Translations under genes and position numbers: made by a program
Part shown: piece by piece, positions 1 to 32,000 of the stretch
Layout of the letters: each line of letters starts with the position of its first letter
Position numbering within the stretch: position 1 is the stretch's first letter
The notes under the pieces: model-generated
What the model was told of the DNA's origin: nothing
The model's database searches: none
Seen by the model: the letters and a program-made list of their open reading frames with translations, nothing else
Assembly (NCBI GenBank): GCA_964543385.1
Contig: CAZIYE010000001.1
Coordinates: 210,001-242,000 of the forward strand
Source of the DNA: an uncultured Candidatus Saccharibacteria bacterium
Lineage (GTDB): Bacteria; Patescibacteriota; UBA1384; XYA2-FULL-43-10; 1-14-0-10-43-13
DNA length: 32,000 nucleotides
Direction of reading: 5' to 3'

Positions 1-1860
1 TATGTCTGCATCATATTGATCTTTACCAGCGACGGCAAGTTGTAAAGTTTTTCCAGACAGGACAATTGGATTTTCTGGAGTCACAATTAGATTAGTTAAA
101 GCTGACATGGAATCCTTAATCTCTGTAATTGTGTCATCGTTTTCTTTGATTAGATAGAAATTGCCTCCAACATTTACATTTGATGCCACAATATCCTTGT
201 AATACGGAATTGTTATACGAACATTTTCCCGATTTTGTCTTGGGGAATGTGTATAAACTAGCCATTCCCTATTTCCATCTGAACCTTTTGTGAGAGCCAT
301 AGAAAAAACTTTTATCTCAGCATTAGTAGTTGTATCGAAGGTCGTCGGATCCAAATCTGTATTCAAGAAAAACCAGCGCCCGATGCCATAGCGTGATTTA
401 ATATCAGCATCTAAATAGCCGCTAGCGACTCCCGATCCAGCCTGATAAGGATGTTGACCGTTGGGATTTTCCACTAGATTGCCATTTTGCCAAAAATCAG
501 TCAGCACTGGTTGCCTATGGACTCTGTCAACTGCATTCATGAGAGCATAGTAATAATCTTTTTGACTATCCCAGGTCTCCAAGTTATTTCGGAATTCTCT
601 TACTGAGTATGGCCTCGTTAACCACATGCCATATTGAACCATACCAGCATAGCGCTCCGGAGACCAAGGATAACCAGTCAGAGCAAAAGCAGCTCTTTTA
701 TCGCAACATTGAGATATGTTAGCCAGTGAAGAACAATACGTCGCTACATCGCAACTTGGCTCATAGCCATCCCAGGTAGAAAGCTCAAACAAAAAATCAG
801 ATTTGCGTTGACGTGTTTCTTCATTCATAAAGACCCAGTTCATTGCCTCAAGCTGTGGACTGATCACACGCCAATCAGTGACATGTTCAAATGTTGCCAG
901 ATAGTAATCCGGAGATGCTCCATCCCAAGCATATGGAAAAGCCGATGTCCGAGGCACTGTATCATTGTATTTCGCAAACAAGTCAGTTGGATTCGAATAG
1001 GTTGTAATAGTAGATGTTCCGGTATTCCAATTATTATCATTGAGTCTAAATGCCGACCATTGGAAAGCCCCAAAACCAACGAATTTTATATTTCTTTTCC
1101 AATAAGCATTTAGATCGTCACGCCAGCCCGAAAAAAGAGCACTGAATCTTTCTATGAAACCATCACCAACCAAACGATTACGATAATTTATTTTTTCAGC
1201 ATATGCCATTCCCGCTTCACTCGCGCTATGTAAATCAGTGTATCGCTTTGAAATATCTGCTGAAGATGCTCTCAAAAGAGACCCTTCGTTGTTACCTGCA
1301 ATGTAAATATCTGGAGGATCAGGATAAACCTCCTGGAAAAATTTCATTGCTTTGGTATTGGCTTTGTCGGCACCAAGTTGACGCCATAAATCAATTTGTG
1401 ATTGCGGCCCGAAAGCATCAACATAATCTGTAGTTTTCCCATCTTGTCCAATCACCGATGGATTAGAACTTTCCATTACAGACGATCCCGTGAAATTGCC
1501 GCTACCGTCTGTATCAATGGTTGAGAAAGGAGGTTTTAGAAAAGTAGCACTTTCCCATTGGGTCTCATTGAAAGTCAAAGGAAGATTGAGTGCTCTCGCT
1601 CTCAATATGTCCTTGATGTTGTAATTTGTTCCCGTCGGTTTATCAAAGACGAAGCCTGGAATGATGTGGTGACCACGATCGATAAGATCAATTTGTTGTT
1701 TCGAAAAAGTTGACGACCAGTGCTGCAAATATGGCAAAGGCCGACTTGAACCATCAACAACTATGACATCTGCTTTATTTTTGGGAATAAAGTATATAAA
1801 AATGCCAACAACAACCAAAAAAAGAGCAACGGATAAAAAAGCTGATACTTTTCTTTTCAT
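1..1860 (-). CDS. Hypothetical exported or membrane-anchored protein; the C-terminal end runs off the left edge (620 codons visible)
   Basis: Absent from the ORF track because it is open to the window edge. There is a reverse-strand ATG at 1858-1860. My hand translation (MKRKVSAFLSVALFLVVVGIFIYFIPKNKADVIVVDG...) stays open for all 620 codons down to position 1. The N-terminus has basic residues followed by a hydrophobic stretch, which fits a signal anchor. The last visible residues (LIVTPENPIVLSGKTLQLAVAGKDQYDADI) resemble the start of a bacterial Ig-like (Big_2-type) repeat. I recognise no family for the body. Confidence 0.8.
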   Translation of the reverse strand, partial: MKRKVSAFLSVALFLVVVGIFIYFIPKNKADVIVVDGSSRPLPYLQHWSSTFSKQQIDLIDRGHHIIPGFVFDKPTGTNYNIKDILRARALNLPLTFNETQWESATFLKPPFSTIDTDGSGNFTGSSVMESSNPSVIGQDGKTTDYVDAFGPQSQIDLWRQLGADKANTKAMKFFQEVYPDPPDIYIAGNNEGSLLRASSADISKRYTDLHSASEAGMAYAEKINYRNRLVGDGFIERFSALFSGWRDDLNAYWKRNIKFVGFGAFQWSAFRLNDNNWNTGTSTITTYSNPTDLFAKYNDTVPRTSAFPYAWDGASPDYYLATFEHVTDWRVISPQLEAMNWVFMNEETRQRKSDFLFELSTWDGYEPSCDVATYCSSLANISQCCDKRAAFALTGYPWSPERYAGMVQYGMWLTRPYSVREFRNNLETWDSQKDYYYALMNAVDRVHRQPVLTDFWQNGNLVENPNGQHPYQAGSGVASGYLDADIKSRYGIGRWFFLNTDLDPTTFDTTTNAEIKVFSMALTKGSDGNREWLVYTHSPRQNRENVRITIPYYKDIVASNVNVGGNFYLIKENDDTITEIKDSMSALTNLIVTPENPIVLSGKTLQLAVAGKDQYDADI

Positions 1861-1974
1861 AGCTTTATTGTAATACCAAAAAAGAACAATTGCTAGTATT
1901 GTCAAGCTTATCGCCTGAAACACAACTGAAAATCACAAGATTATTAAAGATTCGTTTGATGTTGTATAAATAAT

Positions 1975-2003
1975 AAAAAATCTAGTTTTAAACTAGATTT
2001 TTT
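1975..2003. terminator. Symmetric intrinsic terminator after tRNA-Trp
   Basis: The layout is A6, then stem tctagttt/aaactaga, then T6. On the minus strand it lies immediately 3' of tRNA-Trp and would end the tRNA/rpmG transcription unit. Confidence 0.6.
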
Positions 2004-2004
2004 A

Positions 2005-2078
2005 TGGCAGGGGCTAGAGGAATCGAACCCCTAACAAAGGTTTTGGAGACCTCCGTTATACCATTTAACTAAGCCCCT
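2005..2078 (-). tRNA. tRNA-Trp (anticodon CCA), CCA end encoded
   Basis: The reverse complement aggggct-ta-gtta-aatggta-taac-g-gaggt-ctCCAaa-acctt-tgtt-agggg-ttcgatt-cctct-agcccct-g-cca folds as a full cloverleaf. Confidence 0.93.
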
Positions 2079-2084
2079 ATTTTC

Positions 2085-2153
2085 AAGCAATAAGCTTGTA
2101 AGCAGTAAGAATTAAGCCTTATTGTCTGCTTATTACTTACTAGCTTACCGCTT
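2085..2153 (-). other. Long imperfect hairpin in the rpmG to tRNA-Trp spacer
   Basis: 2085-2097 pairs with 2141-2153 (12 bp), and 2099-2105 pairs with 2126-2132 (7 bp). The two non-Watson-Crick positions (2089/2149 and 2090/2148) are C-A on the plus strand but G-U wobbles on the minus-strand RNA. Confidence 0.5.
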
Positions 2154-2165
2154 ACTACTCGATAA

Positions 2166-2333
2166 TTATTTTGTTTCTTTGTGAAGAGTCTTTTTCTTGC
2201 AGCTCTTACAATATTTCTCAAGCTCTATGCGCTTGATCACATCTTGACCTTTCAGTCTTTTCTCAGTGTGATAATTTCGGCTTTTACAGACTTCACATTC
2301 TAGAGTAACAAGTTTTCTTGCATCTTTTGCCAT
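2166..2333 (-). CDS. rpmG: 50S ribosomal protein L33
   Basis: 55 aa, below the ORF-track cutoff. Hand translation: [55 protein letters not shown]. It shows the typical L33 length, two CxxC pairs and the KN/YxT..K core. TAA stop at 2166-2168. Confidence 0.9.
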
Positions 2334-2372
2334 AGTGGAATTTCCTAAGTTATTCGTTTGCTTATTATTTCA

Positions 2373-2447
2373 TGGAGCCACCTGTCGGATTTGAACCGAC
2401 AACCTACTGTTTACAAAACAGTTGCTCTACCGTTGAGCTAAGGTGGC
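2373..2447 (-). tRNA. tRNA-Thr (anticodon TGT), CCA end encoded
   Basis: The reverse complement gccacct-ta-gctc-aacggta-gagc-a-actgt-ttTGTaa-acagt-aggtt-gtcgg-ttcaaat-ccgac-aggtggc-t-cca folds as a complete cloverleaf. Confidence 0.93.
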
Positions 2448-2448
2448 A

Positions 2449-2534
2449 TGGTGCTGGGAGAAGGATTCGAACCTACGAAGGCATAAGCCGCCTGATTTAC
2501 AGTCAGGTGCATTTGACCGCTTTGCTATCCCAGC
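2449..2534 (-). tRNA. tRNA-Tyr (anticodon GTA), long variable arm, CCA end encoded
   Basis: Reverse complement: gctggga...cctga-ctGTAaa-tcagg-cggcttatgccttcg-(T arm ttcgaat)-tcccagc-a-cca. It has the class II long variable arm typical of bacterial tRNA-Tyr. Only 1 nt separates it from tRNA-Thr(TGT). Confidence 0.9.
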
Positions 2535-2569
2535 ATAAAACTTGTTAAATAACAATTAAATTCTCGATT

Positions 2570-2598
2570 ATTATAACAAAATAATCTCATCTAATCAA
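2570..2598 (-). promoter_or_regulatory. Candidate sigma70-type promoter in front of tRNA-Tyr
   Basis: The minus strand reads TTGATT (2598-2593), a 17-nt spacer, then TATAAT (2575-2570), about 35 nt upstream of the tRNA-Tyr 5' end. In AT-rich DNA such matches can arise by chance. Confidence 0.4.
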
Positions 2599-2630
2599 TA
2601 AATAAAAAATGGAGCCGATGACCGGAATTG

Positions 2631-2661
2631 CCCGTCTCGCCTTTGGCGTAGCCGAGGCGGA
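2631..2661 (-). other. 31-nt GC-rich hairpin insertion in the T loop of the outer tRNA (between positions 55 and 56)
   Basis: Removing 2631-2661 restores the T loop ttcaatt of the inner tRNA exactly. RNA sense is UCCGCCUCGGCUACGCCAAAGGCGAGACGGG, containing a CGCC-AAA-GGCG hairpin and outer CCGCCUC/GAGACGG pairing with 1 mismatch. Confidence 0.6.
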
Positions 2662-2677
2662 AACCGGTGACCTACTC

Positions 2678-2727
2678 TCCCGATGTTTCTATCGGGATCC
2701 CGATCCCAGTTTCCATGGGCATCGGGA
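2678..2727 (-). other. 50-nt double-hairpin insertion in the 3' strand of the outer tRNA anticodon stem
   Basis: RNA sense is UCCCGAUGCCCAUGGAAACUGGGAUCGGGA followed by UCCCGAUAGAAACAUCGGGA. Each module is closed by a 7-bp UCCCGAU/AUCGGGA clamp. Removing it restores ggagt opposite actcc. Confidence 0.6.
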
Positions 2728-2731
2728 CTTA

Positions 2732-2847
2732 CTACTAACACTATTCGTCTGGAGCCGTTGACCGGAATTGAACCGGTGACCTACTCCTTACCATGGAGTT
2801 GCTCTACCAACTGAGCTACAACGGCACCTGACGAATAGTAATAATAA
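2732..2847 (-). repeat. Inverted repeat forming an 18-bp helix that encloses tRNA-Thr(GGT)
   Basis: 2732-2749 pairs with 2830-2847. Ten consecutive Watson-Crick pairs are formed by ctattcgtc plus its 5' neighbour a (2740-2749) against gacgaatagt (2830-2839). The helix then extends with 1 mismatch (2738/2841). Three positions (2739/2840, 2735/2844, 2732/2847) are C-A on the plus strand but G-U wobbles on the minus-strand RNA. Confidence 0.75.
2750..2825 (-). tRNA. tRNA-Thr (anticodon GGT), CCA end encoded; nested inside the outer tRNA-like gene
   Basis: The reverse complement gccgttg-ta-gctc-agttggta-gagc-a-actcc-atGGTaa-ggagt-aggtc-accgg-ttcaatt-ccggt-caacggc-t-cca is a perfect 76-nt cloverleaf. 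Confidence 0.93.
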
Positions 2848-2870
2848 ATGGAGTTGCTCTACCAACTGAG

Positions 2871-2926
2871 TCCCGAGTCTCGCTTGAAGCTCGCTCGGGA
2901 TCCCGGCAACCGAAGGTTAGTCGGGA
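2871..2926 (-). other. 56-nt double-hairpin insertion in the D stem of the outer tRNA (between positions 10 and 11)
   Basis: RNA sense is UCCCGACUAACCUUCGGUUGCCGGGA followed by UCCCGAGCGAGCUUCAAGCGAGACUCGGGA. The first module contains AACC-UUCG-GGUU, a cUUCGg tetraloop that exists only on the minus-strand reading. Removing it restores ctgag|ctaca as in the inner tRNA. Confidence 0.6.
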
Positions 2927-2958
2927 CTACATCGGCATCACCTATTATTAACGAAAAG

Positions 2959-2987
2959 ATCATACCATTTATTAGAGTCGAGTTCAA
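2959..2987 (-). promoter_or_regulatory. Candidate sigma70-type promoter of the tRNA/rpmG operon
   Basis: The minus strand reads TTGAAC (2987-2982), a 17-nt spacer, then TATGAT (2964-2959). The outer tRNA 5' end (2936) lies about 22 nt downstream. Confidence 0.5.
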
Positions 2988-3021
2988 CAATAAATCTTCA
3001 CTTAAGGTAAAGCTACCAGAA

Positions 3022-3756
3022 CTATTTATATCTAGAATACATCGAATGAGTTTTTTGCTTGTCCTCTGCCTCGGAAGCTAATTCTCGGTATTCTTTATTA
3101 TCAATATCTAAACTGGCAGCTCTTTTTAAAACCTTGGCCGCTTTTGCATATTGCCGGACCTGCATATAGGCCTTGCCCAGATCTGCATACCAGTCCGGAT
3201 TACCCTTTTCTAGGATTATAGCTTTTTGCAGATTATCAATTGCACCGCTTAAATTTTCATTGCCAACTTCCACTTTACCTAGACCATAATATGCTTCCCC
3301 TAATTCTTTATCACATTTGAGAGCGGTCTTAAATGCTTCCTTTGCATCAGCAAATTGGCCGCGGGTAAAAGCAATTTTTCCTATCAAAAGATATGCTTCC
3401 GCGCATCTTTTATCTTTGCCGATCACTTCGATGGCCTTGTCTTCGGCGTCTCTCAAATCATTAGCTAAAAATGATTCGTTTGCGAGGTGTAGCATCCTAG
3501 CATCTTCTGGATCATCGACTTTGAAATTAGATATTGCCGCTTCCACTTCAACAGGAGCAACAACATTGTTATTTTTTTCAATTTCAGCCTGAATAGCCTT
3601 CACTTCACTCTTTTGCATACCGCGAGCGAATTCAGCAAAAAAAGACTTAAATTTAGCAGAATTAAAATAGCCAGACAAAGTATGAGCATCCGGATAATGC
3701 CGCAACAGCAAGAATAATGCTATGGCCAAACAAATTATTATAATGATTTCTAGCAA
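3022..3756 (-). CDS. Membrane-anchored TPR-repeat protein
   Basis: 244-aa ORF. It has an N-terminal hydrophobic helix (MLEIIIIICLAIALFLLL). The C-terminal half carries several 34-aa TPR-like units (AEAYLLIGKIAFTRGQFADAKEAFKTALKCD, GEAYYGLGKV..., PDWYADLGKAYMQVRQYAKAAKVLKRA). It overlaps the upstream gene by 7 nt, suggesting translational coupling. Confidence 0.8.
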   Translation of the reverse strand: MLEIIIIICLAIALFLLLRHYPDAHTLSGYFNSAKFKSFFAEFARGMQKSEVKAIQAEIEKNNNVVAPVEVEAAISNFKVDDPEDARMLHLANESFLANDLRDAEDKAIEVIGKDKRCAEAYLLIGKIAFTRGQFADAKEAFKTALKCDKELGEAYYGLGKVEVGNENLSGAIDNLQKAIILEKGNPDWYADLGKAYMQVRQYAKAAKVLKRAASLDIDNKEYRELASEAEDKQKTHSMYSRYK

Positions 3757-4547
3757 TCTACCTCCAAATAAGTTTTGTCTTTTAGTTCTACAGTCACTTT
3801 ATTCTTCAAAATACATTGATTAACTACTATGCCTTCACCTTTTGTGGTTTTCATCGAAGTGCCAACTGAGGGCATTTTGTTCTTCGCCTTCTTATAAAAA
3901 TCCAATTCATATTTAAGACAACACATAAGTTTTCCGCAAGCTCCAGTAACCCTGTTTGACCCCATCTGACCAATATTTTGGTCATAGGCCATATCAATAG
4001 AAACACACTCTAATTCGCCTTTTAAGAACCTATTGCAGCAAAAACCCTGGCCACAACGCCCAACTCCTCCAGTACATCGAGCTCTGTCCCTAGCTCCGAC
4101 TTGTTGTAGTCTGATCAATTTTTGAAAAGATGATGCCAACTCTGATACCAGTGTTCGAAAGTCAACCCGACCAGGAGCAGTAAAATAGAATGTTAGCTTC
4201 TTTCCGTCAAAAGAAAGATCCGAATCAAGAAGTTCCATCGGAAGTTTATGTTTTTCAATTATTTCCTGACATTTGCCGATGAATGATCTGGCTTCTTTCC
4301 CTTTATCATCGTCAATTTGCTTGTCTTTATCATTCATCCGCCGAATCAAAACTGCAACTTTTTCTCCTGTCTCTCTAACGAAATTATCATCATTTTTGAC
4401 TTCCTCTTCACGAACCACTTTGGCGACTTCCTGGCATTGATCCGATTCAAATATAACCATGCTTTCAGCATCCAAGTCAAAATTACCCCTATCAACAGCA
4501 TGTATTTTGTTATCACTTCTAGATTTTATAAAGATTTTATCTTTCAT
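3750..4547 (-). CDS. PSP1 domain protein (RicT/YaaT family)
   Basis: 265 aa. It has the Cys-rich PSP1 signature (CTGGVGRCGQGFCCNRFL ... GACGKLMCCLKYE) and the conserved position immediately downstream of holB. Confidence 0.85.
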   Translation of the reverse strand: MKDKIFIKSRSDNKIHAVDRGNFDLDAESMVIFESDQCQEVAKVVREEEVKNDDNFVRETGEKVAVLIRRMNDKDKQIDDDKGKEARSFIGKCQEIIEKHKLPMELLDSDLSFDGKKLTFYFTAPGRVDFRTLVSELASSFQKLIRLQQVGARDRARCTGGVGRCGQGFCCNRFLKGELECVSIDMAYDQNIGQMGSNRVTGACGKLMCCLKYELDFYKKAKNKMPSVGTSMKTTKGEGIVVNQCILKNKVTVELKDKTYLEVDC

Positions 4548-5244
4548 AGTCTTCTTTTATAAATAAAATTAAATTCTCAAGAGCTAATCGCTGATTGGCA
4601 TTTCCGGCAATTCTCTTTTTGGCTTTGATTATCTTTTCTAAAATTATTGCTGATCTAATATCATATTCTTTTAGTAGTTTCTCCTCTAACTGCCATGTCC
4701 AATCATCTAATAAGTTAACTGCTTTATTGTCCTTTACTATCCCCTCAATTTTCTTAAACAACTGGAATAGCGGTAAGGCGGTAATATCATAGTATGAATA
4801 TGTAATACTTCTCATTTCTGGCTGATCATTTATCCTAACGATTCTACATCGTGATCTGATGGTCGAAATCACATTGCTGCTTCTTGCCGTCAATATAATT
4901 ATAACATTTTTTGGTGGCTCTTCTAGAGTCTTCAATAAGATATTTGAAGATGAATTATTTAGTCTATCAACTTGGTATATAATCCCAATACGTTTTCCAC
5001 CATGGCTTGACAATGAAATCTGATGGATGAACTCTCTGATTGCAGCCACCGATATCTCTCCGGATTTTCCTGTTTCATTGCTCGGTTCGATAATCGAAAT
5101 ATCTTCTACCAAACAACCAGATTTAGTTATCAGATTATCAATTTCCTTTTGAGCAGATTTCAGCCCCTGGGAAATAAAAAGATAAGCATGAGAAAAACTA
5201 TCTTTTTCTGGCTTATTTTTTAATGTTTCATCAATCTGCATCAA
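4537..5244 (-). CDS. holB: DNA polymerase III delta-prime subunit (short form)
   Basis: 235 aa. Motifs present: HAYLF, LLKTLEEPP and TIRSRC. It is followed by the PSP1 gene, as in many bacteria. Confidence 0.85.
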   Translation of the reverse strand: MMQIDETLKNKPEKDSFSHAYLFISQGLKSAQKEIDNLITKSGCLVEDISIIEPSNETGKSGEISVAAIREFIHQISLSSHGGKRIGIIYQVDRLNNSSSNILLKTLEEPPKNVIIILTARSSNVISTIRSRCRIVRINDQPEMRSITYSYYDITALPLFQLFKKIEGIVKDNKAVNLLDDWTWQLEEKLLKEYDIRSAIILEKIIKAKKRIAGNANQRLALENLILFIKEDYER

Positions 5245-5348
5245 TCTAAATCTAGCAGAGAGATCGTCCGTTTACAATATGACCCCTTTTACTAGAAAAA
5301 AATACCAAAAAGTAGTATATTAATTAGTAATAGAATCGAAAGGTAAAA

Positions 5349-5690
5349 ATGGTAAAAGTCAATATTGAAGACCTTGAAGATAAGTCGCTCTTTTGCAAAG
5401 ATTGCGGAAGCAAATTTATTTGGACAGCTGGCGAACAAAAATTTTTTATAGAGAGAGGCCTCCAGAATATTCCCAAGCGCTGTAAGGTCTGTACCGCCAA
5501 GAATAGAGACAAACTCCGAGAAAAACACCCGATGTGGTGGATAAAATGCCAAAAGTGCGGCAAAAAAAATGAGGTTCCTTTTGAACCCCTTAGCGAGGAT
5601 GTATATTGCGAAGAGTGCTTTTTAAAAGAAATTGAGAAAAGAAATAAGAAAATATCAGATCTGGGCGAAACGATCCCGGAACAAAATTAA
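5349..5690 (+). CDS. Zinc-ribbon protein (CxxC...CxxC, zf-trcl-like probable zinc-binding domain)
   Basis: 113 aa. It contains CKDCGSKFIWTAGEQKFFIERGLQNIPKRCKVC and a second CxxC...CxxC unit (CQKCG...CEEC). An aaagg motif lies upstream of the ATG. Confidence 0.75.
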   Translation: MVKVNIEDLEDKSLFCKDCGSKFIWTAGEQKFFIERGLQNIPKRCKVCTAKNRDKLREKHPMWWIKCQKCGKKNEVPFEPLSEDVYCEECFLKEIEKRNKKISDLGETIPEQN

Positions 5691-5755
5691 GAATCGATTA
5701 ACTATCATTCCCCACCTAAACCCTAGATTGCGAATATTTTTTATTCTCAGTACGC

Positions 5756-5786
5756 AAAAATCCCGGCTCTCAAACTATAGGCCGGG
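5756..5786 (-). terminator. Intrinsic terminator downstream of rpmB
   Basis: Stem cccggc (5762-5767) pairs with gccggg (5781-5786). On the minus strand the hairpin is followed by AUUUUU. Confidence 0.6.
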
Positions 5787-5813
5787 ACGACAAATCAAAA
5801 TACTGCAGTACAG

Positions 5814-5966
5814 TTATTTCTTTATTGTCTTGAGACACCTAGTGCAAACCAAAACACCATTTACCTTTTGAAGGTTTGGTTTAAACTTTCTTTTTGTGTG
5901 GATTTGTGAGTGAGAAATCTGGTTACCCGCAACTGAACTTTTATAACATATGGCACATCTTCCCAT
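5814..5966 (-). CDS. rpmB: 50S ribosomal protein L28
   Basis: The track ORF 5814..6074 has an implausible N-terminal extension. The internal ATG at 5966 is preceded by AAGGAG. It gives MGRCAICYKSSVAGNQISHSQIHTKRKFKPNLQKV..., the L28 signature (GN.vSHS..tKR.f.PNLQ). Confidence 0.88.
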   Translation of the reverse strand: MGRCAICYKSSVAGNQISHSQIHTKRKFKPNLQKVNGVLVCTRCLKTIKK

Positions 5967-6077
5967 TTGTATTCTCCTTGAAAAAATGATTGGTAAAGAA
6001 CTAAACTTTTTGATAAAATATATAGAGTCTATCAAAGACTTAAATATTTTATCAGAATTAGTTAATTTAATCAACCC

Positions 6078-6758
6078 ATGTTTATATTATCTCTGCTACA
6101 ACAACAACTCAGTTTTAATGATCTCTTAATTGTCATCACTACTTATGTTGGGGGAATAATTGTAAGTATTGGTTTCCATGAGTTTGCACATGCTTATGTT
6201 GCTAATAGATGTGGCGATCCAACAGCAAGATATGAAGGCCGAATGACATTAAATCCCTTAGCCCATCTAGATATGGCTGGGACTTTTCTGCTCTTTCTTA
6301 TTGGATTTGGGTGGGGAAAACCAGTTCCTATTAATCCAAACAACTTTCGAGGCAAAAACGATAATCTGAAAGTTGCTTTCGCCGGAATTGTAGTCAATCT
6401 AATAACCGCTTTCCTTTTATCGATACCAAAATATATCGCCCTCGACCACGGCATTATGACCGACTCATCTATATGGCTATGGGCGCTAGATTCCCTAATC
6501 AATATCAATATTATACTAGCCGTTTTTAATTTACTGCCTGTGCCGCCCCTTGATGGATCACATCTTTTCGAAAACTTTCTCGACGAGGATACATATAAGA
6601 CTCTACAAAATATCGGCCCCACTATTCTAATGGGGGTTATTGTTCTGGGAGTAGTTACGGGACAATCAATTATCTGGAATTACTGGATTGATCCACTCTC
6701 AAGGGGAATATCTATAGTATTCTCTCAGATAATTCTTCCGATAATTAATATATTATAA
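6078..6758 (+). CDS. Site-2 protease family (M50) membrane zinc metalloprotease
   Basis: 226 aa and polytopic. It has the HEFAHAY (HExxH) motif and the second M50 motif NLLPVPPLDGSH. Confidence 0.85.
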   Translation: MFILSLLQQQLSFNDLLIVITTYVGGIIVSIGFHEFAHAYVANRCGDPTARYEGRMTLNPLAHLDMAGTFLLFLIGFGWGKPVPINPNNFRGKNDNLKVAFAGIVVNLITAFLLSIPKYIALDHGIMTDSSIWLWALDSLININIILAVFNLLPVPPLDGSHLFENFLDEDTYKTLQNIGPTILMGVIVLGVVTGQSIIWNYWIDPLSRGISIVFSQIILPIINIL

Positions 6759-6779
6759 TCTAAGTATACTCAGGATCCA

Positions 6780-7592
6780 CTAGTTTGAAATATCCATATT
6801 GGCAACCATATACCCAACACCAAATGGGTTCTCATATGAGTAGACCTTTGCTTTGTAGCTCTTTTGAGATATAGCACCTAGCAATATCAATGTCGAACGA
6901 TAACCACACTCCCCTGCCTTCTCAACAAAATCATCATCCATATTCAACACTGAATAATCATCACCTTTTTTGATCAAAGATATAAATTCATTATCAAACT
7001 TTTCGCCATTAAAGGTTTCTCCTGCCTGGGACTCCTGACCTATCCTATGACTCAAATCACCTGAAGCGATGATAGCTATTCGGCTATTTGATTTTTTTTC
7101 ACAGACCTCTGATAAGATCTGCCCAAACGCATAATGCTCGGCCTTCGATGCGGTAGAATATCCAATAGGAAGTATTTTATGGGAGAAATCTAGTTTTTGA
7201 CTCAAAAAATAATAAGGCACTGTGACACCGTGATCCAATTCATATTCACCGTCACCATTATCATAAAAAATTGCTGGTAGACCTTCGTCCTCGGACTTAT
7301 CGACAATCTCTGCAGCCAATTCAATATCGTTTTTAACGTGACGCTCATAATCAGAGTTATTAAATGAGTTAAAAGAAGCGTACAAGTCAGACATGCCGCA
7401 TATATTAAATAAATGCGGATAATGAGCCATGTGGGGAGAAATAAAAATTATTACATCTGGGTCGGTATCAGCCAGCTTTTCACCCATCTTCAAAAGAGCA
7501 TCTTTTGTTTTCGCAATCTTTTTTTCATCACCCTTACCAATAAAAGGTACTAAAACTGGTGGATGAGGCACAATACCTGCAAAAACAATCAT
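6780..7592 (-). CDS. Class III extradiol dioxygenase subunit B-like (LigB/Memo superfamily) protein
   Basis: 270 aa. Pattern: N-terminal GIVPHPP, then FISPH, LDHG and SGDLSHR. These fit the His/Asp ligand layout of LigB-type enzymes. The substrate is unknown. Confidence 0.65.
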   Translation of the reverse strand: MIVFAGIVPHPPVLVPFIGKGDEKKIAKTKDALLKMGEKLADTDPDVIIFISPHMAHYPHLFNICGMSDLYASFNSFNNSDYERHVKNDIELAAEIVDKSEDEGLPAIFYDNGDGEYELDHGVTVPYYFLSQKLDFSHKILPIGYSTASKAEHYAFGQILSEVCEKKSNSRIAIIASGDLSHRIGQESQAGETFNGEKFDNEFISLIKKGDDYSVLNMDDDFVEKAGECGYRSTLILLGAISQKSYKAKVYSYENPFGVGYMVANMDISN

Positions 7593-7650
7593 GCTATTCC
7601 TTTTCGTTTAGTTATTATGAAATTATTATAACAAAAAGGTGAATAACTAA

Positions 7651-7872
7651 CTAATTATTATCATTAGATCTGGTGGCAAGAGATATAATCATATATATAG
7701 CAGCCACTCCTACTATGTCATAAATTAATTTTGTAACAAAGGTAGCTTGACCAAAAATAACTTCTACAAGATTGAAGTCAAATATACCAACCAACCCCCA
7801 GTTCACACCCCCAACAATTAAAAGCACTAATACGATCCAATCAATTGTGTTTAAGCGAAACATTTGTTTCAC
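7651..7872 (-). CDS. DUF378 family small membrane protein
   Basis: 73 aa with two hydrophobic helices. It has the characteristic GG(V/L)NWGLVG.F.FNLV motif. Confidence 0.8.
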   Translation of the reverse strand: MKQMFRLNTIDWIVLVLLIVGGVNWGLVGIFDFNLVEVIFGQATFVTKLIYDIVGVAAIYMIISLATRSNDNN

Positions 7873-7942
7873 CTCCCTTTATTGTTTTAATAATGATTAT
7901 AAATATAAATTATTAAGACATAAAATAAATAGCATAAAATAC

Positions 7943-7974
7943 AAAAAGACAGAATATTAAAACTCTGTCTTTTT
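7943..7974. terminator. Intrinsic terminator downstream of the 1117-aa surface-protein gene
   Basis: The sequence aaaaagacag ... ctgtcttttt gives stem agacag/ctgtct flanked by an A-run and a T-run. On the minus strand the hairpin is followed by U5. Confidence 0.65.
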
Positions 7975-8014
7975 GATTTAGCCTAGTTAAAAATGGCCAA
8001 TTTTATTGCATTCT

Positions 8015-11000
8015 CTAATTTGCTTGAGTCGTTGCTGCAGGAGTGCTTGGCACAGTACTTTTAACCTGGGTTGTAATATCACTAGGAATATCTGCAGATT
8101 TAAGAATCGCATCAAAGAATGACTGTAGAGATGGATCCACTTTAGTAGTTTTCCCACTTTCGGCTACGGTAGTGAATGGATCTGAAGTCATTATATCTTT
8201 AGGTCTAGGGCACATATTATAGAAGGCGTCGCTAAGATTGGTATAACGCTTTACACAATTATATTCTTCACCATTTATAAAACGATACTCTTTTTGAACT
8301 GAACCATACCACTTGCCCTGAATAGTAGTCTTCATGACATCACCCATCACAGCAAGCATCTGTTCTGGAGTCTGACTACCTATTAATGTATATGGCTGAT
8401 GACCGCTCCAGAAATACCAATTCATAAACTCTGTTGTCGAAGGATTTCTCCCCAGCATCTCTTTATAGACAGCAAATATCTTAGCAGAGCGAGCTTTCTG
8501 TTGATCTGGCGTTAGCTTGACTGGTGGAATCTGATAAACCCTTATGGTCTTCAACAGTTTCTTGAGGCTATGAGCATAATATACTTCGCTCATATCATAG
8601 TTTTGCGTGCCTGATATCATCTTTGGTGTTGGAGGTGTCAACGGTCTCTTGTCATTGCCGCCAAGACTAACAGAGAATCCAGGTCCAGCCAGCTTAAATC
8701 CACCCTTTGCATTTTGACCGATGGACAACGGAATTGGTATAGGGCCGACAGGTACAAAACCACCTATCCCTAATCCCCCATCTTTGCCTATAGACAGGCT
8801 AACTCCGACTCCAGCTAGGCTTCCAATCGGCAAGCTAGCACCAGTGATCCCATTTTTGTCGAAACCAACACCTATATTCCCTAATCCTACAAGCTGGCCG
8901 ACATTCACGGAGCCGCTGACAGAACCATTTAATCCGATACTTATACCACCCATGGAATTGCCGCTAGAATCATTATATGCATAATTCATAGCCAGATTAC
9001 CCTTACTATCAAAGGCCATACCTAGATTGCCACCTGTGGTTATTTCTTTAGTACGAGCGACCTCTTTTGTTTGCTCTTCTCCAGTTGCTGGATCTATTAC
9101 TGCTTTACCATCAGCTCCAGTAACTAAAACCTTGTCAAAAACCTGCTTACCCTGACCGTCTAACACATTGACGGTCTTTACGTCAAATTTAGAGAGATCA
9201 ACGCTACCAGATACTACACCTCTTGTGTCGATCATTAATGAACCCGCCCCTGACATGATTTTCTCACCTAAAATATTTTTTGCTGAATTTGGCAATAATT
9301 TATCCAAAGGCAAAGGAATCTGGAATGATTTAGTATTAGCATTGTAAGAGAAAAGTTGCCCAAAGGCCTTGAATGATCCACCAACGCTCCCGTCTCTAGC
9401 TACCTGTATTGAGGTCATCTCAAAATACTTGCCGTCTTGGCCAAGCGAAATATAAGCATTACCATCTAATTTATTTAAATCAGCATAAACATTACCATTT
9501 CTGTCTGAAACTAAGCTGATTTTTTGTCCTGCAAATTCAACAGGTACATTTGCAGTATATTTCTGAGTAAATGGATCAAATGCAATATAACCAATTGACT
9601 CGAAACAACCATCTGATTGGGCACCACCAGCACATGCAACCTTTTTCTTTATCGAGGTAACATATTCCATATGACCAGTTGCAGTATTCATCGATACACC
9701 TGTTCGATAGGAAGTTTTCAAAATATCATTACTTTCGATCATATTGCTAACATATTCAGCAAACTCCAAAGTCTTGATAGTATCGGCGTTGCCCTTAGAT
9801 ACTGATTGTATACCTGCAACAGTCGATTTCATTGCATCTAGATTGAATGGAATAGTTGAAAGATATGAAGTTATAGCTCGCTGATCATCAATATTGTTTG
9901 GTCGCATTGCAGCTGCCATAAGCGAAGCACAGCTACCAACGCAATAACCATTGTTCTTGGATATATCCTCTGCTATTGCCTTAGAATTATCGTTTAAAAA
10001 TATAATTGTTTCTAAGCTAAAATATTTATCCGCTCCTGTTGCAGAAGCAGTAGCTATCAAAGTCTTCATTGCATCGGCTTGTGCTCTTGCAGAATCATCA
10101 ATCTGCGCCGTCTGATCTGCTGATAAATCCTTTTCATTTGCAGCAATGGTATTAGTTAAGAAATTCCATGCGGTAAGCAATGGATTTGCCACCCCGTCCC
10201 ATACACGAGCAAAAATATTTAAATCTTTTTCTGCCACACTGGCTGGCGTTTCTGGAACTCCAGCATTAGGGCCAACCGTATTAGTACTATCAGTTCTTTT
10301 TAAAGCAGCAATCTCTGGCTTTGCTAGTAGATCCATCACTATTTCCATATTTCTAGCAAATGGCTCCGCTAACTTCTGATCCTTATCGATCAAGTTTGCC
10401 TCATACATTGGTTGATTTAAAGCATTGTGGAGTATAGTTTCTGCTTCTGTATGATTGCTACTTGCCCAACTTACGCCATCTTTAGACCAAACAGTACCAT
10501 CCCATTTATATCCCAAATAATCCTCTGAAATTTGCTGGATCAATTCCTTATCAGATTTTACTTTTATAGCTTGGATATCAGGTTTAGCGAGTGTTATTTG
10601 AAGCTGTTTATTCAAAGCATCGGCATGATTGACAGCTGCCGGATTAGTCTTTGCTTGGTTATAAGCCGCCAGAGTTTCGTTACATTGATCATGAAGTAAA
10701 TTTTCAGCAGGTGTATGTTTGGCCCTATCCCAAGTGTCGCCGCTATCATTAACCCAAGCCCCGGTGACTTGCTTGCCATTTAGAGTCCAAACCTTGTCAG
10801 GGTTCCAGATATAACCCAAATAACCATCCGAGATGTCACTAACTACTTGGGCTGCTATTACAACTTTATTATTTGCGGAAGCGGCAACTGTCGCAGGCTT
10901 TACCATGATAGCATTTGCAGCTTTTATCTGCTTATCAAGTTCCAGAGCATTACTTTTAACAGGAGAGTCAACGGTTTGATTAGCAACATACAATGCCTGA

Positions 11001-11368
11001 TTTAATGCACTATGAAGTTCAATATCGGTTTGACTATGCCCTTCATTGGTCCAAACTTTGCCATTATTATCAACCCAGGCTCCCTTAACCTCTTTGCCGT
11101 TTATAGTCTGAGCTTGATTTGGATTCCACTTATAACCAAGCTTGGCTTGAGAAACAGTACTGATAGCATCAACTGTACTCATGGCTTGAAGCTTGTAGCT
11201 CCTACTTGCATCGGCTTTAGGAGCAGTAGTAGTCTGTATCGCAGGCAAAGCAGAGCTATCTGCACTAATCAAGTCCGTAAAGAAAAATACAAATCCACAA
11301 ACCAAAAACAGAATCGTTGATATAAGTAATATCAAGGCCTTTTTATCAATAGAGCTTTTACTTTTCAT
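8015..11368 (-). CDS. Very large membrane-anchored surface protein: three ~100-aa tandem repeats, a Cys/His papain-like region, a Gly-rich region and a DUF4214-like C-terminal region
   Basis: The track ORF reaches 11425, but ATG 11368 is preceded by GGAGGGAG and gives MKSKSSIDKKALILLISTILFLVCGFVFFF, a signal anchor. The repeats are anchored on LGY(K/I)W at track residues 96, 203 and 304. Other elements: NNGYCVGSCASLMAAAM ... GHMEYV; a Gly-rich stretch at about residues 797-925; and AVYKEMLGRNPSTTEFMNWYFW, which resembles the DUF4214 LGR..d..g...W motif. Confidence 0.85.
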   Translation of the reverse strand: MKSKSSIDKKALILLISTILFLVCGFVFFFTDLISADSSALPAIQTTTAPKADASRSYKLQAMSTVDAISTVSQAKLGYKWNPNQAQTINGKEVKGAWVDNNGKVWTNEGHSQTDIELHSALNQALYVANQTVDSPVKSNALELDKQIKAANAIMVKPATVAASANNKVVIAAQVVSDISDGYLGYIWNPDKVWTLNGKQVTGAWVNDSGDTWDRAKHTPAENLLHDQCNETLAAYNQAKTNPAAVNHADALNKQLQITLAKPDIQAIKVKSDKELIQQISEDYLGYKWDGTVWSKDGVSWASSNHTEAETILHNALNQPMYEANLIDKDQKLAEPFARNMEIVMDLLAKPEIAALKRTDSTNTVGPNAGVPETPASVAEKDLNIFARVWDGVANPLLTAWNFLTNTIAANEKDLSADQTAQIDDSARAQADAMKTLIATASATGADKYFSLETIIFLNDNSKAIAEDISKNNGYCVGSCASLMAAAMRPNNIDDQRAITSYLSTIPFNLDAMKSTVAGIQSVSKGNADTIKTLEFAEYVSNMIESNDILKTSYRTGVSMNTATGHMEYVTSIKKKVACAGGAQSDGCFESIGYIAFDPFTQKYTANVPVEFAGQKISLVSDRNGNVYADLNKLDGNAYISLGQDGKYFEMTSIQVARDGSVGGSFKAFGQLFSYNANTKSFQIPLPLDKLLPNSAKNILGEKIMSGAGSLMIDTRGVVSGSVDLSKFDVKTVNVLDGQGKQVFDKVLVTGADGKAVIDPATGEEQTKEVARTKEITTGGNLGMAFDSKGNLAMNYAYNDSSGNSMGGISIGLNGSVSGSVNVGQLVGLGNIGVGFDKNGITGASLPIGSLAGVGVSLSIGKDGGLGIGGFVPVGPIPIPLSIGQNAKGGFKLAGPGFSVSLGGNDKRPLTPPTPKMISGTQNYDMSEVYYAHSLKKLLKTIRVYQIPPVKLTPDQQKARSAKIFAVYKEMLGRNPSTTEFMNWYFWSGHQPYTLIGSQTPEQMLAVMGDVMKTTIQGKWYGSVQKEYRFINGEEYNCVKRYTNLSDAFYNMCPRPKDIMTSDPFTTVAESGKTTKVDPSLQSFFDAILKSADIPSDITTQVKSTVPSTPAATTQAN

Positions 11369-11504
11369 CTCCCTCCAAAACATTATTACAATTACATATA
11401 AAATTACATTAGAAACAATCGCCAATTCGATGACTAATTAATATTTTAGTGCTTTATATTTTGTCTGTCAAATTGTCCCAAAAAACAAAACTATAGAAAT
11501 AATA

Positions 11505-11822
11505 CTAGTATGGGAAGGGCCCTGGGATCTCCGGTCCCGACATTGGCGTCGCCTCTCCTTGTCTTTGTGGCCGACTGTTCTCAGGGATATCATTAGTAGC
11601 TTGATTTGATTGGCTATCTTGAGAATTGCTTTGATCTTGTTGCACGGTCGCAGAGCTATCTTCCTCCGGAGATTTTTCTGCCTCCGGCGTAGACTCTGGC
11701 GGCATTTCTTCTACGACTGGTACTGGCTGAGGAGATAATTTTTCCTCTTTAGGTTTTTTAATAAAAGAATATAAAGCAAAACCAGCGATAACGACTATCA
11801 CAGCCACTACTACAAAATTCAT
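11505..11822 (-). CDS. Hypothetical membrane-anchored low-complexity (P/E/S/Q-rich) protein
   Basis: The open frame extends to 11882 (TTG). The ATG at 11822 has GAGGA 5 nt upstream and gives MNFVVVAVIVVIAGFALYSF, a TM anchor. The tail is acidic and Pro/Ser/Gln-rich. The start choice is uncertain. Confidence 0.6.
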   Translation of the reverse strand: MNFVVVAVIVVIAGFALYSFIKKPKEEKLSPQPVPVVEEMPPESTPEAEKSPEEDSSATVQQDQSNSQDSQSNQATNDIPENSRPQRQGEATPMSGPEIPGPFPY

Positions 11823-11925
11823 AATCATCCTCAAATTTCTTCTCTTCTCATCCATATGAATAACATACATTTTATTTACCAATTCTGAAAGGTAACATGT
11901 TATAAAAATTAAAAAAGGATATATT

Positions 11926-12099
11926 GTGCCACCAAAATATATTTGTATTACGGATGACTTCTACACAGACAATAAAGCAGACGCAATGGATCATATAGAC
12001 ATGCATCCCCGCCATGAAATAGTAGAAATCGTCAGAGACAATCAGGGAACAATTGAGACAAGATTAATTAAAGTCGTCTCAGAGAAGAGTCTAGAATAG
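11926..12099 (+). CDS. Possible small ORF (57 aa, GTG start), hypothetical
   Basis: Hand translation: VPPKYICITDDFYTDNKADAMDHIDMHPRHEIVEIVRDNQGTIETRLIKVVSEKSLE. AAGGAT lies 5 nt upstream. It fills an otherwise empty 220-nt gap. I recognise no family. Confidence 0.3.
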   Translation: MPPKYICITDDFYTDNKADAMDHIDMHPRHEIVEIVRDNQGTIETRLIKVVSEKSLE

Positions 12100-12103
12100 A
12101 GCC

Positions 12104-12715
12104 TTATCTTTTTATTAATTGTATTAGGAAAAAGATAATTCCTGCGCCCAAAACAATGAAACCAAGGTATTCGATGGAAATCACAAGCATTAGAACAATT
12201 ACTGGCAAATATATTAAAAATAATAACAAAAATGCGCCTCTCTGATTATTTGAAAAAATCGCTAGAATAAATGATGCAAGGAGAGAAAGCACTGAGATTA
12301 AAATAATGAGTGGACTCGCCCCTAAAAGATTACGTTGCAGACAAATACTACTTTGAGTTGCCAGTTGGCAATAAATCATTAAGATACCTAACATGGAGTA
12401 TGTTACTAACACGATAATAATAATTAAACGACAATCACCCCTCCAGCAGGGGCCCAAAATACCACTAATAAATTTAACTGGAAAAACAAGATTAGAAAAA
12501 ACCCTACCATTTCTTTGATCATTGAATTTAACAACTCCCATAGCTTCATCTACTTTTTGTCTAACCTTTATACCTATATCAGAGACTAGCTCCTTCTCTA
12601 TTTCTTTCTCAATCTCTTCCTCAATCTTTTTATCAATATGCTCAGGCAATTTTTTTATTTTTTCGTCTATCTCGCTCTCAATTTTCTCTGATTTTTTTAT
12701 CTTGCGATGTGCCAT
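12104..12715 (-). CDS. Hypothetical membrane protein with a charged E/K/I-rich N-terminal domain
   Basis: 203 aa. The N-terminal ~60 residues are a KIEEEIEKEIEKE-type charged helix, followed by about 4 hydrophobic helices. Confidence 0.65.
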   Translation of the reverse strand: MAHRKIKKSEKIESEIDEKIKKLPEHIDKKIEEEIEKEIEKELVSDIGIKVRQKVDEAMGVVKFNDQRNGRVFSNLVFPVKFISGILGPCWRGDCRLIIIIVLVTYSMLGILMIYCQLATQSSICLQRNLLGASPLIILISVLSLLASFILAIFSNNQRGAFLLLFLIYLPVIVLMLVISIEYLGFIVLGAGIIFFLIQLIKR

Positions 12716-12864
12716 GCTTCCCCATTATTTATATTGAACTCACATTACTACTTTTTAAAGCATCCCGTTTTGTTGCATTTATCAATTTTAGATATTTCAT
12801 ATTTTATAAATAGAGTTAAAAATGAGAAAAGAGGATTCAAAAAATATTAATTGAAAGGATTCTT

Positions 12865-13077
12865 ATGGCAAGAGACGTAGGAGGAATCGGACCAGCTAAT
12901 ATTATGAAACAAATGAAAGGAATCCATTTCCCTGCAACTAGAAGCGAAATAGTGGAATTAGTCAAAAATGGACCAGGACCAGATACAGATCAAGTTATTG
13001 GGATTGTCGAAAAATTACCTGAAAAAGAATACAAATCAGTAGCTGAAATTATGAAAGAAATAGGTAAAATCGAATAA
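12865..13077 (+). CDS. DUF2795 family small protein
   Basis: 70 aa. The pattern MKGIHFPATRSEIVELVKNG...VIGIVEKLPEKEYKSVAEIMKEIG fits DUF2795 (l.gv.FPa.k.dl...a...ga...v...l..lp...Y.s...v). Confidence 0.75.
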   Translation: MARDVGGIGPANIMKQMKGIHFPATRSEIVELVKNGPGPDTDQVIGIVEKLPEKEYKSVAEIMKEIGKIE

Positions 13078-13178
13078 TTGAGATAGTACGAATAAACATG
13101 AATAATCATCACCGCTATTTAGTGTTGCACTATTTTGTTGGATTTAATATTCTGTATCCTATATTAATATTGAGAATA

Positions 13179-13255
13179 CGGGGATTAGCGCAGCCTGGTA
13201 GCGCGCATCGTTCGGGACGATGAGGTCGTGAGTTCAAATCTCGCATCCCCGACCA
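13179..13255 (+). tRNA. tRNA-Pro (anticodon CGG), CCA end encoded
   Basis: The sequence cggggat-ta-gcgc-agcctggta-gcgc-g-catcg-ttCGGga-cgatg-aggtc-gtgag-ttcaaat-ctcgc-atccccg-a-cca folds as a complete cloverleaf. Confidence 0.93.
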
Positions 13256-13256
13256 A

Positions 13257-13285
13257 TTGACAAAGATATAGGCTTTGTTAATATT
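13257..13285 (+). promoter_or_regulatory. Candidate strong promoter starting 2 nt after tRNA-Pro
   Basis: Exact TTGACA (13257-13262), a 16-nt spacer, then TAATAT (13279-13284). Confidence 0.5.
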
Positions 13286-13290
13286 AAGCG

Positions 13291-13406
13291 TATGAAGAAT
13301 TATCGGAATACTATTAACATTAATATAAATCACCCTTCGGCGGCGAATTATTAATGTTAAAAAAATATTCGATAACATCACCGCCTAAAGGGCGGTTTTT
13401 GTTTTT
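13291..13406 (+). promoter_or_regulatory. Leader or small RNA unit A: AT-stem hairpin plus intrinsic terminator preceding the 13465 ORF
   Basis: A 12-bp perfect inverted repeat, ttaacattaata (13314-13325) against tattaatgttaa (13349-13360), encloses a GC-rich loop. The terminator is ccgcc-taaag-ggcgg (13381-13395) followed by TTTTTGTTTTT. An upstream GGCGG (13339-13343) can pair with the terminator 5' arm. Confidence 0.45.
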
Positions 13407-13464
13407 AGATAGCTTGGATTAGGTGTTGCCAAATCTAGTCCAATACTGTCTAAGGAGACCGACA

Positions 13465-13797
13465 ATGATAATCCAGGGAATAATCCAAAACTTCCTGACC
13501 GAACGGGGAGCTTTTGGACAATTGTATCCTGAGCTACCATTTACAATTAACACTTGTGCCGGAACAATAAGTATTCCGGACAATCGACTACCGCTAGAGC
13601 AACGAAAATCCTACCTCCGTAGAGCAAACCTTTCAAGCAAACCTGTTCTCACCATCGAAGAAAATACGATTACAGTGAGAACAGATAAGTTGGAAATATC
13701 GCTTACCAGAGATAGTGATATTAGTTGGACTGGCACTATGACAGCCATAGATGCTCGCATTGAGAGCGATGGCGTAGTTGCCACGGAGACCGGCTAA
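13465..13797 (+). CDS. Hypothetical protein (110 aa), visibly GC-richer than its surroundings
   Basis: The ATG at 13465 has AAGGAGA 6 nt upstream. The track start 13423 lacks an RBS. The stop codon sits in the loop of a perfect 10-bp hairpin, ggagaccggc-taat-gccggtctcc (13785-13808). I recognise no family. Confidence 0.7.
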   Translation: MIIQGIIQNFLTERGAFGQLYPELPFTINTCAGTISIPDNRLPLEQRKSYLRRANLSSKPVLTIEENTITVRTDKLEISLTRDSDISWTGTMTAIDARIESDGVVATETG

Positions 13798-13837
13798 TGC
13801 CGGTCTCCAGACCAAATTTCGTTTAAAAGTTAAATTG

Positions 13838-13867
13838 TTGACAACAATATCAGTAAAGGACTATAAA
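13838..13867 (+). promoter_or_regulatory. Candidate strong promoter of leader unit B
   Basis: Exact TTGACA (13838-13843), an 18-nt spacer, then TATAAA (13862-13867). Confidence 0.5.
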
Positions 13868-13871
13868 TATA

Positions 13872-14005
13872 TTAATGAAACAAAATCATAAAAATCTCCT
13901 CCTCGTCCTCCTTATTAGCCCAACCCAGCGGTGGTGATTTTTCTTGATGTAAAATAAATAATATCGTTTAGCACTTCAAAATATCCCGCCGCAAGGCGGT
14001 TTTTT
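13872..14005 (+). promoter_or_regulatory. Leader or small RNA unit B: 20-codon mini-ORF plus intrinsic terminator preceding the 14064 ORF
   Basis: The mini-ORF 13875-13937 encodes MKQNHKNLLLVLLISPTQRW. The terminator is ccgcc-GCAA-ggcgg (13986-13999) followed by T6. GCGGUGG (13928-13934), which overlaps the last codons of the mini-ORF, can pair with CCGCCGC (13986-13992), the terminator 5' arm. Confidence 0.45.
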
Positions 14006-14063
14006 CGTATTGATCTTTGGAGCTTGGGTCATCCCAGGCTATCAAAGATCAAGGAGAATGCCG

Positions 14064-14438
14064 ATGGATTATATCCAGAATCCAGACGTCAACCTAGGAC
14101 TTGACTCTCGAAGATTGGAGTCAGGCTGGACTGTAGTATTGAGGGTTATCCCGAAAAGGAATGGCGGGGAGGTCTACGAAAGCCACGGAAATGGCACAAA
14201 CCTCAAGGAAGCAATCATCGACGCTGCCCGCCAAGCATTCGCGATTCCCGAAACCATAGTCATAGTTGAGGAGAGCTATCATAACAAAGTGCGCTGCCTT
14301 TTCTACAACTATGCCTCGACTGAATACACCGGCGAGTATCCATGGAGACTCGCTCTGGCATATTCAATGCTTTTCTATCTGTTGCATAAGCAGATGAAAA
14401 CAAAGGCCAAGAGCTTTAAAACAATTATCCTGGCCTAA
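14064..14438 (+). CDS. Hypothetical protein (124 aa), visibly GC-richer than its surroundings
   Basis: AAGGAGA (14051-14057) is followed by in-frame ATGs at 14058 and 14064. The track start 14010 is a TTG with no RBS. The stretch WTVVLRVIPKRNGGEVYESHGNGTNLKEAIIDAARQAF loosely resembles the beta-beta-beta-alpha end of a dsRBD-like fold, a weak impression only. The C-terminal segment is hydrophobic. Confidence 0.7.
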   Translation: MDYIQNPDVNLGLDSRRLESGWTVVLRVIPKRNGGEVYESHGNGTNLKEAIIDAARQAFAIPETIVIVEESYHNKVRCLFYNYASTEYTGEYPWRLALAYSMLFYLLHKQMKTKAKSFKTIILA

Positions 14439-14506
14439 TCTATTCCGTTGAATCATAGCAAGGCTATGATATGTAAATAATAGCGATCCTATTATTTACA
14501 CTCCGA

Positions 14507-14530
14507 GCACCCCGTCGCACAGCGGGGTGC
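14507..14530. terminator. GC-rich hairpin between the converging 14064 ORF and the chorismate mutase gene
   Basis: Stem gcaccccg (14507-14514) pairs with cggggtgc (14523-14530). It is followed by ttcctttatt on the plus strand. Confidence 0.5.
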
Positions 14531-14538
14531 TTCCTTTA

Positions 14539-14820
14539 TTATAGGTTCTTTATTTTTTCCTGTGTCTTTACTGCTATTGTATGTAAAAATTCAAACAACT
14601 CCCCTGCTTCTGCCTCCGATAAACCAATTTTCCGAGCAAATTCTAACCTTTTTGCCAAAACATTTTTTTTCCTATCCGAATCAATTATCGGTAAAGCAAA
14701 ATTTTTCTTGAATTCCCCAATTTGGCTAGCAATTTCAATCCGCTCCAACAAAAGTTTGAGCATCTTCTCGTCAACTTCATCTATCCTGAGCCGCAACTCG
14801 CTTAATACTTTGTTTTCCAT
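14539..14820 (-). CDS. Chorismate mutase, AroQ class (CM_2 domain only)
   Basis: 93 aa. The sequence LRLRIDEVDEKMLKLLLERIEIASQIGEFKKNFALPIIDSDRKKNVLAKRLEFA matches the AroQ helix-bundle pattern (LR..ID.iD..l..Ll..R......ig..K......i.d..Re..vl.rl). Confidence 0.8.
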   Translation of the reverse strand: MENKVLSELRLRIDEVDEKMLKLLLERIEIASQIGEFKKNFALPIIDSDRKKNVLAKRLEFARKIGLSEAEAGELFEFLHTIAVKTQEKIKNL

Positions 14821-14920
14821 ATTTCTCCAATTTTAATTGATAACTAAATAATACTATTAAAATAGCGAGATTAAAAACAACTCCTTAATAAAGAAGCAAT
14901 TTATTGCTAAAATAGAATAT

Positions 14921-15715
14921 ATGAGAAAATATTTTCAGTATTTCGTCACTGTTCTCAAGGTTAATACAGCATACAAAGCTGACTATTTTTTGAGTTTAAT
15001 TTTAGATGCTGTGTTTTTCTTCATCTCATTTGCGCTCTGGAAGGCAATATTTCAGGAAGGTAATATCCAAACAATTGATACTTATTCATTAAGAGATACT
15101 GTTACTTACTTTTTTATAACCGCAATTCTTTTTCGACTCGATGTCTCCGGCTCCATGTACATGGGCAGCATGATTTGGAATGGATCTTTTACAAATGATT
15201 TAATTAAACCATGGAGAGTAACAGTTGTCACAATAATGGATGTCCTTGCTGAAAAATTTTTTACTATTCTGATGTTCATACCAGTCGCCATCCTAATATT
15301 TTTATCAGCTTATCAATACATTATTTTGCCAGAAATGCCAAACCTGCTAATGTTTTGTGTCTCTGTCATTTTGGCTTTTTTTATGATGATAACCTTCAAT
15401 TTGGTTATTCACGCTCTCACATTTCGTTTTGGTGACCAAGATGCTAATATTGAACTTTTTAACTACATAGCAATTTTTTTAGCAGGTGCAACATTTCCCC
15501 TTTCCTTCTTGCCAGATCGCATCTTTGCAATTTTTAATGCTCTCCCCTTCAAAAATATATTCTTCACTCCAATCCAAATTTTTCTAGGCAAAATGCCAAT
15601 AGACAAAATCTATAGCAGCTGGATAGAAACAATTATCTGGACTATTATTTTCTACCTGATATATAAAATTATTTATCAAAAAGGGTTAAAGCTTTACACA
15701 GGGACTGGGCGATGA
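14921..15715 (+). CDS. ABC-2 family transporter permease (DUF990-type)
   Basis: 264 aa with about 6 hydrophobic helices. Its stop overlaps the next start (ATGA at 15712-15715). It is followed by a paralogous permease and an ABC ATPase. Confidence 0.75.
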   Translation: MRKYFQYFVTVLKVNTAYKADYFLSLILDAVFFFISFALWKAIFQEGNIQTIDTYSLRDTVTYFFITAILFRLDVSGSMYMGSMIWNGSFTNDLIKPWRVTVVTIMDVLAEKFFTILMFIPVAILIFLSAYQYIILPEMPNLLMFCVSVILAFFMMITFNLVIHALTFRFGDQDANIELFNYIAIFLAGATFPLSFLPDRIFAIFNALPFKNIFFTPIQIFLGKMPIDKIYSSWIETIIWTIIFYLIYKIIYQKGLKLYTGTGR

Positions 15716-16515
15716 TTCAACAAATAAAAAAATTTCTTAAAATCAATATGATCATTTTTCGAAATGCTTATATTAGAGATTCCAAAATACCTGGATTGGT
15801 CGCTACCAATATCATTATACAGCTCTTGGACATATCTATCTCCCTCATTTTTTTTGACATTGTTTTTGCCAACACCAAAACTCTGGCAGGTTGGAATCTC
15901 TACCAAGTCATATTTCTATACGCTTTTATTAAATTCATCGCCAGTCTACAAAGCGCATGGACAAAAAAGGGGTTGAAGTCTTTAGCAGTTGAATTAGTGA
16001 GGTTGGGCGATTATGACTTCTTCGCAACAAAGCCATTTGACTCAATGCTTCTGGTATCAATCAGCAAGCCAAGACTTTATTCTTTTATCGCCCTAATTTT
16101 TGAAGTAGGACTGATGATATATGCAGCGTCAAGATCCGGTATTAATATGGGGGCAGAAAATATTTTTTGGTTCTTATTTTTAACTATTTTCAGTATTACT
16201 CTTTTTTACTTCCTAAGCGTTATTACTGTTGTTCCAGCTTTCTGGACAACTAGGCTTTATTCACTCACCGATTTTATGAACAGAGCAATTCAGTTCGCCA
16301 AATATCCAAGCGGAGTTTTTCCCAATCTGTTAAGGACACTGCTCTCGACAGCATTTCCTATTATTATTGTCTCTTATTTTCCTGTCAGGACGCTCTTTTA
16401 TCCACCCCAAATTAGCTATATTATATATATGGTGCTAATCACTTTTCTGTTCGGCTTTGTTGCTAGAAAGTTATGGAGATCAGGCGAAAAAAACTACGGT
16501 AGTGCCTCAAGTTAA
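15712..16515 (+). CDS. ABC-2 family transporter permease (DUF990-type), second subunit
   Basis: 267 aa and polytopic. It is translationally coupled to the upstream permease. Confidence 0.75.
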   Translation: MIQQIKKFLKINMIIFRNAYIRDSKIPGLVATNIIIQLLDISISLIFFDIVFANTKTLAGWNLYQVIFLYAFIKFIASLQSAWTKKGLKSLAVELVRLGDYDFFATKPFDSMLLVSISKPRLYSFIALIFEVGLMIYAASRSGINMGAENIFWFLFLTIFSITLFYFLSVITVVPAFWTTRLYSLTDFMNRAIQFAKYPSGVFPNLLRTLLSTAFPIIIVSYFPVRTLFYPPQISYIIYMVLITFLFGFVARKLWRSGEKNYGSASS

Positions 16516-16524
16516 TTTAAAAAT

Positions 16525-17481
16525 ATGAATATTATATCTGCAAAAAATATCTTTAAGGGATTTACTAAATCAAGTTTTAACTGGAAAAATTTTCATTTTG
16601 ATAAATCTGAGACTTTTGCAGTCAGTGATCTTAGTCTTGAAATTAAAGAAGGTGAATTTGTTGGATTCCTTGGACCAAACGGTGCCGGCAAAACCACTTT
16701 TCTAAAAATGCTCTCTGGTATCATTTACCCAACTTCCGGAGAAGCGCAAGTTTTGGGTTTCACACCGTGGGAACGTAACTTTGATTTCCTGCGTCAAATT
16801 GCTATTGTTATGGGCCAAAAAAATCAGCTTTGGTGGGATTTGCCAGCGATTGATTCGTATAAAATGCTGAAAGAAGTTTATGACATCGATGATAAGAGAT
16901 TCAAACAGAATCTAGACTATATGGTTGATTCTCTTAACATGCGCGATCTTTTGACAAAGAGGCTTCGCAATATGTCTCTAGGAGAAAGGATGAAATGTGA
17001 GCTAGTCGCCTGTTTTCTTCATGATCCAAAGGTTATTTTTCTAGATGAACCGACTATTGGCTTGGATGTTGTTTCTGGTCAAGCAATCAGAACATTTCTC
17101 AAAAATATAAACAAAGAAAAGAAATGTACCATTATTTTGACAAGTCATTATATGGCCGACGTTGATGAACTATGTAAACGTGTTGTTATTATAAATAAGG
17201 GTAAAAAAATTTACGACGGTGATCTGGAAAAATTAAAGACCAAATACGCCCCTGAGAAAAAAATACAGATCTTTCTCTCCTGCCTTGAAGATAGAGAAAA
17301 ATTTGCCCGCATACCTATCAAACAGAAAAAAATTTGGGATGGAAATGGCATTATAACCGTACCGAAAAATAAACTTGGAGATGTAGTGACACAAGTATTT
17401 GATATATTCCCAGCCGAAAATATCACGATCTCCGATCCAGATACGGAAGAAGTTATCAGCAAGATATTTTTAGAAAAGTAA
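16525..17481 (+). CDS. ABC transporter ATP-binding protein
   Basis: 318 aa. It has Walker A GPNGAGKTT, a signature-like LSLGERMK, Walker B IFLDEPTIGLD and the H-loop TSHYM. Confidence 0.9.
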   Translation: MNIISAKNIFKGFTKSSFNWKNFHFDKSETFAVSDLSLEIKEGEFVGFLGPNGAGKTTFLKMLSGIIYPTSGEAQVLGFTPWERNFDFLRQIAIVMGQKNQLWWDLPAIDSYKMLKEVYDIDDKRFKQNLDYMVDSLNMRDLLTKRLRNMSLGERMKCELVACFLHDPKVIFLDEPTIGLDVVSGQAIRTFLKNINKEKKCTIILTSHYMADVDELCKRVVIINKGKKIYDGDLEKLKTKYAPEKKIQIFLSCLEDREKFARIPIKQKKIWDGNGIITVPKNKLGDVVTQVFDIFPAENITISDPDTEEVISKIFLEK

Positions 17482-17551
17482 TAGTTTTAACTAAAGCACA
17501 TTACATTCTTAACAAATTACATTTTTTATAGTAAGGTTTTTATGTAATTAT

Positions 17552-17627
17552 CGGGGTGTAGCGTAGTTGGTAGCGCGCATGGCTGGGGGTCATGAGGTCG
17601 TGGGTTCGAGTCCCGCCACCCCGACCA
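17552..17627 (+). tRNA. tRNA-Pro (anticodon GGG), CCA end encoded
   Basis: The sequence cggggtg-ta-gcgt-agttggta-gcgc-g-catgg-ctGGGgg-tcatg-aggtc-gtggg-ttcgagt-cccgc-caccccg-a-cca folds as a cloverleaf. There is one G-U in the anticodon stem and a T-C mismatch in the D stem. Confidence 0.9.
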
Positions 17628-17691
17628 ATAAAAATATCATTTTAATAAATAGTATTTGACCATTAGCCCTATTTTCGTCTAAAATAATAAC

Positions 17692-18879
17692 ATGAAAATA
17701 ATATTAGCAACTGAAAGTTTTCTCCCAAACGTCTCCGGCGTTGCCGTCGCCACTGAAAATCTTGCGAACAATCTAACTGCTGCCGGACACGAAGTCTACG
17801 TCTTTTGTCCTAGCCGAAATTTCGAATCTCACGTAGATAAGGAATTCAAAAAATACCAAGTTGTCCGATTGAAATCTATAATAAATCCTTTCCGCAAGGG
17901 ATTTAGAATCACTGCAGCATCAAACAAAGAAATGCTAGATAGGGTTAGTGAAATTGCTCCCGATCTTATACATCTTCAGGATCCAGCAGCCATTGGCACA
18001 GGTTTGCGTGACGCCGGTAGAAAACTTGGAATACCGATAGTTATCACCAACCATTTCAGTCTGGAGTATGCTTTGTCCTACGTTCGTTTCCTAGGAATAA
18101 TGATTCCGATTGCAAAAAATACGCTAGTAAAATATTTGGTTAATTTCTACAATAAATGTGATTATGTAGTAACCCCTACTGAGACATTCGCAAAGCAAGT
18201 AAGAAGCTGGGGCGTCACTTCTCCGGTCAAGGCAGTATCTAATGGTATTCTTTTTGACCGTTTCCAAAAGAAATTCACTAAGCAGGATATTGAAAAATTT
18301 CGCGAGAAATATCACCTTCCAAATAACCCTTCGGTATTATACCTCGGTAGAGTCGATAAAGATAAAAGTATTGACGTTTTAGTAAATGCTGCAAAACAGG
18401 TTACCGATAAAGTTAATGCTCACTTCATTATTGCCGGATCTGGCGACGAAATTGATAATATTATAGCGATGACAGAAAATCTTGGGATTCGTAATTTCTT
18501 TACATTTCTAGGAAGAATAGATCACGAGAGTGATGACTTTCTTGAAATTTATAAGTCATCTGCCCTATTTGCGATTCCCTCTACTATAGAAACACAAAGC
18601 CTGGTCACCCTAGAAGCAATGTCGTGCAGTCTCCCAGTAGTTGCGGCAGATGCAAATGCATTGCCGGAGCTCGTTAAGACAAAGCTAAATGGCTATCTAT
18701 TTACACCGTCAGACCATAAAGAGATGGCTGACCATATTATAAAAATAATTCAGAATAAAAAATTAGCCCAGAAAATGGGACAAAATTCTGCTCATATCGC
18801 TTCCGACCATGAAATGTCGCTAGCCTTCGGACATATGCTTGATTTATATAACAATGCTATTTTGGAAAAAAGAAACTGA
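17692..18879 (+). CDS. Glycosyltransferase family 4 (GT-B fold)
   Basis: 395 aa. The N-terminal half is Glyco_transf_4-like (SGVAVATENLANNLTAAGHEV). The C-terminal half is Glycos_transf_1-like with E..(S/G)l..lEAM..g.PVVA (ETQSLVTLEAMSCSLPVVA). It ends in a TGA stop. Confidence 0.88.
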   Translation: MKIILATESFLPNVSGVAVATENLANNLTAAGHEVYVFCPSRNFESHVDKEFKKYQVVRLKSIINPFRKGFRITAASNKEMLDRVSEIAPDLIHLQDPAAIGTGLRDAGRKLGIPIVITNHFSLEYALSYVRFLGIMIPIAKNTLVKYLVNFYNKCDYVVTPTETFAKQVRSWGVTSPVKAVSNGILFDRFQKKFTKQDIEKFREKYHLPNNPSVLYLGRVDKDKSIDVLVNAAKQVTDKVNAHFIIAGSGDEIDNIIAMTENLGIRNFFTFLGRIDHESDDFLEIYKSSALFAIPSTIETQSLVTLEAMSCSLPVVAADANALPELVKTKLNGYLFTPSDHKEMADHIIKIIQNKKLAQKMGQNSAHIASDHEMSLAFGHMLDLYNNAILEKRN

Positions 18880-18882
18880 ACT

Positions 18883-19048
18883 AAAAAAGCTCTGCTCAGG
18901 GTAAATTGGTCTTTTAGAGACAAGTGGGTGACCTCACGTTCTAACCACAGTCAGAACAAATATTAGTCCGAGTCTCGGCTCTGTAAAAACAGAGACGGAT
19001 CCCTTAGTAACAAAAGTGATAGCCCAATTTATGACCCAAGACAGAGCC
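18883..19048 (-). ncRNA. Candidate ~165-nt structured RNA of unknown class
   Basis: A closing helix joins 19048-19021 with 18889-18922: GGCUCUG/CAGAGC, GGGU/ACCC and AAAUUGG/CCAAUUU. On the minus strand it is followed directly by U6 (18883-18888). Internal hairpins: CUCUGU-UUUU-ACAGAG, GUUCU-(10 nt)-AGAAC and GUG.GG-UCA-CC.CAC. A TGtTATATT/TATTAT -10 element at 19055-19065 places a start near 19048. Confidence 0.35.
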
Positions 19049-19147
19049 AAATCCATAATATAACAAAAGAACCTTAATTAAAATCGTAGATATCAACAGG
19101 GTTATTTTTTTTAATAAATTGCAAAAGGCAAACAACAAAACACTTCT

Positions 19148-19176
19148 TTGATAAATCTTGCAATCGCTGGTATAAT
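19148..19176 (+). promoter_or_regulatory. Candidate sigma70-type promoter of the 730-aa gene
   Basis: TTGATA (19148-19153), a 17-nt spacer, then TATAAT (19171-19176), 24 nt upstream of ATG 19200. Confidence 0.55.
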
Positions 19177-19199
19177 TACAGTTAAACAAGAATATTATA

Positions 19200-21392
19200 A
19201 TGAATAAACCCCAACTTTTTGTTAAATCAGCCTGCCTGATTACCCAGGAAAAGTTAGATAGAAGAGAACTCGCTTGTGGAAAATTTCAGAGCGAGCTAAC
19301 ATCTGACAATTTTTTATTTTATCTTATAGAATTGAATTTTTGCTACCCGAACTCAAAAGTTGTAAAAAAGATTACGCAGATTATAGAGAACAATTGCAAA
19401 ACATCTGGCGATACCATATCAGAAGAAATATTTGAGAAAATTCTTCAAAATATAAATGAAGGACTTGGACGATTATCCGAATCAGGCGAGAATGCTTGGC
19501 TCGGTAATTTAAATGCAATTATTGGCCTGATAGACGGAAAAAATCTATTGATGGCACAGACAGGGAACACTACCGGCTACATATTCCGCAAAAATAAAAT
19601 ATCATCAATAAACGAGAAAAATACCAATACTAGTTTTCATCCGCTAAAGACCTTCATAGATATTACTACAGGTCAGCTCACAAACGAAGATAGATTAATT
19701 TTTGGTAACACCGATCTTCTATCAAGAATATCCCTAGATCGAATAAGAACTATTATAAAAAATGATAACTATCAAGAAGAAACGTTAGAACTATATAGAT
19801 ATCTCAGAAAGAATAAGTCGTTTGATGTAAATGCAGTCTTTATAGGTGTTTCCGATCAAGAAATAAAAGAATTATCCGAAGGATTCAAAGATATTTTGCC
19901 TATCGACGCTCCCGACGAAACCATAAAAAATTTCATTGATAAAATCGTCATCCCTAGCTGGAAGGTTATTTCCTCCGCTACACTATCATCTTCAAAATTT
20001 ATTTTTAATCATTCTAAAAAAGCATTATCCAAGTCACATAGCTATTGGAAAGAAAACCTAGGACCAAGATCTAAAGAGATTATATCAGTTGGAAGTAAAT
20101 CGCTTGCAGGAAATATTTCAAAGATTACAACTAAATTTCCGAATATCCAAGAATTATCATCTTCCAAAAATCTGCCCAAGATAAAGATGAAAACCAATTC
20201 ATATCTCAGTTCAAAGACTAAAAACAAACTATTATCAGCCTTGCAAATACTATGGCAATATACCAAAAATCTTAAATTTTTGTTTTTGAAAAAAAATAGG
20301 AAGTATCTTTATGCAATCCTGATTCTGATATTTCTATCGTTTGGATATATAAAATTAAAACAGAATAACGATAAAAAGTCTGAAAAAGTAAAACAAGTGC
20401 AACTTCTTAATTCCTATGACAAAGCCAATGATGATTTTGCCAAAATTAGAGAAGATATTGCTCTCGGAAAAGATATTGGCAACGAGAAAATTTACGAGAC
20501 TTTGGCGATGGCCGAACGTGCTAAAGAAACTCCAGCAAATGCAGAGAAAGCAGAGAAGCTTGTCAAAGAAATAAAATTATTAGTAGACGAAAAAACTAAA
20601 ACAATTAGATTCTATCCTGAAAAATCCAGCATTTTTGCCGATAAGACACAGTCTATCTCCCTGCTCGGGAATGTAATTTATGGAATAAATGAAGATGGTA
20701 AAGTTTATTCTTTAGATACTAGGGAGAAAAATAGTGCTCTTATAGCCTCTCTCAACAAAGACGCGGGGATACCTATAGCTACAACAATCTCCGGTCAAGG
20801 CAACAAACTGCTTATCACCACCTCTGAGAAACGACTTTTTGCTATGGATATTTCCTCAAAAACAATTGAGGAATCGAAAATTAATGCAGATCCGAACACG
20901 TGGTCTCAGTCGAACGCAATAGCCGCTTATTCATCAAATATTTATCTCCTGGCTTCCGATAACGGCGTTATATGGAAACACACCACAAAAGAGGGAGGAT
21001 ATTCCAAGGGACTCTCATATGTGGACACTAAAAAGATTAGCATCCTTGGATCAGTTGATTTCTCAGTTGATGGCAATATTTATGTCCTTACAAACGAGGG
21101 GTCCGTTGTAAAATTTGTTAAAGGGTCACCAGAATCTGATTTCTCTATCAAAAATATTCCCTTGCCAAATGATAAAATACTAATTCCAAAAAAGATTTTT
21201 ACCGACGAGGATACAAACAGTATCTTTGTCTTAGACAAAAAATTAGATCGAATTATCAAATTTGATAAGTCTGGTGATTTCAGTAACCAATACCTGCTTG
21301 ATGGCAAACCAATAGATAGCTTTGTTGTGAACGCAAAATTACAAAAAATATGGATTCTTTCACAGGGCAAGGTCTACGAAGGAAATCTTTAG
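19200..21392 (+). CDS. Bitopic membrane protein: degenerate PP2C-like N-terminal domain, one TM helix, C-terminal beta-propeller-like repeat domain
   Basis: 730 aa. Residues ~95-215 follow the PP2C strand order (LNAIIGLIDGKNLLMAQTGNTTGYIFRKNKISSI ... DRLIFGNTDLLSRIS ... FDVNAVFIGV), but GNTT replaces GDSR and GNTD replaces SDGL. The TM helix is YLYAILILIFLSFGYI (residues ~369-384). The C-terminal part has repeated units such as G.vY.l..dG.v and NSIFVLDKKLDRIIKFDKSGDF (NHL/YVTN-like). Confidence 0.8.
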   Translation: MNKPQLFVKSACLITQEKLDRRELACGKFQSELTSDNFLFYLIELNFCYPNSKVVKKITQIIENNCKTSGDTISEEIFEKILQNINEGLGRLSESGENAWLGNLNAIIGLIDGKNLLMAQTGNTTGYIFRKNKISSINEKNTNTSFHPLKTFIDITTGQLTNEDRLIFGNTDLLSRISLDRIRTIIKNDNYQEETLELYRYLRKNKSFDVNAVFIGVSDQEIKELSEGFKDILPIDAPDETIKNFIDKIVIPSWKVISSATLSSSKFIFNHSKKALSKSHSYWKENLGPRSKEIISVGSKSLAGNISKITTKFPNIQELSSSKNLPKIKMKTNSYLSSKTKNKLLSALQILWQYTKNLKFLFLKKNRKYLYAILILIFLSFGYIKLKQNNDKKSEKVKQVQLLNSYDKANDDFAKIREDIALGKDIGNEKIYETLAMAERAKETPANAEKAEKLVKEIKLLVDEKTKTIRFYPEKSSIFADKTQSISLLGNVIYGINEDGKVYSLDTREKNSALIASLNKDAGIPIATTISGQGNKLLITTSEKRLFAMDISSKTIEESKINADPNTWSQSNAIAAYSSNIYLLASDNGVIWKHTTKEGGYSKGLSYVDTKKISILGSVDFSVDGNIYVLTNEGSVVKFVKGSPESDFSIKNIPLPNDKILIPKKIFTDEDTNSIFVLDKKLDRIIKFDKSGDFSNQYLLDGKPIDSFVVNAKLQKIWILSQGKVYEGNL

Positions 21393-21473
21393 TATAATAA
21401 ACATCGGTTACGTGACATAAAATGACTATACACTTTAAAAAAAAAGATCAAGCCTTTTCTGATCACTGCTATA

Positions 21474-22034
21474 GTGCTATTAACTATTTATGTCTTGTTT
21501 TGCTATTTCGGAAACCGCAATATTCTCATGCCAAGTCAGTCATCAGACAACTACAACCTACCTCCTCTTGTCGAGGGAACAATCAATAATGCGTTTATCT
21601 CTTTAACTTTCCAGGACTCTACTGATAAAAAAACAGCCAACGAGATTATTGCCGAGTATAGCAAAAGTTACTCTTTCAAAACCGGATTTTTTCAGGATAG
21701 GTCTTGCGATCTATATATTATTCCAAAAACAAATGCACAGTCAGATATTGCTTTTTTGGAGAAGAAATTAAACTTTTATCTCATCGAGGATGGATCACAT
21801 GTTAATCTCAAGAGCAAAGAGATCAGTCAAAGCATTCACGCTGTAATTGATGGCTCGACTTGTGACGAGGTGAAAAATAGATTAGATGCTTTCAATTATG
21901 AGCTATATGATAGCTATTTTACGCCGATATATAGCAACATCGAGGTTCCCAATATTAAAGTCAAAAAAGAGTTGCTAAAAATAATGCAACGCGACTCTCG
22001 ATTCCAAAAAGCAGAATTTGATTATCCTGTATAA
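21474..22034 (+). CDS. Hypothetical exported protein; the true start is probably upstream (ATG 21422) across an A9 frameshift
   Basis: The track ORF starts at a GTG in the middle of a hydrophobic helix. The same frame stays open upstream to 21426 (..TLKKKIKPFLITAIVLLTIYVLFCYF). ATG 21422 is in the +1-offset frame and is joined through A9 at 21437-21445. Confidence 0.7.
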   Translation: MLLTIYVLFCYFGNRNILMPSQSSDNYNLPPLVEGTINNAFISLTFQDSTDKKTANEIIAEYSKSYSFKTGFFQDRSCDLYIIPKTNAQSDIAFLEKKLNFYLIEDGSHVNLKSKEISQSIHAVIDGSTCDEVKNRLDAFNYELYDSYFTPIYSNIEVPNIKVKKELLKIMQRDSRFQKAEFDYPV

Positions 22035-22071
22035 CTTAGAGCTATCGTAAAATGTTTGGCAGCTAGAATAT

Positions 22072-22105
22072 AAAAAATACTCCGTTAACCATTGGAGTAT
22101 TTTTT
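22072..22105. terminator. Bidirectional intrinsic terminator between converging genes
   Basis: The layout is A6, then stem atactcc (22077-22083) against ggagtat (22094-22100), then T5. It lies between the 21474 ORF (+) and argS (-). Confidence 0.7.
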
Positions 22106-22165
22106 ATTAGTTGCCTGTTATATATCAGTAAGGATATTGGTCTATAATGAAGTCATTATCATGTT

Positions 22166-23872
22166 TTACATCTTCTCCGGCGCTTCGATACCACAAATAT
22201 TAAGAGCATTTGCCAGGGCATATCTTGTAGCAAGAATGAGGGATAGACGAGCAGAAGTCAATTCTTTATCTTCCGATAACACCTTGCATGAATTATAAAA
22301 ATCATGGAATAGGCTAGCTAAATTATAGGAAAAGTGGGGGAGAGCCTGTATTTGGAAATTTTCAGCAGTTCCCGTCACAATTTCTGGAAATTTAATTATT
22401 TCCTTTATAAGTGCCAACTCCTTATCACTATTTAATAACTCTAAATTTGTCTTGTCCCTTAAAATCACTCCGGACTCCTCTGCCCTCTTCAAAATACTAC
22501 ATATCCTAGCATGAGCATATTTTATATAAAAAACCGGATTCTTCTCTGAAGTATCGGCTGCCAGATCTATGTCAAAATCAATTGGCGTATTATTATTTTG
22601 AGAAATAATAAAATATTTAAAAGCGTCAGGATGAACCCCTGCCTCTATCACAGCTCGCAATGTAACAAAGTTTCCAAGACGCTTGCCCATGCTGGTCGCT
22701 TCACCAGACTTTTTTAGTCTCACATATTGATACAAAACAATTTCTAAGTTTTTCGCGGGATAGCCGATAGCATCAAGCGCAGCTTTCATTCGAGGAATAT
22801 GACCAGAATGATTAGCACCCCAAACATCGATTAATTTCCCTTCTCTACCAACTTGATCAAATTTACCAAGATGATAAGCAATGTCATTTGTAAAATATGT
22901 TAGAGTTCTTTCCTCATCGCTTTTTACTAATACTGATTCAGTGTCTGACAGATCTATATCATCGGGACGTTTAAACCATAGAGCACCGTCTTTTTCCGCA
23001 ACTACTCCCCTGTCTTTCAATTCCGTGACCACTTTATTAGGTCGACCATTATTTAAAACTTCACTCTCTCTGGTCCACTTATCAAACTTGATTCCAACCA
23101 AAGCTACATCATTTTTAATATTCTCAATCATTATATCGAGACCTCTTTGTGCAAAAAATTCTATCCTTGCATCATTATTCGAAATCTTTTTAATTTCCTC
23201 AGTAAAACTTACTTGGATTATCTTCGATGTTTCTTCTATATATTCACCGGGGTAGCCACCATCTGGAAACTCAATATCTGGGTCCGTTTTGACTTCATAC
23301 CAATAATGCAATGACTTACCAAATTTGGTTATCTGTCCGCCAATATCATTAACATAAAATTCATCTGTGACTTCATATCCCAAGAACTTGAATAAATTAG
23401 ACAGCGCTAAGCCGATCGGGCCACTTCTGGCATTGCCAACATGCAAAGGACCTGTTGGATTAGCCGAAATATATTCTACATTTACTTTTTTCCCTTTGTT
23501 GATAGTACTCTTGCCATAGCTATCTTTTTCCCTTAAAACATTCTCCAATTCGGCAAAATAAATACCATTCTTGAGAAAAATATTAATAAACCCAGGACCA
23601 GCAATCTCAACTTTTTCAACATCAGGATCTTTTAATAATTCGGATTTGATTGATTTAGCAAGATCTCGAGGATTTTTATATGATTCAACACTTCCGTCGC
23701 CGACGTGAGAATCAGTAATTACTGAAACAGCACGGAAATGAGTCATTGCAACGTTAGTGGCAAAGTCCCCCATTTCCCTTTTTGGTGGCTGATCAATAAT
23801 AAAATTGACCAAGGCATCAATCCCAATATTTTTTAAGGCTATAGTAATTTTATCTTTAATCAATTGTTTCAT
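22166..23872 (-). CDS. argS: Arginine--tRNA ligase
   Basis: 568 aa. It has the class I HIGH-type motif SANPTGPLHVGNARS, a DALR-type anticodon-binding C-terminal region, and the terminal Met typical of ArgRS. Confidence 0.92.
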   Translation of the reverse strand: MKQLIKDKITIALKNIGIDALVNFIIDQPPKREMGDFATNVAMTHFRAVSVITDSHVGDGSVESYKNPRDLAKSIKSELLKDPDVEKVEIAGPGFINIFLKNGIYFAELENVLREKDSYGKSTINKGKKVNVEYISANPTGPLHVGNARSGPIGLALSNLFKFLGYEVTDEFYVNDIGGQITKFGKSLHYWYEVKTDPDIEFPDGGYPGEYIEETSKIIQVSFTEEIKKISNNDARIEFFAQRGLDIMIENIKNDVALVGIKFDKWTRESEVLNNGRPNKVVTELKDRGVVAEKDGALWFKRPDDIDLSDTESVLVKSDEERTLTYFTNDIAYHLGKFDQVGREGKLIDVWGANHSGHIPRMKAALDAIGYPAKNLEIVLYQYVRLKKSGEATSMGKRLGNFVTLRAVIEAGVHPDAFKYFIISQNNNTPIDFDIDLAADTSEKNPVFYIKYAHARICSILKRAEESGVILRDKTNLELLNSDKELALIKEIIKFPEIVTGTAENFQIQALPHFSYNLASLFHDFYNSCKVLSEDKELTSARLSLILATRYALANALNICGIEAPEKM

Positions 23873-23881
23873 CTTGTTGAC

Positions 23882-23955
23882 TGATACTTAATATTATTTC
23901 TAGGCGCTTTCAAAGCTTCATGCGCTTGCAACCGTCGAAATAATATTAAGTATCA
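23882..23955. repeat. 19-bp perfect inverted repeat with a 36-nt GC-rich spacer, between tyrS and argS
   Basis: tgatacttaatattatttc (23882-23900) is the exact reverse complement of gaaataatattaagtatca (23937-23955). The spacer taggcgctttcaaagcttcatgcgcttgcaaccgtc is much more GC-rich than the arms. Confidence 0.85.
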
Positions 23956-23963
23956 TAAATAAC

Positions 23964-25133
23964 CTATTTAATCCTGTAAAACTTTCTTTTTCCAGCTTGG
24001 ATAACCAATCCTTTTCTCACCCCAATGACTGTCTTTGGATCAGTTATTTTTACTTCATCTATCTTGACTCCACCCTGCTCTATCAACCTTCTTGCTTCGC
24101 TACTAGAACCAACAGCGCTAAGATTTATAAGTAAAAGCGGTAATTCGTAATTACCCTCTGTGATTCTGATCTCTGGAATATCTGTTGGTAATTCTTTATT
24201 AGCAAACACATTAATAAATTCCTCTTTTGCCTTCTGAGCCCCACTTTCGGAGTGATACATACTAGTAATTTTACCAGCAAGATCTATCTTTATATCTCTA
24301 GGGTTGCCGCCTGCGGCAAGTTTTTCCTTAATGGCACTGATCTCTTTTTCAGATGAATCGGTCAAGAGTTCATAATATTCTAATATAAGTTCATCAGGAA
24401 TTGACATAACTTTACCGAACATACTATTTGCATCCTCTGTCAAACCAATATAGTTATCAGCCGATTTGCTCATTTTTACCTTGCCATCAAGACCAACAAG
24501 AAGTTTGGTAATAAAAACATCCTGAGGAACTTGGCCCATCTTCTTTTGCAACTCACGCCCAGCCAGCATATTGAATTTCTGATCATTGCCCCCAAATTCA
24601 ACGTCTGCCTTAAGTACAACTGAATCATAAGCCTGCATCAAGGGATATAATAACTCATGCAATCCAATATCATTATGGGCATCTAAACGTTTTACAAAAT
24701 CATCTCTCTCCAATATTTGAGCTACGGTGAATTTTCCAGTTATCTGCAAAATATCATTAAAATTCATTTTTGAAAACCACTCTGAGTTGTATCTAACTTC
24801 AGTTTTTTCAACATCAAGAATCTTTCCGACCTGCTCGAAATAAGACTTTGCATTATTCTTTATCTCAAGGTCAGACAGCACAGGTCTCGTAGCATTTCTA
24901 CCAGAAGGATCACCTATTTTTGTAGTATAATCGCCAATAAGAAAAATTATTGTGTGTCCCTCATCCTGAAGTTTTTTAAGCTTCCGAAGTTGAACTGTAT
25001 GCCCCAAATGAATATCTGGCCTTGTTGGATCGACACCATACTTTATTCTTAGCTTCCTATTTTTCAATTTTTCTCTCAGAGACTTCTCATCAATAATCTC
25101 GGCAATACCTTTTTGAAAAAAATCTTCGGTCAT
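23964..25133 (-). CDS. tyrS: Tyrosine--tRNA ligase
   Basis: 389 aa. It has HIGH (DIHLGH), KMSKS, and a C-terminal S4-like RNA-binding domain (EARRLIEQGGVKIDEVKI). Confidence 0.92.
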   Translation of the reverse strand: MTEDFFQKGIAEIIDEKSLREKLKNRKLRIKYGVDPTRPDIHLGHTVQLRKLKKLQDEGHTIIFLIGDYTTKIGDPSGRNATRPVLSDLEIKNNAKSYFEQVGKILDVEKTEVRYNSEWFSKMNFNDILQITGKFTVAQILERDDFVKRLDAHNDIGLHELLYPLMQAYDSVVLKADVEFGGNDQKFNMLAGRELQKKMGQVPQDVFITKLLVGLDGKVKMSKSADNYIGLTEDANSMFGKVMSIPDELILEYYELLTDSSEKEISAIKEKLAAGGNPRDIKIDLAGKITSMYHSESGAQKAKEEFINVFANKELPTDIPEIRITEGNYELPLLLINLSAVGSSSEARRLIEQGGVKIDEVKITDPKTVIGVRKGLVIQAGKRKFYRIK

Positions 25134-25233
25134 AAAACCTCACTATGTATGTTAAAAAAGACAGTTATTTGATATAATTTTCCTGTTTACATCCTATCAA
25201 TTTGAACATATAATGTAAAGAAAAGGTCCTTCG

Positions 25234-28068
25234 ATGAAATCTCATCACTGGCAAACGATAAAAGATAAAATTTCTTTCGGTCTTAAACACCATAAAAAAA
25301 ATAGAAATATACCGAAAATGATCCTAACAATTTTCGGATATTCTATATTAGCACTCTGTTTTGCATCCGTACTTATGTTTGCGTGGTTTTCTAGAGATCT
25401 GCCTACACCAAGCAAGATTGCTGGACGCAAGCCAACTGTTTCTACAAAGATTTATGATCGCACAGGCCAAACCCTACTATATGAGACTGGCGAACAAAAA
25501 CGAACACTTGTCACAAGTGATCAAATATCTAAATATTTGAAAGATGCAACGGTTGCCACAGAAGATGCAAATTTCTACAAACACAGAGGTGTTGACTTCA
25601 AGGCGATTCTATCTGCGGTAGTAGAAAAAGTAACAGGCAAAAGAAGACTCGCACGCGGCGGATCAACTATTACCCAGCAATATGTAAAAAATGCTCTTTT
25701 GACCTCTGATAGATCGATGGTTCGAAAAATTAAAGAGGCTATTCTTTCCGTTGAGCTTGAATTTATGTTCAAGAAAGATGAAATACTTTCTATGTATCTA
25801 AACGAGATCCCTTATGGCAATGCTACGGCCGGCGCCGAAGCAGCTGCAAGGACATATTTTGGGAAACAGGCTAAGGATTTAACGCTTGCTGAGGCAGCGA
25901 CATTGGCAGCTATACCTAAGGCACCTACCTATTATTCCCCTTATGGTACTCATGTAGACAAACTCATCATCCGCAAAAACTATGTTTTAGATCAAATGGC
26001 AAAGAGCGGTAGGATTACTACCCAAGAAGCAGAGGAAGCCAAGAAACAAGATACTACTACTCTTGGTATTGCTCTTAAACCACGTAGAGATTCCATGTTA
26101 GCGCCACATTTTGCAATGTATGTGATGGAAAAAATCGCTGACGAATTTGGAGAGGAAAAAATACAAAAAGAAGGCCTAAAGATAATTACTACTCTTGATT
26201 ATGACAAGCAAAAAATAGCCGAGCAAGCTATCACTGACGGCGCACCAAAGTTAGCAAAATATGGCGGTACAAATGCTGCACTCGTAGCAATCGATCCGAA
26301 AAACGGTCATATTCTAAGTATGGTTGGCTCAAAAGATTACTTCGATGTTTCTATTGATGGCAATGTAAATGTCGCCGATTCTCTTCGCCAACCAGGTTCG
26401 TCCTTCAAGCCATTTGCCTACGCCACAGCGTTCAAAAACCCCGAGTATTCTCCATCAAAGATAATTTATGATTTTCAAACAGATTTTGGTAAATATATTC
26501 CCCACAACTATAATGGCAAATCCAACGGTCCCGTTACTATGCGTATCGCGCTTTCCAACTCCCTGAATATCCCTGCCGTCAAAGTAATGGCACTAGCAGG
26601 ATTGGACAATGTAATAAAAACTGCTTCCGATATGGGAATTACCACACTAAACCAGCGTGACAGGTATGGACTCTCATTAGTTCTAGGATCAGGAGAAGTC
26701 AAACCGGTAGAAATGGCTGGGGCTTATTCTGTCTTCGCAACAGGGGGAATAAAAAATCCAACTACCCCCATATTGAAAATCACTGATGCAAGTGGTAAAA
26801 CAGTTTACGATTTTGAAAAAAATAAAAAGCCCTCTAAACAAGTCTTGGATCCGCAGGTTGCTTACGAGATCTCCAGTATTCTTTCAGACAATAAATCCAG
26901 AAGTGTAATATTTGGCGCCAACTCACCATTACACTTTCCAGAAAGAGCTGTAGCGGCAAAGACAGGTACTACAAATGATTTTAAAGACGCTTGGGCAGTT
27001 GGATATACTCCTTCTATCGCCGTGGCAGTTTGGACTGGAAATAGTAATGCAGCAAAAATGAAAGTAGGAGCTGACGGCTCAATTATAGCAGCTCCAATCT
27101 TCCACAATTTTATAGATAAGGCCTTGGCCAATGTCCCAAATGAGGAATTTGTACGGCCAAAAGGTATCCAGGAAGTTACAGTGGAAAAATATTCCAATAA
27201 ATTACCAAGTGCCTATTCTCAAGAAACAGTTACTGACATATTTGCTGAATGGCAAGTTCCCAAGGAGCAGGATGACCTTCACAAGATCTACCGTGTTTGC
27301 AAAGGCACAAATAAACTAGCGCCAGAGGGCATGGATCCAACCATGGTTGAAGAAAAAGTTTTGACTGATCTACACTCAGAAATGCCAAGCAACCCAAATT
27401 GGGAAGGACCTGTTCGGGCATGGGCAATGGCAAATGCTTTGACCGCTGATGTCCCAACTGAGACTTGTGACGCCCAAAATTTTGCTCCTACTATTTCCAT
27501 AATTAGCCCATCAAGCGGAGCTACAATATCAGGTGAAGTGAATATATCAGCATCCGCAAATAGTTCATATGGCATTAAAAAAGTAGAATTCTTTCTAGAC
27601 GATGTTTTTATCGGTAGTAGCGCATCTTCCCCTTATACGATTGACTATAATCTTTCAACAGGAAATGTTGCTTCTGGTTCTCATAAAATATCTGCCGTTG
27701 TCACAGATGAACACAATATTACTAGTCGGAATGAAATACCAGTTAATGTTCAAGATTCTAAGCCGATTATTTCAGTGACATCTTTCAAAATAATTACCAA
27801 CCCCATACTCTCGTATGAAATAAGTTGGACAACAGATCGTCCCACTATTTGGGAAGTGGCATATAATTCAAGTGTTGTCCCTGCTCAATATATTTCCTCT
27901 TCCCCAGAAGAGTCGAAGAGCCACAAAGCGCTTATCACCAACCTTCTCCATGGTCTAAAATATAATTTTATCATCCACGCAACAGACACAAACCAAAACA
28001 GCGCTGAATATAAAGGAGACTTTACGACTCCGCTGAGCGCTGAAAATGACGACAAAATAGACCTATAA
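25234..28068 (+). CDS. Class A penicillin-binding protein (PBP1A type: GT51 transglycosylase plus transpeptidase) with C-terminal Ig/FN3-like domains
   Basis: 944 aa with an N-terminal TM anchor. GT51 motifs: EDANFYKHRGVD, GGSTITQQ and RKIKEA. Transpeptidase motifs: SSFKP (SxxK), SNS and KTGTT. The C-terminal ~200 aa looks like beta-sandwich repeats. Confidence 0.92.
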   Translation: MKSHHWQTIKDKISFGLKHHKKNRNIPKMILTIFGYSILALCFASVLMFAWFSRDLPTPSKIAGRKPTVSTKIYDRTGQTLLYETGEQKRTLVTSDQISKYLKDATVATEDANFYKHRGVDFKAILSAVVEKVTGKRRLARGGSTITQQYVKNALLTSDRSMVRKIKEAILSVELEFMFKKDEILSMYLNEIPYGNATAGAEAAARTYFGKQAKDLTLAEAATLAAIPKAPTYYSPYGTHVDKLIIRKNYVLDQMAKSGRITTQEAEEAKKQDTTTLGIALKPRRDSMLAPHFAMYVMEKIADEFGEEKIQKEGLKIITTLDYDKQKIAEQAITDGAPKLAKYGGTNAALVAIDPKNGHILSMVGSKDYFDVSIDGNVNVADSLRQPGSSFKPFAYATAFKNPEYSPSKIIYDFQTDFGKYIPHNYNGKSNGPVTMRIALSNSLNIPAVKVMALAGLDNVIKTASDMGITTLNQRDRYGLSLVLGSGEVKPVEMAGAYSVFATGGIKNPTTPILKITDASGKTVYDFEKNKKPSKQVLDPQVAYEISSILSDNKSRSVIFGANSPLHFPERAVAAKTGTTNDFKDAWAVGYTPSIAVAVWTGNSNAAKMKVGADGSIIAAPIFHNFIDKALANVPNEEFVRPKGIQEVTVEKYSNKLPSAYSQETVTDIFAEWQVPKEQDDLHKIYRVCKGTNKLAPEGMDPTMVEEKVLTDLHSEMPSNPNWEGPVRAWAMANALTADVPTETCDAQNFAPTISIISPSSGATISGEVNISASANSSYGIKKVEFFLDDVFIGSSASSPYTIDYNLSTGNVASGSHKISAVVTDEHNITSRNEIPVNVQDSKPIISVTSFKIITNPILSYEISWTTDRPTIWEVAYNSSVVPAQYISSSPEESKSHKALITNLLHGLKYNFIIHATDTNQNSAEYKGDFTTPLSAENDDKIDL

Positions 28069-28071
28069 CAA

Positions 28072-29367
28072 TTATTTAAACAGACTTATGATCTCTATAA
28101 TATTTTTTGGCTGTGATATAGCCTCATAACCAAGAGCTTTTGCTTCTTTTTCCCGATCTTTTTGCCGAACTACTTTTCGGACTTCTCCAAGAAGTCCAAC
28201 TTCTCCGAACAAAACCAGACTATCGGGCAAAGCTTTATTTAGATATGAAGATATTATTGCTGTACACACTGCCAAGTCAACGGCGGGCTCATTTAACCTT
28301 ACTCCACCTATCACGTTCAGATATACATCAGAGTTGGCGAGATTAATTTTAGTCTTCTTAGATATCACGGCTGCCAACAAATTCAGACGATTTAAATCAA
28401 AGCCAGAACTTGTTCTCTTGGGATAACCGAAATGAGTAGATATCACTAGAGCTTGGATTTCCAACAATATCGGTCTAGTTCCTTCGAGGGCTACAGTCAC
28501 AACGCTCCCTGGACTATTTGTGCGTTCTGATAAAAATAATTCAGATGGATTCTTTACTTCGATCATCCCCTCTTCCTGCATCGAAAAAATTCCAACTTCA
28601 TTAGTGGCCCCAAAACGATTTTTTACTCCACGCAATATCCTTGCATCACCAAACCGCTCTCCCTCTAGATAAAGTACCGTATCGACTAAATGCTCTAAAA
28701 TTCTTGGACCTGCTAGATTTCCCTCTTTTGTTACATGGCCAATAAGAATAACCGGAATGTTATGTTTCTTTGCAAAATTCTGTAAAAATATTCCACATTC
28801 TCTCACCTGGACGATACTTCCAGGAGTTGCGTCATAATATTCTAGGAAAATAGTTTGAATTGAATCAATAATTAAAAGACTAGGATTATTCTTCAAAACA
28901 TCGGCTTCAACTTGTCCAATATTACCCTCGTTGACGAGCATAATGCTTGGGTTCTTAATAGATAGCCTGTCCGCTCTCATTTTAATCTGAGAGACAGATT
29001 CCTCTGCTGATAGATAAAAAACATTGTCCAAATTATTGGCAACTTGCAGAATAAGTGTCGATTTGCCAATTCCCGGTTCACCGCCAAGAAGGATAATTGA
29101 TCCGGGGACTATTCCACCGCCCAGAACTCGATCTAGTTCAGATATACCGGTAGAGATCCTATTTGACTCTGATGTATTTATCTCACCGATCTTCTTAACT
29201 TCGAAATTACTTGATTTTCTATTTTTAGAATTATTCGATCCAGCATTTTTTATTTTCAATTCTTTGAGCGTGTTCCAATCACCACAAGCAGAACATTTAC
29301 CGCTCCATACTGAAAACTCGTTGCCGCAACTTTCACACAGCCAAATTGTAATATCTTTCTTTGCCAT
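28072..29367 (-). CDS. radA: DNA repair protein RadA/Sms
   Basis: 431 aa. It has the N-terminal zinc ribbon CESCGNEFSVWSGKCSACGDWNT, Walker A GGEPGIGKST, the KNRFG motif and a Lon-like C-terminal domain. Confidence 0.92.
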   Translation of the reverse strand: MAKKDITIWLCESCGNEFSVWSGKCSACGDWNTLKELKIKNAGSNNSKNRKSSNFEVKKIGEINTSESNRISTGISELDRVLGGGIVPGSIILLGGEPGIGKSTLILQVANNLDNVFYLSAEESVSQIKMRADRLSIKNPSIMLVNEGNIGQVEADVLKNNPSLLIIDSIQTIFLEYYDATPGSIVQVRECGIFLQNFAKKHNIPVILIGHVTKEGNLAGPRILEHLVDTVLYLEGERFGDARILRGVKNRFGATNEVGIFSMQEEGMIEVKNPSELFLSERTNSPGSVVTVALEGTRPILLEIQALVISTHFGYPKRTSSGFDLNRLNLLAAVISKKTKINLANSDVYLNVIGGVRLNEPAVDLAVCTAIISSYLNKALPDSLVLFGEVGLLGEVRKVVRQKDREKEAKALGYEAISQPKNIIEIISLFK

Positions 29368-29381
29368 ACTATTTTTTTGAT

Positions 29382-30077
29382 CTAATTAAGTGCAGCTAAA
29401 TCTTGATCAGCCTCTTCAAATTGGCTGGCGAGTCTCTTTTGGTAGCTCAGAAATTGCGACTCTTGGAGATTTTGACTCAAGTTCACGAAACCATTTGATG
29501 GCAATTGTTCTGTGTCACTTCTTAGGATATAGACCTTAATTCCCTTTTTTATAAGCATATTTATTTGCTCTCTAACATCCAAGGCGAGATCATTATAATT
29601 TTTTATAAACAATACTTGCTGCAGTTGATGAGGCGTTTCGGCTCTAGAGAATGCTTCTCTAAGTGAATTACTAGCAAAAAAATTATCAGGATCATCGCCC
29701 ACTAATGAATGGTGTATAGTTTTGATCGTTTCTCTAAGTGCCTTAGGATCACCATCCAAAAGATTTAAGGAAAATTGGTTAGATTTAAAAGGCTCAATCC
29801 CCGTACCGACCTCCATCTCCTCATTCTTCGGAATCTTCGACTCAAGGATAGAACGAATAGTCTCAAATTCAACCTTATCTATAAGCACACCCTTATTTGA
29901 TATGGATAGACTATCTAAAATAGAATTAATAATTCTGTCAACGACATCATCATTAGTATTCTTCTGATCTAAAACTTTTAGCAATACCTCCTCTACCTGT
30001 TCTTCGGTGACGGTCATAAGCATATCCTTTAATGACATATGCTCATTTATAGATGTCTCGTAATGCATTTGGTCCAT
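29382..30077 (-). CDS. Hypothetical acidic protein (231 aa)
   Basis: A long ORF packed tightly between the neighbouring genes on the same strand. I recognise no motif. Confidence 0.65.
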   Translation of the reverse strand: MDQMHYETSINEHMSLKDMLMTVTEEQVEEVLLKVLDQKNTNDDVVDRIINSILDSLSISNKGVLIDKVEFETIRSILESKIPKNEEMEVGTGIEPFKSNQFSLNLLDGDPKALRETIKTIHHSLVGDDPDNFFASNSLREAFSRAETPHQLQQVLFIKNYNDLALDVREQINMLIKKGIKVYILRSDTEQLPSNGFVNLSQNLQESQFLSYQKRLASQFEEADQDLAALN

Positions 30078-30087
30078 TCTATAAGTC

Positions 30088-31602
30088 TTATTTTATTATT
30101 TCTTTCAATTCATCCAATTGCTTTTGCACTGCATCAATTTTTGCTTTGATCTCAGCACTCTTATCAACGGTAGCTGCGGGCTCATTAATCTTGATCTCAG
30201 GCACCGCACTGCCTGTCACAACTGCTCCATTTTTAATAAATGTGTCCAGAGATGCTGCATTGTCGAAACCAGCGACCTTATTTGTCTTAGCATCAAATAA
30301 TACCGTCTTCGCAATACCTGCGGCATCATTCGGTATTATCGAGAGCAACCAATAAAGATCTTTGCCAATTTTGAGCGGTCTTGGCTCTGCTAGATTAAAT
30401 GCATCCCAGCTATAAGTTGGAAACTCTCTTTTAATATAATCAGCTGCCGCAACAGGACCCGTTAACTGTGAATTTTGATCATACTCAACAATTTCTCTTT
30501 TGCCCGTCGTTGCATCAAAGATAAAAATCTTATAGACACCGTATGACCTGCCATATGGCTCAGCTACGACTAACTGTTTGAATCCTTCGTTTGTGGACAC
30601 ATGAAATATTTTCTCACTCCCCGGTAAGGCGACTGTCTCTGTTTGATTTTTATGCAAAAACCACTTGTTTAGAAGACCACCTTTGTAAGCATATGAATCA
30701 GTATAATAATTCACCAGCTCTTTTGGATACAACCGATTATTCTTAAGGAAAGAAATGTTTTGTGCTTCTTCTGGTGTGTAATCAGATATATAGCCGCCAG
30801 CATCAACTAGCATCACACCTGCCCAGTAAGGTACTCGAAAAGGAAAACCCTTGTAGCCGATATAAGGCACAGCCGTTAGCCAATTGCCACTATCATCTTT
30901 CAAATACACTGGTTCTGATGAATAATCAACGCCATATTTCTTTAATTTCAGTTGATAATATAAATTATCAAAAATTCCGATCCCCTCTGAGTATTTAAAT
31001 TCCTTGTCCTCAATGGCCACTTTTTTATCGATAGTATCAACTTCAACAGTCACAAAACCATTCAATTTGTTAGTAAAATATAGTATTCCGCCATCTGGCA
31101 ATCTAGGGAAAACTCTCTTTAATTTGCCATCAACCATGACGATTTGCGAATCACCCAACATCTCCTGAGGATTTTGAAAAGTATCAGCAGCATAACGCTT
31201 TGCGACCTGTTTTGGCGTCAGTCTAATTGGTTCGAAATTTGGCAAATCGACTTTTGCCTCATAGGTAACTTGTTTCGCAGTCAAAAGATATCTGATCTCG
31301 CTCTCAAAATTAAGAGCTACAAAAATAAGAATTAAAAAGACTATATAGCCAGAAATAATCAACGGTGAAACTTGATTTGATGCCTTGAATGTATAGTTTT
31401 GCATTCCCGTAGGTACCATAGTAATTTTGCCAAACTTCTTTAAAAGAAGAGCGACGCCGGCGATCAATGCAACGATCAAAATACCTTTGAGAGGGCTAAC
31501 CACAAAAAGCATATAGAAACCGTGAAAAAATGGCCTAAATAGCCAAATAAGTAGGACCAAAATAACAATCCAAATAAGAGAACGAGGATTTATCTTTTTC
31601 AT
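30088..31602 (-). CDS. Hypothetical membrane protein (N-terminal TM helices, large extracytoplasmic domain, C-terminal coiled coil)
   Basis: The track start 31614 is a TTG. ATG 31602 has GGGTGA 4 nt upstream and gives MKKINPRSLIWIVILVLLIW. There are three to four N-terminal hydrophobic helices. The C-terminal end AEIKAKIDAVQKQLDELKEIIK is coiled-coil-like. Confidence 0.75.
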   Translation of the reverse strand: MKKINPRSLIWIVILVLLIWLFRPFFHGFYMLFVVSPLKGILIVALIAGVALLLKKFGKITMVPTGMQNYTFKASNQVSPLIISGYIVFLILIFVALNFESEIRYLLTAKQVTYEAKVDLPNFEPIRLTPKQVAKRYAADTFQNPQEMLGDSQIVMVDGKLKRVFPRLPDGGILYFTNKLNGFVTVEVDTIDKKVAIEDKEFKYSEGIGIFDNLYYQLKLKKYGVDYSSEPVYLKDDSGNWLTAVPYIGYKGFPFRVPYWAGVMLVDAGGYISDYTPEEAQNISFLKNNRLYPKELVNYYTDSYAYKGGLLNKWFLHKNQTETVALPGSEKIFHVSTNEGFKQLVVAEPYGRSYGVYKIFIFDATTGKREIVEYDQNSQLTGPVAAADYIKREFPTYSWDAFNLAEPRPLKIGKDLYWLLSIIPNDAAGIAKTVLFDAKTNKVAGFDNAASLDTFIKNGAVVTGSAVPEIKINEPAATVDKSAEIKAKIDAVQKQLDELKEIIK

Positions 31603-31689
31603 AAAATCACCCAATTAATTATTGTAATTAATTTGATTATACAATGATTAACTAAAGAATCATATCGTCCGCGGATCACCGTATAATCT

Positions 31690-32000
31690 CTACTTCGAAA
31701 TAAAACTAATAGATAGAGAATTAACACAATGACGAATATTCTTAGGTGTCAGATTTTCCCCTTCGAAAATATGGCCTAAATGGGCGCCACAATTAGCACA
31801 AGTTATTTCAGTTCTAACCCCATCAGCATCAGGAATATGCTTTACTGCACCCCGAAATTCATCGTCGAAAGCCGGCCAACCACAGCCGGACTTGAATTTA
31901 GATTCTGAACTATAAAGAGGATTATTACACCTAGCACAAACATAAACACCATCATTGAAAAAATCATTATATTTGCCAGAAAAAGGTGGCTCAGTAGCCT
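31690..32000 (-). CDS. msrB: Peptide-methionine (R)-S-oxide reductase MsrB; the N-terminal end runs off the right edge
   Basis: Absent from the track because it is open at the edge. Hand translation: ..[102 protein letters not shown]. It shows the SelR/MsrB signature (CxxC ... GWPSF-like GWPAF ... CxxC..LGHvF ... RhCvNS). TAG stop at 31690-31692. Confidence 0.9.

Follow-up and report, generated by a model that had tools for sequence, protein, structure and literature searches.

What is a locus at which one complete tRNA gene sits inside another, interrupted tRNA gene for the same amino acid: a single working RNA gene, or the remains of something else? In the window (the whole stretch of DNA that was analysed, 32,000 nt in length), a first-pass annotation had described a tRNA-Thr(GGU) lodged within an interrupted tRNA-Thr-like gene, and had offered a new maturation pathway, a processing scaffold or an elaborately decayed paralog as its possible meaning. 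Our reading of the sequence confirms this nested anatomy, and the last of these options comes nearest to the evidence. We assign a probability of about 0.68 to the view that the 327-nt feature is what endonuclease-associated tRNA gene replacement has left behind, a composite instead of a single functioning RNA gene. Most probably, the outer copy is what remains of the original gene, a shell broken apart by a cassette with a replacement tRNA.

Anatomy of the interrupted tRNA-Thr gene

On the minus strand, positions 2936-2610 read as five outer tRNA segments with four insertions between them, and the outer segments with all four insertions taken out make a canonical 76-nt tRNA-Thr. Outer nt 1-10 (2936-2927, GCCGATGTAG), with an acceptor type, GCCGATG, that is also the type of the intact gene in the related locus L006, are followed by insertion 1 (2926-2871, 56 nt, between nt 10 and 11), which consists of two adjacent hairpins with TCCCGA.../...TCGGGA stems. 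Outer nt 11-33 (2870-2848, CTCAGTTGGTAGAGCAACTCCAT) hold the D arm, the 5' strand of the anticodon stem, C32 and U33, and show no difference from the inner gene. The second insertion, the cassette, sits in the outer anticodon loop (nt 33/35) and comprises 114 nt: a 5' arm (2847-2830, TTATTATTACTATTCGTC) that pairs with 2749-2732, a 4-nt spacer AGGT between arm and inner tRNA (2829-2826), the intact inner tRNA-Thr(GGU) with its CCA encoded (2825-2750, found by ARAGORN and by Rfam at 71.6 bits), and a 3' arm (2749-2732, GACGAATAGTGTTAGTAG) that begins immediately 3' of the CCA. The arm base G2732 also serves as nt 35 and adjoins outer nt 36-39 (TAAG, 2731-2728). Beyond these lie insertion 3 (2727-2678, 50 nt, between nt 39 and 40), again two adjacent hairpins with the TCCCGA/TCGGGA stems of insertion 1, outer nt 40-55 (2677-2662, GAGTAGGTCACCGGTT), insertion 4 (2661-2631, 31 nt, a T-loop hairpin, TCCGCC..., between nt 55 and 56) and outer nt 56-76 (2630-2610, CAATTCCGGTCATCGGCTCCA). 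In the outer gene, one small palindromic insertion each breaks the D stem, the anticodon stem and the T loop. The inner tRNA-Thr(GGU) is the functional gene, 100% identical to the tRNA-Thr(GGU) of the related locus L004.

A promoter-like site at 2987-2959 on the minus strand (TTGAAC, 17 nt, TATGAT with TG), 23 nt before the start of the outer gene, is the only promoter candidate for the outer and inner genes alike. The steps that mature the inner tRNA must therefore cut the outer transcript in two, as the first-pass annotation had argued. The remainder of this conserved cluster (2598-2005, also on the minus strand) starts with a second promoter-like site (2598-2570) and continues with tRNA-Tyr (2534-2449), a canonical tRNA-Thr(UGU) (2447-2373) 260 nt downstream of the feature, rpmG (2333-2166) and tRNA-Trp (2078-2005), all members being plain in the window genome.

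Joined, the 76 outer nucleotides differ from the inner tRNA-Thr(GGU) at 3 positions only, namely the compensating pair A5:T68 (T5:A68 in the inner gene) and nt 34, which is T in the outer and G in the inner gene; apart from nt 34, the window shell carries no disabling substitution. ARAGORN classifies these 76 nt as a canonical tRNA-Thr(TGT), in keeping with the UGU anticodon proposed earlier, but this anticodon needs the first and last helix bases, T2847 and G2732, to be counted as exon. Since all relatives have a GGT anticodon at the tRNA-Thr(GGU) locus, loss of G34 or a mutation at the junction is equally possible. On the native sequence, ARAGORN reports the inner gene alone, does not call the outer gene if any one hairpin insert is left in, and Rfam likewise returns the inner tRNA only. 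Shells of this kind go unreported by standard tRNA finders.

The predicted minimum-free-energy fold of the 327-nt RNA (-148.4 kcal/mol, z = -7.96, with 0/100 shuffles as good) contains the outer acceptor stem, the long helix, the inner cloverleaf and the insert hairpins, and in this respect folding reproduces what had been drawn from the letters. The arm helix, earlier given as 18 bp, is present, but it is made of 14 Watson-Crick pairs, 3 G-U pairs and 1 U-U mismatch.

Some contigs end inside the feature (L001 and a 1787-nt contig of GCA_041443025.1), which could suggest an assembly artefact from strain mixtures with differing tRNA alleles. We give this explanation practically no weight: the independently assembled Logan contigs SRR12261225 and SRR12261227 are 100% identical to the window and one of them spans the entire feature, the longest exact repeat measures only 23 nt, and the nested architecture is also present in many unrelated assemblies from unrelated sequencing projects.

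Nested tRNA genes and their shells in related genomes

The closest relative, L003 (PSP1 86% identical), has one plain tRNA-Thr(GGU) at this site, and its flanks, both up- and downstream, are those of the window's outer gene, including the flank 3' of outer nt 56-76. The outer gene thus stands where the ancestral tRNA-Thr(GGU) gene stood, with the conserved promoter in front of it. The three closest genomes form an allele series at this position: L003 has an intact GCCGTTA gene and no shell, L006 has a GCCGTTA shell with an intact GCCGATG gene, and the window has a GCCGATG shell with an intact GCCGTTG gene. Presence is patchy: nests, of differing allele types, exist in L006 and the window, and L003 has the plain gene. 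Judged from sequence comparison, in which shells resemble the alleles of other genomes, the inner tRNA is to be read as the incoming allele.

The same nest architecture recurs at tRNA-Trp, tRNA-Thr(UGU) and tRNA-Thr(GGU) in many Berkelbacteria-like (CPR) contigs. Cognate fragments lie at most 160 nt away in 27 of 156 distinct intact-tRNA contexts, and on both sides in 13. Free-gap alignment of a tRNA to its flank overfits (noise about 64-66 of 74), and only shells made of few long blocks were used. Full nests were found in L003, L021, L023 (a double one), L050, L037 and L043, and in most two-sided nests the breakpoint falls at nt 32-37, in the anticodon loop. Shells range from complete to truncated, several others being at least 93% complete. 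In 14 of the 16 curated nests, an intact allele from a different genome is closer to the shell than the tRNA that the shell encloses; shells with at least 37 nt left are 92-100% identical to the foreign intact allele, against 60-86% to their own inner tRNA. Inner tRNAs are, in most nests, diverged alleles that share 55-86% identity with the shell around them. The corresponding value for the window is 96%.

The cassettes also share a stereotyped register (arm, 4 nt, tRNA-CCA, arm) that is common to several tRNA identities. With a 4-nt leader and a 0-nt trailer, 77% of the tested arm positions of 19 nests are paired, compared with 35-50% in registers off that line and 35% in non-nested tRNAs at the same 4-nt/0-nt register. 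The median energy of the leader-trailer duplex is -15.0 kcal/mol for nested tRNAs, -20.5 kcal/mol for two-sided nests and -5.5 kcal/mol for other tRNAs (p = 1.8e-9). Although arms and hairpin stems vary in sequence, their two strands remain complementary. The G-U pairs, which had been taken as an argument for a helix formed in RNA, turned out to be a weak one: all 3 of 3 such positions in the window helix are G-U, yet the 19 arm helices together have 13 G-U against 13 A-C, and the transition mismatches of the hairpins are 13 G-U against 6 A-C (p = 0.17).

The palindromic mini-insertions recur too. They measure 15-56 nt and form one or two hairpins with conserved stems and variable loops, the recurrent sites being the D loop after AGTT, and positions after TAG or AAG. 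Double hairpins homologous to insertion 1 occupy the same site in L028 and in L006/L009, and one homologous to insertion 3 occupies the same site in the L037 shell, where stems are conserved and loops unrelated. Palindromic insertions in the T region are found in the shells of L011 and L018 (nt 53/54-58 in both), L037 (51/52) and L013. In the window and the related loci, TCCCGA...TCGGGA hairpins are confined to tRNA-Thr shells, and within 262 kb the mini-insertions occur solely in or beside tRNA shells; the density of GC-rich hairpins is 1.59 per kb in the clusters versus 0.53 per kb elsewhere. We considered dispersed REP- or MITE-like repeats and rejected them, as the hairpins have no copies elsewhere in the window or the related loci. 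A search of the inserts for known RNA families (Rfam, E up to 10) gave chance matches only.

Random decay of the outer segments in orthologous loci would, the first-pass annotation reasoned, mark the outer gene as a pseudogene, and orthologous and analogous shells are indeed truncated or decayed. Those of L006/L009 and L004 lack the 3' half, the L003-Trp shell has a decayed D arm, and the L037 shell has U33C together with additional anticodon-loop bases. Shell exons nevertheless change more slowly than their inserts, which is unexpected for pure junk: exon versus insert identity is 90% versus 71% between the L021 and L050 shells (p = 0.018), and 97% versus 74% between the window and L037 shells (p = 0.003).

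Endonuclease-type genes in front of intact tRNAs

At the related loci, three families of endonuclease-type ORFs stand before intact tRNAs: PD-(D/E)XK, GIY-YIG, and a family with an HTH plus a LAGLIDADG-like domain. At least one such ORF directly abuts an intact tRNA in 23 of 44 metagenome loci. Within the 262 kb, all 35 of the 35 ORFs that match the three endonuclease profiles fall in the tRNA cluster; 32 of them end -20 to +63 nt from an intact tRNA on the same strand, and two of the remaining three run off the contig end. The PD-(D/E)XK ORFs (124 aa, located in front of tRNA-Tyr) match PDDEXK_5 (PF11645, E = 1e-18) and PDB 2OST (3e-9), which we take to be I-Ssp6803I. The GIY-YIG ORFs match their profile at E = 1e-14 to 1e-17, and in L047 the order is shell 5' part, GIY-YIG, arm, tRNA, arm, shell 3' part. 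Cassettes with a fused endonuclease ORF have no 5' arm.

The HTH/LAGLIDADG-like family is the largest. Its ORFs, of roughly 200-220 aa, are fused to tRNA 5' ends and terminate within the tRNA, the stop codon being U8-A9-G10. With at least 1078 members, it is a large, unannotated CPR protein family, which also occurs within tRNA arrays on viral contigs. Its putative endonuclease fold is weakly supported. Pfam LAGLIDADG_3 matches 10 of 63 members, below threshold (best E = 0.002), and a PDB sequence search matched the N-terminal HTH only. For the AlphaFold model (pLDDT 93), the best Foldseek matches in the PDB are OmpA-like (TM about 0.3), and the best named ones among viral proteins are annotated as LAGLIDADG proteins or as endonucleases (E = 5e-3 to 3e-2, TM 0.23-0.34). 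TM-scores against phage LAGLIDADG proteins are 0.25-0.46.

The ORFs of the 32-kb window include no endonuclease or transposase gene, and the role of an endonuclease at this locus is therefore argued from its relatives. As the inner tRNA equals the shell in the anticodon arm, it should itself be a target of the endonuclease, which tells against our reading.

Proposed replacement by a cassette, competing readings and parallels

The course of events that we propose is as follows. A cassette with a replacement tRNA, and optionally an endonuclease gene, would enter the resident cognate tRNA gene, probably through an endonuclease cut, mostly in anticodon-loop DNA, and subsequent donor-templated repair. 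Because the invader provides the tRNA function, the disrupted resident gene would turn into a dispensable shell, which would then gather palindromic mini-insertions and decay until the next round of replacement. The window would represent a recent, endonuclease-free state. Transcription from the outer promoter would run through the shell, and RNase P and 3' processing would free the inner tRNA, an additional cut through both strands of the arm helix perhaps assisting them, and the shell halves would be by-products. The window feature is apparently one case of a lineage-wide, recurring, endonuclease-associated tRNA replacement in CPR bacteria.

The boldest alternative is that the outer gene is a working tRNA-Thr(UGU) from which the hairpin inserts are removed, its halves being joined or held together by the arm helix as a split tRNA. 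Much about the window invites this thought: the exon set is intact and gives a perfect cloverleaf once the four inserts are out, nt 5 and 68 of the acceptor stem can pair, the predicted fold is highly stable, the helix keeps a fixed register, shell exons are better conserved than inserts, and several further shells are at least 93% complete. We nonetheless consider it very unlikely. The insert hairpins are flush with the junctions and hence form no bulge-helix-bulge motif (3-nt bulges separated by 4 bp appear neither in the sequence nor in the predicted fold), and two of the inserts lie inside stems, at 10/11 and 39/40. A group I intron was sought and rejected, as Rfam detects no ribozyme in 2550-3000 at the gathering threshold or at E up to 10; Rfam also finds no group I or II intron in 20 related loci. 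None of the ORFs in the 32-kb window matches a splicing endonuclease or an RNA ligase. Homologous shells lack halves or are lethally changed (L006, L004, L037 with U33C, the D arm of L003-Trp), the helices have no G-U excess, A5:T68 is merely the allele type of the intact L006 gene, and a canonical tRNA-Thr(UGU) is already close by. Neither a functional split or multi-intron tRNA nor the new maturation pathway of the first-pass annotation is supported. If the reading were true, it would give Bacteria their first protein-dependent system of tRNA splicing or split tRNAs, with a pathway that excises flush hairpins and releases the inner tRNA as the "intron" cut. An integrase island was also considered and rejected; the 114-nt insert has no ORF, and both halves of the old gene adjoin it directly.

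Local duplication by slippage or unequal recombination followed by neutral decay, with neither a mobile cassette nor an endonuclease, would suit the 96% identity of the two window genes, the lack of an endonuclease gene in the window, and L004, which resembles a tandem copy of the leader plus nt 1-26. It is improbable in view of the other nests, in which the inner tRNA is mostly a diverged allele, the topology is nested and not tandem, the preferred anticodon-loop breakpoint and the fixed register recur across tRNA identities, and endonuclease genes are very tightly linked to intact tRNAs. A somewhat better, although still doubtful, case can be made for a processing or insulation scaffold, which would be compatible with replacement. 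According to it, arms and hairpin shell are kept because they fold the long precursor in a way that frees the inner tRNA correctly; RNase III might cut in the arm helix, and the hairpins might block mispairing between shell and inner tRNA. No separate promoter serves the inner tRNA, the helix register is constant relative to the mature tRNA ends, arm and stem complementarity is maintained under sequence change, and the inner cloverleaf is isolated in the predicted fold. Against this, transition mismatches are unbiased for the sense strand in both arms and hairpins, most tRNAs of these clusters have no such helices, and endonuclease-fused cassettes do without a 5' arm.

Replacement by a cassette, our preferred reading, has relatives among known systems. 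The first-pass annotation knew of no nested bacterial tRNA, and we found none described in the literature, nor any cassette-type replacement by a cognate gene; searches on disrupted tRNAs and endonucleases gave analogues only. Group I introns with homing endonucleases occur in the anticodon loops of bacterial tRNAs, as in the Synechocystis tRNA-fMet intron with I-Ssp6803I. The cassette shares with them the anticodon loop, and ORFs of the same PD-(D/E)XK family stand at related loci, but there is no ribozyme here, and a complete carried tRNA, not splicing, restores function. Mobile endonuclease ORFs of organelles can carry a partial duplicate of their target gene, the displaced fragment becoming a pseudogene (Allomyces atp6). 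There, too, the invader supplies working sequence while the displaced original decays alongside; here the target is an RNA gene, the duplicate is entire and the topology is nested. The mini-insertions recall very small palindromic mobile elements such as REP/REPIN, the small dispersed repeats of cyanobacteria and the double-hairpin elements of Allomyces mitochondria. Like these elements, they are short hairpin inserts with conserved stems, variable loops and recurrent sites, but within 262 kb they are not dispersed, and we know of no transposase for them.

Archaea have multi-intron, split and tri-split tRNAs as well as transposing tRNA introns, and in Caldiarchaeum a tRNA-Thr(GGU) is disrupted by a mobile element (PMC3293823, PMC10714607). 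Several non-canonical interruptions, a helix joining the halves and tRNA fragments by a mobile element are common to both situations, and tRNA-Thr(GGU) is the affected tRNA here as well. What differs is the bacterial setting, the lack of a bulge-helix-bulge, the non-functional interrupted copy and the whole cognate tRNA in the insert. In phages T4/T6, the endonuclease SegB, encoded among tRNA genes, drives preferential inheritance and segmental tRNA duplication, and SegB homologues are statistically associated with tRNAs (PMC13096335). The CPR loci similarly have endonuclease ORFs, GIY-YIG included, amid tRNA genes. Unlike SegB, they are hosted by a CPR chromosome and involve three unrelated nuclease families, the replacement tRNA copy lies inside the old cognate gene, and the ORF of the largest family stops inside the tRNA (U8-A9-G10).

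If replacement by a cassette is right, a selfish element would not need a self-splicing intron to enter an RNA gene that is essential and present once; it could bring a spare copy of that gene instead. The layered, "Russian-doll" tRNA loci would be a record of successive replacements, and the nests suggest that CPR bacteria often exchange tRNA alleles. Our results also suggest a likely role for the HTH/LAGLIDADG-like CPR family, and the loci provide candidates for new tRNA-gene-specific endonucleases.

Anatomy and setting of the nested tRNA-Thr locus

The first-pass annotation had described a tRNA within a tRNA, and this observation is confirmed. On the minus strand (2936-2610), an interrupted tRNA-Thr, here called the shell, encloses an intact tRNA-Thr(GGU) with encoded CCA (2825-2750). 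From the 5' end, outer nucleotides 1-10 (GCCGATGTAG) are followed directly by a 56-nt insert of two hairpins with TCCCGA/TCGGGA stems, outer nucleotides 11-33, an 18-nt arm and AGGT; 3' of the inner tRNA come a second 18-nt arm complementary to the first, TAAG, a 50-nt insert again made of two hairpins with TCCCGA/TCGGGA stems, the outer piece GAGTAGGTCACCGGTT, a 31-nt insert and, at the 3' end, CAATTCCGGTCATCGGCTCCA. Arms, 4-nt spacer and tRNA together form a cassette of 114 nt. When the inserts were removed in silico, the joined outer pieces (76 nt) matched the inner gene except at nucleotide 34 and the compensating pair 5:68, and ARAGORN called them tRNA-Thr(TGT); run on the native sequence, neither ARAGORN nor Rfam detected the outer gene, and both reported the inner one only. 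In the predicted RNA fold (-148.4 kcal/mol, z = -7.96), the outer acceptor stem and the inner cloverleaf both form, as do the arm helix and the hairpins of the inserts. The helix, previously given as 18 bp, is present between the 18-nt arms, but with 14 Watson-Crick pairs, three G-U pairs and one U-U mismatch. An assembler artefact was ruled out because two Logan assemblies match the window at 100% identity, one of them spanning the entire feature.

The gene content of the window is that of a CPR bacterium near Berkelbacteria. The locus lies in the order holB, a PSP1/RicT gene, a TPR protein gene, tRNA-Thr(GGU), tRNA-Tyr, tRNA-Thr(UGU), rpmG and tRNA-Trp, with ArgRS, TyrRS, a class A penicillin-binding protein and RadA encoded further along. 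The sole promoter-like site (TTGAAC, 17 nt, TATGAT) precedes the outer 5' end by 23 nt and none was found between that end and the inner tRNA, so that, on sequence grounds, transcription of the inner tRNA would have to pass through the outer 5' part. Elsewhere in the window, two plain tRNA-Pro genes (13179-13255, CGG; 17552-17627, GGG) stand without adjacent shell fragments or endonuclease genes, and a perfect 19-bp inverted repeat with a 36-nt spacer (23882-23955) separates the ArgRS and TyrRS genes. Three large minus-strand ORFs, at 8015-11425 (1136 aa), 30088-31614 (508 aa) and 1-1890 (>630 aa, off the window edge), had no Pfam match at E <= 1e-5.

Resident shells and incoming tRNAs across the lineage

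Because the closest relative found, L003 (PSP1 86% identical), has a single plain tRNA-Thr(GGU) with the same flanks as the window's outer gene, the latter is the resident, ancestral gene. (ARAGORN misses the tRNA-Tyr and tRNA-Thr(UGU) of L003 because an N run at 4883-4892 masks their junction.) In the related loci L006/L009 (85%), a 5' outer remnant (GCCGTTATAG) with the double hairpin between nucleotides 10 and 11 (10/11) is followed by decayed D-loop bases, CCAT and an A/T-rich stretch; the 3' outer half is gone, and the intact tRNA that follows has the acceptor GCCGATG, as the window's outer gene does. In L004, nucleotides 1-26, which include a D-loop double hairpin, precede the leader and an intact gene; L005 and L010 have plain genes. 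The acceptors of the three closest genomes form a succession: GCCGTTA intact in L003, a GCCGTTA shell with GCCGATG intact in L006, and a GCCGATG shell with GCCGTTG intact in the window.

A metagenome scan centred on rpmG supplied 44 further loci. Of 156 distinct contexts, 27 have cognate fragments flanking the intact gene (two-sided in 13), the tRNAs concerned being tRNA-Trp, tRNA-Thr(UGU) and tRNA-Thr(GGU). L003 itself holds a full tRNA-Trp nest (5209-5438, CAYPDD010000037.1), broken between C35 and A36 and ordered as outer 5' part, D-loop double hairpin, decayed D arm, arm, intact tRNA-Trp, arm and outer 3' half; the inner acceptor stem differs from that of the shell, and the outer sequence is the window's plain tRNA-Trp allele. 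Shells are complete or nearly so in L021, L050, L023 (two layers), L037 and L043 and truncated in the others, and the breakpoint falls at nucleotides 32-37 in most two-sided nests. Since shells are 92-100% identical to intact alleles of other genomes, as against 55-86% to their own inner tRNA, the inner copies are incoming alleles rather than local duplicates.

In the tRNA-Trp locus of L023 (2767-3143), a second 3' fragment (nucleotides 53-74) lies ~125 nt past the first shell, behind a terminator-like hairpin; this double layer suggests successive replacement rounds. The tRNA-Trp nests of L021 and L050 have in common their shell, a 31-nt insert at 26/27 and a distal arm motif (...GGACAGGC), with inner tRNAs only 78% identical, and it looks as if cargo had been exchanged inside a conserved frame.

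Arms, palindromes and the standing of the outer gene

Median pairing between leader and trailer is -15.0 kcal/mol for tRNAs with a shell (-20.5 in two-sided nests) and -5.5 elsewhere (p = 1.8e-9). The register is fixed, the helix stopping 4 nt before nucleotide 1 and resuming immediately 3' of CCA: 77% of positions are paired in this register, whereas registers off that line reach 35-50% and other tRNAs 35%. The spacer is TGAT in 10 of 11 Trp nests. Arm sequences vary by locus, and some families are common to different tRNAs, such as TC(N)CTCACC(Y)T, found with Trp and with Thr(UGU). The earlier argument that G-U pairs in the helix point to a folded minus-strand RNA fails for the family, where arm transition mismatches number 13 G-U versus 13 A-C.

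L028 and L006 also have the TCCCGA/TCGGGA double hairpin at 10/11, and L037 has it at 39/40, with conserved stems and unrelated loops. Thr(GGU) and Trp shells share a second type, in which TCRGCC, 3 nt, GGCYGA occurs twice and which lies in the D loop after AGTT; TCCGCC-type hairpins recur in the T loop. These palindromes start with TC, end with GA and, in the sequence available, lie only within or beside shells. TCCGCC...GGCGGA is found both as an empty 15-16-nt hairpin (L011 579-594, L018 2952-2967, L023 2794-2808, L049 2006-2020, L053 922-937) and as arms around a whole tRNA (L013 1477-1577, L034 1192-1319, L037 1332-1433), and may be a landing pad or a scar. More generally, the small palindromes could be miniature mobile elements with specific sites, scars left by lost cassettes, or landing pads.

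That the outer gene is matured as a functional split tRNA, one of the options raised earlier, is very improbable: the inserts sit within stems and lack bulge-helix-bulge geometry, a ribozyme is absent, relatives have truncated or damaged shells, an ordinary tRNA-Thr(UGU) is close by, and the complementary 5:68 pair is simply an allele type. In its favour, and against pure decay, shell exons are better conserved than their inserts, at 90% versus 71% between L021 and L050 (p = 0.018) and 97% versus 74% between the window and L037 (p = 0.003). This conservation could reflect element-level selection, with shell halves acting as homology arms when the cassette is copied into a new gene, or it could reflect a role at the RNA level; the difference between exons and inserts may also come from hypermutable palindromes.

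Endonuclease genes and the proposed replacement cassettes

In many loci, ORFs lie immediately 5' of intact tRNAs. A PD-(D/E)XK protein of 124 aa, with a 5' Tyr fragment upstream, is encoded before tRNA-Tyr; it matches PF11645 (E = 1e-18) and PDB 2OST (3e-9), the tRNA-intron endonuclease I-Ssp6803I. Related loci encode GIY-YIG proteins of 72-95 aa, and a third family (about 200-220 aa) joins an N-terminal HTH to a C-terminal domain that is weakly LAGLIDADG-like. The stop codon of this HTH family is U8-A9-G10 of tRNA-Trp, tRNA-Thr(UGU) or tRNA-Thr(GGU), with ORFs ending within the tRNA at L013 2736-3398, L021 1706-2311, L022 1811-2392 and 20 further loci, and also in L055, L059 and L062; an RNase P cut at tRNA +1 would strip the stop codon from the mRNA, which could be a built-in expression limit. 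The family has at least 1078 members, all unannotated, shows tRNA-Trp fusions in other CPR classes too, and is found within tRNA arrays of viral contigs. Two viral contigs with such relatives, L071 (IMGVR_UViG_3300033562_000573) and L066, carry dense tRNA arrays with duplicated isoacceptors (Ala-TGC, Gly-TCC and Thr-TGT, each twice, in 3.5 kb).

When every ORF in 262 kb was searched with profiles, 35 were assigned to the three families, all of them in the tRNA cluster; 32 end -20 to +63 nt from an intact same-strand tRNA, and two of the other three run off the contig end. At least one such ORF is present in 23 of 44 loci, and L047 has the full order of shell 5' part, GIY-YIG gene, arm, tRNA, arm and shell 3' part. 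No gene of these families was found in the window.

In this recurrent architecture, a cassette bearing an entire cognate tRNA splits the resident gene, the inner copies are of foreign allele, the shells decay, and there is a tight association between endonuclease genes and intact tRNAs. The literature searched gave no match for nested replacement topology in bacterial chromosomes, for the ORF-tRNA fusion or for the fixed arm register. The replacement cassettes that we propose follow the same logic as organelle elements that bring along a copy of their own target, and as tRNA-intron endonucleases. This logic extends to phage tRNA clusters, which hold free-standing endonucleases such as SegB (PMC13096335), and to archaeal tRNA disruption by mobile elements (PMC3293823).

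According to our model of replacement, the endonuclease would cut the DNA of a naive tRNA gene and the cassette would be copied in by repair from the invaded donor. The carried tRNA would then take over function and reduce the old gene to a shell, layers would build up over repeated rounds, and the endonuclease gene could later drop out, as in the window. In the transcript, the shell would serve as leader and trailer, and the arm helix may aid processing.

Follow-up and report, generated by a model that had tools for sequence, protein, structure and literature searches.

Hairpin modules in an interrupted tRNA-Thr gene of a Candidatus Saccharibacteria bacterium belong to two dispersed repeat families

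The G+C-rich hairpins that interrupt a tRNA-Thr-like gene in an uncultured Candidatus Saccharibacteria bacterium are members of dispersed repeat families. Four of them form two tandem pairs of a double-hairpin repeat, and the fifth belongs to a repeat family that is independent of it. With a probability of roughly 0.6, we regard the hairpins as DNA-level repeats that are tolerated in a disabled tRNA shell and are neither spliced out nor parts of a tRNA. The locus lies in the 32,000-nt window analyzed here (contig CAZIYE010000001.1, positions 210,001 to 242,000), and all coordinates refer to that window.

Results

Architecture of the tRNA-Thr locus

The outer tRNA-Thr-like gene (2610..2936, minus strand) has the acceptor stem GCCGAUG/CAUCGGC and carries all five hairpin modules. 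An intact tRNA-Thr(GGU) (2750..2825, minus strand), identified by ARAGORN and by Rfam at 71.6 bits, lies inside it and is free of modules. Folding places this inner tRNA at the tip of an A+U-rich leader/trailer stem of about 11+6 bp (2731..2847, minus strand). It is the sole Thr(GGU) among the 43 tRNAs of the genome (G000). The outer gene lacks an anticodon loop because a whole tRNA occupies that place. A search of the whole window with Rfam at the gathering score returned six ordinary tRNAs only, and the modules match no family.

The modules are numbered in the order in which the minus strand is read. In the D arm, m1 (2926..2901, minus strand; TCCCGACTAACCTTCGGTTGCCGGGA) is a 26-nt hairpin that opens the pair directly after G10 of the outer tRNA, and m2 (2900..2871, minus strand; TCCCGAGCGAGCTTCAAGCGAGACTCGGGA) is a 30-nt hairpin that closes it and is followed by C11. 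The second pair begins directly after G39 with the 30-nt "B-type" hairpin m3 (2727..2698, minus strand; TCCCGATGCCCATGGAAACTGGGATCGGGA), which has a 7-bp clamp, a 4-bp inner stem, and one bulged base. It ends with the 20-nt "A-type" hairpin m4 (2697..2678, minus strand; TCCCGATAGAAACATCGGGA), which has a 7-bp stem and a 6-nt loop and is followed by G40. On the plus strand, m4 reads TCCCGAT-GTTTCT-ATCGGGA, the commonest short form in the double-hairpin family. The join within each pair (2871-2926 and 2678-2727) is ...CGGGA|TCCCG.... The remaining module, m5 (2661..2631, minus strand), is a 31-nt hairpin, (T)CCGCCTCGG...CGAGACGG(G), that sits between U55 and C56 of the outer T loop.

The coordinates and sequences that the first-pass annotation gave for the four paired modules were correct when rechecked on the sequence, as was its split of the T loop between 55 and 56. 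It had described the inserts as lying inside helical parts of the tRNA. The insertions are real, but their sites are helix ends (G10|C11 and G39|G40) and are effectively junctions, not mid-stem positions. Its cUUCGg tetraloop does not hold, since it was read from AACC-UUCG-GGUU, one G too many; m1 is AACC-UUC-GGUU. Although m1 does contain CUUCGG, closing a tetraloop there would put a C.U mismatch beneath it, and the minimum-energy fold of UAACC-UUC-GGUUG is a 5-bp stem with a UUC triloop.

The four TCCCGR...YCGGGA clamps in two back-to-back pairs are real. The pattern TCCCGR-N4-24-YCGGGA has five matches in the window compared to 0.03 expected, and 0 of 100 shuffles contained at least five. 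The 0.9-Mb genome has 10 matches compared to two for the reversed control, and 4 of the 10 are within the outer tRNA-Thr gene. The modules are also the G+C-rich blocks in A+T-rich DNA that they had been taken for: G+C is 50-63% in m1-m4 and 71% in m5, compared to 37.5% across the window. The 333-nt region folds with a z score of -7.0, and every module forms its own hairpin. A chance cluster of palindromes or an assembly artefact would account for the small copy number in this genome and nothing more. The excess of matches, the recurrence of the same nest with homologous m3/m4 in two independent assemblies (G019 and the metagenome contig L094), and related copies in dozens of genomes reduce its probability almost to nothing.

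Variation of the locus among relatives

G001, a sister species in the same genus, has a plain tRNA-Thr(GGU) at the position of the outer gene and between the same flanks. The nested arrangement is absent from the tRNA-Thr(GGU) loci fetched from most of 60 relatives. A search for wider homologues of the nest found one contig, L094, in the metagenome scan and none in the scan of genome contigs. The modules m3 and m4 lie at the same 39/40 site in G000, G019, and L094, and the D arm is also conserved in all three. In G019, m3 is kept and the end of its clamp has C-G instead of U-A, and in L094 the inner stem of m3 is wholly exchanged from CCCA/UGGG to AAGU/ACUU. The A+U stem differs from that of G019 by a C-G to U-A double change that preserves pairing. 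These compensatory changes in m3/m4 and the A+U stem suggest that the structure of the outer RNA matters. Other parts of the locus vary. The D insert of G019 is a different hairpin and its T arm is replaced, and the inner tRNA sits in the anticodon loop here but in the D arm in L094 and G039.

The idea that the outer molecule is itself a functional tRNA-like non-coding RNA, with the modules as lineage-specific expansion segments kept in the mature RNA, would be consistent with the shared 39/40 site, the conserved D arm, the fold z score, and an intact acceptor stem with internal compensation. Two ordinary tRNA alleles, one inner and one outer, would in any case each have a self-consistent acceptor stem. 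The proposed RNA is missing from the sister species and most relatives, has lost its T arm in G019, and holds the inner tRNA at different positions. Many other tRNA identities show this architecture as well, there with a nuclease ORF enclosed. We consider this explanation improbable.

The double-hairpin repeat family

The family was defined operationally by a covariance model (R1) as two adjacent hairpins, each with a TCCCGR...YCGGGA clamp, joined as GGGA|TCCC. In the consensus, a short hairpin, TCCCGAY-loop-RTCGGGA, is joined directly to TCCCGAY-inner stem-loop-inner stem-bulged C-RTCGGGA. Both pairs in G000 match the strict family pattern. The tandem-pair pattern was found in 10/44 genomes of the order, 22/162 of the class (up to nine copies), and 16/401 sampled from the phylum, whereas the reversed control pattern was found in none of the genomes searched. 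The R1 model detects the double hairpin in 24/44 genomes of the order. In G000 it detects two copies only, both in the tRNA-Thr locus. The m2+m1 pair, which was left out of the training set, scores 39.2 bits (E = 5e-7) on the plus strand and 22.9 bits on the minus strand. The m4+m3 pair was part of the training set and scores 59.3 and 40.0 bits, respectively. The better plus-strand scores show that both pairs run antisense to the tRNA. Antisense copies are also seen in L094 and G157, whereas an RNase P RNA copy and six ORF-linked copies in tRNA fragments are sense. The repeat has an intrinsic polarity and occurs in both orientations relative to host RNAs.

The stems covary. Paired cells make up 97.4% of the total compared to 88.8% in shuffles, and double changes occur in 26 cells compared to 9.5 expected; neither value was reached in any of 500 shuffles. 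The inner parts of the hairpins are self-complementary above shuffles (mean z = -1.7, 80 hairpins). The six other single TCCCGR...YCGGGA matches in G000 are located in long ORFs (three) and intergenic DNA (three), and none is tandem. In one of the intergenic matches, the clamp caps an extended palindrome. No match to the strict pattern or to R1 was found in the G000 rRNA genes (16S, 1450 nt; 23S, 2822 nt).

The modules are therefore peculiar neither to the outer tRNA-Thr gene nor to tRNAs. The proposal in the first-pass annotation that they are a family of small structured insertion elements agrees with these data, since the tandem pair has a polarity of its own and is dispersed as a repeat across many genomes and contexts, and m5 falls into a second family. 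The opposing idea that the motif is simply common in intergenic DNA holds for the class, where it is a generic dispersed repeat, but not for G000, where it is rare.

A second repeat family at the T loop

The family of m5 has a conserved asymmetric clamp, TCCGCCTCGG...CGAGACGGG, and a variable center. Of 162 genomes of the class, 25 contain it, the richest with 17 copies, and control matches were zero. A hairpin of this family recurs at T loop 55/56 in four other outer shells, among them those of G032 (Val), G023 (Ala), and G006 (Arg). Copies are also found on intergenic A+T-rich stems.

Genomic contexts of the double-hairpin copies

Copies are located in intergenic DNA, in helix P13 of RNase P RNA, as modules nested within modules, and, repeatedly, in orphaned tRNA fragments, where a gene for a small GIY-YIG nuclease is often the neighbor. 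One copy lies straight after the rplL stop codon, and beyond it is a synonymously recoded duplicate of the last nine codons. At tRNA loci the copies are always in orphan or outer fragments (Ala, Lys, Val, Ile, Pro, and Thr), in one case a fragment beside an intron-bearing tRNA. None of the 40 distinct copies in the fetched loci overlaps an intact tRNA; the tRNA copies that carry the repeat are the non-functional ones. D-arm inserts in unrelated tRNAs lie at positions 9/10, 10/11, 12/13, and 15/16. The flanks are often AG|...|CT, but this range of positions and the differing flanks at other copies led us to reject a single strict target site. According to another proposal in the first-pass annotation, the modules may be protein-binding elements or retained expansion segments. 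On this point, the compensatory changes in the P13 copy argue for hairpins of this kind being transcribed and having to fold. The G005 RNase P RNA scores below the Rfam gathering cut-off, and RNase P RNAs of this kind are reported to need lowered thresholds (PMC8172020).

An 82-90-aa GIY-YIG ORF lies within 600 nt of 7/39 distinct pairs. The ORF-linked copies are sense in 6/6 cases and are positioned 9-34 nt ahead of the start codon. Small GIY-YIG proteins are encoded in the cassettes of G041, G036, and G023. G000 has one small GIY-YIG gene, at C1:645730-645978, whose 82-aa protein has UPF0213 proteins as its closest solved relatives. It is in a cassette at tRNA-Asn, where the orphan fragment holds a 58-nt hairpin insert. 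The G000 pairs are about 430 kb from this gene, and neither adjoins a nuclease gene.

These contexts bear on the idea that the hairpins serve the precursor transcript as functional RNA modules. Their presence in the D arm and T loop would destroy the elbow of the outer tRNA so that RNase P, 3' processing, and other tRNA enzymes act on the inner tRNA only, and in the ORF cassettes they would act on the 5' end of the nuclease mRNA as stabilizers or insulators. Such a role is consistent with the D-arm and T loop 55/56 inserts that independent shells of different tRNA identities carry, with the uniformly sense ORF-linked copies, and with the compensatory changes in m3, the A+U stem, and the P13 copy. 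The recurrent sites and the sense copies could mean selection for function instead of passive tolerance. On the other side, both G000 pairs and the L094 and G157 copies are antisense, many copies lie between genes or in contexts other than tRNA, the insertion site in the D arm varies, and G019 has a different D hairpin and a T arm that is simply replaced. Nor does the shell need disabling, since the tRNA that it encloses, alone or together with an ORF, has already inactivated it. Overall, we think a functional role unlikely.

Removal of the modules from RNA

The first-pass annotation also raised the possibility that the modules are intervening sequences, and this was not upheld. Removal after transcription, in the manner of archaeal non-canonical tRNA introns or of rRNA intervening sequences cut by RNase III, would have to restore a working outer tRNA. 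Loss of m3+m4 does restore the anticodon loop and stem on their 3' side (...AGUAAG|GAGU), and the D stem and T loop become whole once m1+m2 and m5 are taken out. Archaeal non-canonical introns and split tRNA genes are likewise interrupted at D-arm, anticodon-stem, and T-loop positions. Unlike them, the present locus is bacterial and has an intact replacement tRNA. Its hairpins are closed from first to last base and lack the bulge-helix-bulge motif at their junctions. No match to EndA (PF01974) or RtcB (PF01139) was found in the 98.7%-complete G000 genome, although positive controls were detected, and archaeal-type introns were rejected on these grounds. RNase III needs stems longer than the 7-11 bp present here, and an outer gene freed of its modules would still carry a complete tRNA where its anticodon should be. 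Excision is thus highly improbable, and the modules are probably kept in the RNA.

Discussion

We favor the tolerated-repeat reading given at the outset. The four clamp hairpins are two copies of one dispersed DNA repeat and the T-loop hairpin is a copy of another. Both families would have spread as DNA across the class, whose genomes are small and A+T-rich. Copies would survive only where a self-contained hairpin is harmless: in intergenic DNA, at the tips of other hairpins, in tolerant stable-RNA loops such as RNase P helix P13, and in tRNA copies that are already redundant. An insert carrying a complete replacement tRNA-Thr(GGU) would have interrupted the resident tRNA-Thr, and the outer shell, now dead, would have gathered its hairpins afterwards or come with them. 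Each module, once transcribed, would fold on itself and would neither help nor hinder the ordinary 5' and 3' processing that frees the inner tRNA. Because the host copy is already disabled by the spare tRNA-Thr inside it, the hairpins are most likely tolerated selfish DNA. The distribution of the repeats, including their presence in some and absence from other close relatives, suggests that they are mobile. Against this reading, no transposase, target duplication, or fresh insertion was seen among the copies, and G000 holds just two tandem copies, neither beside a nuclease gene.

Such movement would most likely be tied to the small GIY-YIG nuclease cassettes that colonize tRNA genes in these genomes. 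A specific form of this link is tentative. The double hairpins may serve a tiny single-domain GIY-YIG nuclease as cognate recognition sites in single-stranded DNA and in effect mark the ends of a family of mobile cassettes centered on that nuclease. Such cassettes would home into stable-RNA genes (tRNA D, anticodon, and T loops; RNase P helix P3), carry or regenerate a working copy of the target, and leave hairpins in the displaced fragment; solo pairs such as those in G000 would be footprints of cassettes whose nuclease gene has been lost. Ssn proteins, the CDD clade cd10448, are single-domain GIY-YIG nucleases of single-stranded DNA with hairpin repeats termed NTS or SRM (Chenal et al. 2025, PMC11893778). 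Those repeats are 20-50-nt hairpins with a TCCCG...CGGGA-like core (NTS, CGTCATTCCCGCGMAVGCGGGAATCYRG); they are oriented, have a critical C just past the palindrome, and flank genes for ~90-aa single-domain GIY-YIG proteins (PMC11893778). The present repeats resemble them in the seven pairs beside 82-90-aa GIY-YIG ORFs and in the bulged C retained by the B-type hairpin; tRNA-gene duplication is not described for Ssn, unlike the loci studied here. The SRM consensus HGTCWY-N0-2-YYVSBRH-N0-5-WNVSBRG-N0-2-RNCYNB has no match in 2591-2950 and one in the whole G000 genome, no excess over about 1.7 in shuffles. The modules do not match this expression, and we do not assign them to the published SRM/NTS repeats.

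REP/BIME repeats, which are mobilized by RAYTs (Y1 transposases of the IS200/IS605 type) and recognized as hairpins in single-stranded DNA, are also dispersed, imperfect palindromes that have a conserved bulge and are often paired. A link to them was rejected. The Y1 transposase (PF01797) has no match in G000 or in six other carriers (G019, G005, G006, G021, G023, and G160). Y1 genes are present in the two multi-copy genomes tested first, but across the class their association with the double hairpin is weak (16/22 versus 71/140 genomes, p = 0.07, genomes not independent), and 5/6 Y1 genes examined in multi-copy genomes have no flanking hairpins of the double-hairpin type.

Mitochondria, Rickettsia, and Neisseria are known to have small hairpin repeats within essential RNA genes. 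The Rickettsia palindromic elements (RPEs) are small palindromic repeats of reduced genomes that are inserted and tolerated in protein and stable-RNA genes. They share this tolerance within genes with the present repeats, but they are single palindromes of 100-150 bp in another lineage. The closest likeness of design is to the mitochondrial double-hairpin elements (DHEs) of Allomyces and other fungi and, in a wider sense, to the repetitive hairpin-forming elements and GC clusters of mitochondria. Like the repeats described here, DHEs are short, G+C-rich, and built of two adjacent stem-loops in an A+T-rich genome; they are scattered between genes and through the variable regions of structural RNA genes, and their primary sequence varies while the stems are conserved. 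This likeness is one of design only. DHEs are organellar and the present repeats are on bacterial chromosomes, and no sequence relationship is expected. Unlike DHEs, the present repeats recur in orphan tRNA fragments and have the specific TCCCGAY/RTCGGGA clamp. In Allomyces, DHEs are found together with mobile endonuclease ORFs, which supply the displaced end of the gene anew as a foreign copy, and the rplL and tRNA duplications found here resemble this. Fungal DHEs within genes are reported as not removed from transcripts (PMC2800124).

We found no specific description of such hairpin elements in the literature on CPR/Patescibacteria. The repeats explain why tRNA and RNase P RNA genes look "expanded" and evade standard gene finders in the group of ultra-small uncultured bacteria that G000 appears to fall into, and such shells should not be annotated as introns or as novel tRNA-like RNAs. 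They also mark the recurrent overwriting of tRNA genes by inserts that bring a spare copy. If the GIY-YIG link holds, they would point to a new class of mobile element with hairpin-specific nucleases.

The outer tRNA-Thr gene is broken up by five hairpins

The outer tRNA-Thr-like gene (2936..2610, minus strand) has a readable acceptor stem (GCCGAUG/CAUCGGC), D arm, and T arm. Its anticodon stem is reduced to a 4-bp remnant (ACUC/GAGU), and its anticodon loop is replaced by an A+U-rich stem of ~11+6 bp. The tip of this stem carries a complete inner tRNA-Thr(GGU) (2825..2750, minus strand) identified by ARAGORN and Rfam (71.6 bits), the sole tRNA-Thr(GGU) among 43 tRNAs in this 0.9 Mb, 98.7% complete genome (G000). 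Five G+C-rich hairpins break up the outer gene: m1 and m2 (2871-2926) lie at the G10/C11 junction, m3 and m4 (2678-2727) at G39/G40, and m5 (2631-2661) at U55/C56 in the T loop. The predicted fold of the full 333-nt nest of outer and inner genes has this architecture (z = -7.0). The positions of the four clamp hairpins and their CGGGA-TCCCG joins agree exactly with the first-pass annotation. G+C content is 50-63% in the clamp modules and 71% in m5 versus 37.5% in the window. The AACC-UUCG-GGUU tetraloop it described was misread: m1 is UAACC-UUC-GGUUG, and its minimum-energy fold has a triloop.

The modules match no known Rfam family, and the literature searched contained no description of this element type. 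Archaeal-type introns were rejected from the fold, in which the hairpins are closed from first to last base without a bulge-helix-bulge motif; neither EndA nor RtcB was found in the 98.7% complete G000 genome. RNase III intervening sequences were excluded because the stems are just 7-11 bp.

The double hairpin is a dispersed repeat

The clamp modules are members of a dispersed repeat family. The 3' part of the outer gene used as a query returned two short look-alikes, both in other genera of the family and both tandem pairs; one is intergenic, upstream of a miaB-like gene (G021), and the other is inside an RNase P RNA (G005). The strict pair pattern occurs in 10/44 genomes of the order, 22/162 of the class (at most 9 copies, in G105; G110 has 5), and 16/401 of a phylum sample, and its reversed control had 0 matches in every genome searched. 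A covariance model of the double hairpin (R1), trained on 16 copies, detects variants with other clamps in 24/44 genomes of the order, and its only matches in G000 are the two pairs of the nested gene. These searches bear out the proposal that the modules form a family of structured elements. Across the 16 aligned copies, 97.4% of cells are paired compared to 88.8% in shuffles, and there are 26 double-sided changes compared to 9.5 expected; none of 500 shuffles reached either value, and the signal collapses in slid controls. The inner parts of 80 hairpins also exceed shuffles in self-complementarity (mean z = -1.7). The family has polarity. The short hairpin, often TCCCGAT-GTTNNA-ATCGGGA, comes first; in the second (B-type) hairpin, the 3-4-bp inner stem varies and a single bulged C is conserved. 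Modules also sit within the loops of others, as seen in G156 and G160. In G006 (L052:1470-1585), a double hairpin immediately follows the rplL stop codon and is itself followed by a duplicate of the final nine rplL codons and stop (AGATVEMK*), in which seven third-codon positions depart from the in-frame version. The arrangement looks like a gene end replaced by a foreign version with the original kept as an orphan.

The single-hairpin pattern TCCCGR-N4-24-YCGGGA has 5 matches in the window versus 0.03 expected. The genome-wide search proposed in the first-pass annotation gave 10 matches in G000 versus 2 in the reversed control, and the G000 rRNA genes, which it also named as possible sites, contain no copy. 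The six other single matches in G000, none in tandem, comprise three within long ORFs and three intergenic hairpins, including an extended palindrome with a clamp cap. The fifth match in the window is a lone hairpin rather than a tandem pair (TCCCGGC-N13-GCCGGGA, 5761-5787); it is located between ORFs at 5349-5690 (+) and 5814-6074 (-), and R1 does not match it. Hairpins with a TCCCGA...TCGGGA core at G000 C1:641174-641191 and C1:662636-662649 are prolonged into long perfect A+T-rich stems (for example, CAATAAAATACC-TCCCGAAATCGGGA-GGTATTTTATTG). This design, an AT stem with a GC cap, was also noted in the first pass elsewhere in the window.

The m5 hairpin belongs to a second, separate repeat family. 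Its pattern, CCGCCTCGG-N6-18-CGAGACGG, is present in 25/162 genomes of the class (control 0). G039 has 17 copies and G042 has 13, and the family also sits on intergenic A+T-rich stems. Members occupy the same T-loop position, between UU and CAAnU and in the sense orientation, in outer shells of tRNA-Val (G032), tRNA-Ala (G023), and tRNA-Arg (G006). In G019 and in the metagenome contig L094, the D-arm insert of the outer tRNA-Thr (site 9/10) is of a third hairpin type, CCUGCCUG-YCGG-CAGRCAGG, which L094 has at T-arm site 53/54 as well. It is found as CCTGCCTG-YCGG-CAGRCAGG at L012:1480-1500 and 1708-1725 and on the minus strand of L094 at about 1955-1936 and 1718-1699.

At tRNA loci, pairs lie in displaced fragments, some of them near GIY-YIG ORFs

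The fetched loci contain 40 distinct pairs, and none of these overlaps an intact tRNA; those at tRNA loci are always within a displaced fragment. An upstream duplicate of the tRNA's first 17-21 nt, with the pair exactly at its G10/C11 junction, is present in G041 (Ala), G036 (Lys), and G023 (Val); an 85-90-aa GIY-YIG ORF comes after it, and then the intact tRNA. The same build is found in G160 (Ala) and in G097 (Ala, pair at 12/13), and in G024 the fragment and pair lie immediately upstream of a tRNA with a group I intron. The G000 type of complete nest recurs at the Ile locus of G160, the Pro locus of G157 (which includes an ORF and has its pair in the T loop), and the Val locus of G032 (which also includes an ORF). 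Outside the window, G000 has a tRNA-Asn cassette (C1:646050..645651, minus strand) in which fragment nt 1-12 (TCCCTGATAGCT) and 13-22 (CAATGGCAGA) are separated by a 58-nt G+C-rich multi-hairpin insert (TCCGACTCGCGAAGCGAG...ACGGG); the D-loop remnant supplies the start ATG of an 82-aa GIY-YIG ORF, after which comes the intact tRNA-Asn(GUU). The nearest solved relatives of this small protein are the UPF0213 proteins 1ywl and 1zg2. Separately, an exact 20-nt copy of the tRNA-Arg(UCG) 3' end (GAATCCCTCTGGGCGTACCA) lies 110 nt downstream of that tRNA (G000 C2:821-1026), the kind of scar that integration of an element at the 3' end of a tRNA would leave.

A small GIY-YIG ORF lies within 600 nt of 7/39 distinct pairs, compared to a chance level that we estimate at about 2%. 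The modules may be recognition sites or ends of small GIY-YIG cassettes, a tentative reading that is the best lead on their movement. They resemble the SRM/NTS repeats of Ssn nucleases in the TCCCG...CGGGA clamp core, orientation, critical C, and link to ~90-aa single-domain GIY-YIG proteins (PMC11893778). These likenesses are suggestive, but the modules fail the published consensus and were rejected as members of that motif. The tRNA group I intron of G024 contains GTCATTCCCGCGAAGGCGGGAATC (L056 ~1683-1710), which fits the Neisseria NTS/SRM core and lies 130 nt downstream of the tRNA fragment bearing the double hairpin.

REP/RAYT elements were not demonstrable. The Y1 transposase is absent from G000 and six other carriers, and the flanks of the Y1 genes examined are without TCCCGAY-type double-hairpin modules. 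The association of Y1 transposase with the double hairpin across the class is weak (16/22 vs 71/140 non-independent genomes, p = 0.07). In G105, inverted hairpins TCCCACCTCGTAGGTGGGA and TCCCACCTACGAGGTGGGA (L089:1340-1358 and 2060-2078) bracket a 225-aa Y1-transposase-like ORF in a REP/RAYT-like layout, with a clamp that resembles but does not match TCCCGAY; five other such ORFs are without bracketing hairpins.

RNase P RNA copies retain pairing

Large helix extensions are known in RNase P RNAs of this group, as are group I introns in some of its tRNAs (PMC8172020). In G005, P13 carries a 56-nt insert versus 11 nt in the model (cmscan), right before the conserved GGUAAGAG. The pair reads TCCCGATGTTACAATCGGGA joined to TCCCAATATCGCAAGATCGTCGGGA in G005 and CTCCGATGTTAAATTCGGAG joined to TCTCGCAATCGTTGGATTGTTGAGA in G019. 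Double changes between these clamps preserve pairing (U-A to C-G once and C-G to U-A twice), and the inner stems are unrelated in sequence, both being paired. Similarly, m3 has a U-A to C-G change in G019 and an entirely exchanged inner stem in L094. These paired changes argue that the hairpins are transcribed and would have to fold, and they fit inert, self-contained expansions of the kind reported for fungal double-hairpin elements and yeast GC clusters, which are retained in transcripts (PMC2800124). The RNase P RNAs of G000 (327 nt) and G021 (330 nt) are short, and P13 of the G000 gene has no insert.

Other insertions were seen in these RNAs. The G019 gene (L047:1230-1934) has an 86-aa GIY-YIG ORF, apparently in the P3 helix loop, framed by a 17-bp stem (CCCCTCACCCTTGATGC/GCATCAAGGGTGAGGGG) with the P1 and P2 5' strands upstream; the P1-P3 alignment given by cmscan is poor, being forced onto the ORF 3' end. 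The 617-nt G005 RNA (L044:1235-1851), at 90.5 bits below the Rfam gathering score of 100, contains, besides the P13 double hairpin, a ~120-nt A+T-rich long-hairpin repeat twice: in P12 and, as a 126-nt insert, close to the gene 3' end.

Orientation and history of the locus

R1 scores the plus strand higher for m3/m4 (59.3 vs 40.0 bits) and m1/m2 (39.2 vs 22.9 bits); thus, both G000 pairs are antisense to the tRNA. The L094 homologue and the G157 T-loop pair are antisense as well; sense orientation is seen in the RNase P copy and the six ORF-linked copies. Because the double hairpin has its own polarity and occurs in both orientations relative to host RNAs, it is most simply a DNA-level insert. 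G001, of the same genus, has a plain tRNA-Thr(GGU) between the same flanks (...taataataggtgat on one side, ttttt(t)atttattgattagatg... on the other). Within the genus, the nest and its modules thus vary by presence or absence. The Thr locus is also nested in G019, L094, and G039 and part-duplicated in G015. G019, from another genus, has the nest core in common with G000, m3/m4 included (89% identity over 209 nt). It departs from G000 in having another hairpin as its D insert, at 9/10, in the replacement of the outer T arm by CCCCGA-CAAG-UCGGGG, and in an exchange of the inner and outer acceptor alleles.

The recurrence of inserts in the D arm and at T-loop 55/56 could come from target preference. 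Many flanks read AG before and CT after the insert and many copies sit at hairpin tips, a possible target signature; a single strict site is contradicted by D-arm positions spread from 9/10 to 15/16. Alternatively, nests could persist only when their direct repeats are broken up. That an RNA-level role underlies the recurrence is improbable in our judgment. Our preferred explanation, with a probability of roughly 0.6, takes the modules to be DNA-level repeats that are tolerated within a tRNA copy left redundant by an insert with a spare tRNA. The arrival of that insert would make the resident tRNA-Thr copy redundant, the modules would fold on themselves in the primary transcript, and the inner tRNA would be cut out, the modules then being thrown away with the outer shell.
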